Shown: positions 1-64,000 of the stretch, piece by piece | Layout of the letters: each line of letters opens with the position of its first letter | How positions within the stretch are numbered: the stretch's first letter is position 1 | NCBI RefSeq assembly: GCF_018977255.1 | Contig: NW_024704742.1 | Location: 40,116,001-40,180,000, forward strand | Direction of reading: 5' to 3' | Source of the DNA: Callorhinchus milii | Taxonomy: Eukaryota | DNA: 64,000 nucleotides | Notes under the pieces: generated by a model | What the model saw: only the letters and a program-made list of their open reading frames with translations | What the model was told of the DNA's origin: nothing | The model's database searches: none | Position numbers and translations under genes: made by a program

Positions 1-604
1 GTATAGCCTGGGACTAGTCTATCAGCACTTTTATTGTATTGTATTGTTGAGTTAACTGCACATTAACAGTTAAATACATCATGCAAGTAATGGGTTTGAC
101 ACACGGCAGATGTGATTTAAAGCCCTAAAGTGATCAATTTGCCTCTTGACTAATATACAGAACAGGCTGTTGACTGTAAAAGAACCAAATTAATTGAATA
201 ACAAATATATTGAATTAAAACAAAGAGATCAGTTGGGGGTCAAGAGCAACTGCAACACAGCAGAACTCATAGTTAAAATACCCCAAATTTTTTTAAAAAA
301 ATAATCTTTGAACTTTCAAATATCACGTAACCTTGTGATGTACCATGCTGCTTCCTTTTTAAATTGTGTATAATAATATGATAATAATTACTGCATTTGA
401 TATAGTACCTTATCATGTCGTTGAGACGTCTCAAAGCGCTTCACAGAATATATTGTCAAGTGGATTGACTGTGCATTTTGTGGGCGAAACCATCAGCCAA
501 TTTTGCACATAGTAATAACCAATTGTGCAGTATATAAATAACAGAACACATGGACAGTGAACACCCTTTGTTACTGAGTTATGCTTGAGAGTGTTAACTT
601 ATCT

Positions 605-1233
605 CAGCATGGTCCAACTGGCGGCCCATGGGCCACATCTGGCCCAGCAGGTGATTTTATCCGGCCCGAGACCATTTCTAACATTCCAACTTCTGTTCCC
701 GCCCTCCCTCCCTCCCTCCCTCCCTCCCTCCCTCCCTCCCTGGTGAATGTCCTCTTGTGGCAGCTGCAGGAGCCAACAGTTGGGAGGACACAGCACGGAG
801 AGTGGAAATAATACCGTGGTTACTGCAGTCTGTCAGGAAGGCAAGCGTGTCTCTTACCAACCGTGTCCTTAGCAACCGCCGGCTCCTGCCCCTGCAGATA
901 GTGACCCTCGAGGCTGATTGAGAGAGAGAGGAATTGAGAGTGGGGAAGAGTGGGAGAGAGAAGAAGGGGGGAGGAGAAAGAGGGGGAGGGGGGATACTCT
1001 TTCTCCTTCTCTCCTCCCTCTGCCTCTCTATCCCCTCTCTCTCACACACTCTCTCGCACACATTCTCTCTCCTCTCACACACTCTCCCTCTCAATTCTCC
1101 CCTTTTCTGTCCCCCTCCCTCCTCTCTCCGCTGCCATAAAGGACGTAGACCAGGGAGGGAGGGACAGAAGTTGGAATGTTCAAAATGGTCTAAGGCCGGA
1201 TGTGGCCCGTGGGCCACCAGTTGAACAACGTTG
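605..1233. mobile_element. Non-autonomous hAT-type DNA transposon (MITE) with long imperfect terminal inverted repeats
   Basis: Left end CAGCATGGTCCAACTGGCGGCCCATGGGCCACATCTGGCCC...GACCATTTCTAACATTCCAACTTCTGT matches the reverse complement of the right end (ACAGAAGTTGGAATGTTCAAAATGGTC...GGCCGGATGTGGCCCGTGGGCCACCAGTTGAACAACGTTG). The end motif resembles Charlie/hAT termini. The 8-bp flanks ACTTATCT (597-604) and GCTTATGC (1234-1241) share CTTAT, consistent with a decayed TSD. The interior is CCCT/GA-rich low complexity. Confidence 0.75.
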
Positions 1234-4200
1234 GCTTATGCGGCTGGTGGACCTTTCTAAAGTAGGGAATCCATGCCTGCAACAGCCTGAAGATTGGACC
1301 ATCGGATTATTTTATGCACTGCTTCATTTGTCAGTCACATAATAATGGAACAGCAATAATAATTTATTAAAAGACAATAGAAAACAATAATGAGTCCCAA
1401 CTAGATATGAAATCTAGATACACTTCATGTAAATTTATGATTTGGTTTTAACGAAACCGTATAACCATTAAGTGTTAACATTTTAAACCCTCTACAAAAT
1501 GACCCCACATTTTCTGACTTTCCTCTCACCTTGAGTTTTACCACTTTTAAAATATAACCAGACCTCAGCTGACTGACATTCTAACTTGTGCTCCTTACTC
1601 AGAGGGTTTATTTGTGTTTATTGCATAAATGTAAATGTTTGGGCAAAATGTAAGAACTGAGTAGCCTAAAATTGAGAAAACTAACACCAAGCATGTCCTG
1701 AATTAGCCTCAGGCTTCAGGCCGAGTGTTCCCAACTTCAGGGAATAAATCAGTCAAAATGTTAACTGGACTGTAGCAGAGACACTAGTCTAGGCATCTGT
1801 TTACATTACTAGTGGCTACATTTCAGCAATACACTCCAGTAGTAGAACTGATAGGGCATGTTTTGAACTAACAAATGGTGAAATATAAACTGTTCCTCCC
1901 AACCCAATTACCATTAAACAACTAATGTCAGGGTGACTCCAGCGAAAAACTAAAGGTTCCTGTTATTCCCAATCAATTTCAGCAGGTGATGAGCTGCTCA
2001 CTTAGACTTGTTTTTATAAACAAGTTTACAAACCTGCTAAACACCAAATAACATTACCTGGACTCCAACGTTTGCTTGCCTCCGTTACAAATTTATTCAG
2101 GCAGATTTACATTTCCATTATTTATCATTATTTTGCTGAATTCAATTTATAAATTGATGAACGTATTCATGGTCCTAAATACAGTAAACTCACGTCATAT
2201 CTGATCACCAAAGGCGATGACATTTGCTTGGAATAAAATCTCCAAGACGCGTAGAAGATAAAACATTTACTCCATTTAAATAAACGAAAAATGTTTTGTG
2301 GATTATTTTAAAGCATGCAGGCTGTTCTTTTAAAAGTCACAGACTGGATAAAAATGAACTACAGGGAGAGCAATGCACCATCATGAAGGATAAACCAGTG
2401 TCTCGAATGGGACACTTCCAAAACAATAGTAATCCCTTGCAAATATTTCTCTTTGCACCGGATAAATGAATATTGTACTAAGTATAGACAGAAATCTGTT
2501 TAACATAAATACAAAACTGACAGTGTGTTGCACCTATTCCACTAGCATACATTTGTTTATGTGCTTAACAAACTATTAAATGTGTCCATGAAAAAANTGT
2601 TTATCAGAACCTTAAAGAGTGGGAGCGAGAGAAGCTGGAAGCATCCATCATTTTCAGGCAGATTATGTTCCTGCCAAGTGATATGATGATGCATTGAACA
2701 GATTTCAGGTCATGTGTGTTTGTAAACAAAGGAAAAACAGAGGTTTAACAAACATGATTTGTAAATATGATGGGCCTTTTAAGTGTGTTTTTCCCAGCAC
2801 TTCTGGAGAACTTTATTTTAAGCCTGACAAGTCAAATAATACATAAATTTTTACTCCGCCAATATATCTCCTCAGAAAGGGAAGAGGTCAGAATTAAACC
2901 AAATTACTTGTACGTGCACTACAAATCTGAAAATATTTAGTACCATATTTTATGTTTCAGATTTGTCTTTTTGGGTCAAATATAAATGGTATCCACATGT
3001 TGCATAAATATACATTAAGTAGCATATTTCCTAACATTACAGTACTGCTTTGTAAAGTAGAGACAAATCCATGTATAGGCATATCTAATAGACGCAAATT
3101 ATGGATATATCATTTTGGTAACCAAATCCTGACAGATTATTTTAAGACTTTTTAAATGGTTAATGGTTTTAATTGAAGTAATGTATCAAAGAGGCCTACA
3201 ATGAGGCTGGTATATATACAGGAGCAAGGACAATTACACACAAGCAAAAAAAAAGTACAAAGACGCATCTCAATAAAAATAAAAAAAAGGCTTCTTGTTT
3301 TTTGGAGTTTTTACTATTTTTCCCTCTGTAGTTGTCTCTCACTAACCCTAGTGCCACAAAATTAAACCTAGATACAGAGAGCTGAGGGCCACCCTATATA
3401 CACAATCATCATGACTTAAAATCCTGCCCTTAGCTTTCCTTCCAGCACAAAACACATGCACACATAAATTACAAGCCCCAAATAAGTAGAGAACAACTTA
3501 CCACAGGAACATATTTGTCAATATTCCCTTCAAAAGCCTCAAGAAAATGGAAAATAGCTACTAATTGTAAAATACTGGATATATAAAAACAATGAAAATG
3601 TTTATGTTCAACAGATTCATGAATTTGAACTAGCAGCCAGTGAACCTTACAATTTACTAGGGCACTCTTGGAAGGTTCCAATAAAATATCCTGCTGACAG
3701 AGCAAGAAAGGTTTAAAAATCCAGATATCATACAAAGTTGAGTTCAGCACAGTGCAGGGATTGCATTTGGGTTACATTATAGCAGTACAAGAAACAGAAA
3801 GAACAACAACAACAACCTGCATTTATATAACGCCCTTCACAAGGGATAGCGTCCCAGAGCGCTCATTGGGTTGTCGAACAAGACGGAAACATCTGATGGA
3901 AAGCATACATAACATAAATACAAAATATAAATACAAAACTGAGTGACAGGTTGCTTATTTTATATTTTGAAGCATGTGGAAAACCATCACGTGCTTAAAA
4001 GTATCCAAACCAGCCTGAGAGTTCCACATAGAAGAGTTACATACACATGAACATGTCTGGTGAAACATGGAGTGGTGACCAGCACAATGGCAATAAATCT
4101 GAGTACATATCTCATCATCCCTCAGTACACTTCTGTGCTTTGAAACAGCAATGCAAACCTTTAATCATAATCATATTGTCTGTCCAATATCATTCTTACT

Positions 4201-4629
4201 TTGTCCCATTCAATGCTTCTGATTCCATAGAATACTCCTCACATGGATCAGAATTGTCCTTGGTAATAGAATTTCATTAGCACATTAGGGTATTTTTACT
4301 TTACTTAAAGTACATTTTCAAATAGATTTTAAAAGAATCAATATTTTGTCACTCTCTGGGGCCTGCGCCCTGCTTACCTAACTGTGGAAAGTATTAGGCG
4401 CAGGCTGGCTTGGGGTATGTGTTGAGGTACTACTGGAGGTTAACCAACTAAAATGTTACACGTTGCCATTGAAAATACTGCCTGTCAAGCTTCCCACTCT
4501 TTGTCAAGTTTATTCAACATGCCTGCTTGGCTTAGGAAGTGAATTACCACGACCGCCACCGAGGATCAACTCAGGCAGATGACCTTTGAGCCAGCTCAGC
4601 CCTAAGGAGACTCAATTTACTTCCAACCA

Positions 4630-5190
4630 GGGAGAATACTGTGTCCAGTTTTGGTCTCCTTATTTAAGGAAGGATGTATTTGCCTTGGAGGGGCTGCAGC
4701 GTAGATTTACTAGGTTAGTACCAGGGATGAAGGGGATGAGTTAAGAGGATAGGCTGACCAATTTGGGCCTATATTCTCTAGAATATAGAAGAATTAGAGG
4801 GGCTCTTATAGAAACCTATAAGATCATCAAAGGGCATGAAAGAGTAGATAGTGGGAGGTTGTTTCCCCTGGTTGGAGAAACTAAAACCAGGGGTCACAAC
4901 CTTAAAATCAGAGGCCAGCCCTTTCGCACTGAGTTGAGGAAGAACTTCTTCACTCAAAGGGTGGTGAATGTATGGAACTCGCTACCCCAAAGGGCTGTTG
5001 ACGCTCAGTCCTTGAACATATTCAAGACTGAGATAGATATATTTCTTATTGCAAAAGGGATTAAGGGATATGGGGATAAGACAGGGTCAGGTTATTAGCT
5101 AGAGTTAGATTAGAAGATCAGCCATGATTGAATGGCGGGGCAGGCTCGAAGGGCGAATGGCCTACTCCTGCTCCTACATGTTATGTTATG
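4630..5190 (+). mobile_element. CR1-clade LINE, 3' end of ORF2 plus 3'UTR
   Basis: ORF 4763-5098 (LYSLEYRRIRGALIETYKII...TRGHNLKI...RKNFFTQRVVNVWNSLP) is the typical CR1 ORF2 C-terminus. It is followed by GAAGGGCGAATGGCCTACTCCTGCTCCT and an (ATGTT)n tail. Confidence 0.92.
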
Positions 5191-5279
5191 ATATGTTAAT
5201 AATGGGTGTCTATAATCATAAGAGTAAAGTGCCAAACTGTACACACATTTCATAAGAGAATTTAGAATCGTTTCACTAC

Positions 5280-6212
5280 TTGCCTTCCCCCACCTCTGAA
5301 ACATTGCCCACCTCCACCACTGCCTCTCCACTCAGGGTACCAAGACACTCATCCATGCTTTCATCATATCCAGGCTCTGGAACTCTATCCCCCAGTGCCT
5401 TCGCCGCTTCCTCCCTTTCCTCCTTCAAGGCCGGTCTCAAGACCTTTCTCTTTGACCGAGCCTTCAGCTCCCCTCTCGACTCTCTACCCCCTCCTCGCTC
5501 CCTCCCTTCCTTCCCTCCCCTCACCCTGACCATTTCCCCCCTGCTCGGGTCCTGACCCAACTGTACATCGCCTTGGGACGTCCTCCCGATGTGAAAGGCT
5601 CTCTATAAATGGAATCTTGTTGTTGTTGATTATGGTAACTCTGTTCTCGCCAAACTTCCCAACTCTTCCCTCCACAGGCTGCAGATTATTCAGCACTCTG
5701 CCACTCATGTCCTCACCCACACCAAGTTCCATAAGCCAATCACCACCATTCTCACCCGGCTTTACGAGCTCCCCATTTTTCAGGGGATCAAGGTTAAGAT
5801 CCTCATCCTCACTGTCAAAACCCTCCACAGATCTTGCTCCTCCCTTGTTCTAACACTTGCAACTAATACCTTACCAACCTTCCTGCTCTGTTGGCAGGCA
5901 CTGGCCTGCTCCATGTCCCCCACCCTGTCCACCCCACCATCAGAGGTCGGGTCTTCAGCCCTTCAGCCCCATCCTTTGGAACTCCATCCCAGATTCCCTT
6001 CAAATTGCCCCCTCCTTTGTCTCCTTCATGGCCCATCTCAAGACCTTCCTCATTGACCATGCCTGCAGTCATCCTCCCACTCCCATCCCCCTTGGCCTCA
6101 TCCCTCTTGATTCCAATCCCCATCTCGAATGCAAACCTAGACTGTCCAGCACCTTGGGACGTCATCCCGATGTGAAAGGTGCTATATAAATGCAATTGTT
6201 TGTTATTGTTGC
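5280..6212 (+). mobile_element. Two adjacent L2 LINE 3' fragments
   Basis: L2 ORF2 C-terminal motifs (LWNS.P...SFK..LKTFLF..AF) and the 3' end CCTTGGGACGTCCTCCCGATGTGAAAGGC.CT.TATAAATG followed by (TTG)n, seen twice (ending ~5630 and ~6210). Confidence 0.85.
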
Positions 6213-6659
6213 AAAATCCTGAAGAGATTTGCAAGTTTCCTTCTTACCTTAACAGAAAACTTAACACAAAATAAGTGCACTTATTTTTCCACAAAGTCAT
6301 CACCACAATCTACACACTTGGACGTGGAACCAGTGTCACTATGCTGTTACCATAAAATGATGTGCAAATGGCCTTTCTGTTTTTCTTGTGAAACATGGTT
6401 AACATTTGTGGAACCCACCACACATACACTTTAGAGTAACCAAGGTTACCAATAATCACCTCGACAGTTACTGAGACTCTCACTCAACTCACACTGAGTG
6501 ATGCGTTGACCTTTGAGGATCAGTTCATCAACTTTCTATGTGTTCTCTTCATTAACAGCTATGGCCGGGCGCCCACTGTGAAACCTATCTTGAAACGACA
6601 ACAACAAAATTACATTTATAGAGCACCTTTCACATCGGAATGACGTCCCAAGGCACTGA

Positions 6660-6972
6660 ATAATAATCCTTGAATTTGATATAGCGCTTTTCACGTCTTC
6701 TAGACGTCTCAAAGCGCTTCACAGAATATACTGTAAAGTGAATTGACTCAATACTTGTGGGTGAAACACAGCAGCCATTTCCACACAGCAGTGTCCTACA
6801 AAGAGTCGTGGATTGAGTGACCAAATTATTATTGTTTTTTTCTTGAGGGCTTATTATCAGGCATGTGGAGTAAGGAAACTTTCCCAAGGTTTTATCCTGC
6901 TTGGAATTGAACCCAGGTCTCTCGCTTGCAAAGCAAGTACTCTAATTAACCACTGAGCTACGGGACTCTGTA
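6660..6972 (-). mobile_element. tRNA-derived SINE, near full length
   Basis: Reverse complement of the family seen at 7319, 11514 and 18170: tRNA head (GTAGCTCAGTGG...TTGCAAGCGAGAGACCTGGGTTCAATTCC) and tail GCGCTATATCAAATTCAAGGATTATTA. Confidence 0.85.
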
Positions 6973-6996
6973 GCTTTTCACATGACTAAGCCAGTC

Positions 6997-7125
6997 TTAA
7001 GTACTCACGTCAACACACAAGTGTCCATACCCTTCCATCATGCAATCGTGAATCTCAATCAACAAAATCCCCTCAGCTGTGAGAAATTCAATTACTGCTC
7101 TCTTCTTAACACGTGTATCAATGCT
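6997..7125 (-). mobile_element. Tc1/mariner transposase relic (N-terminal HTH region)
   Basis: Translation KRAVIEFLTAEGILLIEIHDCMMEGYGHLCVDVST resembles the mariner N-terminal HTH motif (RAVIEFL..EG..P.EIH.RM..VYG..C.DVSTVRRW). It is truncated at a stop. Confidence 0.75.
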
Positions 7126-7318
7126 GAACCACTGGAGTGTGAGTCTAGAGTCTAGGCCATGGACTATGCAAGTGCAAAGTCCCAACATAGGGCTTAAACC
7201 CAACCCAACCATCTGACTCAGAGACAAGATTGTGACCAACTAAGTCAAGCTGACATAAAATAATAGATTGAAAAGAGAAGACCTATTAAATACTTCTTGG
7301 TCTACTTTAAAATAATGT

Positions 7319-7662
7319 GGAGTCCTTTTGCTTAGTGGTTAAGAGCACTCGACTCACAAGCGAGAGGACCTAGGTTCGATTCCCGGCACGGCGAAATATT
7401 GGGCAAATTTCCTTACTCCACATGACTGTTTACCTAGCAGTAAGTAGGAACCCAGTTGTTAGTCGATTGGTGAATCGCTTTTCCGAGGGCAATAAATCCT
7501 TAAAAAAAAATAGTCAATTGGTCACTCAATCCACTGCTGTTTCTGGGCTGCCATGCTTTACCCACAAAACATAGTCAATTCACTTTACAGTATATTCTGT
7601 GAAGCGCTTTGAGACGTCTAGAAGACTTGATAAGGCGCTATATCAAATGCAAGGATTATTAT
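7319..7662 (+). mobile_element. tRNA-derived SINE, full length with TSD
   Basis: Pol III A/B box head (GCTTAGTGGTTAAGAGC...GGTTCGATTCCC), body CTTGGGCAAG-like...GTTTACCTAGCAGTAAGTAGGAACCC, tail GCGCTATATCAAATGCAAGGA(TTA)n. TAATGT is duplicated at 7313-7318 and 7663-7668. Confidence 0.9.
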
Positions 7663-10574
7663 TAATGTCTTTTCCTTAACAAAGAAGATCAGATTTAATG
7701 GTAAAGCCTAATTTCAATGGGATAAATGCTTTAACTAAAACTTTATATTTTACTGGCAAATAGTTGCCCAAATAAATGTACAAGATCTGGATAATATATG
7801 TGTTACCAGTGACAAGTTCAATATTATTTTTTTATAGCAAAATAATATTAATTTTAAATAGTTGTAATTATTGTTGGGTAAATAGTACTAGGTTTTGGGG
7901 TGCATTGTGATGATTATTTTGTTACAGACAAGTCAGTGGCATGAGAAACAGTGCTAGTAAAAATACAACAACCCTCTTTCCCCATGAACCCACATACCTC
8001 ATAAAAAATATTACTAAAACTGCATGGTAAGCAGTTCAGTGAACTTGCAGACATTCATACACAGTCTGAACCTCTTGATCTAGTCACATCTGCTCATATC
8101 TGGCTGCTGTAGCATTTAAACACGTCATCAATACTATTGTGCAATCCTTTTTAATCTACATGAAATTTATAGATAATAGTTTAATGTGCTTGTCTGGTTA
8201 TTTAGGTTATTATCAGTTAGAATAAAATTGTTGTGCACATATTGGCTGCTGGGTTCGCCCACAAAATACACTCAGCCACATCACATTAGAGTATATCCTG
8301 TGAAGTGCTTTGAGACATCTCAACGATCTCAGCGCTATATCAAATTCAAGGATTTGTTATTGTTATAATGATTAATAAACTAGAAATAGCATTCAACGCA
8401 GGGTGGCATAAGAGTGGTATTGAGTCTTACTGAGGATCTAATAATAATAATAATCCTTGAATTTGATATAAGCAGAAAGTGTAAGATGCTGGATAATATG
8501 AGAGTTAATGATGGCTTCCATAAACTTATGTGATAGATATACAGTGGCTTGAACTAATATAATACACAAAGATTAACTTTCTTAGGGATGGGTTAATTAC
8601 AAATACAATGTCTACAAGGAAGAAAAGATGAGCTCAAGAGACTGGAGCAGTTACCAGTAAAGCGAAGGAAGAACTAGGGAGTGATTTGACAGTAGTGGAT
8701 TACAAACATTATTAATAATATGTTATACCAATGCTTCATAGAGATGTTAACATGGTGTGCAATTCAGTATATCAAAAAGAACATAGAAACTTTAAAAAGA
8801 ATGCTAAGAATGGTTCAAGGCCTTAAGTATATTCTGTGTACATACTGCATAGAGCTTAGAGTTGTCTCGAAGACGTAATAAGGTGCTATATCAAATATAG
8901 GACCCTTATAGGATTATTATTAAGACACTAAATTCAGAAGAAAGACTCAGGAGAATAGAATTAGTTTCAATGGAATGAAAATCTAGGAACACATAATACA
9001 GATGCCATATTTAGAATAATGAAAGGTATAAATGTGAGCAGGATATTTATTCACCTACCAAGTACATATTACATTTTGCAGTGAATCCTGTGAAATGCTT
9101 TGAGGCATTCTCCTGACTTCAAAGGCACTATTTCAAAAGCAAGGATTATTATTATATAACTCGATTTTTGACTGTAGAACTGGAAGACAATATAAAATTC
9201 ACAAGAACTGGACTGGAGGTTAGAGGAATCCTTCCCAATCCCTACAAACAAATATACATAATCACGCTTGTAAAATAATGGAATCGACTTCAAAATAAAT
9301 AGTTCATTCTCTTTAAAAGTGTCTAAATCAATATCATCTTAAAAAAAAGGAACAGTGGTCAGTAAGCTAAAGGTATAGCAACATTTCTGTTTCATGACTG
9401 TTTTAGGGCAATACTGTGCACAAATTGGTTTCTGCATTTGGCCACAAATGCATTGCCACTACACTTCACAGTAAAATCTTGTGAAGCATCTTGAAACATC
9501 TCGACAATGTGACAAGGCTCTATATAAAATGCAATGATTATGAGGATTATCATTATCATTGTAAAGGTTATAAAAAAAGTGCAAAAGCTTAGGAGGGGAA
9601 GGGGGAATGACAAAATTAGATAGCATATGTCAATTTGAGAAAATAACCAACCATATTGAAAGTATTTCAATATGATTTAAGCACTTTGAGATGTCCATCC
9701 AATTGAAAGGCAGTATATAATTGTAAATTGTATTGTGATTATATTGTACGTATGTTGTAGAGGGAATAGCCTTAATGGATCAAATGGCTCTTTTATTGTT
9801 TGCTTGACCGTCACAAATCCTGAAGATATGGCAAGCCAGTAGATTCAGAACTTGCCTTACTGTTTTATTCATGATATGATTATGAAGCTTGCTGAACTGT
9901 ATGTTTGTGAACAATATCTAATACCATGGCCTATGGTTTTGAGATGCAGGGAAATGTCCAATGCCAGATCTTGAAAATATTGCAGTGTGGTTTAATCCAC
10001 CAGGGGGAGCGCTTGCCAACCTTTTGTAGCATTTAAAGTACTTTTTTTTACTCAGAATTAAGATGGTGTTGGTTGAAACCCGTGTTGCCTGTTTTATATG
10101 GACATCCAGTTATCATAGTTTTGCTTTATGGACATCAATATGTATTTTGCGTCAAAACATGGAAGTGGAGGTGAGGGAATCTAGTACCAGTGAGGTATGA
10201 TCTTAAGAGAAATAATTGATCCTATAACAAAATTTACCTATATTTTGCACATTTCGGTGCTCACATGGATTGAATTACAGTCTACACTCAGTAATCTAAA
10301 CCCTAACCAGAAGCAATCGATACACAACAAAGCATATAAGTGGCCCAAGTCTACAGATAGTGCTGGATCACTGTACTTTTAAATATGATGCTGCACATTA
10401 TCAAACACAATTAAATTCACCTTCATTCCATGAAAGCATCGAGATGTTTCTTAAATGAGAATAACAGGTGGTAAACATTTTTAATACATTCAATAATATT
10501 CGAAAAGAAAAGTACGTTTGTTGTAATATCATAAAATGGGCCGTTTATAATAATAATCCTTGCATTTGATACAG

Positions 10575-12140
10575 AAAGTTGGCGGATTACACAAATATAG
10601 GTAACGTAACTAACAGTAAAGAAAGATTGGAAGTAACTTCAGGGGGACATAGACAGATTAATTGATTGGGCTGAGAAATGGCAAATGAAATTTGATGCAG
10701 ACAAATATTAGGTTATATATTTTGGTTTGAAGAATAAGGAGAGAAAGTATATATTAGGTGGTGAAATATTAAAAGGAGTAGAAAAGCAGAGGGATCTAGA
10801 GTGTAATGTACATAAATCCTTAAAGTTGGGAAGGCAGGTAGACAAAGCTATTAAGAAAGTAAATAGTTTTACAAATAGGGGTATAGAATATAAAAACAAT
10901 GAGGTAATGCTTGTACAATTACACCGCAGTTAGAATATTGCATTCAGTATTGGTCACACCACTTTAGGAAAGACATCAAGGCGATAGAGGGGGTACAGAG
11001 GAGATTTACCAGAATGATACCGCAGATGAGTGGTTTGGTGTATGAGCGGAGACTGGAGGAACTCAGACTTTTTTCATTGAAAGAAAGAAAGTTGAAGGGG
11101 GATCCGATAGAGGTCTTTAAAATTGTGAGGGGGGTTGATAGTCAATAGGGAGAAATTATTTTCATTGGTTGTTTGATTCAGTGACTAGATTGTATTAATT
11201 TAAGATAATTGTTGCCATTAATTTAAGATAATAATTAAGTACTGACCTGATGCCATATGTTTAAGGTTTACTATTTAGAGTGTGGGACTGGAACAGTTGG
11301 ACAGAGCAGGTCCAGTGGCCACTGATGCTCTGGATGTTGATCATTCCCACGTGAATGTCTTTGACTTTGACACGTAAGTTGTAAGAAAAAAACGGTGTGA
11401 GCCCTCTAATGCTGCAAAGGACGTGATAAAATGTGGTGGGAGAGCTAGTGTGTCAAAGAATCAATCACAGCCTCCCTTAGCCATGCTGACTTTAGCTATG
11501 TCCCATTAATTGTGGAGTCCTGGAGCTCAGTGGGTAGAGCAGTCACCTTGCAGGCGAGAGGACCTGGGCTTGATTCCCGGCGAGGAGGAACATTGGGCAA
11601 GTTTCCTTACTCCACACGCCTCTGTTCACCTAGCAGTAAGTGGGAACCCGGTTGTGAGTCGATTGGTGGATCGCTTTTCCGGGGATAATAATCCCTTAAA
11701 AAAAAAATTGGGTCACTCAATCCACGACTGTTTGTGGGACAGTGCTGTGTGCAATTGGCTGTTATGTATTCACTCCAAATATACAGTCAACTCACTTTAC
11801 AGTAAATTCTGTGAAGCGCTTTGAGACATCTTGAAGACATGATAAGACTCTGTATCAAATGCAAGGATTATTATTATTATAATTAGCAAATGAGGAAATT
11901 TAGCTGAATGTTTTTTTACTCATAGTTAGGATAGGGAATGTCCTGCCAGGAGCGGTGGTTGAAGCAGAATCCATATTCGTTTTCTATAGGGAACTAGATA
12001 AATAACTAAAAAGGAATCAGCTACAGGAGTATGGGGAAAGCCGGTAAATGGGACTAGAAATCATTGCTCCTAAAAGAGGGAGCACAGACACCAAGGGCCG
12101 AATGGCCTTCTTCGGTGCTATGAATTTCTACAGTTCTATG
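10575..12140 (+). mobile_element. Decayed CR1 LINE ORF2 3' region, interrupted by later insertions
   Basis: RT C-terminal motifs ADYT...LQGDIDRL.DWAEKWQMKF...GVEKQRDL in 10575-11210. The element resumes at ~11885-12140 and ends in GGGCCGAATGGCCTTCTTC...TTCTATG. Confidence 0.85.
11514..11880 (+). mobile_element. tRNA-derived SINE, full length, nested in CR1
   Basis: GGAGTCCTGGAGCTCAGTGGGTAGAGCA...TTGCAGGCGAGAGGACCTGGG head and ...TATCAAATGCAAGGA(TTA)n tail. Confidence 0.9.
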
Positions 12141-12369
12141 GACATGGATTGTTGACAGGATTGTAAATTGTTGCACATTACATGCTTTCTTTCTCAATGT
12201 GGGATCCAAAAAAGTTATTTCATTTGTTTAACAAAGAAGATAATAATATTGCTTTTGATATAGTACTTTACCATCAATTAAAATGTTTCAAAACCCTACA
12301 CAGAATCTTACTGTACAGAGCAGTGACTGTATTTGTAAACAGAAATGTTAAGCAGTAATAAACAAGGCC

Positions 12370-12870
12370 ATTGAGCTCTATTGCTAAATCAGTTGAGTTT
12401 AGATGACCAAACATCACACTGAACCTATATAGCACTGTAGTCAGGCTGCACCAAGAGTACTGCATACAATTCTGGTCTCCATGAGGAAGGGTTTGCCCAG
12501 GTCCTAGAGGCAGTGCAGTGGAGAACACAATTCCCAGTGTCAGAGGAATGAGATATTGTGCAGTAATTAGATAAGTTAGGGTTCCGTCTTGAGAGAAGAC
12601 GTCTCACAGGGAGACCTCATAGAGGTGTATAACATTTTTAAATGGGATTGAAAAAGAAAACCTAGAACAATACTTTAGGATGAATCAGCAAGACAATAAA
12701 ACAAGAGGACAGCTTAGAGTGACAAAGAGCAACTTGAGGGTAGACAACAGGAAACTTTTTTAAAATTACTTAATTAACAACTGGAACGTGTTAGCAGCAA
12801 GTGTAGTTGAGGCCAAGACTGGACTTATTTTAAAAAAAAATACAGCTTGATGAAGTGATGGGTGTACAAT
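12370..12870 (+). mobile_element. Old CR1-type LINE fragment
   Basis: Degenerate LY.ALVR.H.EYC.QFWSP...RRL.GDLIEVY..L motifs with frameshifts. Confidence 0.65.
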
Positions 12871-13014
12871 AAGCTGGTCTGACTTGGGGTCAAGAGTACT
12901 ACCAACTGAGCCAAACTGACACCTAATTAGATTTAATGGTAAAGCATAAGGCAGTGGTAGTGGAACTGAGGGAGGATGAAAACGCTGAGGGAGGTGGAAG
13001 TATAAAAAGCTTCC

Positions 13015-13205
13015 TCCACTGTTGTTGATGATGAAGATAGATCCGTTGCCGCCCAGGTTGAAGATGAGGACATACCCTCTGCCTTTCTTGGCCAGGCTGT
13101 AAAAAATGTTGGCTGTTGCTTGTTGATGATGCGGTGGACAGTGAGCCCAGTGATCACTCTGGCGTGTTTGGTCGCCTGACACTGGGAGTTGTTGAAGTAG
13201 TGCTT
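13015..13205 (-). pseudogene. HSP70-family pseudogene fragment (ATPase domain), frameshifted
   Basis: One frame reads YFNNSQCQATKHARVITGLTVHRIIN (HSP70: [26 protein letters not shown]). A second frame continues ATANIFYSLAKKGRGYVLIFNLGGNG (HSP70: PTAAAIAYGLDKK..NVLIFDLGGGT). No other HSP70 sequence is visible nearby. Confidence 0.85.
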
Positions 13206-15759
13206 GTGCCGATTTTGCCCTCCTCCAACCTCCGACGTCTCCCCCAATCGTGAAAAGCTTCTGCCGCCAATGGCATGAAGGGTTTGACAAAAGCTTGAAA
13301 TACGGTAGTTGAGTTTTCACCAGTAATTATTACCCAAATAAAAGTACAATGTCTGGGTAACACTTTTATAAGTAACAAATACAGCATTTTGATTGTTATT
13401 AACGGTGAATTGCTATCAATTTGAAATGTTTTTTAACTGGCACAGGATAAAGCTTTTTCGGTTACCAGAATATTATGGCAGCTTTCTTCTGTTTCAGACA
13501 AGTTTATGGATTGAGTAACAATGCTATTCAAGATACACAAGATAACCTCCTCACTAACCCAAATACCTCATAAAAATGTTGCTAAAACTGCACAGTAAGC
13601 AGTTCAGTGAACCCGCAGACATTTGTACACAGTCTAGGTAGAGTGTGGCAGCCTTATTTGGAGTGTCTCTGTGAAATGTGACAAGCATATTATAAACTGT
13701 TAGCACTTTCAATAATTCAGCTTGACATGCAGCAGGTTTGTCTTAAACAACTAGAATAATAAAAACATCTGGCAATGCACCATGACATGCAAAAGTAGGG
13801 TCACTGAAAGTTAAAGGTATGCTTTCCTTGTAATATTCATGTGCACCACATAAATACCTCCATTTCAAAATATTGATTTAGTTACTACAGTATTCCTGAT
13901 ACTGGCCATGATACTGATCATGGCCAGATTAGCAATGATCATTCACAAGCATCTCATTCTTTAATAAAATAATAACCCTTGCATTTGATACAGTACCTTT
14001 CATGATGAGAGGACATTTCGAGGCACTTCACAGGATATATTGTATAGTATGGTTACTGTGTATGTTGTAGGCACTTTTGATGGTTATGTTTTTGAAATTA
14101 CCAACAGTTCACAGTGGTAATTATAGTCATTAATAATATAACATGATTACATTATGTTACATTATTTATAACTATTAATACGCATAACTTGGTGTTGTGC
14201 TCCGCCACAGACAAGCGCTCTGAGAAGCTACCCTGCGTGAGTGGCACTATATAAACGCAAGTAGTAGCAATTTCTACCAGCAGGGTGCAATTGCTGAGAA
14301 ACTTTATAAAAGAAGTTACGTTGGTGTTAATAATAATAATCCTTGCATTTGAGATAGCACCTTGTGACATTTTCAAGACATCTCGAAGCGCTTCACAGAA
14401 TATACTGTAAAATGAATTGACTGTATTTTTTGGGCGAAGTTACACTATTATTATGGAACAATTTAGTTGTTGGAAACCTGATTCCAAAATATTGATCCAG
14501 GCAATGGTAAGAGGTAAACAGGTTAATAGCTGTGCTATAAAGTCCAATAAAAAGTTCCTCCAATGGGCAAGTAAATTGAGACCTTAGGAATGAGATGTTA
14601 AACCTGATATCCTGTCTGCCTGCTCAGGTAGTCATTAAAGATCCAATGGCATTATTCAAAAAGAGGAGTTTCTTCCAAAATCCTGGCCAACAACCCTCCT
14701 CTAAATTCATTCACCTCTCGGCTGTTTGTGGATCATTGCTGTGCGCAAATTGTCTGCCATGTTTTGCGTACAAATGTACAGTCTCGATGCTTAACATTAA
14801 TTACTGTGAAATGCTTTGAGGCATTTTGACGTGATAGGATGCTATATCAAATGCAAGCATTATTATAAGGAACCACTTGGTACAACTCTGTGCCGCACAG
14901 TCTAGAGCAGATCGCAAGTTCAATTCCTGAATTGTGATTTCTGCTTCAACAAGCACCCTTCACACGTGTAGAGTCTCAGAGCACTTAACAGTGGCGGAGC
15001 TTGACACCGAGCTAGGGAGAGAGGGGAGCTTTGCCATAGACACGGTCAAAGAGAAAGATCTTTTGTTGGGACATTACAATAGGCCTCAACAACCAAAGCT
15101 TTTTTTTTTAAAAATCAGTAATTTAACATTTATTACTAATATTTTAACAAATCGACCACAATGATACAAATTAAATTTGAATACAAAAGTTTGGTCATTC
15201 AATCTATGACTGTTTGTGGGGCACTCCTGTGTGCAATTGGCTGCCACGTTTTGACTACAAAATATAGTCGGCTGTATTTGGGCTAAGGTACGGTTAGAGG
15301 CGGGTAATGTGGCGGAAGTGGAAGATGGGCAGGGACTGGATGTGGGGGAGGAATAAAAGCTGCGGGCCGAACTGGACGCCTAAATTGTGCACTGGTTTGG
15401 TGAGTGTGAGGGAGAGCCCAGGGAGGTTGAATCTACTTTCCAGTATATTCTGCAAAAGCTTTGAGAGATTTCAATGACTTGATACGGCGCTATATCAAAT
15501 GCAAGAATTATTATCTTTACCACGTCCTCACATATTTTTGTTCCTTTTCTGTCCACTGCAAAAACAAATTCACACCACATGATGGCGCTCTATACAGAAC
15601 TATTTCTCATATTTATTAACTATAACCTGAATAATCATCAACTAGGTCTGAAAGAAAACAGTATTTTCATGAGAAAAATATATTTCCCATTTTAAATTTT
15701 GAAATCAACATTTTATGTTGTACTGATAAGATTGATGTACATATACAGATATGTAGCCA

Positions 15760-16178
15760 CAGGGGTTAGCCTGGCTCAATATATCAGAAAGTTGTGGGTT
15801 CAAGCCCCACATCAGGAAAGCTCAGTCTAGGATTACACTCCAATGCAATGCTAAGAAAGCACTTAATCATTGGCGGTGCCATCCTTCGGATGAGACCTTA
15901 AACTATGGCCTCATCTGCCTGTTCAGGTGAATGTTAAAGATCCTATAACTATTCAAGAAGGTAACAGGATAACAGATTAGTGACCTGGATACCAAATTTG
16001 CTAGATAAAATTGGTCATTCACTTAATGTCTACTTGTGGGTCATTATTGTGTGAAACTGGCTGCTGTGATTATCTACCAAAATAGATGGTCACTGCATTT
16101 TAGAGTAAATCCAGTGAATGCTTTGAGTCTTTTCAATGCTTCAATAAGGTGCTATGTTAAATGGGAGGAATATTATTT
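15760..16178 (+). mobile_element. Deu-domain SINE (AmnSINE1/SacSINE1-like), decayed
   Basis: GGTGCCATCCTTCGGATGAGACCTTAAACTATGGCCTCATCTGCCTGTTCAGGTGAATGTTAAAGATCC Deu core, a tRNA-like head (GTGGGTTCAAGCCCCAC) and an L2-type tail. Related pieces lie at ~14590-14870, ~33700-34070 and ~53790-54080. Confidence 0.75.
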
Positions 16179-18169
16179 TATAAAATGAAAAGTGAACATT
16201 TTGATACTGTTACAAAACAAGAGAACTAGCTTTCAAAGCTAATATCAAATTATATAGTGATCCAGTATTGTTCAATTTTACAATATGGAATGCTTAAGGG
16301 AATGTTTACTGGCATTACTTTTGTTTGTCAAACTAATCCAAGTAAGTGCACAATGTGCAAAGTAAGCTACCTAAAAAGGGAAGGAGGCCATTCAGAGCCT
16401 GTTCTTGTGATCTCACGTTTTGGCTGTAATTCATTAATGACCCTTGTATTTCATAATAACATCACATTTGAAATGCCTCATAGTGCTTCATAGAATTTTT
16501 GATAAATTGTAGTGACTATGTATTTGTAGAGGAACTCAACAGCAATTGGCTAATTACATAATTTAATGGCACTTGTAATTCCCATGGTTAGCATAGGCCA
16601 TACATTAGACCCCGGTGTTTGGATTCCAGTAGGAATTGCACTATAAACCGTATGTTGTCAATGTCCAAGGATTCTCTAGGTCCAATAGTAAAAAGTGATG
16701 GCATTTTTGAAATCTGATTCCCCCAGATAGGTAAATACATAAGGGTAGATTCAGAGGCATGGATTACAGTGCAAATAAGCATAGTGTATTACTAAAGTCA
16801 ACAAACAGGTTATTCCACCCTTTCTCCGTTTGAAATTGAATTTAATTTTCTTGATATTTTTGCTACCCATTAGCTCATACATTACCACTTCAGAGACTTG
16901 AAAAAAATCATTAAATGTTTAATAACCCTTTCCCTGTTGAAATTGAACTGACTCCCACTTCTTCATCACAAATAACATGCCAATGAGCAGAATTCTGCAT
17001 TTGCTAACGTTAACCTATTCAATGAATTGCTATTATTTAAATGTTATTTAGTATTCACTACCATTCCCCCCAAATGAATTAGAATTATCCAGCTCACCCA
17101 CCTTCTTGTATTGAATAGTGGTGACCCATCTTCTGTCGATTGTACAGCACAGAAACAGACCATTCAGCTCCTCTCGTCTGGGCTGGATTTATAATCCATA
17201 CGAGTCTCCTCCCATTGCTTACTCCATACTAAACTATGCTATTCCCTTCCTTCATGTGTACATTTAGCTTCCTCTTAAATGCATCTGTGTTGTCTGAAAA
17301 TACTATCATTGCATGTTTAAATAGGTTCAATCACATTACTCACCACCTCTACTGTATCTTCATAGTACTAAACTGACACAGCATTATTTCAGCCAGGCAG
17401 AGGATGCGTAAACAGGACATAGGTTTACTTTCTGAAGCCCAACCTAAAATCAGCATTTGGTATTACATTAGCAGATGAGAGTTTTCATCTCATCTAAAAT
17501 GCCATGGCACAGCCAAATGAAGACTTAAGTATCTGTTTTAAAAATAAACCACTCTAAGTAACTGTCAAAGCTATGAAATGTCACTGCGTTAACAGGAACT
17601 GTGTAAATTATCAGTTAAAATAGGTGAAATAGCCAATAGATTGGAGTAATTCTAGCTCATACGATTTCAATTTTTTAAAAAAATTAAACAAAGTAACATT
17701 TAATGAGTTTTATTGATCAGCTGAAAAATGTAATTATAAAAGACATCCTTGTAAGACACAGCGTAGCTTGTAATGCTCAACTACCACGGTTATCAAATTG
17801 CACATTAAATTCATAAGCACTATCACTATTTGGGAGGAACATCATGATTTATAAATAGAACAGATTGTCCAGTGTCAGTTTAAAGATGTTACTGGTTTGA
17901 ACTTTCAGATTATTCGAAAGCCAATTGGAAGCCCATATCCATTTGTCATTCACTTTCTCAGAGTTAAATATACACAACACACTCAACCGCATCAACTTCC
18001 TAGTTTCAATAGAGAAAGCAGCAAGCTAGAGGAATTGTTTACTGGGGAAGTTATCTAGAGATGTTGAAACACAAGAGAAGAATGACAGTTTAGAAGCATA
18101 ACAAACTAAATGTTGAAGGACACAAGGTCCATCCTTTTCTCGTATTCTCCATCTCTGCCACTACTGGCA

Positions 18170-18489
18170 GTCCTGTAGCTCAGTGGTTAGAGCACTCGCT
18201 TTGCAAGTGAGAGACCTGAGTTCAATTCCAGGCAGAGGGCGAAACCTTGGGCAAGTTTCCTTACTCCACACGCCTAATAATAATCCCTCCAAAAAAACAA
18301 AAACAATAATAAATTGGTCATTTTTAATCTATGACTGTTTGTGGGACATTGCTGTGCGCAATTGGCTGCCGCGTTCGCCCGCAAATATAGTCAATTCACT
18401 TTACAGTGTGTTCTGTGAAGCGCTTTGGGACGTCCTCCCGACGTGAAAAGCGCTATATCAAATGCAAGGATTATTATTATTATTATTAT
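18170..18489 (+). mobile_element. tRNA(Ala)-derived SINE with 8-bp TSD
   Basis: GTAGCTCAGTGGTTAGAGCACTCGCTTTGCAAGTGAGAGACCTGAGTTCAATTCC (TGC anticodon loop) and a (TTA)n tail. TACTGGCA is duplicated at 18162-18169 and 18490-18497. Confidence 0.92.
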
Positions 18490-20229
18490 TACTGGCATAG
18501 GAAATGGTAACAAACACTATGCATCTCTCAAGGGTGTGTGGGTGGAAGTGGTGAAACAAGAAACAATACACATATAGTACCAGGTACGTTGTTTACTTTC
18601 CAGTATTGGTGAGTAATAGCAGGATACAAAGAAGAAAGGAACAAGCTCACCTTCCTCAATCACAGTTGATGTGCAGCCCAAAATATATATACTGTATACT
18701 TGTGCTCAAAATAACAATAAAATGGGGATGAGGGGAGAAGCACTCTGTGAGTGTTCCAGAGATAGGAACTGAATGGATAGGGAAGATAGGTTAATCTTCT
18801 ATGCAAAGTTACAATAGTGAGGAAGAAACAAGAGGGAGCACAGGGCATTGGACAAGAGCCAGCCAAAGTAGCCAAGGAGACAAGTGCTGGAATGCTCTTG
18901 AACATTTCAATCGCTGAAAACTACTGTGGGATTGGGGATTAGGATTTGTAATGTAGCACATTTAATGATGGGACAGACTGTTTTCTGTCACCTTACTGAC
19001 TATGATATAGTCAGTTGCTGTGACAGTCAAGTAGATTGCCTTAGAGATTGGTCAACACCACTGGCAGATACCATTATGGCACCAATGCATTCATTGCCTT
19101 CATTCCAGTGGATATCTATCCCCATCCCTGCAAGACATGACAGGGGAAAGAAAAGACCATTACCAGTAGCAAACCATATGAAAGAAATTCAAGGTGTTGA
19201 TACTTAAAACAAACACTTGATCCTGATAGAGGGTATAAGACTCTTGTATTGTGCAGATTGCAAGATAAAACAGAGTTCAAAAAAACCAAAAGAATCAAGT
19301 ATGTGTTTAATAGATCAACAGTGCAAGTAATTGCCTGCACAACAAAATCCACTGTACAACTATTTACATCTTTGCTGATTCGATATATAAAATCATTTTG
19401 AACTGAATTTCAATTCAAACCTTTCAAACGTTAAAGCAAAGATCATTTCATTAAGTAGACGGCCTGTTTGCCTACAAAAACAGGCACTACATTTTACAGT
19501 AATTACTGTGAAGTGCTTTGAGACGGATATAAAGCACTATACAAATAAAAATTCTTCAGATCTGCAGTACATAGAGATCTTAATTTAATAACTAAATTTC
19601 TAAAAAGTCAGAGGCTATTTCCTTCTGTCCCCCCCCCCCAAACAATACGTTTGGTGCAAGCCTCCAAATTATTTAAGCAAAAATATTTTCATCAAGTGAG
19701 TTCACATGTGATCATACTGCAGGAGAATCTGGAGTGGTTTAGATACAAATCCCAAACATGGAACAGACTTTGTGCACATTTTAAATTGTTAAACCATTTA
19801 CTATAAATGTAGCAACACTGATCATAGTGCCAGGAATGAGTGGTTTCAATATCAACCCCAAAACATGGAATACACCTTTGGTGCATATTTTACACTATTA
19901 AACCATTTACTTATACTATAAAGGTAGCAATACTGTTCAGGAATAAGCATTGTGCAGAGGAAATGTAGAATGAAATGTCTACAGCAGCAGACATGGTGAG
20001 TTGGGGGAGGAAACAAAAAAAAATCAACAAATAGAAAGTGAGATGATGCGATTGAAACAGTTGCACCCACTAATAAACACCATTTACAGCTCAATTACAC
20101 ATCAGGTAATTGTTACAGAAGCTGCATCACAAAAATTAGAGCACTTTTCCTTTAAAAAAAAATGGAGTTTTTGCTTACATCAGCACCCAAAATGTGAGCC
20201 TGAAATCAGCCAACAGTTAAGAGGATATT

Positions 20230-20533
20230 TTACTGAAACCTCTGCCTGGCTTTCTCCCTTTTCTGATTCCAGTAATCATCTCTAGACGATGTAGCGTTGT
20301 CAAGATCAGCACTTCTTCCTTTCTTGCTGACCTTTCTGGGTCTCTCAGCAGATCCTGCCGTTGGATTTCCATCCTCGGGTTTCACTTTTTGTGCAGAAGT
20401 ACAAGTGTCATCTTGTACCATTCGTCTTAAAATACTCAGATTTGATTCATAACGAGACCGTATGCTTTTCTTTATGACATCCACAATATGGACATCACAA
20501 TCAAACAAGACCTTTACAAATTCCAAGTATGCT
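20230..20533 (-). CDS. STC2: Stanniocalcin exon 4 (terminal coding exon)
   Basis: Acceptor ttcttttttcaacAG-type tract; reads (G)AYLEFVKVLFDCDVHIVDVIKKSIRSRYESNLSILRRMVQDDTCTSAQK...RQRFQ*, matching STC1 YYNRLVRSLLECDEDTV...ILQTDHC and STC2 ...FCTSAIQK. Confidence 0.9.
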
Positions 20534-23500
20534 CTGTTGAAAAAGAATTTTATATAAAAAAAGTTAGGTTCTACGGATCTTTGTAATTCATCCAGTACCC
20601 TTGAGAGAAAAACAAACGGTACATGTTCATAAAGCCCATGTTCTAAGGAAAGATGTAATGCAAGGATTAGGTACAAGATTCATAATATGAATGTACAAAA
20701 GAAACTAATCTTCAGGCAAATTTAAATAACTTGCAATTATAAAGCACCCTTCATGTAGGGTAACGTCTCAGACTGCTACAAAATGGGGTTGGATGCCAAA
20801 GAAAAATAGGAGGAGGGAGATGGGGAAGGTGACTATAGACATGATTGAAGAGAATAGGTTTTTAGGATTTAAAGATAAAGAGAAATAAAGACAGAAGGGT
20901 TAGAGGGAGATAGTTCCAGAGGTTGGGGGCATTGTAGCATAAAGCTCGGCCATTGGTGGTGTCAGAGAGAGCGGGGACATGCACCAGGTCTGGTGAGCGA
21001 CAGGAAGCAAGCAGAGGAGTGGAGAAGGCAATCACATTCAGACATTTGGAACTTGTTACTACTGCTTTTTACAGCTTCTAAATACTCCATAACACAGCAC
21101 ATTGAAAATATAATGTAGTCTCCTATATAATCGCAGTCACCTCTATCCAAGGTGCCTTCCTTCAGTCCAATGTAGGAACAAGGACCTTAACTTTATACAT
21201 TGCTTTGTTCCTAACTGTTCCTCTGTTGACTTGAAATTACTATTATGGAGGCCCAGAGCTTGATTAGTACTTCACTGCCGTGCTGCCATCAAAACCAATA
21301 TTTTTAAAGACTGATGAAGTTTCAACCCTAAAATGTTTTGATTTATTTTAAGGAGCTAGAAGTTTAAGATCAATTAACCTAATAAAATAAATACTGACTT
21401 GTATTATTGGCCAGATTTGCTTATTTCAGAGTAGCAAGTATTATATGGACAGACAAATATTTACTGCTGCACTGTAAAAATATTTAAAATTCCTACAAGC
21501 TTTAGTATAATTATATTGAAATGCAAATCCATACAAATAAAAAGTCTGTCCAACTGCCCTGCAATCATCAAATGGTAACATTTTATTTCCTCCAAGAAAG
21601 TTTAACAGTGGTAGTATCTAACTAGTCTAAAACTAATTTCCAAATTAAGAATTTCCAAAATGTTGCATTTCTTCAATGACAGTCTTAAAGCTAATATTCG
21701 GAGGATATCGAGACTGAGTTTTAATGTGCTGAGCATGTTATCTTCTGGAAACTTCAGCATTAGAAGAGCAATACCAGTTTCATTCTGGACGACACAGATT
21801 TCCAATTGCTAAAGAGAATATTGATATTACATTCCGTAAAGAGCCCAGTTTATAAAAATGCATCGCAGTTAACTCATCTTGGTAGTAATAATAATCCTCG
21901 CATTTGATATAGTGCCTTATCACGTCATTGAGATGTATCAAAGCGCTTCACAGGATGCACTGTAAAGTGGATTGACTGTATTTTGTGTGCAAAACGCGGT
22001 AGCCAGCTGTGCAAGCAGTGTCCCACAAACAGCCATGCAATGAGCGACCAATTTTATTTGGAGGATTCTCTTAAAGGGGCAGCACCCATTAATTCCAGCT
22101 GAATCAGAGGATAAACAAAATGTGTTCCTAAAATAAGTTATCAGCTCTCTTTAGATCGATGACATGCAGCTTTAATCCAACAGCTAAGGAGCCATGATTC
22201 GGAACCCCAAATGGTGAATATAGTGACACCTGTAACAGGTTCAGGTGGAGGCTTAAGTTGGACCCAGGCTTCCCAGGGTTGTGGAGGAGAAAACCTGCTC
22301 CTATTCCTTTACAGCACCCTCTACTGGTTGTACACGTGTGTGGCAGCCTGGTGGGGAAACTGCAGGCTCAGCTGTGATACTCTGGTCAGGGAACTGTTGA
22401 TACTCACTGCAAAGGCTCACACATCAGCAATGGCCACTTGGGACAGGGCACCAGAGGCTGATAAGCAATTGGGAAACCGCACCCTAGCAACAAGCCAGAC
22501 CAGGAGCAGAGGGGAGAACATTTGCCAACGGAGAGAATTTTAAAAATTGGACACATTAAATTGATTTAAAAAACTATAATTTTGGTCTTAGTCTAGGCAG
22601 GCACAGATGTTCTGCCTTCAAAGCTGGGTAAACTGGCCTTCCCCCATGAGCAACCATTAACGATTGCTTGAAATGCTGGTTAAGGAATGCTCAGCATTTG
22701 GAACACTCAGCATTGAATTTCACACTTTGCTATTTGCCAGGCACTGTGGAATCAGCTCAGAGGAACACTTTATGTACAAATGAAGGCAAAGGCCTTAAAG
22801 ATTTCTCTCTCACTTTCTCCTCTTCTCGTTCTCTTCCTCCCCAACGCCAAAATGGCATAAGGTGAGCTAATGAGAGAAAGGTGCACTTCTGATCTTTTGC
22901 TGAAGACTTCTTTCCCCCATTCTGTATCAAACCACCATGAGAAAAGCACCTCATTTACACAATCTACTCTGAAAAATATAGGAGGTGATACATGCGAGTT
23001 ATGGGAACATGAGACAGGATGTCTAACCGGGGCCTAAATGTTTCCTATAAAATTTGGAATCGCAATATGAGCTCTTCAAAATGTTTATAAAAGGTATTGT
23101 TTAAAAAATATTCAAGTCATAATGAAAAAACATAGCATGGTTATCTGGTAGCACAGTTTAGGCAGGTACAGTTGATATGATAAGTTAACTCCAATATATA
23201 GTTTTGTTGGGGACTTAATCTAAGAATGAAAGATGCATTTCTCTAGACTGTAGATGACCCAGTATGTACTTACCCATTTAACAGCAGATCATGTAAGTCA
23301 ATCATTTCTGCAAAAGCATTTACATTATCATGTGCTATGGCACAGATGTCAAAGTTCTGGTAACAATCCTTCTGCAGTTCAGAAAGGATTTCCTGTATTA
23401 CTGAACATCTGCGAATATTACAGCTGAATCTTGACTTAATCCCATTAGCATTACACTTCAGGAAGTCTTTGATAAACAGTTTTCCCTATTAAAAAAAGAA

Positions 23501-26500
23501 AAAAGTTTTAATAACTGCATCCTTCAAACCCACAAGTTAATTACTTTATATGCAAATATGCTTATTTATGTTATATCTTTGTATACTGATTTGCTGAATC
23601 CATTATTTGTCTATCTAACGAATCAAACTTAAGTTTGCAAATCTCCATAATCATACTGGTGCAAAGTACAGTATTTACATTCAGGTCAGTTCTCAGATTT
23701 ACATAGTGATACAGTACGGAAACAGACTATTTGGCCTAACCGATCCACCCCAGCGTTTATACTCCACACCTATTCCTCTCTCCTATATTCCTCTATTTTT
23801 TTCTCTCTTATGTATGCATAATTCTAACCAATACCTATGTACCAACAAGACTTTTGACCGCCAAATAGTTGTGTTGCCTGTATACACATTGGCATTGCGA
23901 TCTCCTGTATTCTTGGGAGGCAGGAACATTTCTTTCTTATTTTACTGATTTTAACATTTGGGATTTGGATTCAAGCCACCCACATGTGGACGATTCCTCT
24001 TTTTGTGCAGTTGGTGTCGCTTGAAAGAACACAAAGGGAACAGAAGTCAGGAGAGCTTTTTGTTTATGCACCAATCAGAGAGAGGAAAACTTGATAAGCA
24101 AGTCTGTCTAGTTTCAAAACAGAAGACAGCAGGGCAAGTTAAAATCTCTGCCTAGTGCACCGAGTACGACACAGTGCAATGTTCCCCAGGCTGTAAGTGA
24201 CCAGAGTTAGCACATTATCATGAGGATACAAAGAGACAAAGAGAAAGGACCCAGTGATTTTTTTCCGGGGATGAGATGGGGGTGGGTGATAAAGGGAAGA
24301 GTAGTTTTAGGGGAAAAAAATCACTCTGATTGCTCTTACACTTAAGTGCACAATATTAGTCAATAATGCTCTGGCCTGGGGACACCAAGAAAGACTGCCA
24401 AATTTAACGCTTTCTGAGGAAGGGAGGGAAGATGTTTCAGATAGGCTAAAACTTATGTTTAGTAGTTTTTCTAGAAAAAACAAAACCATTGCAAGAATCT
24501 AAAAACTGTCAGAACATCCATCTTTGGCAATGTAAACAATTCAAATTCACAAATAAATTTACATTACATGACAAACCCGGTTTTACGGGGACTCAACCCA
24601 GCTCACACAAGAGCAAATTCCAAACCTTAGTGCAGTTTATGAAAGAAATCTCCTGTGCTGTATGTTAAAGAGAACCACTCTTTAATTTGGGCCCTAGTTA
24701 GACTTTAGATAGGATTATCTCAGAGGATTATTCAGCCTCTCAGCCCCTAGGCTCTGGAACTCTATCCCCCAGTGCCTTCACCTTGCCTCCTCCCTTTCCT
24801 CCTTCAAGGCTGGTCTCAAGACCTTTCTCTTTGACCGTGCCTTCAGCTCCCCTCTCGACTCTCTACCGCCTCCTCCCTTCCCTCCCCTCACCCTGACCAT
24901 TTCGCCCCTGCTCGGGTCCTGACCCAACTGTACAGCGCCTTGGGACGTCCTCCCGACGTGAAAGGCGCTCTATAAATGGAATCTTGTTGTTGTTGATTAG
25001 TTTATTTGAATTATTTACTTTGCTTTAAACATCCAACTCTTATTTCCTTCAAGTCCTGCCTCAAGACCCTCCTTTTCAACCATGCCATCAGTCAACCCGC
25101 TTCCCCTCCCCTCTCCCCCCATAACCCCAGCTCTGGTCTGAAATGCTGTACACTGTCCAGCTCCTTGGGACGTCCTCCCGATGTGAAACGGCTATACAAG
25201 TGTAATCTTGTTGTTGTTAAAAAAGATTGCTGCAGCACTATACATGGATAGTACAGTATTTTGGTTAGATCCACCAGCCCCTCTCATCCCCCGATGATGA
25301 ACTGCCATGTGAGAAAGCTTCAGAGAATGCCAGAAGCGGCAGGAGGCAGCTCAATTTGATGGCTAACATGCATTAAAACAATTCAAACGGTAGATGGTTT
25401 CATTAAATCTGAGCTTCAGGAGGACTGGAGATCCAAAACATATCGTTACTTTGCACTTACTAAAAGAAAGCCTAGATGCATGGTTTCCTTTTGCTCAGGA
25501 AAGTAGAATTGATATTCTGCCATTTCCCATCTCCCTTGGCATACACCTTGGCATTAATCATTTTCTAAATCTTAGTGACTGAAGCAGAAGTCGTCTGGGG
25601 TTAAGAGTGTGCAAGCTGACCACTTTTAAAGAAATTACCAATAATATAGTTGTACAAACATTTCAAGAAATACATTTTACTGAATATTTGAATCAACAAT
25701 TGAGAGTGGATTTCCCAATTTCAAATGACATCAAAACAACTTGATTTATCTGTATTCCTTATACTCTCCATTTTGTCTTTAAAACTGCAGTGAGATCATA
25801 ATACTATAGGTAGATCTGGATTATATGTTAACCATAATTATAGAAGGGAGGCAGTATGAAAGATCACCCTAATTCTTCATGCAACATAATTTAACCCCCT
25901 TGGCAGGAGGGAAGGTAAAGTGCGGTTGAACTTGCTTGGCAACTGAATTCAGTAAACTCTGTGTCACGGTCTTGGCTGTCCGGTTCCTGAGCCAAGTGGA
26001 CATGTAGTACTCCGAGGCACTGCTGATGATAGAACAGCCAGCGTGGCTCATCATCAGGACTGGGGAGGGGCAGACTCATCACTAGATGTAGGGCTCCTGT
26101 TAATACTGGTCACCCCCACTTGTCCTTCACTGTCCGGTGCCTTATTGTTGTTGTTGTTGCCTTGTTGTTGTCCGAGCTAGACAAGCAGTGGGAAATTTGC
26201 CAGGCACTGGGAAACTTGACAGACAGTGCTCTCAATGGCTAGCTATGTTGTTTTGGGTGATTAAACTCCAGCAGTACTCCAACACAGACTCTTGGGTCCC
26301 CAAGACTTGGATCTTGCCAACCAGCACCTAACACTCTCCTAAATGGAGTAAGCAGAGTGCATTCTCCAGGAAAGGAGTACACATTCCATTCCAGACACAG
26401 GGAAATTTCCATGTGCAGGTTATACATGTATGTGGAACTCCCAGGCTTGTTTATATACTCGAAAACATGGTGATGGGTTCCCATATTTGCCAGACACCTA

Positions 26501-29500
26501 GCTAACATAAAGAAATGCAACACACTTATCACTCAATTGAAAATTCAGGTTACCTGAAAACTTTGGTCAGTATTCCACATCATTTCTCTTTTCCTCAGGG
26601 TAAAAACTCTGGAGATGGTTTCACAGATATCACCAGCATGATAGTAACTCACCCAGCAGGCTAGTCTTCAGTCAGGTCAACTATCTACACAAGTTTAATC
26701 CTTTCCACACTCAATAATTACACACAAATACAGGGTTCAATGATAGTAATGCAGAACAGAATCTCAACTGATTTACTCCATCTTAAGCCCAGAGACATGG
26801 GGCAATTGCAGCATCTTCACTCATTATAGCCAGTGTATATAGTCTAAGATGGCATTCCAATGGAGCAATATTTTGTATATCCGGTTCCTGAGCCAGAAGG
26901 GGCTGCAGTGCACCAGGGCACTGCTAATGACAGCACAGCCTGCCTGGCTCATCGGCTAGACCTGGAAGGGCAGACCAGTTATTGGGGGCAGGGAGTCATC
27001 CCACTCAGCTCCTGGTAACCCTGCAAGCCAAAGCCCTAATGGGTAGGGTGGTCCTAATTGGACAAGCAGCGGGAAAGCTTGCTAGACAGCAATATTAATG
27101 GCAAGCTACACTCTGGGGTCCCCACTGCAGATACAAAGTATAGAGTTTTGATTGTGTACACTGGTTAAATCAGTAAATGTAGATAGGTACTGATTTGACT
27201 CAAATTCATTTTGTACAATCACCGTGCTTTAAATTTCACTGATTACATTTCAGTTTTCACTACGAGATGCCCGTTGATAAATGTGACCGTTCAAATGTTC
27301 AAATTTCACAAGATTGATTCTTCCTCAACATCATTTCTTAATCAGTGCAAAGGAGGAACAAGTGTTACACAAGACATCAGCTCCAAGATGTATATAAATA
27401 AACACACTGCAGCAGACAACTTAAATCGCAATGCACGTTTGAAATCTCTAATACTCAAGACATGTTTACATAGTCATTTAAATATTTTACCTGTGCATCA
27501 AACTTCCCTGCGTTCTGAAGAAATATTCTGCAGACTTCATACAGGTTATGTATTTCACAAGTATGGTTTTCCAGACATTCAAAAACTGCACATCCCACAT
27601 CACCAGCACTGAGCAAACAGTTACTTATTTCAACTGTTGGATAAAATAGACATTTTCCTAATTATTTTGCATATTGGGCAAGTCAGCCCACAGGTTTAAA
27701 AAAAACAACTATTGCAATGCTTATGGGAAGAAGGGTGAATTATATAAAACATATTTAGCTAGCAGTGTGTTGGTCTCAATCTCAATGGGTTTAGCAGCAT
27801 CTGAAAGAGAAAAATAGGTCAGCACATCAGGTATATCCCTTCATTAGATGCGACACAACTGACCTGCTGTGCAACCTTTTTTATTTAAAAACAACTCAAT
27901 GGCCTTGGATAACAGCTGAATAAATCGCATGAACTCTTTTGTCATTCGAGCTCTACTCAAGTATCTGTCTCAACCATAGCCATCTTCTGTATAAACAAGA
28001 CGAGCAGCTGTGTTGAAATATGGTCTGTAGCACAGAACAGTCCACATCGAGGATCCATGTAAGCTACGGCAGATCGCAAATCCATTTGAATATATGGAGC
28101 TCTGTTTATTGAAGAGCGACATAAATCAGCAAAGGTCAAATGTTAAACTTAAAAGGGGCCAGGCACTCTTAAAAAAAGGAATACTCGGTTGCTCTAAAGG
28201 CAATCTGCGATCTATAATATCTGCTTCTGATGGCTGAGGGCTTGTGATCGCCGTTTAAAGTACATAATAGCACATTTCAACATAAACTGTGCATTTCCCC
28301 CCCACTCCCAGTGTCAACTGGAAAAAAACTGAGCTTTGTAAAGACAACAACTGGGTGATGCTCAGCATAAAACTAAAGGAAAATGAATAATAATATAATG
28401 CAGGTACTGATACAATAGATTTTTTTGTTTCTAGATTAAGTATTCTGTATCACAAGAATATATGCTATATAGCTAATTCACCTTGCGGTATATTCTGTGA
28501 GGCACTTTGAGACATCTCAACTACATGATAAGGCGCTATATCAAATGCAAGATTATTAATAATACAAAGGAATGGGGGGGGGGGGCAAGAGAAATCCTTC
28601 CAAAATAAAATACATGCCTAAAGTAAGAGGAAAACAAGCATGTTCGCTGTTTAAAAATCTGAACCACAGTTTCCATTAAACCTGCGCACAAACGATAGCA
28701 ATTTTTGCGCCATTGGTTACTCCCAAGAGGCTGGGATGGTTCTCCTTTTTAGAGCAGAGAAGGTTAAGAGGAGAGTTAATAAAGTTGTTTTTAAAATTTG
28801 GTAAAAGTAAAAAGGCGCAATCTCTGACAGGGTCACTTCACACACTGTCTCTCTCTCTCTGTCTGTCTGTCTCTCTCCACAAGCGGCTCCCATAACGACT
28901 CTCCTCTAACCCTGAGCCCAGCCACTCTCTCTCACTGACTTACTCTCTCACTGAGCCGCTCGCTCACTCTCACTGAGCCGCTCGCTCACTCTCACTGAGC
29001 CGCTCGCTCACTCTCTCACTGACCCGCTCGCTCACTCTCTCACTGACCCGCTCGCTCACTCTCCCACTGACCCGCTCGCTCACCTTTCCACTGACCCGCT
29101 CGCTCACTCTCTCCCTGAGCCGCTCACTCACTCTCTCCCTGAGCCGCTCACTCACTCTCTCCCTGAGCCGCTCACTCACTCTCTCCGAGCCGCTCACTCA
29201 CTCTCTCCCTGACCCGCTTACTCACTCTCTCCCTGACCCGCTCACTCACTCTCTCCCTGACCCGCTCGCTCACTCTCTCCCTGACCCGCTCGCTCACTCT
29301 CTCCCTGAGCCGCTCGCTCACTCTCTCCCTGACCCGCTCGCTCACTCTCTCCCTGAGCCGCTCGCTCACTCTCTCCCTGAGCCGCTCGCTCACTCTCTCC
29401 CTGACCCGCTCGCTCACTCTCTCCCTGAGCCGCTCGCTCACTCTCTCCCTGTGCTGCTCACTCACTCTCTCCGAGCCGCTCACTCACTCTCTCCCTGAGA

Positions 29501-30904
29501 CGCTCACTCACTCTCTCCCTGAGACGCTCACTCACTCTCTCCCTGAGCCGCTCACTCACTCTCTCCCTGTGCTGCTCACTCACTCTCTCCGAGCCGCTCA
29601 CTCACTCTCTCCGAGCCGCTCACGCTCACTCACTCTCTCCCTGACCGGCTCACTCACTCTCTCCCTGAGCCGCTCACTCACTCTCTCCCTGACCGGCTCA
29701 CTCACTCTCTCCCTGAGCCGCTCACTCACTCTCTCCCTGAGCCGCTCACTCACTCTCTCCCTGAGCCGCTCACTCACTCTCTCCCTGTGCTGCTCACTCA
29801 CTCTCTCCGAGCCGCTCACTCACTCTGTCCGAGCCGCTCACGCTCACTCACTCTCTCCCTGACCGGCTCACTCACTCTCTCCCTGAGCCGCTCACTCACT
29901 CTCTCCCTGACCGGCTCACTCACTCTCTCCCTGAGCCGCTCACTCACTCTCTCCCTGAGCCGCTCACTCACTCTCTCCCTGAGCCGCTCACTCACTCTCT
30001 CCCTGAGCCGCTCACTCACTCTCTCCCTGAGCCGCTCACTCACTGTCTCCCTGAGCCGTTCACTCACTCTCTGAGCCGCTCACTCACTCACTCTCTGAGC
30101 CGCTCACTCACTCTCTCCCTGAGCCGCTCACTCACTCTCTCCCTGAGCCGTTCACTCACTCTCTCCCTGAGCCGCTCACTCACTCTCTCCCTGAGCCGCT
30201 CACTCACTCTCTCACTGACCCGTTCACTCACTCTCTCCCTGAGCCGCTCACTCACTGACTCTCTCACTGACTCTCTCACTCACTCACTGACTGACTCTCT
30301 CACTCACTCACTGACTCACTGACTCTCTCACTCACTGACTCTCTCACTCACTGACTCTCTCACTCACTGACTCTCACTCACTCACTCTCTCACTGACTCA
30401 CTCTCACTCTCTCACTGACTCACTCTCACTGACTCACTCTCTCACTCACTGACTCTCTCTCTTTCACTCACTCTCTCACTGACTCACTCTCTCACTGACT
30501 CTCTCACTCTTTCACTCACTCTCTCACTGACTCACTCTCTCACTGACTCTCTCACTCTTTCACTCACTCTCTCACTCACTGACTCACTCACTCACTGACT
30601 CTCTCTCTTTCACTCACTCTCTCACTGACTCACTCTCTCACTGACTCACTCTCTCTCTCACTGACTGACTGACTGCCGCCGGTGTGTGTTGCTCACCTGT
30701 GCTGTGCACTGACAGCCGCACCTTGCCCTGCACAGAGCCCGAGCCTCCCCCTCCTCCTCCCCCTCCTCCTCCTCCACCACCTCCGCCGCCGGCAGAGCGC
30801 TTCTCCGGCCCCAGCTCACTGCCCTCCGACTCCTCTCCGGCCACCGCGTGAAAGCCGAGGAGCAGCGACAGGACGGCCAACCTCGGCGGCACCAGCAAAC
30901 CCAT
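20230..30904 (-). CDS. STC2: Stanniocalcin, STC2-like but divergent; 4 coding exons join(30904-30697, 27633-27491, 23485-23274, 20533-20230), 867 nt, 288 aa secreted glycoprotein
   Basis: All introns are GT-AG with matching phases (1, 0, 2). Internal exons are 143 and 212 bp as in vertebrate STC1/STC2. Signal peptide present, all 11 family cysteines present, conserved N-glycosylation site (NHT). Family assignment is secure; orthology to STC2 is not (see findings). Confidence 0.93.
22330..22515 (+). mobile_element. LF-SINE-like relic (3' half) in stanniocalcin intron 3
   Basis: GGCTCAGCTGTGAT...ACTCACTG..AAGGCTCACACATCAGCAATGGCCACTTGGG..AGG.CACCAGAGG resembles the LF-SINE consensus as recalled. 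Confidence 0.6.
23274..23485 (-). CDS. STC2: Stanniocalcin exon 3
   Basis: 212 bp, ttaatAG / GTaagt; GKLFIKDFLKCNANGIKSRFSCNIRRCSVIQEILSELQKDCYQNFDICAIAHDNVNAFAEMIDLHDLLLNG. Not in the supplied ORF track. Confidence 0.95.
24730..24997 (+). mobile_element. L2 LINE 3' end
   Basis: Nearly identical to 5370-5630 (AGGCTCTGGAACTCTATCCCCCAGTGCCTTC...GGGACGTCCTCCCGACGTGAAAGGCGCTCTATAAATGGAATC(TTG)n). Confidence 0.88.
27491..27633 (-). CDS. STC2: Stanniocalcin exon 2
   Basis: 143 bp, ccaacAG / GTaaaa; VEISNCLLSAGDVGCAVFECLENHTCEIHNLYEVCRIFLQNAGKFDAQ versus human STC2 AEIQHCLVNAGDVGCGVFECFENNSCEIRGLHGICMTFLHNAGKFDAQ. Not in the supplied ORF track. Confidence 0.95.
28925..30675. repeat. Minisatellite (24-bp unit CTGAGCCGCTCACTCACTCTCTCC and variants) grading into CACT/GACT/CTCT low-complexity repeat; stanniocalcin intron 1
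   Basis: Visible tandem array ~28945-30260 followed by (CTCA/CTGA/CTCT)n to ~30675. It explains the RERVSE and SLTLSL ORFs. Confidence 0.97.
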
Positions 30905-31410
30905 GTCCCTCCCCTCCTCCTCCCCGCAGCCCCGCAGCCCCGTGTGAGCCCGAGCCCCGCTCCCGGGGCGGCTTTACGCAGCGCTCCCCAACCACGTGAG
31001 GAGAGGCAGAGGCAGAGGGAGGACCTGAGGCACACAGCCAGGGCTCTGCCTCTCGCCCAATCACTGCCTCCTGCCCCCCCCCACAAGCCTGGCTCCCCCT
31101 CACAAGCTGGCAAGGCTGCCCACCCCCTCTCACCCCCTCTCACCCACCCCCACCCACACACCCACCCCCAGCTGAGCGCTTTTTACGGAGCGCGAGAGTT
31201 ACCCCCGCGCACGCGCCGCGTTTCCGCCCGGCGGGTCGAGCCCCGTGAACCCCTTCACTGGAGAAGCCGTAGCCACCGGCTCGGAAGATCGCCCTTCGGG
31301 TCGCGCCCATCTCCTCGGGGCCGGGTCGGGCGGCGTCTCGAGCGGACACCGTCCCGGCGCGAAGGGCAGCTCGGAAACGGCACGTTGTTGCCGTTGCTGT
31401 TGCTGTTGAA
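30670..31410. promoter_or_regulatory. CpG island covering stanniocalcin exon 1 and promoter
   Basis: Abrupt GC- and CpG-rich segment in an otherwise AT-rich, CpG-poor window. It spans the start codon and ~500 bp upstream, and contains CACGTG (30993-30998) and CCAAT (~31057). Confidence 0.8.
30697..30904 (-). CDS. STC2: Stanniocalcin exon 1 (signal peptide, poly-Gly)
   Basis: MGLLVPPRLAVLSLLLGFHAVAG signal peptide, EKRSA-G16-SGSVQ, then GKVRLSVHST (STC2 KGRLSLQNT). Donor CAG/GTgagc, phase 1, in frame with exon 2. Confidence 0.88.
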
Positions 31411-32904
31411 ACGAAACCCGTTTTGCCCAAAGAATACGCACCTCACGGTATATCCAGCGAAGCGCTTTGATACGTCTCGTCTACATGATGAGCCGCTATG
31501 TAAAAGTGAAAGGGTTATTACTGATATCATTAAAAGTTGGTTGTGCAGCAAGCAAATGAATGCCAACATGCCATAGTTAACTTTTGTAGCGTTCATCTAC
31601 AGAATGCACAGTCACTACACTTCACATATATCCTGGGAAGCATTTTGAGACACCCCACTTGATGTGGAAGACGCTACGTCAAATGTGAGGATTCTTATCA
31701 TTATAAAGTAAATAGTTTTGGATGGATATCGAGGTTTATTAATTAGGGAGCAGGTTTTATTTACGCAAAATAGGTCTTGTGTGGGGTTTAGAGTATATTT
31801 TTTCTCGAACGTTTCCAGACAATGTGAAACTGCTATTAAGAAAGCGTGCAAATGCTACGATGGCAATAGTCAAAAGTCCATCAGCAGTGAAGCCATTTTG
31901 AACGCTTTGTGTGGTTTGGGGCCCTATCTTCAGAAAGATGTTGAAGAGGATAGAAAGAAGAGCAATGACGATGGTTAGGACAATCTTCAAATTAGACCAT
32001 AAGATATAGGTCACTTTAATAAATGATGAGAGGCTGGCACACACAGGTGATTTTGACAGCAGACTATTTCACTTAGACTGTAAAAGGTTACTGGAGGTTT
32101 AAAATTAAAAAGCTTTAAGAAACGCCAGCGATTAACATTTTTTCCACACAGTTTAAAATACACGGAACAGATGCCAAACAAAAGTAATAAATAGTGTGCT
32201 GATTAACATCTTTTAATAAAATCAGAATCTGCTTAAGAGCAATGTTGGAGGATATAGTAGGTGCAGACCAATATGATACTTCACAGGACACCCATTTCTG
32301 TGTTGCCGTAGCTCAAGACCCAAAGGTTTCAGTATTGCTGGCGCCAGTTGTTTGGCGAGAAGAGACTAGTTTTGATTTAAGACTTTGAATCAGGGCTTTT
32401 GACTTGGGACTAAGATGAACTTTCCCCCAAGAAATAGAATTGGAGTGGTGGAGTCAACCAGCATTGAAAGGAACGTATCAAAGTCAATGTGGTAGATGGT
32501 CTGTGGAAGGAGTGAATGTGATGGGTCAAGTAACTTTTTCTCATTCCACATGTTTCTAGGATAGAAATGAAAGGAAGATAGCTCACACCAGTGTGTAATG
32601 ATCTCATAGCTTTACCAAAAACATTATGTTAAAATGCACACAATCACTTTCAGATATTTCCTTTTTTTTGAAAAAAAAGGTCTTCCTTTGCAAAGGATGG
32701 ATCTTTGCTGTGCTGCTAGTTTCTGTCATTCAGGGAGATAGAAACTGGAGGTATGAAGATCAGCATATTTTATGCTTTAGAGGACATCAATCTGAATTAG
32801 AAAAATGTTCAAAGCAAATCTACGTATGATATCATCTTGTACATTCAAGGGGCAAGTAGTAATATTTGAGAGCAGGGTAGCCTGACAGATGTGGACATCA
32901 GTGT

Positions 32905-33056
32905 CAACACCAGGAGTCAGGAGTTCTGATGAAGGGTCGTGGACCCGAAACGTTGACTCACTTTCCTTTCTCCATAGATGCTGCCTGACCTGCTGAGGGT
33001 TCCCAGTGACTTCTGTTTTTGTTTCAGACTTCCAGCATCTGCAGTATTTTGAGTTT
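32905..33056 (+). mobile_element. Short retroelement insertion (Penelope-LTR-like / retrozyme-like) with 13-bp TSD
   Basis: TGGACATCAGTGT occurs at 32892-32904 and 33057-33069, flanking a 152-bp insert that holds a hammerhead core and GATGCTGCCTGACCTGCTGAG...TTCCAGCATCTGCAGT. Confidence 0.8.
32921..32959 (+). ncRNA. Minimal type I hammerhead ribozyme motif
   Basis: GAGUU-CUGAUGA-A-GGGUC-GUG-GACCC-GAA-ACGU-U-GACUC: stem I GAGUU/GACUC, core CUGAUGA and GAAA, stem II GGGUC/GACCC, palindromic ACGU in place of stem III, GUU cleavage triplet. Confidence 0.7.
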
Positions 33057-33234
33057 TGGACATCAGTGTGACTGTGTAAATATATACCTGTGTTTTGACA
33101 ATTATTTCTTCTTCGCTCCCACTCCCCACCCCACCCATCTTAAACTATGTAAATGTTGATAGGAATTTAGCAGCAACCATTTGTTAGTCAATTGGCTTTT
33201 CTGCAGGTTTTTTTAAAAAAATTAAAATAAAAAA

Positions 33235-33407
33235 TGTTGGTCTCTCAATCCATGGCTGTTTGTGGGACACTGCTGTGTACAATTGGCTGCCGCATTTTGC
33301 CCACAAAATATAGTCAATTCACTTTACAGTGTATTCCGTGAAGCACTTTGAGACGTCTCAATGACATGATAAAGTGCTATATCAAATGCAAGGATTATTA
33401 TTATTAT
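33235..33407 (+). mobile_element. 5'-truncated SINE copy (representative of many)
   Basis: CTGTTTGTGGGACACTGCTGTG...GTCAATTCACTTTACAGT...TATCAAATGCAAGGA(TTA)n. Similar tails lie at ~385-510(-), 8240-8365, 14330-14440(-), 21885-22060(-), 35185-35293, 40725-40900, 44205-44335(-), 59510-59605 and 59990-60105. Confidence 0.85.
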
Positions 33408-34149
33408 CCTTCTACTGGACATAGCTTAATTGCCTTTTGTAATGTATTATTATTATCTATAAAATATATATTAACACCTTTACTTTTAATTCCATGTGTT
33501 TCAGAGCATTGATGAAGGGCATAAATTCTTCTGAAAACCTATAACAAATTGTGACTGTGCTGCTAAAAACAAACCTATAATTATAGTAGTTTCTTTATTT
33601 CAGTGAACAAAAAAAGTCAATGTTTCCCTAAACTTTATTGAATTAATTATGTCCTTGTGGTTTTGAAGTAATTCCAGCCAAGGTCCTAATTGGCTATTTT
33701 CTTTATAGATCCCATGATACTATTTTTAAAAAAGAAGGAAGGTTCTTCCAGTGTCCTGGCCAACAATCCTCCAGATAAATTAGTCTTTATTCACTTCATG
33801 ATTGCTTGTGCAACTTTGCTGCTGCACATGGCAACTACCTTTGCCTAGACAAAACAGTCACTGTACTTGATAATAATTATTGTGAAGCACTAAGACATGT
33901 TAAGGGTCTATATTTTCTTTAACTGTTCCACTGAGCTGTTGAATTTCAGGCATGATCTAAGGTTTAGAAGAGAATAAGTCAACAAGCCAACATCTGCCTG
34001 TTCAGTTGGACATTAAAGATTCCATGGCGCTGTTTGGAAAGAGAGGGAGTTTCTCCAGGTGTCCTGGCAACAAGAGCAGATCTTTAAATAAATATATTTT
34101 TAAAAGTCATTATTTTATTGCCTGATGGTATAAAGTAAATGCACCATAT

Positions 34150-34395
34150 ACAATTACTGAACCTTGCAGTCCCAGATTTGATCCCAGGCTTAATCGTCTG
34201 TTTGTGTCAATTTAGCTGACTTCACCCAGGGTAGAAGTGGAAGAACCTTAGCAAGTCTTGGACAAGGGAGAAGACAAATGAGACAGGGTTCCGGCTACTG
34301 AACCGTATACAAATGTCTCTTGCTAATGTATGGACATTGGTGAGGACATGAATGGGCTCAGCTGTGCTGCGCACAGATTGAATAGGCCGCTTGTA
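34150..34395 (+). mobile_element. LF-SINE-like relic
   Basis: GTCCCAGATTTGATCCC...TTAGCTGA...CAGGGTTCCGGCTACTGA...GGTGAGGACATGAATGGGCTCAGCTGTG...GAATAGGC matches recalled LF-SINE motifs in order. Confidence 0.6.
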
Positions 34396-36899
34396 TTAGC
34401 TCTTACAGAAAGAATGTCCGCTTAGACGACATACGGGAGGGAGGGTTCCCATGGAGATATGCCATTAGTGAAAGTCTAAGGAGCAGTGGGGAGAGATGCA
34501 AAGTGAGTTGGCAAAAAGTGTAATGCTTTTCTTTTCGGGATGGGAGGGGGGAGGAAAAGACCCTCAATCTACAGGTAAGTAATTTTCCATTGCTAGTACT
34601 AACCTGTAGAGTTACCAAACCCTTTAACAGTAAATGACAGCAGTATTTAGATGTAGAATATTATAGCTTTAAGATCTTGTTCTACTTTTCATACAGAAAG
34701 GCTGCTGGCACCTATGGAACCATATTCCAAGTATGATAAGGACTTGATAGACTGTGAGGGTTATTTACCAGCTTTAATACACTAGAGAAAGTTATTTTTT
34801 ATCTTTCCTGCTCAAATGGAATAAACATGTGTGAAATTCAGTTTTACATTTTATTGTGGAATGCACAATAGTAAAATAGACTTACAAAACTATTTCACTG
34901 TAACTTTTCCACAAATGTACTGTAATTGGCCATTAAAATTCATATTTGTCTACAGTCCAACATGCGGTCGGGTTGTGGTCTGGTCATCTACATTCCACAC
35001 GTTGTAAAATAGCCTTCTGTCCAGCTATTTAGGCGTATTGGAATTGTGCCATATAAATGAGATGTGATATAGAAGCCAAGTCTGGCTAGAATTACTTGAT
35101 ATACTCAAGGACATGACGATTTGAAGAACGTTGCGGAGACATTGCATTTTTATACACTTAAGTAAAGAAACTACTGTAATTATCCACAAAATATACAGTC
35201 AATTCACTTTACAGTATATTCTGTGAAGCGCTTTGCGATGTTTCGAAGAAGTGATAAGGCGTTATATCAAATGCAAGGATTATTATTATTATTGGATCTC
35301 TTTTAAGCAATATTCTGTATCACAGTAAAGGTTTTATACATTTTCAGATATCCTTAGAAACTTTGCTCGTATTTTACTTTTAATTGATGGAATTAAGAAG
35401 TAAATGTGTTTACAAATTATAGACCATATTGCTATTTATTAAGGTACATTTAAGTGTACAATTCCATAATAAATGTATATTATTGTAAGTTCATAACTAC
35501 AAATTTAACATTTCAACAATAAATTGAACCATTATTTTAAATGTTACATATTCTCTCCTTCAGTGATGTACTAGAACTATAAACTATTTTATCACAGTCA
35601 ATCTTGCAGATATTAAATAAGATTGAAATTAAGCAAACAAACCACACACAAAGAAAAAAAATTAAGAGTCAACATTTTTAAAGGCAGAAAGCAGACCATT
35701 TTGTATTCTGATCAGAAAAGTAAGGAACAGCTGGGGTACATCTTACTGTAATTTCATGTATGGGAGTTGGTTTTCAACTGGATATTAGCATTAAGAATCA
35801 GAAGCTGCCTTCTTGATGCTCACTCATCTTGGTGACCCTGGAGAGGACGTGCTGAGGTAAGTAGGACTTTGTTTAATCCTTTGCAGCTTTTGCTCATGTG
35901 CCATATGTAACACATGTTCTCAACTCAAAATGTCCCACTGCATTCTACTATGTCAATACAATGGCTACAGTGCTGTGATGAAGCAAGAATATAATGATGT
36001 CTACAAACGATGGGCTGTGAAGGAGCTCAATCTTTAAAAACTGAGCCTTTTGGTGATGAAAAGAAAGGCAGTGGACAAATTTTTAACCAATTTTCGGGGG
36101 AGGAAATTCACTCTGTCATGGTGCGTCACTGGTGACAAAAGCTTGCCAGTCAAAAACTACTGGGGCTAGTGGAAATATAAGCCATCAAGTCAAAAGTCAC
36201 CTGTAATAATTACCTTCACTACTGGGAATGAACCACTTGACCTATGTAAAATGTATTTTTATTTCACACAGGCAGCAGAAAGTGGAGAATGGCAGAGTTC
36301 CAGGAGGGCAGGAAAGCAGCAGAAAGTTAAATGTTCATCTGTAAAACTCATACAAATTACAGCCCAAATGGTCCATCGAACCTTAGCTGATGCTGGCTCG
36401 GTCATTGGAGCTAACTCTAATTTCTTGCTCTTTCCTGCACTCTTATATTTTCTCTTCAAATTGTTTATCTAATATTGATGAAGGTATCAGTGCGCCCTCC
36501 GCTGAGGAACAGAAAAGAGCACAAAGTGCCACATCCACAAGACTGGCATAAGATCAAATCTTTTTTAAATGAATCCAGTGTCCTGGCCTTAACCACACTT
36601 TTGAAGCAGAAGTCACCACATCTTTTTCCTCCACTCCACACTTCCGTAGCAACATCTCAGAGAAGGACAGGGGTGGACTGGATACAGGGAGAATCGGGAT
36701 ATTTTGCCAAGTGCCCCTGTGAATGGTCGCTCACCTCACAGCGATTTGCAAGACGTTGCCGTGTGGTTAATTTCCATGCAGCTGTTGGAGTTTTGGGTTT
36801 CTCAGTACCCGACTTCTCTTTCACTGGGGACACAGCTGTTCTCTTCACAAGCTGTGCCCGTTCTATATGCAGTAGTCCTGTACTCGGGATTAAAAGTAG

Positions 36900-37856
36900 C
36901 CCTGTTTGTAGTGATCTGCTCACTAGATGTTGATATTGACATCCTCGGGCTCACAGAAATCTGGCTGCCCACCCCGTCCTCCACATTGAAGCCTCCCCCA
37001 TCCCGGCTATACATTCCACCACACTCCCCGCCCCAACCATTACGGCAAGGGGGTGGCCCTCATCTCCCAAACCTCACTTAACCTATCCCCCTATTCCTCT
37101 GGCTGTTTCCCCTCTTTCGAGCACCTCACCCTCTACCATCGCTCCTCTCTGTCCTTCAAAATCCTCCTTGTGTACCATCCCCCCAAACCGCCTGGCCACT
37201 TCTTCACGGACATCTCTTTCCTCTCATCCCTGTCCCTCTGTACTGAACGCCTGCTCATCATGGGCGACTTCAACCTTTTTCAACTCCTGCCCCACTTCCT
37301 CTGACTTCACTGAGGTCCTTTTCACTCACCCTCCATATAAACTCCTTAACCTACAGCCGTGACCACTCGCTATACCTCATTATTCCCCATGGTTTAGATA
37401 TTTCCAGTCTGTCCATCACAAGGCCACCTCAGACAATTTCCTCATCTCCCTCTCCTCTCGCATCCCTCCCCCTCCATCAAGCCTTCCACCATCATTTTCC
37501 AGACATGGTAAAGGCTTCCCCCCCCACCGAGACCTTCACAAATGCCTTGTCATCCTCAGACCTCCTCTCTGTCTGGCCCTCCACTCACAGCAACCCTGAT
37601 GCAGCCGTCAAGCTGCTCCATGATCACCTCTCCTCCACCTTCAACTCTCTTGTCCACCTGAAATCCGGGATTGTCTGCAAACCCATCTGCTCCCCGGTAC
37701 CACTCTTTCCCCATTTTCAGGTTGCACCTGAAGACCTTCTTCTTCAACTGTGCCTATGGTCACATTCCCCTGGCTCGGCATCAGGCTCCAACATTGTTGA
37801 GCACTCTGGTATGATGGTCAGCATGGAGGGTGCTATATAAATGCAAGTTGTTGTAG
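36900..37856 (+). mobile_element. L2 LINE remnant: AP-endonuclease region joined to a 3' end
   Basis: DIDILGLTEIWL, ILLVYHPPK and LLIMGDFN APE motifs across frameshifts; ends GGTGCTATATAAATGCAAG(TTG)n. Confidence 0.85.
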
Positions 37857-38529
37857 ATGTCGTGTCATCTCACCCTATTGATGCCAAATCCTTCCAATTG
37901 TGTCTTTTTGTCGCCCCCCACAAATCGGTGTCCCCATATTACATGACAACCCCACACCTTTTCTGGGGGGCCAGTCACCACTGGAGAAAGGCACAACAGG
38001 GTCAGGAAGGAATTTACCAGCATAGAGTCATACAAGGAGAGCTGTCAGCTGGGTCAGACTGAATATATGGGAATTCAGGATATTTTCCAAGTGCCTCCGG
38101 AATGGTTCCTAAAGGCCATGTGAATGGCTCCCAATTTTTTTTTAAAACAAAAGATTCACTGAAAATACAGAAAGACACGATATTAATTGGGAAAAATAAA
38201 AATTTCTCTCAGGTTTGACTCATCTTCAGGGAGTAAAGGGCTCTGCTGAAATGCAAGGTCAGTTTAGTTGGAACAAAAAAAGTCATCAGCACCATTGTTG
38301 CAAAATCATCTACCTAGTAAATCATCTATAAAGGACAACTTGCATTTCTATAGTACCCCTCATGCAGGGTAGCCTCCTAGAGTGTAAATTAAATATGGTA
38401 TGCAAATTTGCAACCATCATAACTGAATTTGGAACATTGTAAGCCAGTCTTGTCTTGGGGAGTCCCAATCTACCATGCATTTTATACCGTCCAACTCATC
38501 TTTGGGAAATCTACCTGACTGTATTCGCA

Positions 38530-40460
38530 TTGACCTACAAAATGTCTGCTTCCTTTCTGACAAGGCTGTCGCCATCAACAACATCATCGTTGATGAAAAC
38601 ATCAATATCCTGTGGCTCACTGAAATCTGGATCACCCCAGGTGACACCTTCTCCCTAATTGAGGCCACACCACCTGGCTATACCTTCCACCATACCCCAT
38701 GTCCTAACCGCCGTAGCAGGGGTGTGGCCCTCATCTCCAGGTCCTCACTTGCCCTATCCCCCTACTCCTCCGGCTTATTCCCCTCCTTTGAGCAGCTTAT
38801 CCTCAACCATCCCTTCAATGTTTCCCTCAAAATTCTCCTGATTTATTGTCCCCCCAAATCCTCCCCCACCTTCATCTCTGACCTCCACCCTCCTAGCTTC
38901 CCTCTGCCTCTGTTCTGAATGTCTCCTCATCCTAGGCGACTTCAACCTGCACTTCATTCCATCGTGCTCTATCTCCACTGACTTCTCCTCTCTCCTTTCC
39001 CTGCATATCCATTCTGCCGCCCACATTTATGTCCACCCACTCGACCTGGTTATTACCCGCGGATTCAGTGTCTCAGACCTCACAATCACTCTTAAAGCTA
39101 TCTCAGATCACCATTCCATCTCTCTCTTCCCAGCTTCACTCTTTCCTCTCCCGCCACTCCCTTTACGAACCCCTCCAATTGGGTTTCCGTGCTGCCCACA
39201 GCTGGAAGCCGCCCTGGTCAAGATGACACATAACATTCTGTCCATCTGTGACCAGGGCTCCCTCTGTCTTCTCATCCTCCTCGACCTCTCTACTGCCTTT
39301 GACATTGTGGACCACTCTATCCACCTCCACCATCTCACCTCAACCTTCAAAGTTTTGTCCTTGAATCGTACAGATCCTATCTCTCACAGTGACTCCACTT
39401 TGTTTCCACAAACAGCTTCTCCTCCAGCCCCCACACCATCCCATGTGGCATTGCTCAGGGCTCTGTCCTCGCTCCTCTCCTCTTCAACCTACACTTGCTC
39501 CTTCTTGGTGACATCATCCGCAGATATGGGGTCAACTTTCACATGTACGCAGATCACACTCAACTCTATCTCTCTGCCTCCACCCTCGACTCCAGAACCT
39601 CTGATGTCCTAGCAGACTGTCTGTCAGACATCAAGTCCTGGATAAGAGCTAACTTTCTACAGCTGAACGTCAGCAAGACCAAGGCTCTCCTGATTGGCTT
39701 GTGCCAGTGTCTCCGCACCTCAGGCACTGGCAACATCTATGGATGCACACTCCACCTCACCAAGCGAGTCAGGAACCTTGTTCGACCCTCAACTGTTCTT
39801 TCTTCCCCATATCTGTGCCTTCCCCCACCTCTACAACATTGCCCGACTCCGTCACTGCCTCACTGCTCAGTCCACCAAAACCCTCAAATGTGTCTTCATT
39901 ACAATCAGACTCGACTATGCCAATGCCCCAGTTGTCGGCCTCCCCAACTCTTTCCTCCACAAGCTGCAGATCATCCAGTACTCTGCAGCTCATGTCCTCT
40001 CCCACACCAAGCTCTGTGACCCCATCACACCCACCTTCGCCTGGGTCCACTGGCTCCCCATCCCTCAGAGGATAGAATTCTAAATTCTCATCCTCCATGG
40101 CCTTGCCTCCACCTACCTCCCTGACCTGCTAACCCCTTATCAACCTATCCCCTCCCTCCGCTCAGCAGGCTCCGACCTGCTCCATGTCCCCCACCCAGCC
40201 TACCCCACCATCGGTAACCAGGCCTTCAGCCTCTTTGCCCCCATCCTCTGGAACTCCATCCCACATTCGCTTTGTCTCGCTCCCTCCCTTGCCTCCTTCA
40301 AGGCAGCCTCAACATCCTCCTCTTTGATCATGCCTTCGGCCACCCCCTACCCTCCCTGATAACCTCCCCTGCTCGGGTCCTAATCCCTGACTGTTCAGCG
40401 CCTTGGGATGTCCTCCCGACATGAAAGGCGCTTTACAAATATAATTTTGTATTGTATTTG
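38530..40460 (+). mobile_element. L2 LINE, internally deleted ORF2 (APE + RT) and 3'UTR
   Basis: NILWLTEIWI, LIYCPPK, LGDFNLH, LILLDLSTAFDIVDH, FHMYADHTQLY, NFLQLNVSKTK, RLDYANA, HWLPIPQRIEF motifs, then the L2 3' end with a (TTGTA)n tail. Many frameshifts. Confidence 0.93.
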
Positions 40461-43400
40461 GTTAAGGTAATAAAGTGGACTGCATCAGTTTCAAAAATAT
40501 AGATTGTGAGTATCCACATGACCTGAGTGCAACTTTCGTCCTTACCAGACTAGCAGTTAACAAGGGTGAGTGAATCTACTAAATGACATTTTCAATAGGC
40601 ACATAGTCATTACTGAGACTCATGGAGAAGGCCTACACTTAGGAGAATTAATTTTAGTTAATCGAGGCTCACTGCTAAATATGACTACCTGTTGTGTTTG
40701 TTTAATAATCAACAATAATAAATTGGTCATTTTCAATCCACGACTGTTTGTGGGACACTGCTGTGTGCAATTAGCTGCTGGGTTTCACCCACAAATATAC
40801 GGTCAATTCACTTTACAGCGTATTCTGTGAAGCACTTTGAGACATCTAGAAGACGTGAAAAAAGTTACATCAAATGCAAGGATTATTACTATTATTATTA
40901 TTTCTAATCCTCTTGGTGAAATGTATTTTGCTATGTTTGAATGTCCTTCTTTCCTCAGTCTTTAATGTTCATTTTGATAATAGAAGATTTAGTTCCTAAT
41001 ACGTGCTTTATGTGGAAAAACATATTCTTTCATGCTTTTTGCACCCCATATGAATTGGCCACCCCATTTTACATGACAGTCCTGAGCCAATCCCCCACTG
41101 GCTGTCAGCATTGAGCAGCCTGATTCAGATGGATTCAGATCTCAGTGGAATTATTCTTGACAGATGGTTGTTTGCTCATGAGCTTGCCTTTTTCTGGGGT
41201 GGTGGAGCATCTGGATGGATGTCTGAAACACATGGAAACCATCATAATGCATAAGCGTATCAAATCCAAACTCCAAACTCCACATGAGCATGGAAATCCC
41301 ATTTGTCTGGAATGGAATCCACTCTCTCTCCCCAGAGGAACGCACCCTTTTCACCTAATCCCGGAAATATTGGCACAGGTCGGCTTCAGTGACATTTTAA
41401 CTTATTCTGAGTCTACAATATTCTTGTTTTTGTGATTAAAATGCTTACAAAGTACCTTAATCAAAGCATTGTTCAAGTTCAACATGACTTCTGAAGATCT
41501 GAAGTCCCAACATCTTGTTCCTTAACCTCTTATTTCATTTGAATCCAGGGACAAAATGGAGAGGAAAATGTATTCCTAAATTCATCCGGTTTTGTGGGTT
41601 ATTTTAGCTTAATATTTTATAAATATGCAGTGCTGACTCAATATCCTTAAGGTACCATTGCTGACTTTGGGTAATGTTTAAGATTTGAAGCAGTATTGTT
41701 GCTTTATCTATACTACACAAAGCCTATCTATGATTTTGCAGAACATACAGGAACTGGTTTTCAGCAGACCACAGGTGTCACTGCAGCTGCAGGATACTAT
41801 TCTTCACTGCTTAGTCCAAGACTAACATCTTTGTTCTCACTTGAATGGCTATTTGCCTTGCTGCCAGCATGTGTTGCTTAAACTAGGCTTCTGGGTTGCT
41901 TGAACTAGATTCATATTTCCTGTCTTTGTTCGTGTTCTTTTCTCCATCGACTAATATTGGAGCACTGCAGGGACAAAAACTTAAATAAAAATAACTGACA
42001 GGAGAAGGGGGGAATTGTTGGGAGTTAAGAGAAAATAACATAACCTAAAGAGATGATTAGATGCAACAAAAAAGGAAAAAAAGGAGAAGAGATGGAAAGA
42101 TATACTGTTGAGGCTTGCTACTGGAAGGAATACATTGCATGTGAAAGAACAAATGTACAGTAAAATATCTAAGAATATGGTCCCGAACATAAATAGCAAT
42201 GACAAACTAATCTTTTGAAATTTATGTTCACATGAGGGACTTGGATTAGGAATGCCTTTCAGTTTTTGTGAGTCTATGTGCTGTACATTGGGACCCTGGA
42301 ACACACATACATTACAGACATTATGCCCTGAGATTCTTTTTTGTATATTAAGGTGCTATTTACAATGCCAGTGTTCAAATCATTGCATTTTCTACTCCTT
42401 TTGAGGCAATAATTTTAGATTGTAACATTTTCTATAGAACTCCCTAAAGTTGTTAATATGGATTAGATCTCAATGTAAATAAGTTATTAACCATGAAGTA
42501 CAATATTTTTTGCTCCATGTTATTCTGACCATATGCGTAGTACAGTATAAAAGGGATTATTCACAGCAAGTTTTTGCTTGACACTGATCAGAGCTATCAG
42601 TTTGATGAGGTAATGTCGGGGCCAATTTAGCATTCTTGATAACATTTACCAACCCCAAGAGCTTAGCAATGAAAACACTGCAAACACTGAATGTAAAAAA
42701 AGGCATTCTCAAGAATTGGAACACTGGTCAGCCATTGAACAAAATAATAAAACAGAAATTATGTTTTGATTTTGATATTAGATAAACCTCTACATGTGAT
42801 ATCTAAAGCGTTCACCTACTATTGCAGTTTTCCAAATTACAAGAGGTATAGATATCCCTGATATGCCCAATACAGTCAAGAGGTCCACAGAGTCACAATA
42901 AGCTCAGAAGTGTGAAGTTGAACTGATCATTTAGATGTAACTACAAATTTGCCTGCAAATAGTTATTTTTGTTTACAGAAAACCTTGTAAAGTGCTTTGA
43001 GATGTTTCACCGTGACAAAATATGATATCAAATGCAAGAATCATTATTGCTATTACAACTATGTAGAGAGTGGTAAATATGTGCAACCATTTGCCCTGGG
43101 AGGCAGACTGTGTTGAAAAAACTTCAAGAGCGAATTAGATAGGCTTATGATAGGTTTATCATTTTGGGTGGAGCAGAAGAAGGAGAAGAAATTGTGGATA
43201 TGAGAGAAAGAGAGCATGATGTTTAAAACTGATACAGGCCATACGAACTACAATGGTCTTTTTCAGTCTTGTGTGTTCCTTTGTTCCTCTGTTAAATTTG
43301 TGGCAAATGCTCAAGATTTTTGTGTACACATTAGAGATTGAGCTAGGCTGTAATGAATCCAGACACATTTGCTACATATACAGAAAATAAATAACTTTGT

Positions 43401-44519
43401 TTTTTTGGGCATGACACCACCAATCCTGGCATTTGCATCGATTCCAAGGCTACAAACATCAATTAGCTCTGAAGACTGTGCAATGAAGTTTAATTTTCAT
43501 GCCAATTTCTCAATGACATTAATGGCATTAGGGTAATGAAAACGAATTAATAGTCAAAACAAAACAAAATAAATCAGAAGTAAAAATAATGTAAGACATT
43601 CATTCTGGAGGCAAGATTGAGTACTGCGAGAGAAAGTTGGTAAAACGCAGGAATGAATTGAGAATGAGGAGAAGTGTTAGCTAAGAAATAATGTTATGAA
43701 TAGCATTTAGACATGTCTGGGTGAGGGAACTCATTTAAAAATGATCTCTTTGGCCAGGAAATTTACACTGAAGGTGAATGAAAATTTCATTTAAGTTACG
43801 TTTTAGTTTTATAGCAGCACTGTGGTCGATATACTTTTTTAAAAATAAATTCTTTCAGGTCTGTATTTCCATTCTCATATAAATACACAGTCACTACAGT
43901 TTATAGTATACTTTTGTGAAGGGCTTTGAGCTATTTGGGCAATGTGAAAGGAGCTATATTAAATGTAAGGATTATTATGATTGAAGAGATTATTAATTTT
44001 AAAAATTAGAAATCCTTGTTTTCTTAGAAGCTTCATCGAAATCTAAAGTAGGATCTAATGTTGCATGCATTCATTTCTAGTTATAAGTTATAACTATAAA
44101 TAGTTTGATGCTTTACTATTGCAACTTGCATTAACTTTAATTTTGTCTAATTATGCTGGGGAAATCCCGCTACAAATGTACATCATGGAAGTTGATAAAT
44201 AATAAAAAATAATCCTTGCAGTTGATATAGCGCCTTATCACGTCGTCGAGGCATCGCAATGCCCTTCACAAGATATACTGTGAAGTGGTTTGACTGTATA
44301 CTTTGTGGGTGAAACATGGAGGCCAATTGCAAACACCCAAAATATGCATAATACTGAGGGACATTTCTCACCTTCTTACTGTAAAAACAAATTGCACAAC
44401 ACTGTCTCTGAACACCAAAATGTCTAGCACTTAATGTGTGAGGAAATATGAAGAAGATGACAGAAGGTGATACATAGTTATGATACAATTTATATTTATA
44501 TAGTTATAATTGCCAATTG

Positions 44520-45560
44520 CTGCTCATACTCATTCCTCTAACACTGGGGATCATCCTCATTCCTCTTCTCTGCACTGCTTCTGGGGCCTAGGCAGCCCCA
44601 ACCAGAACTGCATGCAGTACTCCAGGTGTGGTCTGACCCGAGCACTGTACAGATTGAGTATTCCTTCTGGGGAATTAACTAAAATGAATGGCTATTCCCC
44701 CTCCCAAACCCCCATGCTCATATCCTAATCCCTGACTGTACAGCACTTCGGGACGTCCTCCTGACATAAAAATGTAATTTTGTATTGTATTGAGTCCAAC
44801 ATTCTGTTTGCCTTCTTTGTTGCTGCTTCACGTATGGAGGTGAGCAATGAATAACTAGCACCCCAAATCTCCTTCAACTTCCTCCTTGATAAATTCTATC
44901 TCAATCATGGAGTTTGTGTGTTTTCTACTTCCCAGATACAGTATCTATCTGCCTCGTATCTACTGTATTGAACTTCATTTGCCAGTCATCAGCCCATCAG
45001 CATACCCTATCAAATTCTCTTTGCAAGTCAATTTAGGATGTCACCTGTTCCAAAAAAGTCGAAGGCATTTGTTAGACCTTCCGAATCTGTGCTGACTGTA
45101 TTTTATTAAGTTATTTTTATATAGGTAATATTCAATTTTGTTCTTGATATTTGACTCTCAGTTTTCTAATTACTGTGGTCAGGCTAATGATTCTGTAGCT
45201 GCCGGATACGGTTCTATTACCTTTCCTCAATACGGGAACCACGATTGCTCACTTCCACTCTGTTGGAACTTCACTGGTGATTGATTCCTCGTAATGTCTG
45301 TCAGTGCTACACCAATCTCCTGTGTTGTCTCTCTAAGTATCCTGGGGTACAGTTCTTCTGTCCCAAAGGATTTGTTGTTTTTCAACATCTTGAGCCTATC
45401 TGGAAACTCAGTCTCACTTATGTCAAGGTACTGGAACTCGAACAATATTTGCTGGATGTTGGAAGCATGTTGGGAGCATCCCTTCTTAGTAAAAATGTTC
45501 AGAAAGTAATTGTTTAATATGTTCACTGTCTCCTAGTCATTCTTTTTCTCAAGCTACTTT
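44520..45560 (-). mobile_element. Decayed CR1 LINE ORF2 fragments (minus strand), with a small L2 tail at ~44690-44790
   Basis: ORF 45227-45526 (NILNNYFLNIFTK...LKNNKSFG.EELYPRILRE) and the reverse-complemented LYSARVRPHLEYCMQFW motif at ~44600-44655. Confidence 0.8.
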
Positions 45561-45764
45561 GGGTCTCTTTGGGTTTTAGCTTCCTCCCTGGCTGACCACT
45601 TACTGCTATAATGTTGAAATACACTGTTCTGGTGGGTGATGGACATTGAGGAAATGTGCAGTCAGATTTGGGGAGGCGAGTGGGTAGTCAATTAGGAAGA
45701 TAAGTTTTTCTGTTTATGTCAGATATTAAAGGCTTGGATAATTGAATTTTAACTGTATAATGTT

Positions 45765-46280
45765 TGCTGACTGACATCAAGGGAGTAGAGGAGCTGCAGA
45801 GGAGATTTATTAGGATGATACTAGGGATCAGTGGTTTGGACTTTGAGCAGAGACTGGAGGAACTAGAACTTTTTCCGCTAAAACAAAGAAGGTTTAGAGT
45901 TGACCTGATAGAAGTGTTTAAAATGAGGAACAGTTTTGATGGAGTCAGTAGGGAGAAATTATTTTTACTGGTCCATGAATCAACGATTAGAGGGCATTGG
46001 TTTAAGATAGTTAATAAATGAGCAAATTAGGACTTTAGGGGATTTTTTGAATGCAGAGCAATTAGGATATGGAATGCTGTGCTGGGAGCATTTACTTGAG
46101 GTTCAATCTACATTAGCTTTTAAAACAGAACTAGATAAAAATACCTAAACGGAGTCAGATACAGAGACATGGAGAAAGGGCAGGTAAAAGGGACTGAAAT
46201 GATAGTTTCTAAAAGAGCCAGCACAGGCACAATGGGCCAAATGATCTTTTTTGTTGTAAATTTCTATGGTTCTGTGGACT
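45765..46280 (+). mobile_element. CR1 LINE 3' end
   Basis: DIKGVEELQRRFIRMI...RRFRVDLIEVFK...RGHWFKI and 3'UTR AGCACAGGCACAATGGGCCAAATG...TTCTATGGTTCT. Confidence 0.85.
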
Positions 46281-46764
46281 CTCACTTTTTGGCACTGGTA
46301 ACAAAAATCTTGCAAACTGAGATTAAAACCTTTAGCATGCCTAGAAATACTGGAGGAAAATGCTCAATTTTTGTTTATATAATCATTATCTTGCTCCCTT
46401 CCCTAAACAAAACTGCACTCTGTAGCCATAAATTAATACAGATTCAGTTACTGTGTCCAGTTATGGTTAGTGACCAAAATTGGATGAAGTTTCTTTTTGT
46501 ACAGATTTTGCTTTCCAGTCCAATAAAAATAACCACATTACAAAAACTGCAGCATTGCTTTTAGGCATCCAAATATAACATGTGGATTCTGCCTTCCTTC
46601 ATGAAAACAGTTGAAGGCTGCAATGAATGCCTGGAGAATCAATTCCTCACCTCTGTTGGTCAGGATCGGCCTCTTTTATTTGAAAATGGAAAGAACAGAA
46701 CTTTTATAGCATCCTATTATGATTAAAATGTGCTTAAGAGATAAATATTGTCAAGTGTAGCAAT

Positions 46765-47125
46765 AATAATAACAATCCTTACATATGGTATAGCTTTCAT
46801 GACAGGAGGATATCTCAAAGCACTTCATGCAATATACTATAAGGTGGAGTGTATCTTGTGGGAAAACATGGCAGCCAATTGTACATAGCAATATCCCACA
46901 AACAACCATGAAGTGAATGATTAATTTTTATTTGGGGGATGGTTGGCCAGGACACCAGGTGAAACTTTCTTCTCTTTTCGAATAGTGTCATGGAATCTTT
47001 AAAGTCCATGTGAACAGACAGATAGGACCTTAGTTTAATGTCTCATCCAAATGACAATGTGCCCCCTGCACTATATTGAAGCATCAGACTATCAGATTTG
47101 GAACTATGTGAGTTCCAAGTCCCAA
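46765..47125 (-). mobile_element. Deu-domain SINE, decayed
   Basis: Same family as 48495-48945 (GGACACCAGG...TTTTCGAATAGTGTCATGGAATCTTTAA...GTTTAATGTCTCATCC). Confidence 0.7.
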
Positions 47126-48494
47126 CATTACTGAAGTAAATGTAGTTGGAAGTAAATATGGCAGCTGATTGTACCATCAAGGTCTCACAAACCGGATTGT
47201 TAGTTAAGACACCAGGAAAAAATACCATCTCTTTTCAAATGGTGTCACAGAAAGTTTAATGTCCACCTGAGGAAAAGGCATCTTGTATACAAGTCACCTC
47301 CAACAATGTTGCAGTCCCTCAGCAATACAACTCTCAAGCCTTGAACTCAAACCTCGTGGCTTGAACACTGAAGCTCTAACCAAAAAGGAAGAGTGCTACT
47401 AAATGTACAAACCTTAGAGTAAAACAGTACCACAGTAATGGTTATTTGATTAATTGCAATTAAAATTCTCATATTTATTCAATAAATTAATGAGAACAAG
47501 AAACTGAGTAATCATTAATACATTGTTTAAAATAGTTTTTTAATAATCGGGTTGCTTTTGAAAATTTTTTTTTNGAAGGGAAGGGCACTATTGTTTAGAA
47601 CGCTTGAAACTATATCCAATATGTTTGTTGTATTCAATAAGCTATTGTTGATACAAATATTTAATGTTTAGAAAGTGCTCATTATCGCTTTTTGTTACTC
47701 TTACCCAAACATTGAACTTTAAATGCCAGATTTGTATATGATGGGGATTTAAGTCAGCCTTTTCTTGGCTGGTTAAGTTTGGCACAAAGCTTTACATTTA
47801 TGTTACCAGTGCAGCAGAAGAGGGAATCGAAAGTAGCTCCCATTATATTTGTGCACACTGTGCCAATTCATCTCTGGGGCTTTAAACAGCTTAAAGAAAA
47901 TATAATATTGCTATAGAAAAGAGCTTTGCAGGTCATGCTGCAAACTCCATCATTGAAATAAAGAACCTTGCATAAACAATTCCACAGTTCAAATTATCAT
48001 TCCCACTTCATATTTTATTCCGGCATCTATTTTTATGTTTTTCATTATATTTCAATACATTCTGTATCCTATTATTTCAATTATTGAAGAAGAACATTGT
48101 TGTATTCCTTGTGGAAGTGTGCTGGAAATATAGTGAATGCACATATCTGTTCATACTTTGGGAAGTAAAATAAGATTGGTGTAACTGCATCGAGCTGTTT
48201 CAGGGCTTTTCTGCGTTCTTGGTTTTACTCCTCTTGTGCTGAGCTTCTAAATCTGACCTTCGCTCTAGATCTCTGGGTTTGCATTCGTCTGTGCTTGTTT
48301 GGTGGAGGTGAAAGTGACAATGTGGCCCTAAAGACTGCCTTTGTTGTGTCAGACCCCCTCATTCTCAGCTTTGTAGGGAGTGATTTGATTCTGCAGGACA
48401 AATAGGAATTTGGCGCCACCAAAAAGGGCAGAGTTTATGGGGTCATTCTGTTTAGGTGTTAAATGTTTTTGACCTATATAATAATAATTAAATA

Positions 48495-48945
48495 ATAATA
48501 ATCCTTGAATTTGGTCTGGCACTTTTCATATCAGGAGAACATTCCAAAGTGCTTCACAAGATATATTATGAAGTGGAGTGACCGTGTGTTTTATGGGTGA
48601 ACGCGGCAGCCAATTTGTGCACAGCAAATGCCCCATAATGTCAAACAGTCATGAAATGAATGATCAATTTTATTAGTGGAATTGTTGGCCGGGACACTGG
48701 GAGAAACTTCCCTTCTGTTTTCGAATAGTGACATGGGATCTTTAATGTCCACCTGAACAGGCAGACAAGGACTTGGTTTAACGTCGCACCTGAAGGACAA
48801 CACCTCTAACAATGCAGCAAACTCCCTGCACTGCATTGCAGTGTCAGCCTAGACTATATGAGTTCCAAGTCCTAACATGGAACTTGAACCCACAACCTTC
48901 TGAGTCAGAAGAGTTTAGTGTTATTAACTGTGCAAGCCTGACACC
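48495..48945 (-). mobile_element. Deu-domain SINE, near full length
   Basis: Reverse complement shows a head GGTGTCAGGCTTGCACAG...TCTGACTCAGAAGGTTGTGGGTTCAAGTTCC, a Deu core (GACGTTAAACCAAGTCCTTGTCTGCCTGTTCAGGTGGACATTAAAGATCCCATGTCACTATTCGAA) and a (TTA)n tail. Confidence 0.85.
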
Positions 48946-50089
48946 TGTAAGTAACAATAAAAGAGTGGGGGAGTGGAGTCTGGCAGATACAAATTGAATA
49001 CAATGATTGGAGTTGAGAGAGTCTAAATAAAGGACTGTTTTTGTTGGTAATCCAATCTGAGTGTATTCTGAGAGAGCTGTAATGTGCCCATGGAGTGAAG
49101 GTAGGTAGAGGTGAAGGTCATTGGGGTCTGATCTGAGATTGCTGAAGGTTCTATATAATGGTGTAACTGCTTCAGGAAAATATCACTTATCTGAAGTAAA
49201 TTTTGTGTAGATTTGAGTATTTTATTTTTCTTGGAAATTTCTAGTTTATTGTGGGGGCATTTTCTATTAGAACTATTTAATCTGCCAGGGCATGGCATTC
49301 ATTGTTTCTGATGATGATTGATGTAGTTTAAAGCTTTGAAACATATAGAATAGGGCTGCAATCTCACTGCTATATTTATAATACATGTTTACACATGTAC
49401 AGTACACATTATTCTACTATGGAATATATACAATTTTTCATCATGCTACAGCAAAAATACATGCCACTTGTACATACAGAAACACAAAATGAAGTCTAAT
49501 TTGTAAACAACCCATGTGCAAGATGTGATGCTTGAGTTAATCATGTCCAAATGCAATATTTGACTCAATATTTGATTAACAACCAATGAAAGGAATTACA
49601 AAATTAACTACTTGCTTAGTCACAGCCTGGCTCAGTTTGTAGCACTCTTACTTGTGAGTTTGATTGTTGGAGTTCAAGTATCAAGTCAAGGACTTGAGCT
49701 CATCGGGCAGCCTTGCATTCTAGTGCAGCACTGGAGGAAGTGTGGCTATTTGTCAGCCTGGGTCAGTTGGTAGCACTCTTGCCTCTGAGTCAGCAGGCTG
49801 TGGATTCAAGCCCCAATTTTGAACTTTGAACTCAGGTGAAGAGGTAGGTTTTAAGGCGGGACCTAAAGACTGATGGAGAGGAGTGAGACAGAGGAATATA
49901 TGGAAGAAGTTATCTCGTAACTAGTAGTGGTTTCAGGTGGAGTGCAATTGTGATGGGTTCGAATCACACTTGGGTTCATTCCCCTAGGTCTGTTCGAAGA
50001 TCTCAGGGCATTCAAGAGGTGACCTGGAAACTGGATATATAGCAGCCAACAAACTGAGTTGCCATTCCATTGCCACTGACCCAAATGAA

Positions 50090-50395
50090 TGAGAAAGGAC
50101 CCGGGTTAAATCTGTGCTAAATTAGCTGATCTTAACTGATAAGTAGTTGGGCATTACTATTATCCTCAGTGCCATTGGACGAGGGAGGTAAAAATGATCT
50201 TTCCTTTGATTATTCTCTGAGCCCTGCTGGAAAGTGAACATGAGTGAATTTTATACAAGGACATAATTGGGTTTGTTATTTATGCCTCATGGTCCCTGTC
50301 AGTTCACACATGAAAAATGGCCATTTGGGAGAGAGCTACCAGTGGACAGCAGATACTGTTGTAACTTACTTCAGCATGAATCAACCTCTTCGGAA
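50090..50395 (+). mobile_element. LF-SINE-like relic
   Basis: TCTGTGCTAAATTAGCTGATCT...CCTCAGTGCC...AGGGAGG...CCCTGCTGGAAAGTG...TCACACATGAAAAATGGCCATTTGGG...CAGCATGAATCAAC matches the recalled LF-SINE consensus. Confidence 0.7.
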
Positions 50396-53300
50396 CAAAG
50401 TGTGTGTTTGTGTTGGGCTGATGGGGTGGTGGGGGGTTGATGGAATCATTCCGAGGCACCAGCCTGTTGAAGGTTCTTTGTGGAAAATTGTACCATTATT
50501 TTACCAGAAATAAGAGTCCAAACTGAATTTAAATTTACAGCAGAGCTAGTTTTCAGGCATGATAATATTTTTATGGTGGTTTGGCTCAGTTAGATAGACT
50601 TGAATTAATGTGAGCCAAACTTGCTGAATATTTGAATTAAGGCCAATTCACACACCTCCGTCAACTCTTTACCCAAAAATGTAACATTGGCTGTCCTCCT
50701 ATTAAAATTACTTACATATTTCAACATTCTGCTCAGATAATAAGCCTTGTTTTACCACCTGTTTTACAGTTTAGCTCTGTTTAATAGAGCTAACAGCTGA
50801 TTGAAAAGACAGTTATCAGGTATATAGTAAATTAATTTGAAGCCAAAAATAGACTTGGCTCAGCAACAACAATGCTAGAACATAAAAGTCTCAGTTACAA
50901 TACCCCTGAGTTAAAATCCCAGTCTTACCATTTGGCATCCAAATGAAACCAATGTTGATTGTCTTAGCCAGTTCCAGGAAAAGACAGGGAAACTGGTCAG
51001 CGAGAGATATATTCTTGCTATACAACTCAAGCACACTTTCTGGTGGATTAATCAAGCAATGATTTTAATGGTTTTTTTTGTGAAAAAGATCTGCAAAACT
51101 ACACTATCTCTTCCTCATGCAAGACGATAACATACATTTTTTGAAGGATGAGAAAATAAGGAAAAAAAGTAGCTAAAATAAAGCAGTTTAAAAGGGTACG
51201 TAATTTGCTCAGGGTCTGGGATTATTTAACTTTTATTTCTGAATAAAATAAAGCGAAACATTTGAGCTATAAATCCCAATGACTCTTTGGAACAGTGAAA
51301 AATGTTTAACTGCCGGATTACGGACCAAGTCACGTAGGTCTTTAAAATTCTTCAGCTCCGTACAAATCCTCAACTTCGGTAAATGAAATTGGATAAACTA
51401 AACAAGACGACTTTTTTTGTATATAAAAGGGAGCCACAATTCATGGCTGTCATGTCTTTAAGATTATGAAACATTAAATTCTAGTAGCATCTTGTGTGGA
51501 ACAGAACCACCTCACACGGCTTGGCAAGTAACACAGCACCATCCTTCATGAGTCAGCTGTACCTATATTTATCATGGTTAGCCTATATTTGAAAATTGAT
51601 CATAACTGCATTATATAAACCTTTGGACGTTCTGTGGAATTCTCCTGTGGGAGTCCTATATTTTAATCATGTCAGTGGTTATTTGCCCCCAAGTATTACA
51701 AATAATATTCTAAATAAATATATATATTTTAAAATATTGCCCAATGTGTAACTGAAGAGTATTGCACAAGATTCAGACTTGATAAGTAAACTCCAGAACT
51801 ATCATGCTCAAGTAATGCATCTTATCCTTGACCCATATATCTTATATCAAGTATTAATGAAAGTATCTGACACCTTCTTAGATATCTTACTTCCTTATCT
51901 CTAATTTATGAGTTCATAGCTGAGTGTTGCCATTCACTCAAAGCTCTCAGACAGGGTACACAACATTTGATATTACAACACTGGACTACCCTTTTTTTTA
52001 CAGAGTTAAAGGATATATAAATGGTGACATATTTTCTGTGACTGCAGTGATTTATGTATTGATCTACACCTACATTCTGGAAATAGTACCAGAAGGAACA
52101 GCATCCTTTCAGCCAATAAGAGATGAGTGTCTCCTTCAGACAACTTGGCTGAAATCAGGAACTCACTTTGTGGAAAGAAGGCAAAGAGAATAACAAGCAG
52201 AGTCTTGCCATGGTATGCGTGAGTGCACCAAAACACTTCCACAATATGCTTTTTGACTGTGTAAGCAATTGTCATATTAGGGACTACCAATAATTGTTCT
52301 AAATGCACAAGGTGAGTGTTGTTTTGCTTTTCAAAAAAAAAAGATGCTGTAAGATTATTTTCCCCCTGAAATATTTACTGTTACATTTTACAATGCAAGG
52401 GGTGGAGCAGAGAATTAAATATTAAACTTTCATTGAAACCTACTCCAGTCTTTCCCCTTACTCATGGGTCTAAAATGAGCCCAGGTTGGAGCAAAATCTA
52501 TAATGGCTTTTTAAAGGAAATGAAAAAATATAAAAGGGTTTGAGGCAAGAAGGAGTGGCATGAAATACACACAGTAGTTCTTTCAGAGAGAAGGCTCATT
52601 CTTCCTGTGCAATTTCCCGATTTCCCAATTGCCCACATAGCCAGTCTGCCATGGAATGGGAACCTTCTGAGCATAGGCCTGGTCCCATTGGCACAATTAT
52701 TAATCCACCACTGCCAGTGTCAGCTATGAATAATATACATATCAATAGACTGTGATCCAGCACCACTTCGCTGAAGGTGATTCCTCATTTTTGTCTGGAA
52801 GAAGTGAGCAATGATCTTCCAGGTAAGTTTCTTTCCAACTCAGTCCAAAATTTGTGTTGAAGTGTTTCTGAAATCTGTGAACAGTGAAGGAGCTTGTAAA
52901 TCAGGTCAAAAATTCATACTCTCAGTTGTCATGAGAGGGTGGTCAATTGAGGTGGTTTACCCTCATGATCAGCTTCAAATTGGGTTTTCAATGTGCTTTT
53001 AAGAAGATGGAGAAGTGTTATTTCTGCAGACCTCTGACAAAACACAAAATGTACAGCATATTGATCCCCTGCTTTCCTGACGGTAGGTTATCCATTTGAA
53101 GTGCCATTGTTGAAAGCAACCACTATTCCCTGGTACTAAAAGCCTCGGAAGAAATAGAATCTGAATAGGAAATATACCATATGTATCTTGTGAGTTTTGT
53201 GAAAACGGGTGAGTTATATGCAGTCCCTGAAGCCTTTTTAACTATACTGTTTAGATCCTCCTTTAGTACTCAACAAATTAAGCAACAGCTGCCACTGTGT

Positions 53301-54429
53301 TCCAGTTGCATCTCCTATGGGGATAGTCGAAACCTATTTCTTGTATTCCCACCATATACTGTAAGTGCAGAACCTTATAAGGCCACAGAGCTCAGCTCAG
53401 CAGTACTTAACTAATTATTCACATTGGACTGGATCAAGCATATGTTTCAATGAGTGAGGGAAATACGACCCTGAATTCAGTCATGAAGTAAATGTATTAC
53501 ACACACTAACTGGCATTCATCCAATTGTAGACCAGGGAAAAGGAACATTGCTGTCAATCAGAGACACAATAAAGAGTATGGACTGTTATAGTGCCATGCC
53601 TTTTCTGTGGAAGTGAACATAATGCAGTCATTGTACGTTTGATAAATTGGAGAATTGTGATAAACTTGATCATATCTAAGCTCTGTTTAAGAACTTCAGT
53701 ATATACAACTATTAGTCACTGGAAATTTGAAACCACAGACCCATCAGCAGGCTGACTAATGGAGTCAATTATTAGAAGCAAAATGGAAGGTCATCCTTGC
53801 ATTTGATAGTGTCTTAACCCATTAAAGAAACTCAAAGCACTGTACAATAATTACTGTTAAAGTGCAATAACTGTGTATTTGTAGAACAGTTAATTTGCAC
53901 ACAGTCATGCTCAAGAAAAGTCTGAAGGTGAATAGATAAACATTGTTTTTTTTACCCGGGGTTTGTTGTTTGTGACACCAGGAGAAACTTGCTTCTCTTT
54001 TAAGAGTTCCATGGGATTTTTAACATCCACCTGAACAGATAGTTTAATGTCTCACCCACCTGTGACAATGTAGCAACCCCCTAGTTTGCCTGGCTCAGTG
54101 GTAGCACTCTTGTATCTGAGTTTAAATCTCTCATCAGTGCTTAGAACTCATATAGAAGCTTCCGGTTCATATAGAAGGTTTCTGGTCTCAGCTGCTGCCC
54201 CCGACCCAAGCAAAATGCCCGGCTTCTACTCCCCAACGTTCGCTACTTGTATTCAGACCTTATGCTTCGACCATGCTTACGGTCACCCTCCCCCAGGCTC
54301 GGTGTCATTCTCTGCCACTGTTAAGTGCTCAGAGACACTACCCTGCATGAAGGACGCTATATAAATGCAAGTTGTTGTTACATATTTTAAGACCGACCAC
54401 ATAGATTGATTTCAAGAAGTGACATTCAA

Positions 54430-54880
54430 ATTTGATCAAGTTGCCCTTCTCCAAAGCCTCTCCTCTCAGCTCTACCTTAATGGTCCTGCCCTAACTTGAT
54501 TTCACTCTTACCTATTCCCAATGTCTCCAATTTGTTTCTTACAAATGGCTTCTCCTTGCACCCTACTCAATCACATGTGGTGTTCCTCAGGGCTCTATCC
54601 TTGGTTCTCTCCTCTTCACTATCTATATGCATTCACTTGATGATGTTATCCCCAGGCATGGGGTTAACTTCCCATGTATGTAGATGACACCCAAACTCCA
54701 TCTTTCTGCCTCCACCCCCAATCACTGCTGTTCTAACCAATTGCCTGTTAGACTCAAGTCATGAATGAGCACTAACTTTGTTCAGTTGAATGTTGACATG
54801 ACAAAGGCTCTCATGTTTAACTCCTGTCAACACCTTCTCACCTCAGGTGCTGACGGCATCACTATACATGGATGCACACA
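54430..54880 (+). mobile_element. L2 RT fragment
   Basis: CGVPQGSILG..LF.IYM, HM.VDDTQ and NFVQLNVDMTK motifs, degenerate. Confidence 0.75.
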
Positions 54881-55831
54881 AGATACCACCAAGGGGAGAG
54901 GTTGTGGTGGAAGTGGGCAATATTTCGGACTTGAGGAAAAGCTGAGTGGGTCAAAGCACAGATTGAGGTTTATAGGATTCCTGGTTACATTCCTAAATCG
55001 GTTGAATTCAGAATTGCAGAAGCTGTGATCAAGTTGTACAGTATTCAGGCCAAACCTAGAGTATTGTATACAGAGGCAGTATCAAGGAGAACAATGAGGC
55101 TGATCCCCAGTATTGGAGAATGAGCTGTGAGGAAGGATTGGAAAAGACAGAGATCTTTGGCATTGAAAAGAGATGTCTCATAAGGGACCTTCTGGAGCTT
55201 ATTGGGGCTAAAAAAGTTAACTCACACTTTGTACTTGTACATTTGCGGTTGATATTTGTCAAGCAGAAGAAAGTGTCAGATGTACCGAGAAAGTTTTAGA
55301 TGTACCAAGAGTAGGACAAAAGACAGATTCAGCGATGTGAAAGATAATTTTAGGACTGGCAATGGAAATTATTTCTTTAAACAGAGTGTGACCTTTTCTC
55401 AGAGCTGAACTGCAAAGTTGAGATGCAGAAATCCCTTTATATCGTTGATAACGGGAATAAGATCAAACCAAGAATTAAGAACAGGATTTGCGAAGTTGTT
55501 ATGTTCATAATTTGACATGTAAAAACATGACACATACAGTAACCCGTGGGCCACTGAAGCTGCTGTAATTCAGAGATTCAGCTCAATCCAAATTTATCCT
55601 AGTCATCCCACACTGCTGTCTCAAAAAATCTGTAATGTTTAAAAGAGAAGTCATTAGATCATAAATAGTTTAATTTAGGGGGTAGAGCGAAACATTGCTA
55701 ATATGCTATTTTATTTTAGAAAAGGAAATGTCTTCATAGGAAATGCCAATGGAGTGTAACAATGTGTAACATTTACTCAAGTGATCAGAAGAACTTGGTA
55801 GCATTTTAATTCAACAAGATTAAGGGCCACA

Positions 55832-55886
55832 ATGACATTAAAGGTCTCAAAATATCTTCTTGTGCCTTGGCTCTACATCATTACTG
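55832..55886 (+). CDS. IgSF receptor exon: signal peptide
   Basis: gccacaATGa; MTLKVSKYLLVPWLYIIT(V); donor CTG/GTaagc, phase 1. Confidence 0.75.
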
Positions 55887-58800
55887 GTAAGCATGGTTTA
55901 CTCTTTCAGTAATTTTATACAAATCTTTTGTTTACCAAATCATCTTTCACTTAGTTCTTGAACTTCCATTAATATTTTATGCCTATTTGATTTTGTTGCA
56001 ACTATACATTTTGTTTTCTGTATTCTTTGTTTCTTCTCTCTTTCACTTTCTCTCTGTGTTAAACATATCATTTTTTGGAGTGAGAGAAAAGTGCCATTAC
56101 TTCTTTCAATGGCCTCTTGCTGCCAGTAAGCGGGAGATGAGAAAATAACCTCAAATGACTTGCCTTCTCCCATTGATCCTGTAGATAGTTGTTAGCACTC
56201 TCACACCTGCCAAATATAGCCAATATTTCCACAGTTAATTCTCATTTCTCTGGTAAAATCTATATGCACCACATTAGAGTTAAACCGACTTTAAAAGCTC
56301 TGCATGTAAGATGATATAGTGAAAATTGCCAATAAAAGAGTTAACCTATATCTCTGTATTTGTACCTTTGCAGTTGATATAAGTCAAGCACAAGAAAGCA
56401 AGGTGAATAGTTCAATTGGGAAAACTGTATTGCTCCCATGTTACAGTTCCATTAATGATCAGTACACCAATTTCACGTGGACGAAGAACAATTCAGTGTT
56501 AATAATGGGAACCGCTGATAAATTTGATTCTGATGCTCACGTTAAGATTTACAGAAATAGGATTCAACTGCCACAGAACTCTTCATCTCAGAATCTCTCC
56601 CTCACAATTAGTGACCTGAAACTGGAAGATATGGGAATGTACAGATGTGAGACTCACAGCAAAAAACAAACTGTGAAATATAAAGAGATCTTTCTTACTA
56701 TCACCAAAGGTAAGATGGGAGAGGGAATTTTGCTGATAGTATCACAAGCAGTATTTGCCTCCTACTTCTTGTTTGTTTTACAAGTTTAGCTGAACAGATG
56801 AAAATGGGTTGAATTGTTCTAAATGCGTAAAGGTAAAGTCTGTTCTTCAAATGTTTAAACGGAAAGTCTGTTTTCTTGTATTAGTACTCTGTTTTTTGCT
56901 CTAAAAGTGCAACAAGAAACAACTAAATGTGTTTAATATAGTGTCTTATCATGTTTTCAAGATGTCTCATAGCGCTTCACAGAATATACTCTAAAGTGAA
57001 TTGACTGTATATTTTGTGGGTGATATATACTGATTATTTTGTGGGTGAAATATACTATATACTGTATATTTAGTTGTTGGTGGTGGTTGGAAGCTGACTG
57101 CGAGCAGAACAAACTCCCCCCCCTAAAAAAAACACCCACCCAACAGTCGACATTAAAGATCCCTTGGTACCTTTCAAAAAAGAAAGGAATTTCTCCTGGT
57201 GTCCTGGCCAACAACCTCTCAATAAGTTTAGTGTTTTCTCTCCTCTAATATGAAAAGTATTTCTCTCTTTATATATTTACAGATCAGGTATCAAGACCCA
57301 TAGTGCAAGTTTTTCCAGGCCAAAATGTATCTGAGGGAAGCACAATTCTACTGAAGTGTGAAGTTGGGAGCAGCTCTCTGCCTATCTCTTATTCGTGGTA
57401 CAAAAAATCTAAGAAGACGGAAAAACCCAAAGACATCATGCATTATAAACAGACACTGACACTGAGTCCTGCAAAGAGAGAGGACAGTGGCTTTTTCTTC
57501 TGTAAAATCAGTAAGAATTCCAAAACGAAGAGGAGCAGCACGGTGGAGATTCTAATTTCTGGTAATCAGTCTTGTTATTGTAAACCGAGAATGTAATTTC
57601 TATTGTAACAGTTTCAGACCCTATTTAAAGTGAATTGGAATTGAATTTTGCAGATACCGTCCCAACCTTATTGGAAACAAGCTCCAACATTTCCAATGAT
57701 GTCAGCCCTCGCAGAACCCCACAGGTGGTGAATTACGTGATCAGCTTTACTTCTGGAGTGATACTGTTCATTGTTTGTACAATCTTGATCGTACGATCAG
57801 TTAAGAAAAGACGAAAAGGTACGTGTTTACAGAAATTGAACTATTCTCACTCTAAAATTGTACTACAGTCTAACTCATTGAGATATTGCGTATAGTTTAT
57901 TCCTTCCTTTTGTTTGCTGATGATATACCTCGTGCTAAAATTGACAAATCAAACCAACTCCTCAAACAAATTTTTGTATTTAGTTATGAATTAAGATGGA
58001 TTATTATTGCTCACACTTTATTTTCTCCTATTTTGTTGTCCCCTTTTCTTCCATTTGCTGTCCAAAGGGGATTTGAACCACTATCCACTGCCAATAGTGT
58101 TCTGAGATAACCAGAAGTGAGAGAGCACTTGTGGATAACTCGCTCTCTGATTCAATTTTCCTTCTTTAGAGAAGCATCAGATCTTCCACAGTGACACAGC
58201 TGGGATGAAAAAATGAACGATTGAACATTATGTCTCACCCATGCATGACGTGCCCTGTTAGGACTTGGAAAATATAAACTTAGAATCAATGAAAAAGTTA
58301 TCACCTAACTTGAATTTTAACCTAATATTTCACTCGAGAGGTATGGATGAAAAAAGCTCTTCATTTGATTTTGATCTGATCCTTCCACAATATCCATCCT
58401 ATCTTCTTCCTATCATGGTATCAAACTGTTTCTTAACTGATCCCAGTATCCTGGCTTTATCTATGCTTTCATACTGTCTTAAAGTACTGCTTTATTAGAA
58501 ATATGTTTGCCTACAAAATACACAATCACTATCCTTTACAGTAAATCCTGCAAAATGTTTTGAGATGTCCTCCTGACATGAAAGGTGCTCCATCGAATGC
58601 AATGATTCGTATTACTAGGTCACGTGGTCTAAGTGTAATGGAGGTAAAAAAGTGTGTAGCTGAGTGTACCAGATCAGATTCAAAGAGAGAAAGAGATATC
58701 TGATGAGCTGTAGAACTAATTCAACTCTGCAAAGGAAACAATACTCAGTGAATTGAAAGGGAAAAATAGATTGAAATTAAAGGCTAGACATTATTAGAAA

Positions 58801-61800
58801 AATCTAAAATAACGGAAAGTATCAGGAACAGGAAAAATAAAAATTAACTCAAATTTTTATTGCACCTTATCATGTTGAAACTTCTCAAAGTTATTCGGTG
58901 AAGCGCTTGAGATGTCTCAACAACGTGATAAGGCAGTATATCAGTGAAAGGATATTATTATCATTATAAAGTGCTTCACAAGTGTCAGGTGAAATGAGCA
59001 TTTTAAATTAGAAAAAATCCTCTATTCACTAAGTGTAACACGTTTTAACAGTAGCAGAAAGTTGCCACATTTAGCAGAGGAATTTCAGTCGCTGGATAAT
59101 AGCAGAACAGAGCCAGGTGAGTGGAGATGCTGGAATAAATGTAATATATTCACGAGGCTGAAAAGAAAAGCAGTGCTCTTGGTTTGGGAAATGCAAATCT
59201 AGCACCAAGCTACAAGGAAAGACAATGTTTATGATTCCATGATGTAACTAAAGAGGTAGTCATGAGAGACTGCCACCATCTCGCAAAAAACCCAAATTGT
59301 TTTGAAACCACATGAAAAGCAAGCTGGCTGTCGAGCAGGAAGTAACACGGGACTAAAGCTTCACGCTCTACAACAAGTACAGGAAATAAAGGAAATATCT
59401 GCTTTTACGCCGCACTGTTTTTTTTAATGAACTTTGGTTAATATTTGATGAAAGGTTTTATCCACATTGATGTTAAGCTTGGGCTACAGAAAAAAATCCT
59501 TTCATGGAAAGTATTTACTTCAGTATATTCTGTGCAGCGCTTTGAGACGTCTCGAAGACGTAATAAGATGTTATATTAAAGGCAAGGATTATTATTATTA
59601 TTATTTCTATTCAAACACCCTAGGTGCCTCAGAGGAAATTATATACTGTATTGTTTGAATAAAAGTGAGTGATTTTACCCCAAATTAGAGAATATGAACT
59701 AGAAAATAGGGATTCTGAATAATACTACATATAGGGTCAGATAATCTTAATCAAATTGATGTTTTTGTATAGTGGGTACTAGCTTATTCATAGGAGGAAT
59801 TCTTAGGTTTAAGGACGAAGCTTCAGACTATTCTGAAGAGAGAGAGAGAGAGATCCAGAGCAGAAACAACTGGACAGTTTCTATTTGGCAATATGATACC
59901 AATGAGAACATTCAGCTAAAGAAGAAAATTATTGCTTTAATCAAAGTGAAAGACGTTGGATTTAATAAAGTTTTAAGGCACAAAAAAGTTTCGCCCACAA
60001 AATATACAGTCAATTCATTTTACTGTATATTCTCTGATGCGCTGTGTGACATCTCGGAGACATGAAAGATGCTATATCAACTGCAAGGATGATTATTGAT
60101 TATTGGTAAAAAAAAAGGTTCATCAAATAGCCATGGGATGAAAGACTAATTGTCCTGAAAGACTGTTGGTGATAAACAGGAAAATCAGAAACCTGGTTCA
60201 AGCATGCAAGTTGCCATTACTATAGGTGCAGTGCTTTGAGACGTCTAAATGCATGTATGGTATTTAATCTTTTATTGTTACAGAATATCAACAGCAAAGT
60301 TCAGTTCAGCTTCAGCGAGAGCAAAGGGATGCTGCTGTACAGACAGATGAAAAGGTAAGTCTATCGAGGCCTTTTTAAAAAAAAGTAATGGTGGTCATGG
60401 GGGAATTTTCTCTTTGTGAGTGAAGTCTTAAGGACACTAACAAAGGAAAATGTGAGATTTTAATTGATTTTCCCCATAACACTCCTGTGCTGCTCCAAGC
60501 AGAGTAAATGTATGGCACCAATCATTTTCAAACAGTGCTGAATGCATTGAATGGCCTTGAACACGGGCTTTAAAATATTGAAGAATCCAGTTCAGTTCCA
60601 CCAGAAACTCCCACAAATGGAATCAGGGCTATTAGAGTGAAAGGCAGCCATAAAAATTCTTTTGCAAAATCCTCTAATGGTTTAGTAAGGTCAGGATCCT
60701 GTTGTTGCTGGTTTGTTGTTGCTGACTTGACTTTGCTGCCAAGTACTGCTCATTTACTTTTGTGTTGTACATCCTAAGCAGCTTCAATTTTCCAATTAAA
60801 ACCTGCTGTCCACCCCTCCTCCTTCTGCTGATCCTTATGCAGCAAGATGGCTTTGGACTGCAAGTGTACCAAATGCTAAAATGATGACACGTAGTCATTC
60901 TGCCAAGGATAATTCTCTTAAAACTCATTCTGCTCTCAGCTATATACTTGCAATGGGACATCCCGTAAATTAAACAATTCTGAACTGAATCAAACCTCAA
61001 ATGCACCGTTCTCTTTCACTAACTCTTCCCAAAAAGAAATCTGAATAGCAGGAGGAATGGTTGGAATATGATAAGATACATCCTCCAGGGTATGAAGGAA
61101 TCTCCTATCATCTCTCAGGAGAGACCTCCCCTCTCTTCCCTCAAAAGTTATCAGTGAGTTTATTTAATAACCACAAACCACAGCTACATACTATATATAA
61201 AATCAGGACTTTCTGAATCCATTTCCTCTCAATGGCAATCATGAGGACATTTTACAAACAGGAGGAAAATTCCCCTCACAATCTCCAGAGCTGTGCATGG
61301 TATTTAGGTTGTACTGTTGGGTGTCAGCCTGGTTCAGAAGGCCTCTCAGCTCTGAGTAAGAAGGTTGTGGGTTCAATACCTTTCATGGAACTTTAAACTC
61401 ACAGACTGAGCTGCACTCTAAATGCAGGGCTGCGGGAGAGATGCATTGTCAGAGGTGCCGAAACTTCGGATGAGACGTTATACTGATGGCCAGTTCTGCT
61501 TATTTAGATAGATGTTGAGGATCCCATGACACTATTCAAAAAGGGTTTCTCCCAGTGTCCTGCCTGACAGTCTGGTCATTTACGTCATGGGTTTATGGGA
61601 ATTTGGCTGCTGCATTTGTTACAAATACACAGTCACTACACTTTACAGTAAAATCCTATGAAGTGCTTTTTGTGAAGAGATGTTTAGATGACAAGATAAG
61701 GTGGTATATTAAATACAACAATAATCCTTGCAAGGTATTTCATGAATAATTTTCAAGACAATTAAAAATAACAGGAACAACTTCTCATTGCATAGGACTT

Positions 61801-61996
61801 GGAATGTGGACCACTTACAAGGAAAGAAAGTAAAGAATCTGTCACTTACGCCACTATAGACCACAGCAAACGACTTCATCGCCCACCAGTCAACTCAACA
61901 AACGGATCCTTGCTGTTTAATGAACGTACTTTAATAACAGACACACTAAATAGCAAATTTAATATGGAAATAGTAAATGTCTGTGAAGCGAATTGA
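55832..61996 (+). CDS. Ig-superfamily type I receptor (V-set + C2-set, TM, ITIM); join(55832-55886, 56374-56709, 57283-57561, 57654-57818, 60284-60354, 61796-61996), ~368 aa
   Basis: All introns GT-AG, phase 1 between the leader, Ig and TM exons as typical of IgSF genes. Both Ig domains have C-W-C cores, a hydrophobic TM is followed by RSVKKRRK, and the cytoplasmic tail has VTYATI. The 3' end of the CDS is less certain. Confidence 0.85.
56374..56709 (+). CDS. IgSF receptor exon: V-set domain
   Basis: tttgcAG / GTaaga, 336 bp; GKTVLLPC...FTWTK...YRNRI...NLSLTISDLKLEDMGMYRC. Confidence 0.93.
57283..57561 (+). CDS. IgSF receptor exon: C2-set (FCRL-like) domain
   Basis: tttacAG / GTaatc, 279 bp; VSRPIVQVFP...VSEGSTILLKCEVGSSSLPISYSWYK...EDSGFFFC. 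Confidence 0.92.
57654..57818 (+). CDS. IgSF receptor exon: stalk and transmembrane segment
   Basis: tttgcAG / GTacgt, 165 bp; VVNYVISFTSGVILFIVCTILIV then RSVKKRRK; no charged residue in the TM. Confidence 0.9.
60284..60354 (+). CDS. IgSF receptor exon: cytoplasmic 1
   Basis: gttacAG / AAG-GTaagt, 71 bp, phase 1 to 0; EYQQQSSVQLQREQRDAAVQTDEK links exon 4 to the ITIM exon in frame. Confidence 0.78.
61320..61720 (+). mobile_element. Deu-domain SINE in the IgSF gene intron
   Basis: GGTGTCAGCCTGGTTCAG...GAAGGTTGTGGGTTCAA...GAGGTGCCGAAACTTCGGATGAGACGTTA...GATCCCATGACACTATTC. Confidence 0.75.
61796..61996 (+). CDS. IgSF receptor exon: cytoplasmic 2 with ITIM
   Basis: cattgcatAG acceptor, phase 0; DLECGPLTRKESKESVTYATIDH..., where VTYATI fits the ITIM consensus (V/I/L/S-x-Y-x-x-L/V/I). 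Confidence 0.78.
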   Translation, partial: DLECGPLTRKESKESVTYATIDHSKRLHRPPVNSTNGSLLFNERTLITDTLNSKFNMEIVNVCEAN

Positions 61997-62374
61997 GAAA
62001 TCCTCCTTATCTGGAAGGTGCTATATCAATGCAAAATTATTGTTATGTGGTCACTGAGCACAAATAGTACACTTGAAACAAATGAGCATCAATTATCATG
62101 TAGACCTACAAAGACATCAGATATATCATTGCGATGTTGTCCTGCTTAGATTAAAGGTTATGCTAAATGTAGTAACTGCTTTTAAGGATAAGTCTTTACT
62201 TTTTATGCACTTTTAAGAACCTCCGTTAAATATTAAACACAATTAATAAGTGTTATACTATCTTGCTTGGATGTTGTGCTGCAGCATTAAATCACTATTT
62301 GACACTTTTAATACCAAAAAAAAGGTCGAATAAAATATTTTTAAATTTGTCTAAATATCTGTATTATTCCTCAC

Positions 62375-62950
62375 ATCCATGCCTTGATCCGTTCAGCTTT
62401 TCCCCACCTCTGCGACGTAGCCTGCCTCCATCACTACTTCTCCCCTTGTGCTGCTGAAAACCTTATTCATGCTTTTATCACATTCAGGTTTGACTACGCT
62501 AACTCCATGAGCCAATTACCCCCATCCTTGCACAGCGCCACTAGTCCCCCTCCACCAGCGAATTGAGTTAAAGTTCCTCATCCTCACTTTTAAATCCCTC
62601 CCCAGTCCTGCCCTATCCTCCCTGTGACTTTCTAAAACTTTACCAACCTGCTCGCTCCCTCCGCTTGGCAGGTACTGGCTGATTCCCATACCCAGCCCTG
62701 CCTTCCTCCGCCTATCTGCAGTCTGGCCTTCAGCCTTTCTGCCCCACACTCTGGAACTCCTTCTCAGAGTCCCTTTGCCTCACGCCTTCGCTCGCGGCTT
62801 CAAGGTCAGTCTCAAGACGTTTCTTTTTGGTCATCTTCCCGTCCCTACGCCCCTTGGCCCCCTGCCTCTCCCGAGTCTAACCCCCAGCTCGAGTTCAAAA
62901 CCTTGACTGTCCAGGGACGTCCTTCCGACATAAATGGTGCTATAGTTATT
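62375..62950 (+). mobile_element. L2 LINE 3' fragment
   Basis: AAENLIHAFITFRFDYANS motif, LWNS, FK..LKTFLF, and the L2 3' end GGGACGTCCTTCCGAC. Confidence 0.8.
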
Positions 62951-63429
62951 TGGGCTAGCAAAAACATGCAGTAATTGTAATTTAAAGTATATCCTGTGAA
63001 GCACTTTGATATGTGCTCCTGATGTTAAAGGTGCTATACCAAATGTAAGGATCATTATTATTTTTACAGTGAAAAACCATGAGACTAATATCAAAGTATA
63101 TTCTGTACAGACGTCATTGTAATATCTCTGCGTTTTTGGAACAAATGGCCCATCTTAAAATTAGTCAACATACTACATTGAAAGATTTAAATATTTGGAA
63201 AGGTAACTGACTGAAGTAATTTGAATTTCTGGTGCCGGAAAGCTGTTCAGATAAACTGAAGGAAGTTTGACACCTAAAACCATTCCACAGTTGATGGACA
63301 AAGGAGGAATGCAGTAAAACATGTACAAAACTATTAATAAATCTGGAAATTCTGAAATTAAAGAAATCTTATCAACAATAGGAATCTGAAGTTTGAGCTT
63401 CAAACATCCCATTTCATTTCATGTGCTAA

Positions 63430-64000
63430 TTACAACAACTTGCACTTATATAGCACCCTCATCAGAGGGCAGCGTCTCAAAGCAGTTAACAGTGATGCAG
63501 CCTGACTCCGAGCCGGGGGGAGGATTGGGGTAAGTGGCCGGAAGCACAGTCAAAGAGGAAGGTTTTCAGGTGGGCCTTGAAAAGGGGAGAGCGGGGGCAA
63601 GATGGAGGGATTGAGGGAGAGTGTTACAGAGGTTTGGGGCGTAGTGGCTGAAAGCACAACCTCCGATGGTGGGCGGAGGGTACGAGGGACAAGGAAGAGG
63701 CCAGTGCCAGTCGAGCGGAAACGCAGGTGGTTGATTGGGGAGTGAGGAGGTCAGAGAGGTAGGGAGGTGCCAGAGAGTGAAGGGATTTGAACACTAGTGT
63801 GAGGATCTTGAAGTTGATCCGTTCGGTGATGGGGAGCCAGTGGAGCCCGGCCAGAACTGGTGAGATGTGGGTACGGAGTTTAGTCTGGGTCAGTATGTGG
63901 GCGGCAGAGTTTTGAATGAGTTGAATCTTGTGAATAGTTGAGCTGGGGAGACCAGCGAGGAGTGTGCTGGAGTAATCCCAGTGGGAGGTGACAAATGCAT
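63430..64000 (-). mobile_element. L2 LINE 3' fragment running off the window end
   Basis: Reverse complement reads HAFVTSHWDYSS.LLAGLP...IQNSAA.IL...LHWLP...FKIL.LVFKSLH and ends GGTGCTATATAAGTGCAAG(TTG)n. Confidence 0.85.

What the first reader, a model, noticed from the sequence alone, without database searches (positions are those of the whole stretch)
20230..30904. Stanniocalcin with a mosaic of STC1 and STC2 diagnostics: candidate third vertebrate paralogue
Seen: the rebuilt 288-aa protein has 12 cysteines, the 11 family cysteines plus one in RFSCN. Known: that extra position aligns with STC2 Cys120 (RFGCI), the residue STC2 uses to bind and inhibit PAPP-A covalently; STC1 lacks it. Exons 1-2 are STC2-like (RLS..ST, AGDVGC, AGKFDAQ; also HDLLL in exon 3). 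However, the two further STC2-specific cysteines (Cys197/Cys205, VQCEQ and SLCSI) are replaced (RYESN, ILRRM). The last Cys-to-Cys spacing is 31 residues as in STC1 (29 in STC2). ANG..S..IRRCS and VQDDTC resemble STC1, and there is no His-rich tail. Inference: this may be a retained ohnologue lost in mammals, combining STC2-type covalent pappalysin inhibition with an STC1-type C-terminal region.
Basis: partly seen in the sequence, partly recalled or inferred. Interest (0 to 1): 0.8.

Follow-up and report, generated by a model that had tools for sequence, protein, structure and literature searches.

The report
Elephant shark third stanniocalcin gene
This is the elephant shark's copy of "stanniocalcin-like", a third stanniocalcin hormone gene that cartilaginous fishes keep and bony vertebrates lack; it is real and transcribed, but it was already annotated and was described in print in 2025.

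Summary
A four-exon gene on the minus strand (window 20230-30904) encodes a 288-aa stanniocalcin with 12 cysteines. The extra cysteine (Cys139) aligns with Cys120 of human STC2. Transcript contigs from 4 of 4 runs laid carry the exon 4/3 and 3/2 junctions.

The core reading, a third paralogue absent from mammals, is supported. Four shark species carry STC1, STC2 and this "stanniocalcin-like" gene on three different contigs. The window protein groups with the shark STC-like genes (98/99), outside STC2 (97/95) and STC1 (100/99).

It is not new. Kjeldsen and Oxvig 2025 (PMC11925022) describe STC1, STC2 and STC-like in cartilaginous fishes, with loss of STC-like in bony fishes, and their dataset lists this protein.

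The "STC1-type" C-terminal traits are also present in shark STC2, so they are probably ancestral and do not make a mosaic.

Two points go beyond the paper's main text:
- The gene lies in a block NKX3 / NK2 / STC-like / BOD1L1-like / CPEB, with a parallel CPEB / BOD1 / NK2 block on contig 13. That favours origin by large-scale duplication.
- No STC1 or STC2 was found in this assembly.

Deep branching order and pappalysin inhibition remain untested.

The parts
30697..30904 (-). Exon 1, coding part. It holds the start codon (30904-30902), a hydrophobic signal-peptide-like N-terminus, a run of 16 Gly, and the KVRLS motif.
   Evidence: The donor GT follows 30697. The N-terminus matches the published row for XP_007887365.2. 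There is no Pfam hit.
27491..27633 (-). Exon 2, with Cys75, 84, 89, 95 and 104 and an NHT sequon at residue 92.
   Evidence: PF03298 at 76.9 bits. AG/GT boundaries. Transcript contigs join 23484 to 27490 in 4 of 4 runs.
23274..23485 (-). Exon 3, with Cys128, 139, 144, 158 and 165.
   Evidence: PF03298 at 89.3 bits. Aligns to human STC2 residues 99-168. Both junctions are seen in contigs of 4 of 4 runs.
23420..23422 (-). Codon of Cys139 (RFSC), the equivalent of human STC2 Cys120.
20230..20533 (-). Exon 4, coding part with the stop codon. It holds Cys200 and Cys232, and a basic tail that sharks conserve.
   Evidence: PF03298 at 31.6 bits. Contigs join 20533 to 23274 in 4 of 4 runs. Tail conservation is shown in the alignment of 7 shark orthologues.
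20401..20403 (-). Codon of Cys232, the last family cysteine. In STC1 and STC2 this is the inter-chain (dimer) cysteine; that role is recalled, not tested here.
   Evidence: The column is Cys in all gnathostome rows that reach it.
19500..20229 (-). 3' untranslated region, at least this long.
   Evidence: Contigs of runs X1 and X5 run unbroken from 19500, the edge of the laid stretch, to 20533 (table 8).
28931..30666 (.). Minisatellite in intron 1. The unit is 24 bp, with about 57-73 copies. It starts about 30 bp below the exon 1 donor site.
   Evidence: It also blocked read laying.

Best explanation
The gene is the elephant-shark (Callorhinchus-type) orthologue of 'stanniocalcin-like' (STC-like). 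STC-like is a third gnathostome stanniocalcin lineage, kept in chimaeras and sharks and not found in bony vertebrates.

Shown here:
- The gene is intact and spliced into RNA as modelled.
- It is conserved: 67% identity to a cow-shark orthologue.
- It carries the ten family cysteines, the eleventh C-terminal cysteine, and a twelfth at the position of STC2 Cys120.
- It sits in a block NKX3-type homeobox / NK2-type homeobox / STC-like / Ig gene / BOD1L1-like / CPEB.
- That block has paralogous counterparts on contig 13 (CPEB / BOD1 / NK2) and contig 7 (NK2 / NKX3).

Inferred:
- It arose with those blocks in the early vertebrate genome duplications. The block corresponds to the human 4p15 segment (NKX3-2, BOD1L1, CPEB2; positions recalled), which has lost its STC.
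- The product is a secreted, N-glycosylated homodimer linked by a disulfide through Cys232.
- It inhibits pappalysins (PAPP-A, PAPP-A2) as STC2 does, probably by a disulfide from Cys139 to the protease, and so lowers release of IGF from IGF-binding proteins.
For: Gene and family.

Orthologues: 7 shark 'stanniocalcin-like' proteins at 76-82% identity to exon 3, plus a partial C. milii model at 100%.

Three genes per shark genome: Carcharodon, Mustelus, Chiloscyllium plagiosum and Stegostoma each hold STC-like, STC2 and STC1 on contigs of three different lengths.

Careful ML tree of 46 rows:
- STC-like clade including the window, 98/99.
- Shark plus bony STC2 without it, 97/95.
- STC1, 100/99.
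- Teleost stc1l nests inside STC1.

Cys120 column: Cys in 9 of 9 chimaera and shark STC-like rows, in every STC2-type row that covers the column (19 of 20; one mammalian model lacks that exon) and in 2 of 2 cyclostome rows. It is absent in 19 of 19 STC1 rows.

Position 120 was confirmed on the PDB chain 7y5q_C.

Fold: the AF2 model of the Heptranchias orthologue has mean pLDDT 71.9, with the core mostly above 80. It matches four PDB chains at E<=0.001, and all four are STC2 chains from PAPP-A complexes. The best is 8a7d_P, with target TM 0.87 and rmsd 2.6 over 162 columns.

Transcripts: spliced contigs in 4 of 4 runs.

Synteny:
- Homeodomain hits at C1:40079115 and C1:40101387. Their ORFs are NKX3-like and NK2-like. 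The nearest Atlas clusters are 'Nkx-3.2' at 0.96 and 'Nkx-2.5' at 0.96.
- A PF05205 hit at C1:40211787, followed on the same strand by a 1705-codon ORF at C1:40199951-40205065.
- CPEB ZZ domains at C1:40538515 and C13:7502511.
- BOD1-type exon 1 and an NK2 gene on C13.
- Only three NK2 genes of this subgroup were found, on C1, C7 and C13.

Print: Kjeldsen and Oxvig 2025, section 'STC1 and STC2' read in full, supplement searched.
Against: Sequence alone does not fix the deep order.
- ML gives (STC1,(STC-like,(cyclostome STC, STC2))) with only 70/65 and 77/82 support.
- The AU test does not reject STC-like plus shark STC2 as one clade (lnL lower by 14.5, p 0.144).
- It also does not reject STC-like plus STC1 (lnL lower by 1.36, p 0.414).
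- So a cartilaginous-fish-specific duplication of STC2 is not excluded by the tree.

Bony STC2 sampling was thin: 8 bony-vertebrate STC2-type rows in the careful tree (4 stc2a-type or tetrapod, 4 teleost stc2b-type), two of them trimmed, with no gar, coelacanth or human row.

The link of the C1 block to human 4p15 is indirect.
- It rests on a long BOD1-family exon, gene order, Atlas names (leads only) and unchecked earlier notes of human-chr4-type genes 31-40 Mb away on the same contig.
- No gene trees of the flanking families were made.
- The order NKX3 / NK2 / STC also recalls human 8p21 (NKX3-1, NKX2-6, STC1; recalled).
- Exon 2 of the BOD1L1-like gene was not found.

Function is wholly inferred. 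No binding or activity was tested. Two sawfish STC-like copies have Ser at the Cys120 column, so that cysteine is dispensable in at least one lineage.
Confidence: 0.8

Rival explanations
1. It is a duplicate of STC2 made within cartilaginous fishes, by a segmental or lineage-specific duplication, and not an ohnologue from the early vertebrate genome duplications.
For: - Shark STC2 is the best non-self match of the STC-like profile (E 1.1e-64).
- Both share the Cys120 column, the 31-residue spacing and the F/R states at the two 'STC2-specific' columns.
- The AU test does not reject STC-like plus shark STC2 as one clade (p 0.144).
Against: - The ML tree puts shark STC2 with bony STC2 (97/95) and leaves STC-like outside.
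- The two genes lie on different contigs in 5 shark species: Carcharodon, Mustelus, Heterodontus, Chiloscyllium plagiosum and Stegostoma.
- In this genome the gene's neighbours (NK2, BOD1 family, CPEB) are duplicated with it, and an NKX3 gene stands beside it. That fits the known four-fold NK-cluster paralogy (recalled) better than a single-gene copy.
Confidence: 0.12
2. It is simply the chimaera's divergent STC2 (or STC1) orthologue.
For: - No other STC locus was found in this assembly by five searches.
- It is flanked by an NK2 homeobox gene and a BOD1-family gene.
- It has Cys120.
Against: - It groups with shark STC-like at 98/99, and those sharks also have STC2 and STC1.
- Exon 3 is 76-82% identical to shark STC-like, but 49% to shark STC2 and 38% to shark STC1.
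- A separate CPEB / BOD1 / NK2 block exists on contig 13.
- It lacks the STC2 tail (HPNAH...SDIRR) that shark STC2 has.
Confidence: 0.03
3. It is an old third lineage, but on the STC1 side of the family. Cys120 would then be ancestral to all vertebrate STCs and lost in STC1.
For: - The AU test does not reject STC-like plus STC1 (lnL only 1.36 lower, p 0.414).
- Several motifs resemble STC1 (ANGI.S, IRRCS).
- The gene order NKX3 / NK2 / STC recalls human 8p21 (recalled).
Against: - ML places it with cyclostome STC and STC2, though weakly (70/65).
- It shares Cys120 with them.
- Its neighbours include BOD1-family and CPEB genes. In human these accompany the STC2 segment and the 4p15 segment, not 8p21 (recalled).
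Confidence: 0.05

Closest known systems
[quoted passage not shown]
   Same: It is this gene. Their alignment row agrees with the 288-aa model in every segment shown. They state that there are three paralogues in cartilaginous fishes, that STC-like was lost in the bony-fish ancestor, and that C120 occurs in some STC-like forms.
   Different: Their main text has no hit for synteny, syntenic, NKX, elephant shark, chimaera or Callorhinchus. It does not remark that C. milii contributes only STC-like to their dataset. The gene neighbourhood, the transcript check and the shark STC2 cysteine states are added here.
STC2 (human STC2 in PAPP-A complexes: PDB 7y5q, 8hgh, 8a7d, 8a7e)
   Same: - Cys at position 120.
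- Shared motifs AGDVGC and AGKFDAQ.
- The orthologue's model superposes on STC2 with target TM 0.84-0.87 at 44-45% identity.
   Different: - No Cys197/Cys205 pair.
- 31 residues, not 29, between the last two family cysteines.
- No HPNAH...SDIRR tail.
- Outside the STC2 clade (97/95).
- A different genomic block.
STC1
   Same: The ten-plus-one cysteine frame with 31-residue last spacing. Local motifs around ANGI.S..IRRCS.
   Different: STC1 lacks the Cys120 column in 19 of 19 rows. The STC1 clade (100/99) excludes this gene.
Cyclostome STC (Lampetra planeri P0018, Myxine glutinosa P0027)
   Same: Cys at the 120 column. They sit on the STC2 side of the ML tree.
   Different: Long branches. They lack the last cysteine column in the alignment used. 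Their relation to STC-like is unresolved.
Teleost 'stanniocalcin 1, like' (stc1l, the corpuscles-of-Stannius hormone)
   Same: It is another extra STC gene with '-like' in its name. An older UniProt model of this locus carries the name 'Corpuscles of Stannius protein' (P0008).
   Different: stc1l nests inside bony-fish STC1 and lacks Cys120. It is not the orthologue.

Membership tests
Stanniocalcin family (Pfam PF03298) | Match to the family profile above the curated cut-off | tested here: met
   Exons 2, 3 and 4 score 76.9, 89.3 and 31.6 bits against a cut-off of 23. The genome scan gives the same three exons.
Stanniocalcin family (Pfam PF03298) | Ten conserved cysteines in the family pattern, plus an eleventh C-terminal cysteine in gnathostomes | tested here: met
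   All ten columns and the eleventh (Cys232) are Cys in the window row.
Stanniocalcin family (Pfam PF03298) | Helical stanniocalcin fold as solved for STC2 | tested here: met
   Tested on the Heptranchias orthologue, not on the window protein. AF2 mean pLDDT is 71.9. All 4 PDB matches at E<=0.001 are STC2 chains, with target TM 0.84-0.87.
Stanniocalcin family (Pfam PF03298) | Secreted: N-terminal signal peptide | tested here: inconclusive
   A hydrophobic N-terminus is seen by eye. No signal-peptide predictor was run.
Cartilaginous-fish STC-like lineage | Groups with shark 'stanniocalcin-like' proteins to the exclusion of STC1 and STC2 | tested here: met
   Clade of 9 rows at 98/99. Exon 3 is 76-82% identical to 7 shark orthologues.
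Cartilaginous-fish STC-like lineage | Coexists with STC1 and STC2 in one genome | tested here: not met
   Met in 4 shark species. In this genome neither STC1 nor STC2 was found. This bears on the genome, not on the gene's identity.
STC2 orthology group | Cysteine at human position 120 | tested here: met
   The window has Tyr and Arg there. The pair is also absent in 6 of 6 shark STC2 rows, so it defines only bony-vertebrate STC2.
STC2 orthology group | Placement inside the STC2 clade | tested here: not met
   STC2 (shark plus bony) has 97/95 support without it. The AU test of STC-like plus shark STC2 is not decisive (p 0.144).
STC2 orthology group | Position between NKX2-5 and BOD1 (human order recalled) | tested here: inconclusive
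   NK2 and BOD1-family genes do flank it. However, the block also has NKX3 and a 1705-codon BOD1L1-type exon, and a second NK2 / BOD1 / CPEB block lies on contig 13.
STC1 orthology group | No cysteine at the 120 column; placement in the STC1 clade | tested here: not met
   The window has Cys139. The STC1 clade at 100/99 excludes it.
Covalent pappalysin inhibitor (STC2-type mechanism) | Forms a disulfide-linked complex with PAPP-A and blocks IGFBP cleavage | not testable with these tools
   Only the cysteine's presence is shown. The mechanism in human STC2 is taken from the text of PMC11925022.

The most novel reading that the evidence does not exclude
In the elephant shark, STC-like is the only stanniocalcin left. 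STC2 has been lost from an otherwise intact CPEB / BOD1 / NK2 block on contig 13. STC1 is missing together with its whole NK block. The surviving gene sits in the paralogous block that corresponds to human 4p15 (NKX3-2, BOD1L1, CPEB2). Chimaeras and bony vertebrates would then have kept reciprocal members of one ancient four-fold gene set. A single Cys120-bearing STC would carry all pappalysin control in this fish.
Probability: 0.35. Interest if true: 0.5.

Novelty: already known. Interest (0 to 1): 0.3.

Why it matters
Stanniocalcins brake IGF signalling by inhibiting the pappalysin proteases. A third lineage that keeps the covalent-inhibition cysteine shows what the ancestral jawed-vertebrate set looked like, and that point is already in print.

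What could still matter is the placement of the gene in an NKX3 / NK2 / STC / BOD1 / CPEB block, because this gives a way to date it to the genome duplications that does not depend on the gene tree.

The elephant shark may also be a natural single-STC vertebrate, which would make it useful for asking what one stanniocalcin suffices to do.

Tried and rejected
Orthology to teleost stc1l
- Suggested by the old UniProt name of P0008.
- Rejected: stc1l nests in STC1.

Weak genome hits
- L005 (E 0.157) and L008 (E 1.22) show no STC features.
- L014 on contig 18 (E 0.389) is 29% identical across what would be an exon boundary and carries a stop.
- All three were taken as chance.

Protein searches
- The search with the shark STC-like profile was capped at 8000 candidates and reached only STC-like rows.
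- The later family-wide search listed the best 120 of 230, almost all STC1. Gar, coelacanth and human STC2 were therefore never obtained.

RNA evidence
- No RNA holder is listed on record; the run kinds are guesses.
The part beside it was laid instead, so the exon 1/2 junction is unverified by reads.

Structure
- The first AF2 model, from 7 sequences, was poor (pLDDT 44.7) and was not used.

BOD1L1-like gene
- Exons beyond exon 1 of its Shg1 domain were not found by tblastn with a teleost BOD1 segment.

Pappalysin in this genome
- Pfam PF05572 (Peptidase_M43) gave no match.
- A split eukaryotic gene against a broad profile makes this uninformative, so nothing is concluded.

STC2 on contig 13
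- Only 90 kb (7700001-7790000) of the 158-kb BOD1-to-NK2 interval could be fetched.
- It holds no STC exon (best E 0.5).
- It has one 25-N gap at 7765631-7765655.

Other
- The Pfam scan of the Ig-gene exons failed because one co-submitted reference had stops and was not repeated.
- No complex prediction was sent. Homodimerisation is expected by homology, and a pass would not have moved the odds.
- The scan's own notes hold nothing near this place and only an unrelated Naegleria note for 'stanniocalcin'.

Full report
WHAT IS THERE

The minus strand of window 20230-30904 carries a four-exon gene: 30904-30697, 27633-27491, 23485-23274 and 20533-20230, the last including the stop. Every internal boundary is AG/GT. 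The 867-nt CDS gives 288 aa with 12 cysteines, at 75, 84, 89, 95, 104, 128, 139, 144, 158, 165, 200 and 232. Pfam's Stanniocalcin profile (PF03298, cut-off 23 bits) matches exons 2, 3 and 4 at 76.9, 89.3 and 31.6 bits. Exon 1, which holds the signal-like N-terminus and a run of 16 glycines, has no match.

Exon 3 aligns without gaps to residues 99-168 of the full-length human STC2 chain 7y5q_C. This puts the Cys of RFSC (residue 139) on STC2 position 120. There are three N-x-S/T sequons, at residues 92, 219 and 267.

IS IT A LIVE GENE?

The word index found 14 holder runs from 4 studies. Their kind is only guessed, and none is on record as RNA. I laid four runs from three studies on window 19500-28800.

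In 4 of 4 runs a contig joins 20533 to 23274 and another joins 23484 to 27490. The skipped parts have CT..AC ends, which is GT..AG on the gene's strand. Contigs run unbroken from 19500 to 20533. These are the modelled exon 4/3 and 3/2 junctions plus at least 730 nt of 3' UTR, so these runs hold spliced transcripts. It is supported only by unaligned contig ends beyond 27637 and by the published protein row.

An older UniProt model of the locus (P0008, 215 aa) shares exons 2-3 but has other ends, built from open frames inside introns 1 and 3. The contigs support the present model.

WHOSE GENE, AND WHAT KIN

Searching with exon 3 among longer proteins gave 8 hits among 26 candidates. Seven are shark proteins that NCBI names 'stanniocalcin-like', at 76-82% identity. 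The eighth is the partial Callorhinchus milii model, at 100%.

A profile of the seven sharks was searched against 1.84 billion cluster representatives. It found 162 proteins at E<=0.001. The best hit outside the group was a shark STC2 at 1.1e-64. Names for ten representatives and a family-wide search (230 hits, best 120 listed) show that sharks have three genes. Their contig lengths, in Mb:

| Species | STC-like | STC2 | STC1 |
|---|---|---|---|
| Carcharodon | 274.1 | 179.0 | 122.1 |
| Mustelus | 202.1 | 103.5 | 76.7 |
| Chiloscyllium plagiosum | 156.6 | 82.3 | 19.8 |
| Stegostoma | 194.1 | 79.4 | 20.6 |

No bony-vertebrate protein appeared nearer to the STC-like profile than STC2 does. Of the long hits after the shark STC-like cluster, ten were named and the rest were read by eye as STC2- or STC1-type.

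TREES

A quick tree used 50 rows. A careful IQ-TREE run used 46 rows. I had dropped four long or poor rows (out_P0048, Pristis P0010, P0031, P0021) and trimmed mis-predicted ends from four rows, two of which (the Crotalus and Poecilia STC2 rows) remain in the careful tree. The two trees agree:
- STC-like including the window: 98/99.
- Shark plus bony STC2 without STC-like: 97/95.
- STC1: 100/99, with teleost stc1l nested inside it.
- Lamprey plus hagfish: 100/99.

The order of these four groups is weak. ML gives (STC1,(STC-like,(cyclostome, STC2))) with 70/65 and 77/82. AU tests do not reject holding STC-like with shark STC2 (lnL lower by 14.5, p 0.144) or with STC1 (lnL lower by 1.36, p 0.414). 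The tree therefore shows a separate, old lineage. It does not date that lineage, and it does not by itself exclude a duplication of STC2 inside cartilaginous fishes. Bony STC2 was thinly sampled, because the last protein search listed mostly STC1.

THE 'MOSAIC'

A cysteine table was made over 53 aligned rows.
- The position-120 column is Cys in 9 of 9 chimaera and shark STC-like rows, in every STC2-type row that covers it, and in 2 of 2 cyclostome rows.
- It is not Cys in 19 of 19 STC1 rows, in 3 of 3 invertebrate rows, or in 2 of 2 sawfish STC-like copies, which have Ser.
Six of 6 shark STC2 rows have Phe and Arg there, and STC-like rows have Tyr/Phe/Ile/Leu and Arg.

The spacing between the last two family cysteines is 31 in the window, in 8 shark STC-like rows, in 6 shark STC2 rows and in 19 STC1 rows. 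It is 29 in 4 bony STC2 rows and 30 in 4 teleost stc2b-type rows. The 'STC1-like' C-terminal half is therefore the state that shark STC2 also keeps. The cysteine pair and the shorter spacing are novelties of bony-vertebrate STC2. What truly separates STC-like from shark STC2 is its own conserved basic tail in place of the HPNAH...SDIRR tail.

NEIGHBOURHOOD

The window is C1:40116001-40180000 of a 991.5-Mb assembly.

On contig 1:
- Homeodomain hits lie at C1:40079115-285 and C1:40101387-557, both on the minus strand.
- The first ORF is NKX3-like. Its nearest Atlas cluster is 'Nkx-3.2' at 0.96.
- The second is NK2-like, with the VAVPVLVRDGKPC stretch and a GIRAW end. Its nearest clusters are 'Nkx-2.5' at 0.96 and 'Nkx-2.3' at 0.95. 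Atlas names are leads only.
- Beyond the gene and an Ig-domain gene lies a BOD1-family first exon (PF05205, C1:40211787-867, minus strand).
- It is followed on the same strand by a 1705-codon Ser/Glu/Lys-rich open frame at C1:40199951-40205065. That is the BOD1L1 type, not the short BOD1 type; the human lengths are recalled.
- A CPEB ZZ domain lies at C1:40538515.

On contig 13 the same families recur in mirror order: CPEB at 7502511, a BOD1-type exon 1 at 7636009, and an NK2 gene ending GIRPW at 7794383.

On contig 7 an NK2 gene (712426) and a second NKX3 gene (746496, 71% identical to the C1 copy) lie together, with a CPEB 20 Mb away. A search with the C1 NK2 ORF found only these three full-length relatives, the C7 and C13 copies each 64% identical to it.

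From recalled human maps, the blocks resemble 4p15 (NKX3-2, BOD1L1, CPEB2), 5q35 (NKX2-5, STC2, BOD1, CPEB4), and 8p21 or 10q24. Earlier unchecked notes of this scan place IL-21-like, J-chain and SRP72 genes on the same contig, 31-40 Mb away. All three are human chromosome 4 genes.

I infer that STC-like belongs to the 4p15-type block, whose STC bony vertebrates lost, and give this about two chances in three. No flanking-gene trees were made, and the order NKX3 / NK2 / STC also recalls 8p21.

ONLY ONE STC HERE?

Five genome-wide searches hit only the window's three exons above noise. The queries were PF03298, the window's exons 2 and 3, Carcharodon STC2 and Carcharodon STC1. The search found these exons at 34-56% identity to shark STC2, so an orthologue at 70% or more should have been seen.

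Other points agree:
- Ninety kb upstream of the contig-13 NK2 gene hold no STC exon (best tblastn E 0.5), but do contain one 25-N gap. The other 64 kb of that interval could not be fetched.
- No Callorhinchus STC1 is among the 120 best family hits, while nine named shark and ray species are.
- The published dataset lists only STC-like for C. milii, against three genes each for whale shark, sawfish and devil ray.

STC2 thus looks lost from an otherwise kept block. STC1 is missing together with any fourth NK block, which could equally be an unassembled small chromosome. This is a lead, not a finding.

FUNCTION

Nothing was assayed. By homology the product should be a secreted glycoprotein dimer.

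A deep-alignment AF2 model of the cow-shark orthologue has mean pLDDT 71.9, with a mostly confident core. It matches four PDB chains at E<=0.001. All four are STC2 in PAPP-A complexes, with target TM 0.84-0.87.

According to the paper read, human STC2 needs C120 to bond C732 of PAPP-A and cannot inhibit without it. The window protein has that cysteine. I put covalent pappalysin inhibition at about one in two, and some form of pappalysin inhibition higher. The Ser in sawfish copies shows that the cysteine is not indispensable to the lineage. A Pfam search for the pappalysin catalytic domain in this genome found nothing, but it is uninformative.

WHAT IS KNOWN

Three library searches were run. 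Only one paper held both 'stanniocalcin' and 'STC-like' together with cartilaginous fishes: Kjeldsen and Oxvig 2025. I read its STC section in full and searched its supplement.
- It states the three-paralogue picture, the loss of STC-like in the bony-fish ancestor, and C120 in some STC-like forms.
- Its alignment holds this protein.
- Its main text has no hit for synteny, syntenic, NKX, elephant shark, chimaera or Callorhinchus.

Roch and Sherwood 2011 (passages only) and a 2026 review (passages only) mention no third vertebrate paralogue in the passages found.

VERDICT

The gene neighbourhood and the apparent absence of STC1 and STC2 from this genome are the only parts worth following up.

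Noticed in passing
Whole assembly G000; contig 13, 7.50-7.80 Mb; contig 7, 0.71-0.75 Mb: No STC1 or STC2 was found anywhere in this assembly. The CPEB / BOD1 / NK2 block where STC2 would be expected is present on contig 13. Only three NK2 (Nkx2-3/5/6-type) genes and two NKX3 genes were found, so a fourth NK block, possibly the STC1 one, is absent or unassembled.
   Followed up: partly
window 28931-30666: A 1.7-kb minisatellite (24-bp unit, about 57-73 copies, CT/CA-rich) fills the start of intron 1, about 30 bp from the exon 1 donor. Similar Ser/Leu-coding CT-rich arrays lie just upstream of the BOD1L1-like first exon, in long open frames at C1:40211751-40214122.
   Followed up: partly
window 56310-57892 (+): Exons of a membrane protein with Ig domains (a V-set-like exon, a second Ig-like exon, then a hydrophobic segment) lie between STC-like and the BOD1L1-like gene. 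The best PDB sequence matches are generic (an antibody light chain, pIgR, sodium-channel beta-4, CD4). The gene was not identified.
   Followed up: partly
C1:40199951-40205065 (-), loci L021-L022: A 1705-codon open frame of the BOD1L1-like gene holds dozens of near-identical SPEAESK(D/G)N repeats and SKSKEN-type repeats. This is an unusually repetitive coding exon.
   Followed up: no
Proteins P0010, P0011, P0012 (Pristis pectinata, one 145.6-Mb contig): The sawfish has at least two distinct STC-like copies on one contig. Both have Ser at the Cys120 column, one also lacks a family cysteine, and the models are short (170-200 aa). The lineage seems to be duplicating and decaying in rays.
   Followed up: partly
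window 23351 and 20488: All four runs laid read G for the assembly's A at 23351. Two runs read G for A at 20488. Both are third codon positions; the first leaves Phe unchanged.
   Followed up: partly
window 28536-28748 (-) and 22757-22954 (-): The UniProt model A0A4W3ID90_CALMI (P0008) builds its N- and C-termini from open frames inside introns 1 and 3. The transcript contigs do not support those ends.
   Followed up: partly
Protein P0028 (a teleost model, 445 aa): This is a fused gene model: a BOD1-type N-terminus runs into an stc2b-type stanniocalcin. It is probably a read-through artefact, and it incidentally shows the two genes as neighbours in that fish.
   Followed up: no
window 21677-21987, 24476-25408, 26964-27274, 28208-28800: Intronic repeat fragments draw very high contig depth in the RNA-like runs (up to about 126,000). 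This is presumably expression of dispersed repeat copies elsewhere, not of this intron.
   Followed up: no

Follow-up and report, generated by a model that had tools for sequence, protein, structure and literature searches.

How did a hammerhead-like sequence, enclosed between two perfect copies of a short direct repeat, come to lie in the middle of a 64-kb stretch of Callorhinchus milii DNA (the window, by which we mean the whole stretch analysed), and is it a mobile unit in its own right or a piece of something larger? At the locus itself, two copies of TGGACATCAGTGT, at 32892-32904 and 33057-33069, enclose 152 nt (32905-33056). A direct-repeat search returned this pair as the sole perfect direct repeat of at least 13 nt within 31900-34100, the five other direct-repeat families in that interval all being imperfect. 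The first-pass annotation had described a 13-bp perfect repeat around a 152-nt insert, and this is confirmed to the base. The duplication itself is better given as 11-13 bp, since the right-hand repeat shares its first two bases with the usual 3' end of the element (...TTTTG): in most copies TG(T) comes right after ...GTTT, and homology extends to position 154 (insert positions are counted from window position 32905 as position 1).

Comparison with other copies indicates that the insert is made of two parts. Family homology spans only positions 18/19 to 152-154 and ends at the right-hand copy of TGGACATCAGTGT, and the preceding 17 nt are nearly private to the window copy. From the sequence, the insert thus appears to consist of 17 nt of junction filler followed by about 135 nt from the 3' terminus of a Penelope-like element (PLE). 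The features, with the parts of the hammerhead motif listed separately, are as follows.

32892..32904, strand not assigned: left copy of the target-site duplication, TGGACATCAGTGT (direct-repeat search and sequence).
32905..32921, plus strand: putative junction filler of 17 nt at the 5' end of the insert (family matches start mostly from insert position 18/19).
32921..32959, plus strand: predicted minimal type I hammerhead motif (sequence, family conservation and the feature list in the accessible part of PMC4209133).
32921-32925: helix I, 5' strand, GAGTT.
32926-32932: CTGATGA, the C3-A9 box.
32933: extra A, unpaired between A9 and 10.1.
32934-32946: helix II and its loop, GGGTC / GTG / GACCC, 5 bp, with G10.1-C11.1.
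32947-32949: GAA (G12-A14); the GAAA box is 32947-32950.
32950-32953: loopless palindrome ACGT (A15.1-C15.2-G16.2-U16.1).
32954: H17, here T; the predicted cut falls between 32954 and 32955.
32955-32959: helix I, 3' strand, GACTC.
32960..33056, plus strand: putative PLE 3' terminal region up to the usual genomic 3' end, its last ~36 nt forming the 'tail'.
33057..33069, strand not assigned: right copy of the target-site duplication, whose first two bases (TG) could equally end the element.

The motif in the window copy has both boxes in type I order, a helix II, a palindromic 15.2-16.2, an H17 that is not G, and a helix I of 5 bp (GAGTT/GACTC) including one G.U pair; these are the sequence features by which minimal hammerheads are recognised. 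The earlier description of a full core with paired stems I and II and a stem III reduced to ACGU is therefore read identically here, and on this evidence the hammerhead motif belongs to the already described 'minimal' PLE type, in which a helix III of its own is absent and just the palindrome ACGU is left. An Rfam Hammerhead_1 search had been proposed as a check, and it came back empty: no hammerhead model matched at gathering score across the whole window, or at E <= 10 in 32850-33110, and the Rfam scans matched only tRNA-like SINE heads together with three weak chance matches. The miss is likely due to the missing helix III hairpin. Folding gave no added support, the 152-nt RNA being no stabler than its shuffles (z -0.44), with the predicted fold containing helices I and II at -12.5 kcal/mol vs -13.6 for the MFE structure. 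When two copies were cofolded the MFE dimer was the trivial full duplex of identical hairpin RNAs, and the result is thus uninformative on a double hammerhead. The ATG within CTGATGA of the window copy opens a frame that stops after 19 codons.

The insert is one member of a large family. A first look produced at least 1920 candidates genome-wide, in an assembly of 991.5 Mb; scoring of 40 of them gave 93-98% identity to the insert. The copy-number check suggested at the outset was equally clear, with 2285 exact matches genome-wide to the 3' 22-mer of the family vs 0 for the reversed control. All 39 long matches besides the window itself start at insert positions 11-20 and none at position 1; when the 5' part of the insert served as query, nearly all matches began at positions 17-19. 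Within the 64-kb window no second family copy was found.

To what kind of element do these copies belong? Some continue upstream for 0.8-1.7 kb, the longest seen reaching ~1.7 kb, so that the 5' part of the element and any pLTR-ORF-pLTR arrangement would lie beyond them. One of these longer copies (L033) contains an ORF with a GIY-YIG endonuclease match above the Pfam threshold (PF01541, 23.7 bits, cut-off 22.6), and in longer copies this ORF stops ~300 nt before the point at which the hammerhead aligns. It was the single match when six ORFs of two degraded copies were run against Pfam. Upstream of the GIY-YIG ORF lie RT-like ORFs, among them a 155-aa piece with 150 scored genome matches. A 358-aa open frame in another copy (L051) resembles RVT_1 with an E value of 4.8e-4, below the Pfam cut-off. 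Longer database proteins supply 124 homologues of this frame at E <= 1e-5, most of them with PF00078 in their annotation and many additionally with PF01541. One homologue, P0009, was rescanned and carries RVT_1 at 291-479 (29.4 bits, cut-off 29.6) followed by GIY-YIG at 708-751 (25.0 bits). A PDB sequence search with the RT ORF returned chance-level matches only and no RT-type polymerase. Canonical PLEs are defined by an RT with a GIY-YIG endonuclease C-terminal to it (PMC8557442 and the accessible part of PMC4209133), and the longer copies, all of them outside the window, appear to encode this arrangement, as expected of a canonical endonuclease-plus (EN+) PLE. The linked RT and GIY-YIG frames that the first-pass annotation had proposed to look for are thus present, the endonuclease above its cut-off and the RT below it, with homologues that carry both.

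The manner in which the copies are inserted points the same way. Reported hallmarks of PLE insertions are heavy 5' truncation, an adjacent inverted and 5'-truncated copy, and a tail of 30-40 bp at one end (PMC8557442). We sampled the first 80 of 100 places listed among the 2285 matches, chosen solely by the exact 3' 22-mer, and mapped the copies onto one long natural copy. The sampled family shows these hallmarks. Truncation within the last ~145 nt affects 71 of the 80 copies, and 9 reach past position 10. An inverted partial copy lies within 60 nt of the 5' end in 39/80; in 27 of these the inverted arm has its outer end at positions 112-122, and direct arms end at 152-156, an offset that amounts to a tail of ~36 nt on one side only. 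The inner of the two alternative ends, as seen in the inverted arms of other copies, corresponds to ~33016-33026 in the window. Shared words of at least 8 nt (8-14 nt) were found in the two flanks of 8 out of 33 simple copies vs 19 out of 633 shuffled pairs, and several of the flank-sharing copies carry 8-25 nt of filler between duplication and element, as the window copy does. With its 11-13-bp duplication and 17-nt filler, the window copy is typical of the family.

The filler deserves a word of its own. It holds a 7-nt tandem duplication, CAGGAGT (32911-32917 and 32918-32924), which continues into the element. An origin as the reverse complement of the element was rejected, the similarity being at chance level (its score is reached by 55 of 1000 shuffles and by 13 of 123 control windows). 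Two partly matching places elsewhere were likewise discarded as sources, one match being an inverted-arm junction and the other a PLE arm inserted in an unrelated SINE-like repeat.

Taken together, these observations make it very probable that the insert is a very short 3'-end copy of a canonical, endonuclease-plus PLE. The events that produced it can be sketched from its structure and from work on a related element. The PLE protein, with its RT and C-terminal GIY-YIG endonuclease, would have cut the target with a stagger of 11-13 nt, for which that related element offers an in vitro precedent. Reverse transcription would have begun at the outer internal start site, which corresponds to where genomic copies usually terminate on the 3' side, ~100 nt downstream of the motif, and would have copied ~135 nt before stopping at the first bases of hammerhead helix I. 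As the sequence shows, the 5' junction was closed with 17 nt of filler, and the duplication was left by repair of the stagger.

Where such copies end at the 5' side is the one aspect of the family that is modestly new: their 5' ends cluster at the 5' edge of the ribozyme, not at the cleavage site. Positions 17-21 hold 16 of the 80 sampled 5' ends where 3.1 are expected (binomial P 5e-8), vs 5 of 80 at positions 49-53, around the cut site, where 3.1 are likewise expected (P 0.20). Of the 39 inverted arms, 11 have their inner end at 15-20, and the remaining 5' ends are scattered over the whole length of the element. We found no earlier report in the literature of such a 5'-end peak in PLEs; one may exist. 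The preference for ending at the start of helix I arises most likely because many template RNAs begin there, and these templates would be copied uncleaved. Short copies differ from one another in the base at position 18, which is at odds both with a simple start at A18 and with a G derived from a cap. A more specific form of this proposal, which we advance tentatively and which may well prove wrong, is that templates begin at 32921-32925, at a transcription start or a processing site, and are copied uncleaved, and that the ~135-nt copies would be full-length cDNAs of a leader RNA instead of random truncations. If true, the ribozyme would sit at the extreme 5' end of the template without being the maker of that end, and the proposal would bear on what the hammerheads of PLEs are for.

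How well is the motif itself preserved? Among 44 ungapped instances, drawn from 40 of the 80 sampled loci, 29 keep box 1 unbroken and 33 keep GAAA; the five pairs of helix II all survive in 33, ACGT survives in 26, and 14 retain the motif in full. Losses in the boxes occur mostly at CpG sites, and most of the variation within the family is decay. Position N7 is C in 31 instances, T in 11 and A in 2; its being mostly C implies that the source sequence had CTGACGA, with CpG sites decaying in the copies after insertion. The CTGATGA of the window copy therefore looks like CpG decay at N7, a free position of the core, in a motif that is intact elsewhere. The same process had been invoked by the first-pass annotation for the GUU triplet, as a CpG-decayed GUC, and there it does not hold: H17 is T in 44/44 instances and also in a second subfamily, and the base that follows it there is A, hence no CpG.

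This second subfamily (12 fetched copies plus L074) offers a view of change at the level of source sequences. It differs from the first at five places in the 37-nt motif, none of them in the boxes or in ACGU: positions 10.1 and 11.1, where G-C becomes A-U, two bases of loop 2, and position 1.1, where G.U becomes A-U. We counted pairs in an alignment of 40 rows (29 from the sample and 11 from subfamily 2, the indel rows L070, L082 and L158 having been dropped). Paired cells make up 93.5% for helix II, 73% for helix I and 83.3% for the whole structure, vs at most 46% in slid-partner controls (all pairs). At 10.1-11.1, 25 rows have G-C, 4 have G-U and 11 have A-U; the last all belong to subfamily 2, so that the compensatory change is one event counted 11 times. 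In helix I the inner four pairs form in 29-40 of the 40 rows and the fifth in 5, leaving 3-4 bp in most copies.

Conservation of this kind need not mean self-cleavage. The motif might be kept for another reason, as a protein-binding or start-site structure, or be carried along as a passenger, and not be a working ribozyme. Several observations favour this: 5' ends of copies are not clustered at the predicted cut site, and hammerhead-less PLE clades proliferate well (PMC8557442). Metazoan minimal hammerheads are weakly active in vitro, with no cleavage of monomers and weak cleavage of dimers in the accessible part of Cervera and de la Pena 2014 (PMC4209133). For the PLE of Anolis, PMC11167929, as far as its accessible part goes, describes a hammerhead that cleaves only with the protein of the element, cleavage that is dispensable for in vitro insertion (ribozyme mutants leave insertion unaffected), and no RNA-seq reads starting or ending at the cut site. 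On the other hand, two subfamilies that differ in paired and loop positions agree in both catalytic boxes, in the additional base that follows A9, in the palindrome at 15.2-16.2 and in an H17 that permits cleavage. The same account also reports that protein-assisted cleavage is lost when C3 or G8 is mutated and returns in part in the double mutant. We consider a role other than cleavage unlikely. If the motif does cleave, a partner is needed from elsewhere, as head-to-tail short units are absent: it must come from a full-length tandem or a second RNA.

A further possibility concerns the unit instead of the ribozyme. The ~135-nt unit could be a separate non-autonomous element, either SINE-like (a 'mini-PLE') or a non-LTR retrozyme present as a solo monomer, with masters of its own and a borrowed PLE enzyme. 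The pile-up of 5' ends at positions 17-21 is what a unit of defined length would give, and animal retrozymes have been argued to derive from PLE pLTRs (accessible part of the preprint 10.64898/2026.07.22.740005). Yet short (n = 19) and long (n = 9) copies lack any diagnostic column except one noisy site, and they differ little in mean pairwise identity (0.886, 0.879 and 0.872); 5' ends are otherwise spread along the whole length. The head-to-tail units that define retrozymes are absent as well: the search for tandem dimers that had been called for gave 0 matches with a first junction pattern and 1, with an unrelated 22-nt spacer, with a second, vs 2285 3' ends. We regard a separate element as very improbable. 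What had been called a 152-bp mobile insertion is thus an insertion indeed, though not of a separate element, and the view of it as a solo, non-coding, retrotransposed hammerhead unit of PLE type is supported by the GIY-YIG and RT ORFs, the insertion hallmarks and the features of minimal hammerheads. That the 13-bp repeat and the hammerhead-like string are a coincidence in ordinary repetitive DNA, for which one might cite the five imperfect direct repeats within 2.2 kb, such short repeats being common, and the lack of an Rfam hammerhead match, has next to no probability and is refuted by the size of the family, by the repeat sitting exactly where homology to more than 2000 copies stops, and by a motif common to the family and its second subfamily.

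The truncated PLE copy lies close to a stanniocalcin gene. Exons matching PF03298 lie on the minus strand at 27485-27640, 23273-23494 and 20392-20550, and an ORF with a signal-peptide-like start begins at 30904 on the same strand. We infer that this ORF is exon 1 of stanniocalcin; in a Pfam search for exon 1, ORFs at 29175-31596 gave no match. With the gene on the minus strand and starting at 30904, the insert lies 2.0 kb upstream in the opposite orientation; the 2-kb distance given at first is thus upheld, with the correction that the insert is antisense to the gene. The left junction, from unique flank into the insert, is bridged in 3/3 other samples of the same organism (X11, X13 and X14, with 0, 0 and 3 differences), and one X11 contig bridges the right junction. 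No joint skipping the insert was seen among the 15 joints shown of 61, in contig data from which rare alleles could be missed. Run X1, which we guess to be RNA, covers only the repeat part of the insert. Nothing tested points to a regulatory role of the insert near stanniocalcin. The window copy keeps an intact motif, yet it lacks coding capacity and the 64 kb hold no partner for it. It is most probably an inert passenger, like thousands of other such PLE fragments, and of little consequence for the locus.

The family, as distinct from this copy, is a fresh member of a well-described kind of element and ordinary for its kind; its value is as a clean natural data set of thousands of copies. In the accessible part of PMC11167929, the tail of the Anolis element PAc is delimited by two internal sites at which reverse transcription starts, on either DNA strand, and both DNA strands are cut and extended. 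The 36-nt spacing of the two 3' ends seen here matches those two in vitro start sites, and frequent inverted arms are as expected if both DNA strands prime. The preference in 5' ends would provide genomic evidence that templates are not processed by the hammerhead before copying, in agreement with the in vitro work.

How does this hammerhead compare with known systems? Rfam Hammerhead_1 (RF00163) and the other hammerhead models share its catalytic boxes, yet gave no match here. The closest resemblance is to the minimal hammerheads of metazoan PLEs, as far as the description accessible in PMC4209133 extends: these are of type I, with helix III reduced to a palindromic 15.2-16.2 (ACGU) only, an unpaired base between A9 and 10.1, a G10.1-C11.1 pair and a helix I of 4-5 bp without a defined loop 1, and they number in the thousands, for the most part as solo copies attributed to PLE truncation, with pairs of motifs on opposite strands. 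Each of these features recurs in the present family. Unlike the Schistosoma families in the same source, which have a helix II of 7-8 bp, helix II here is 5 bp, and the host is another vertebrate. There is also a likeness to animal non-LTR retrozymes, which in the accessible parts of PMC7229834 and 10.64898/2026.07.22.740005 are short elements without coding sequence that carry type I hammerheads, are related to PLE pLTRs and presumably move by means of PLE enzymes; those are defined by head-to-tail tandems, in contrast to the present family, which is without tandem units. The last comparison is with Poseidon PAc of Anolis carolinensis, drawn from the accessible part of PMC11167929. In PAc the ORF starts inside the hammerhead, unlike the present element, where the hammerhead lies ~300 nt downstream of the endonuclease ORF, and H17 is C in the PAc template vs U here. 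The two nevertheless share ACGU at helix III, a hammerhead placed ~70-105 nt upstream of the genomic 3' ends, two alternative ends 30-40 nt apart, and templates that bear no trace of a cut at the ribozyme site.

Beyond the main cluster of 5' ends of the Penelope-like element (PLE) family, the sample of 80 genomic copies, selected only by an exact 3' 22-mer, contains minor clusters of 5' ends at insert positions 27 (five copies), 31-32 (four) and 56 (three), counted from window position 32905. These clusters, to which the copies at loci L058, L101, L116 and L122, among others, belong, may mark pause or template-switch points inside and just past the ribozyme.

The insert shares the window with other repeats and with a stanniocalcin gene:

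6892-6967, minus strand: match to the tRNA model
7321-7394, plus strand: match to the tRNA model
18173-18235, plus strand: match to the tRNA model, both model ends missing
29175-30279, minus strand: several long open frames with many weak Pfam matches
30638-30904, minus strand: putative first coding exon of stanniocalcin, with a signal-like peptide at its start
33225-33300: second repeat, with a copy number far above that of the PLE
36990-40016, plus strand: degraded LINE with Exo_endo_phos and RVT_1 matches

The second repeat, probably a SINE, has a summed contig depth some 4-5 times that of the PLE, and the sequence around its ...GGGACACTGCTGTGTACAATTGGCTGCC... string also flanks the PLE fragment at locus L147, in opposite orientation. 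The three tRNA-model matches (33-41 bits) are similar in body sequence, and look like tRNA-derived SINE heads rather than tRNA genes. Within the LINE, Exo_endo_phos matches are weak (36990-37301 and 38427-38915), and RVT_1 (39393-40016) exceeds the cut-off at 41.5 bits.

We infer that the open frame at 30638-30904, which encodes a run of 16 glycines and received no score in the Pfam scan, is the first coding exon of stanniocalcin. As the weak matches at 29175-30279 are to unrelated low-complexity families, they suggest a tandem or low-complexity repeat within the first intron.

Likeness to PAc, the Poseidon PLE of Anolis carolinensis, may extend beyond the hammerhead. In the window's family the hammerhead is followed by CCATAGATGCTGCC (compared over window positions 32970-32990), which resembles the string ...CCAUAGAUG... 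included in the PAc hammerhead region of the template sequence printed in PMC11167929. The resemblance may reflect either deep conservation or coincidence.
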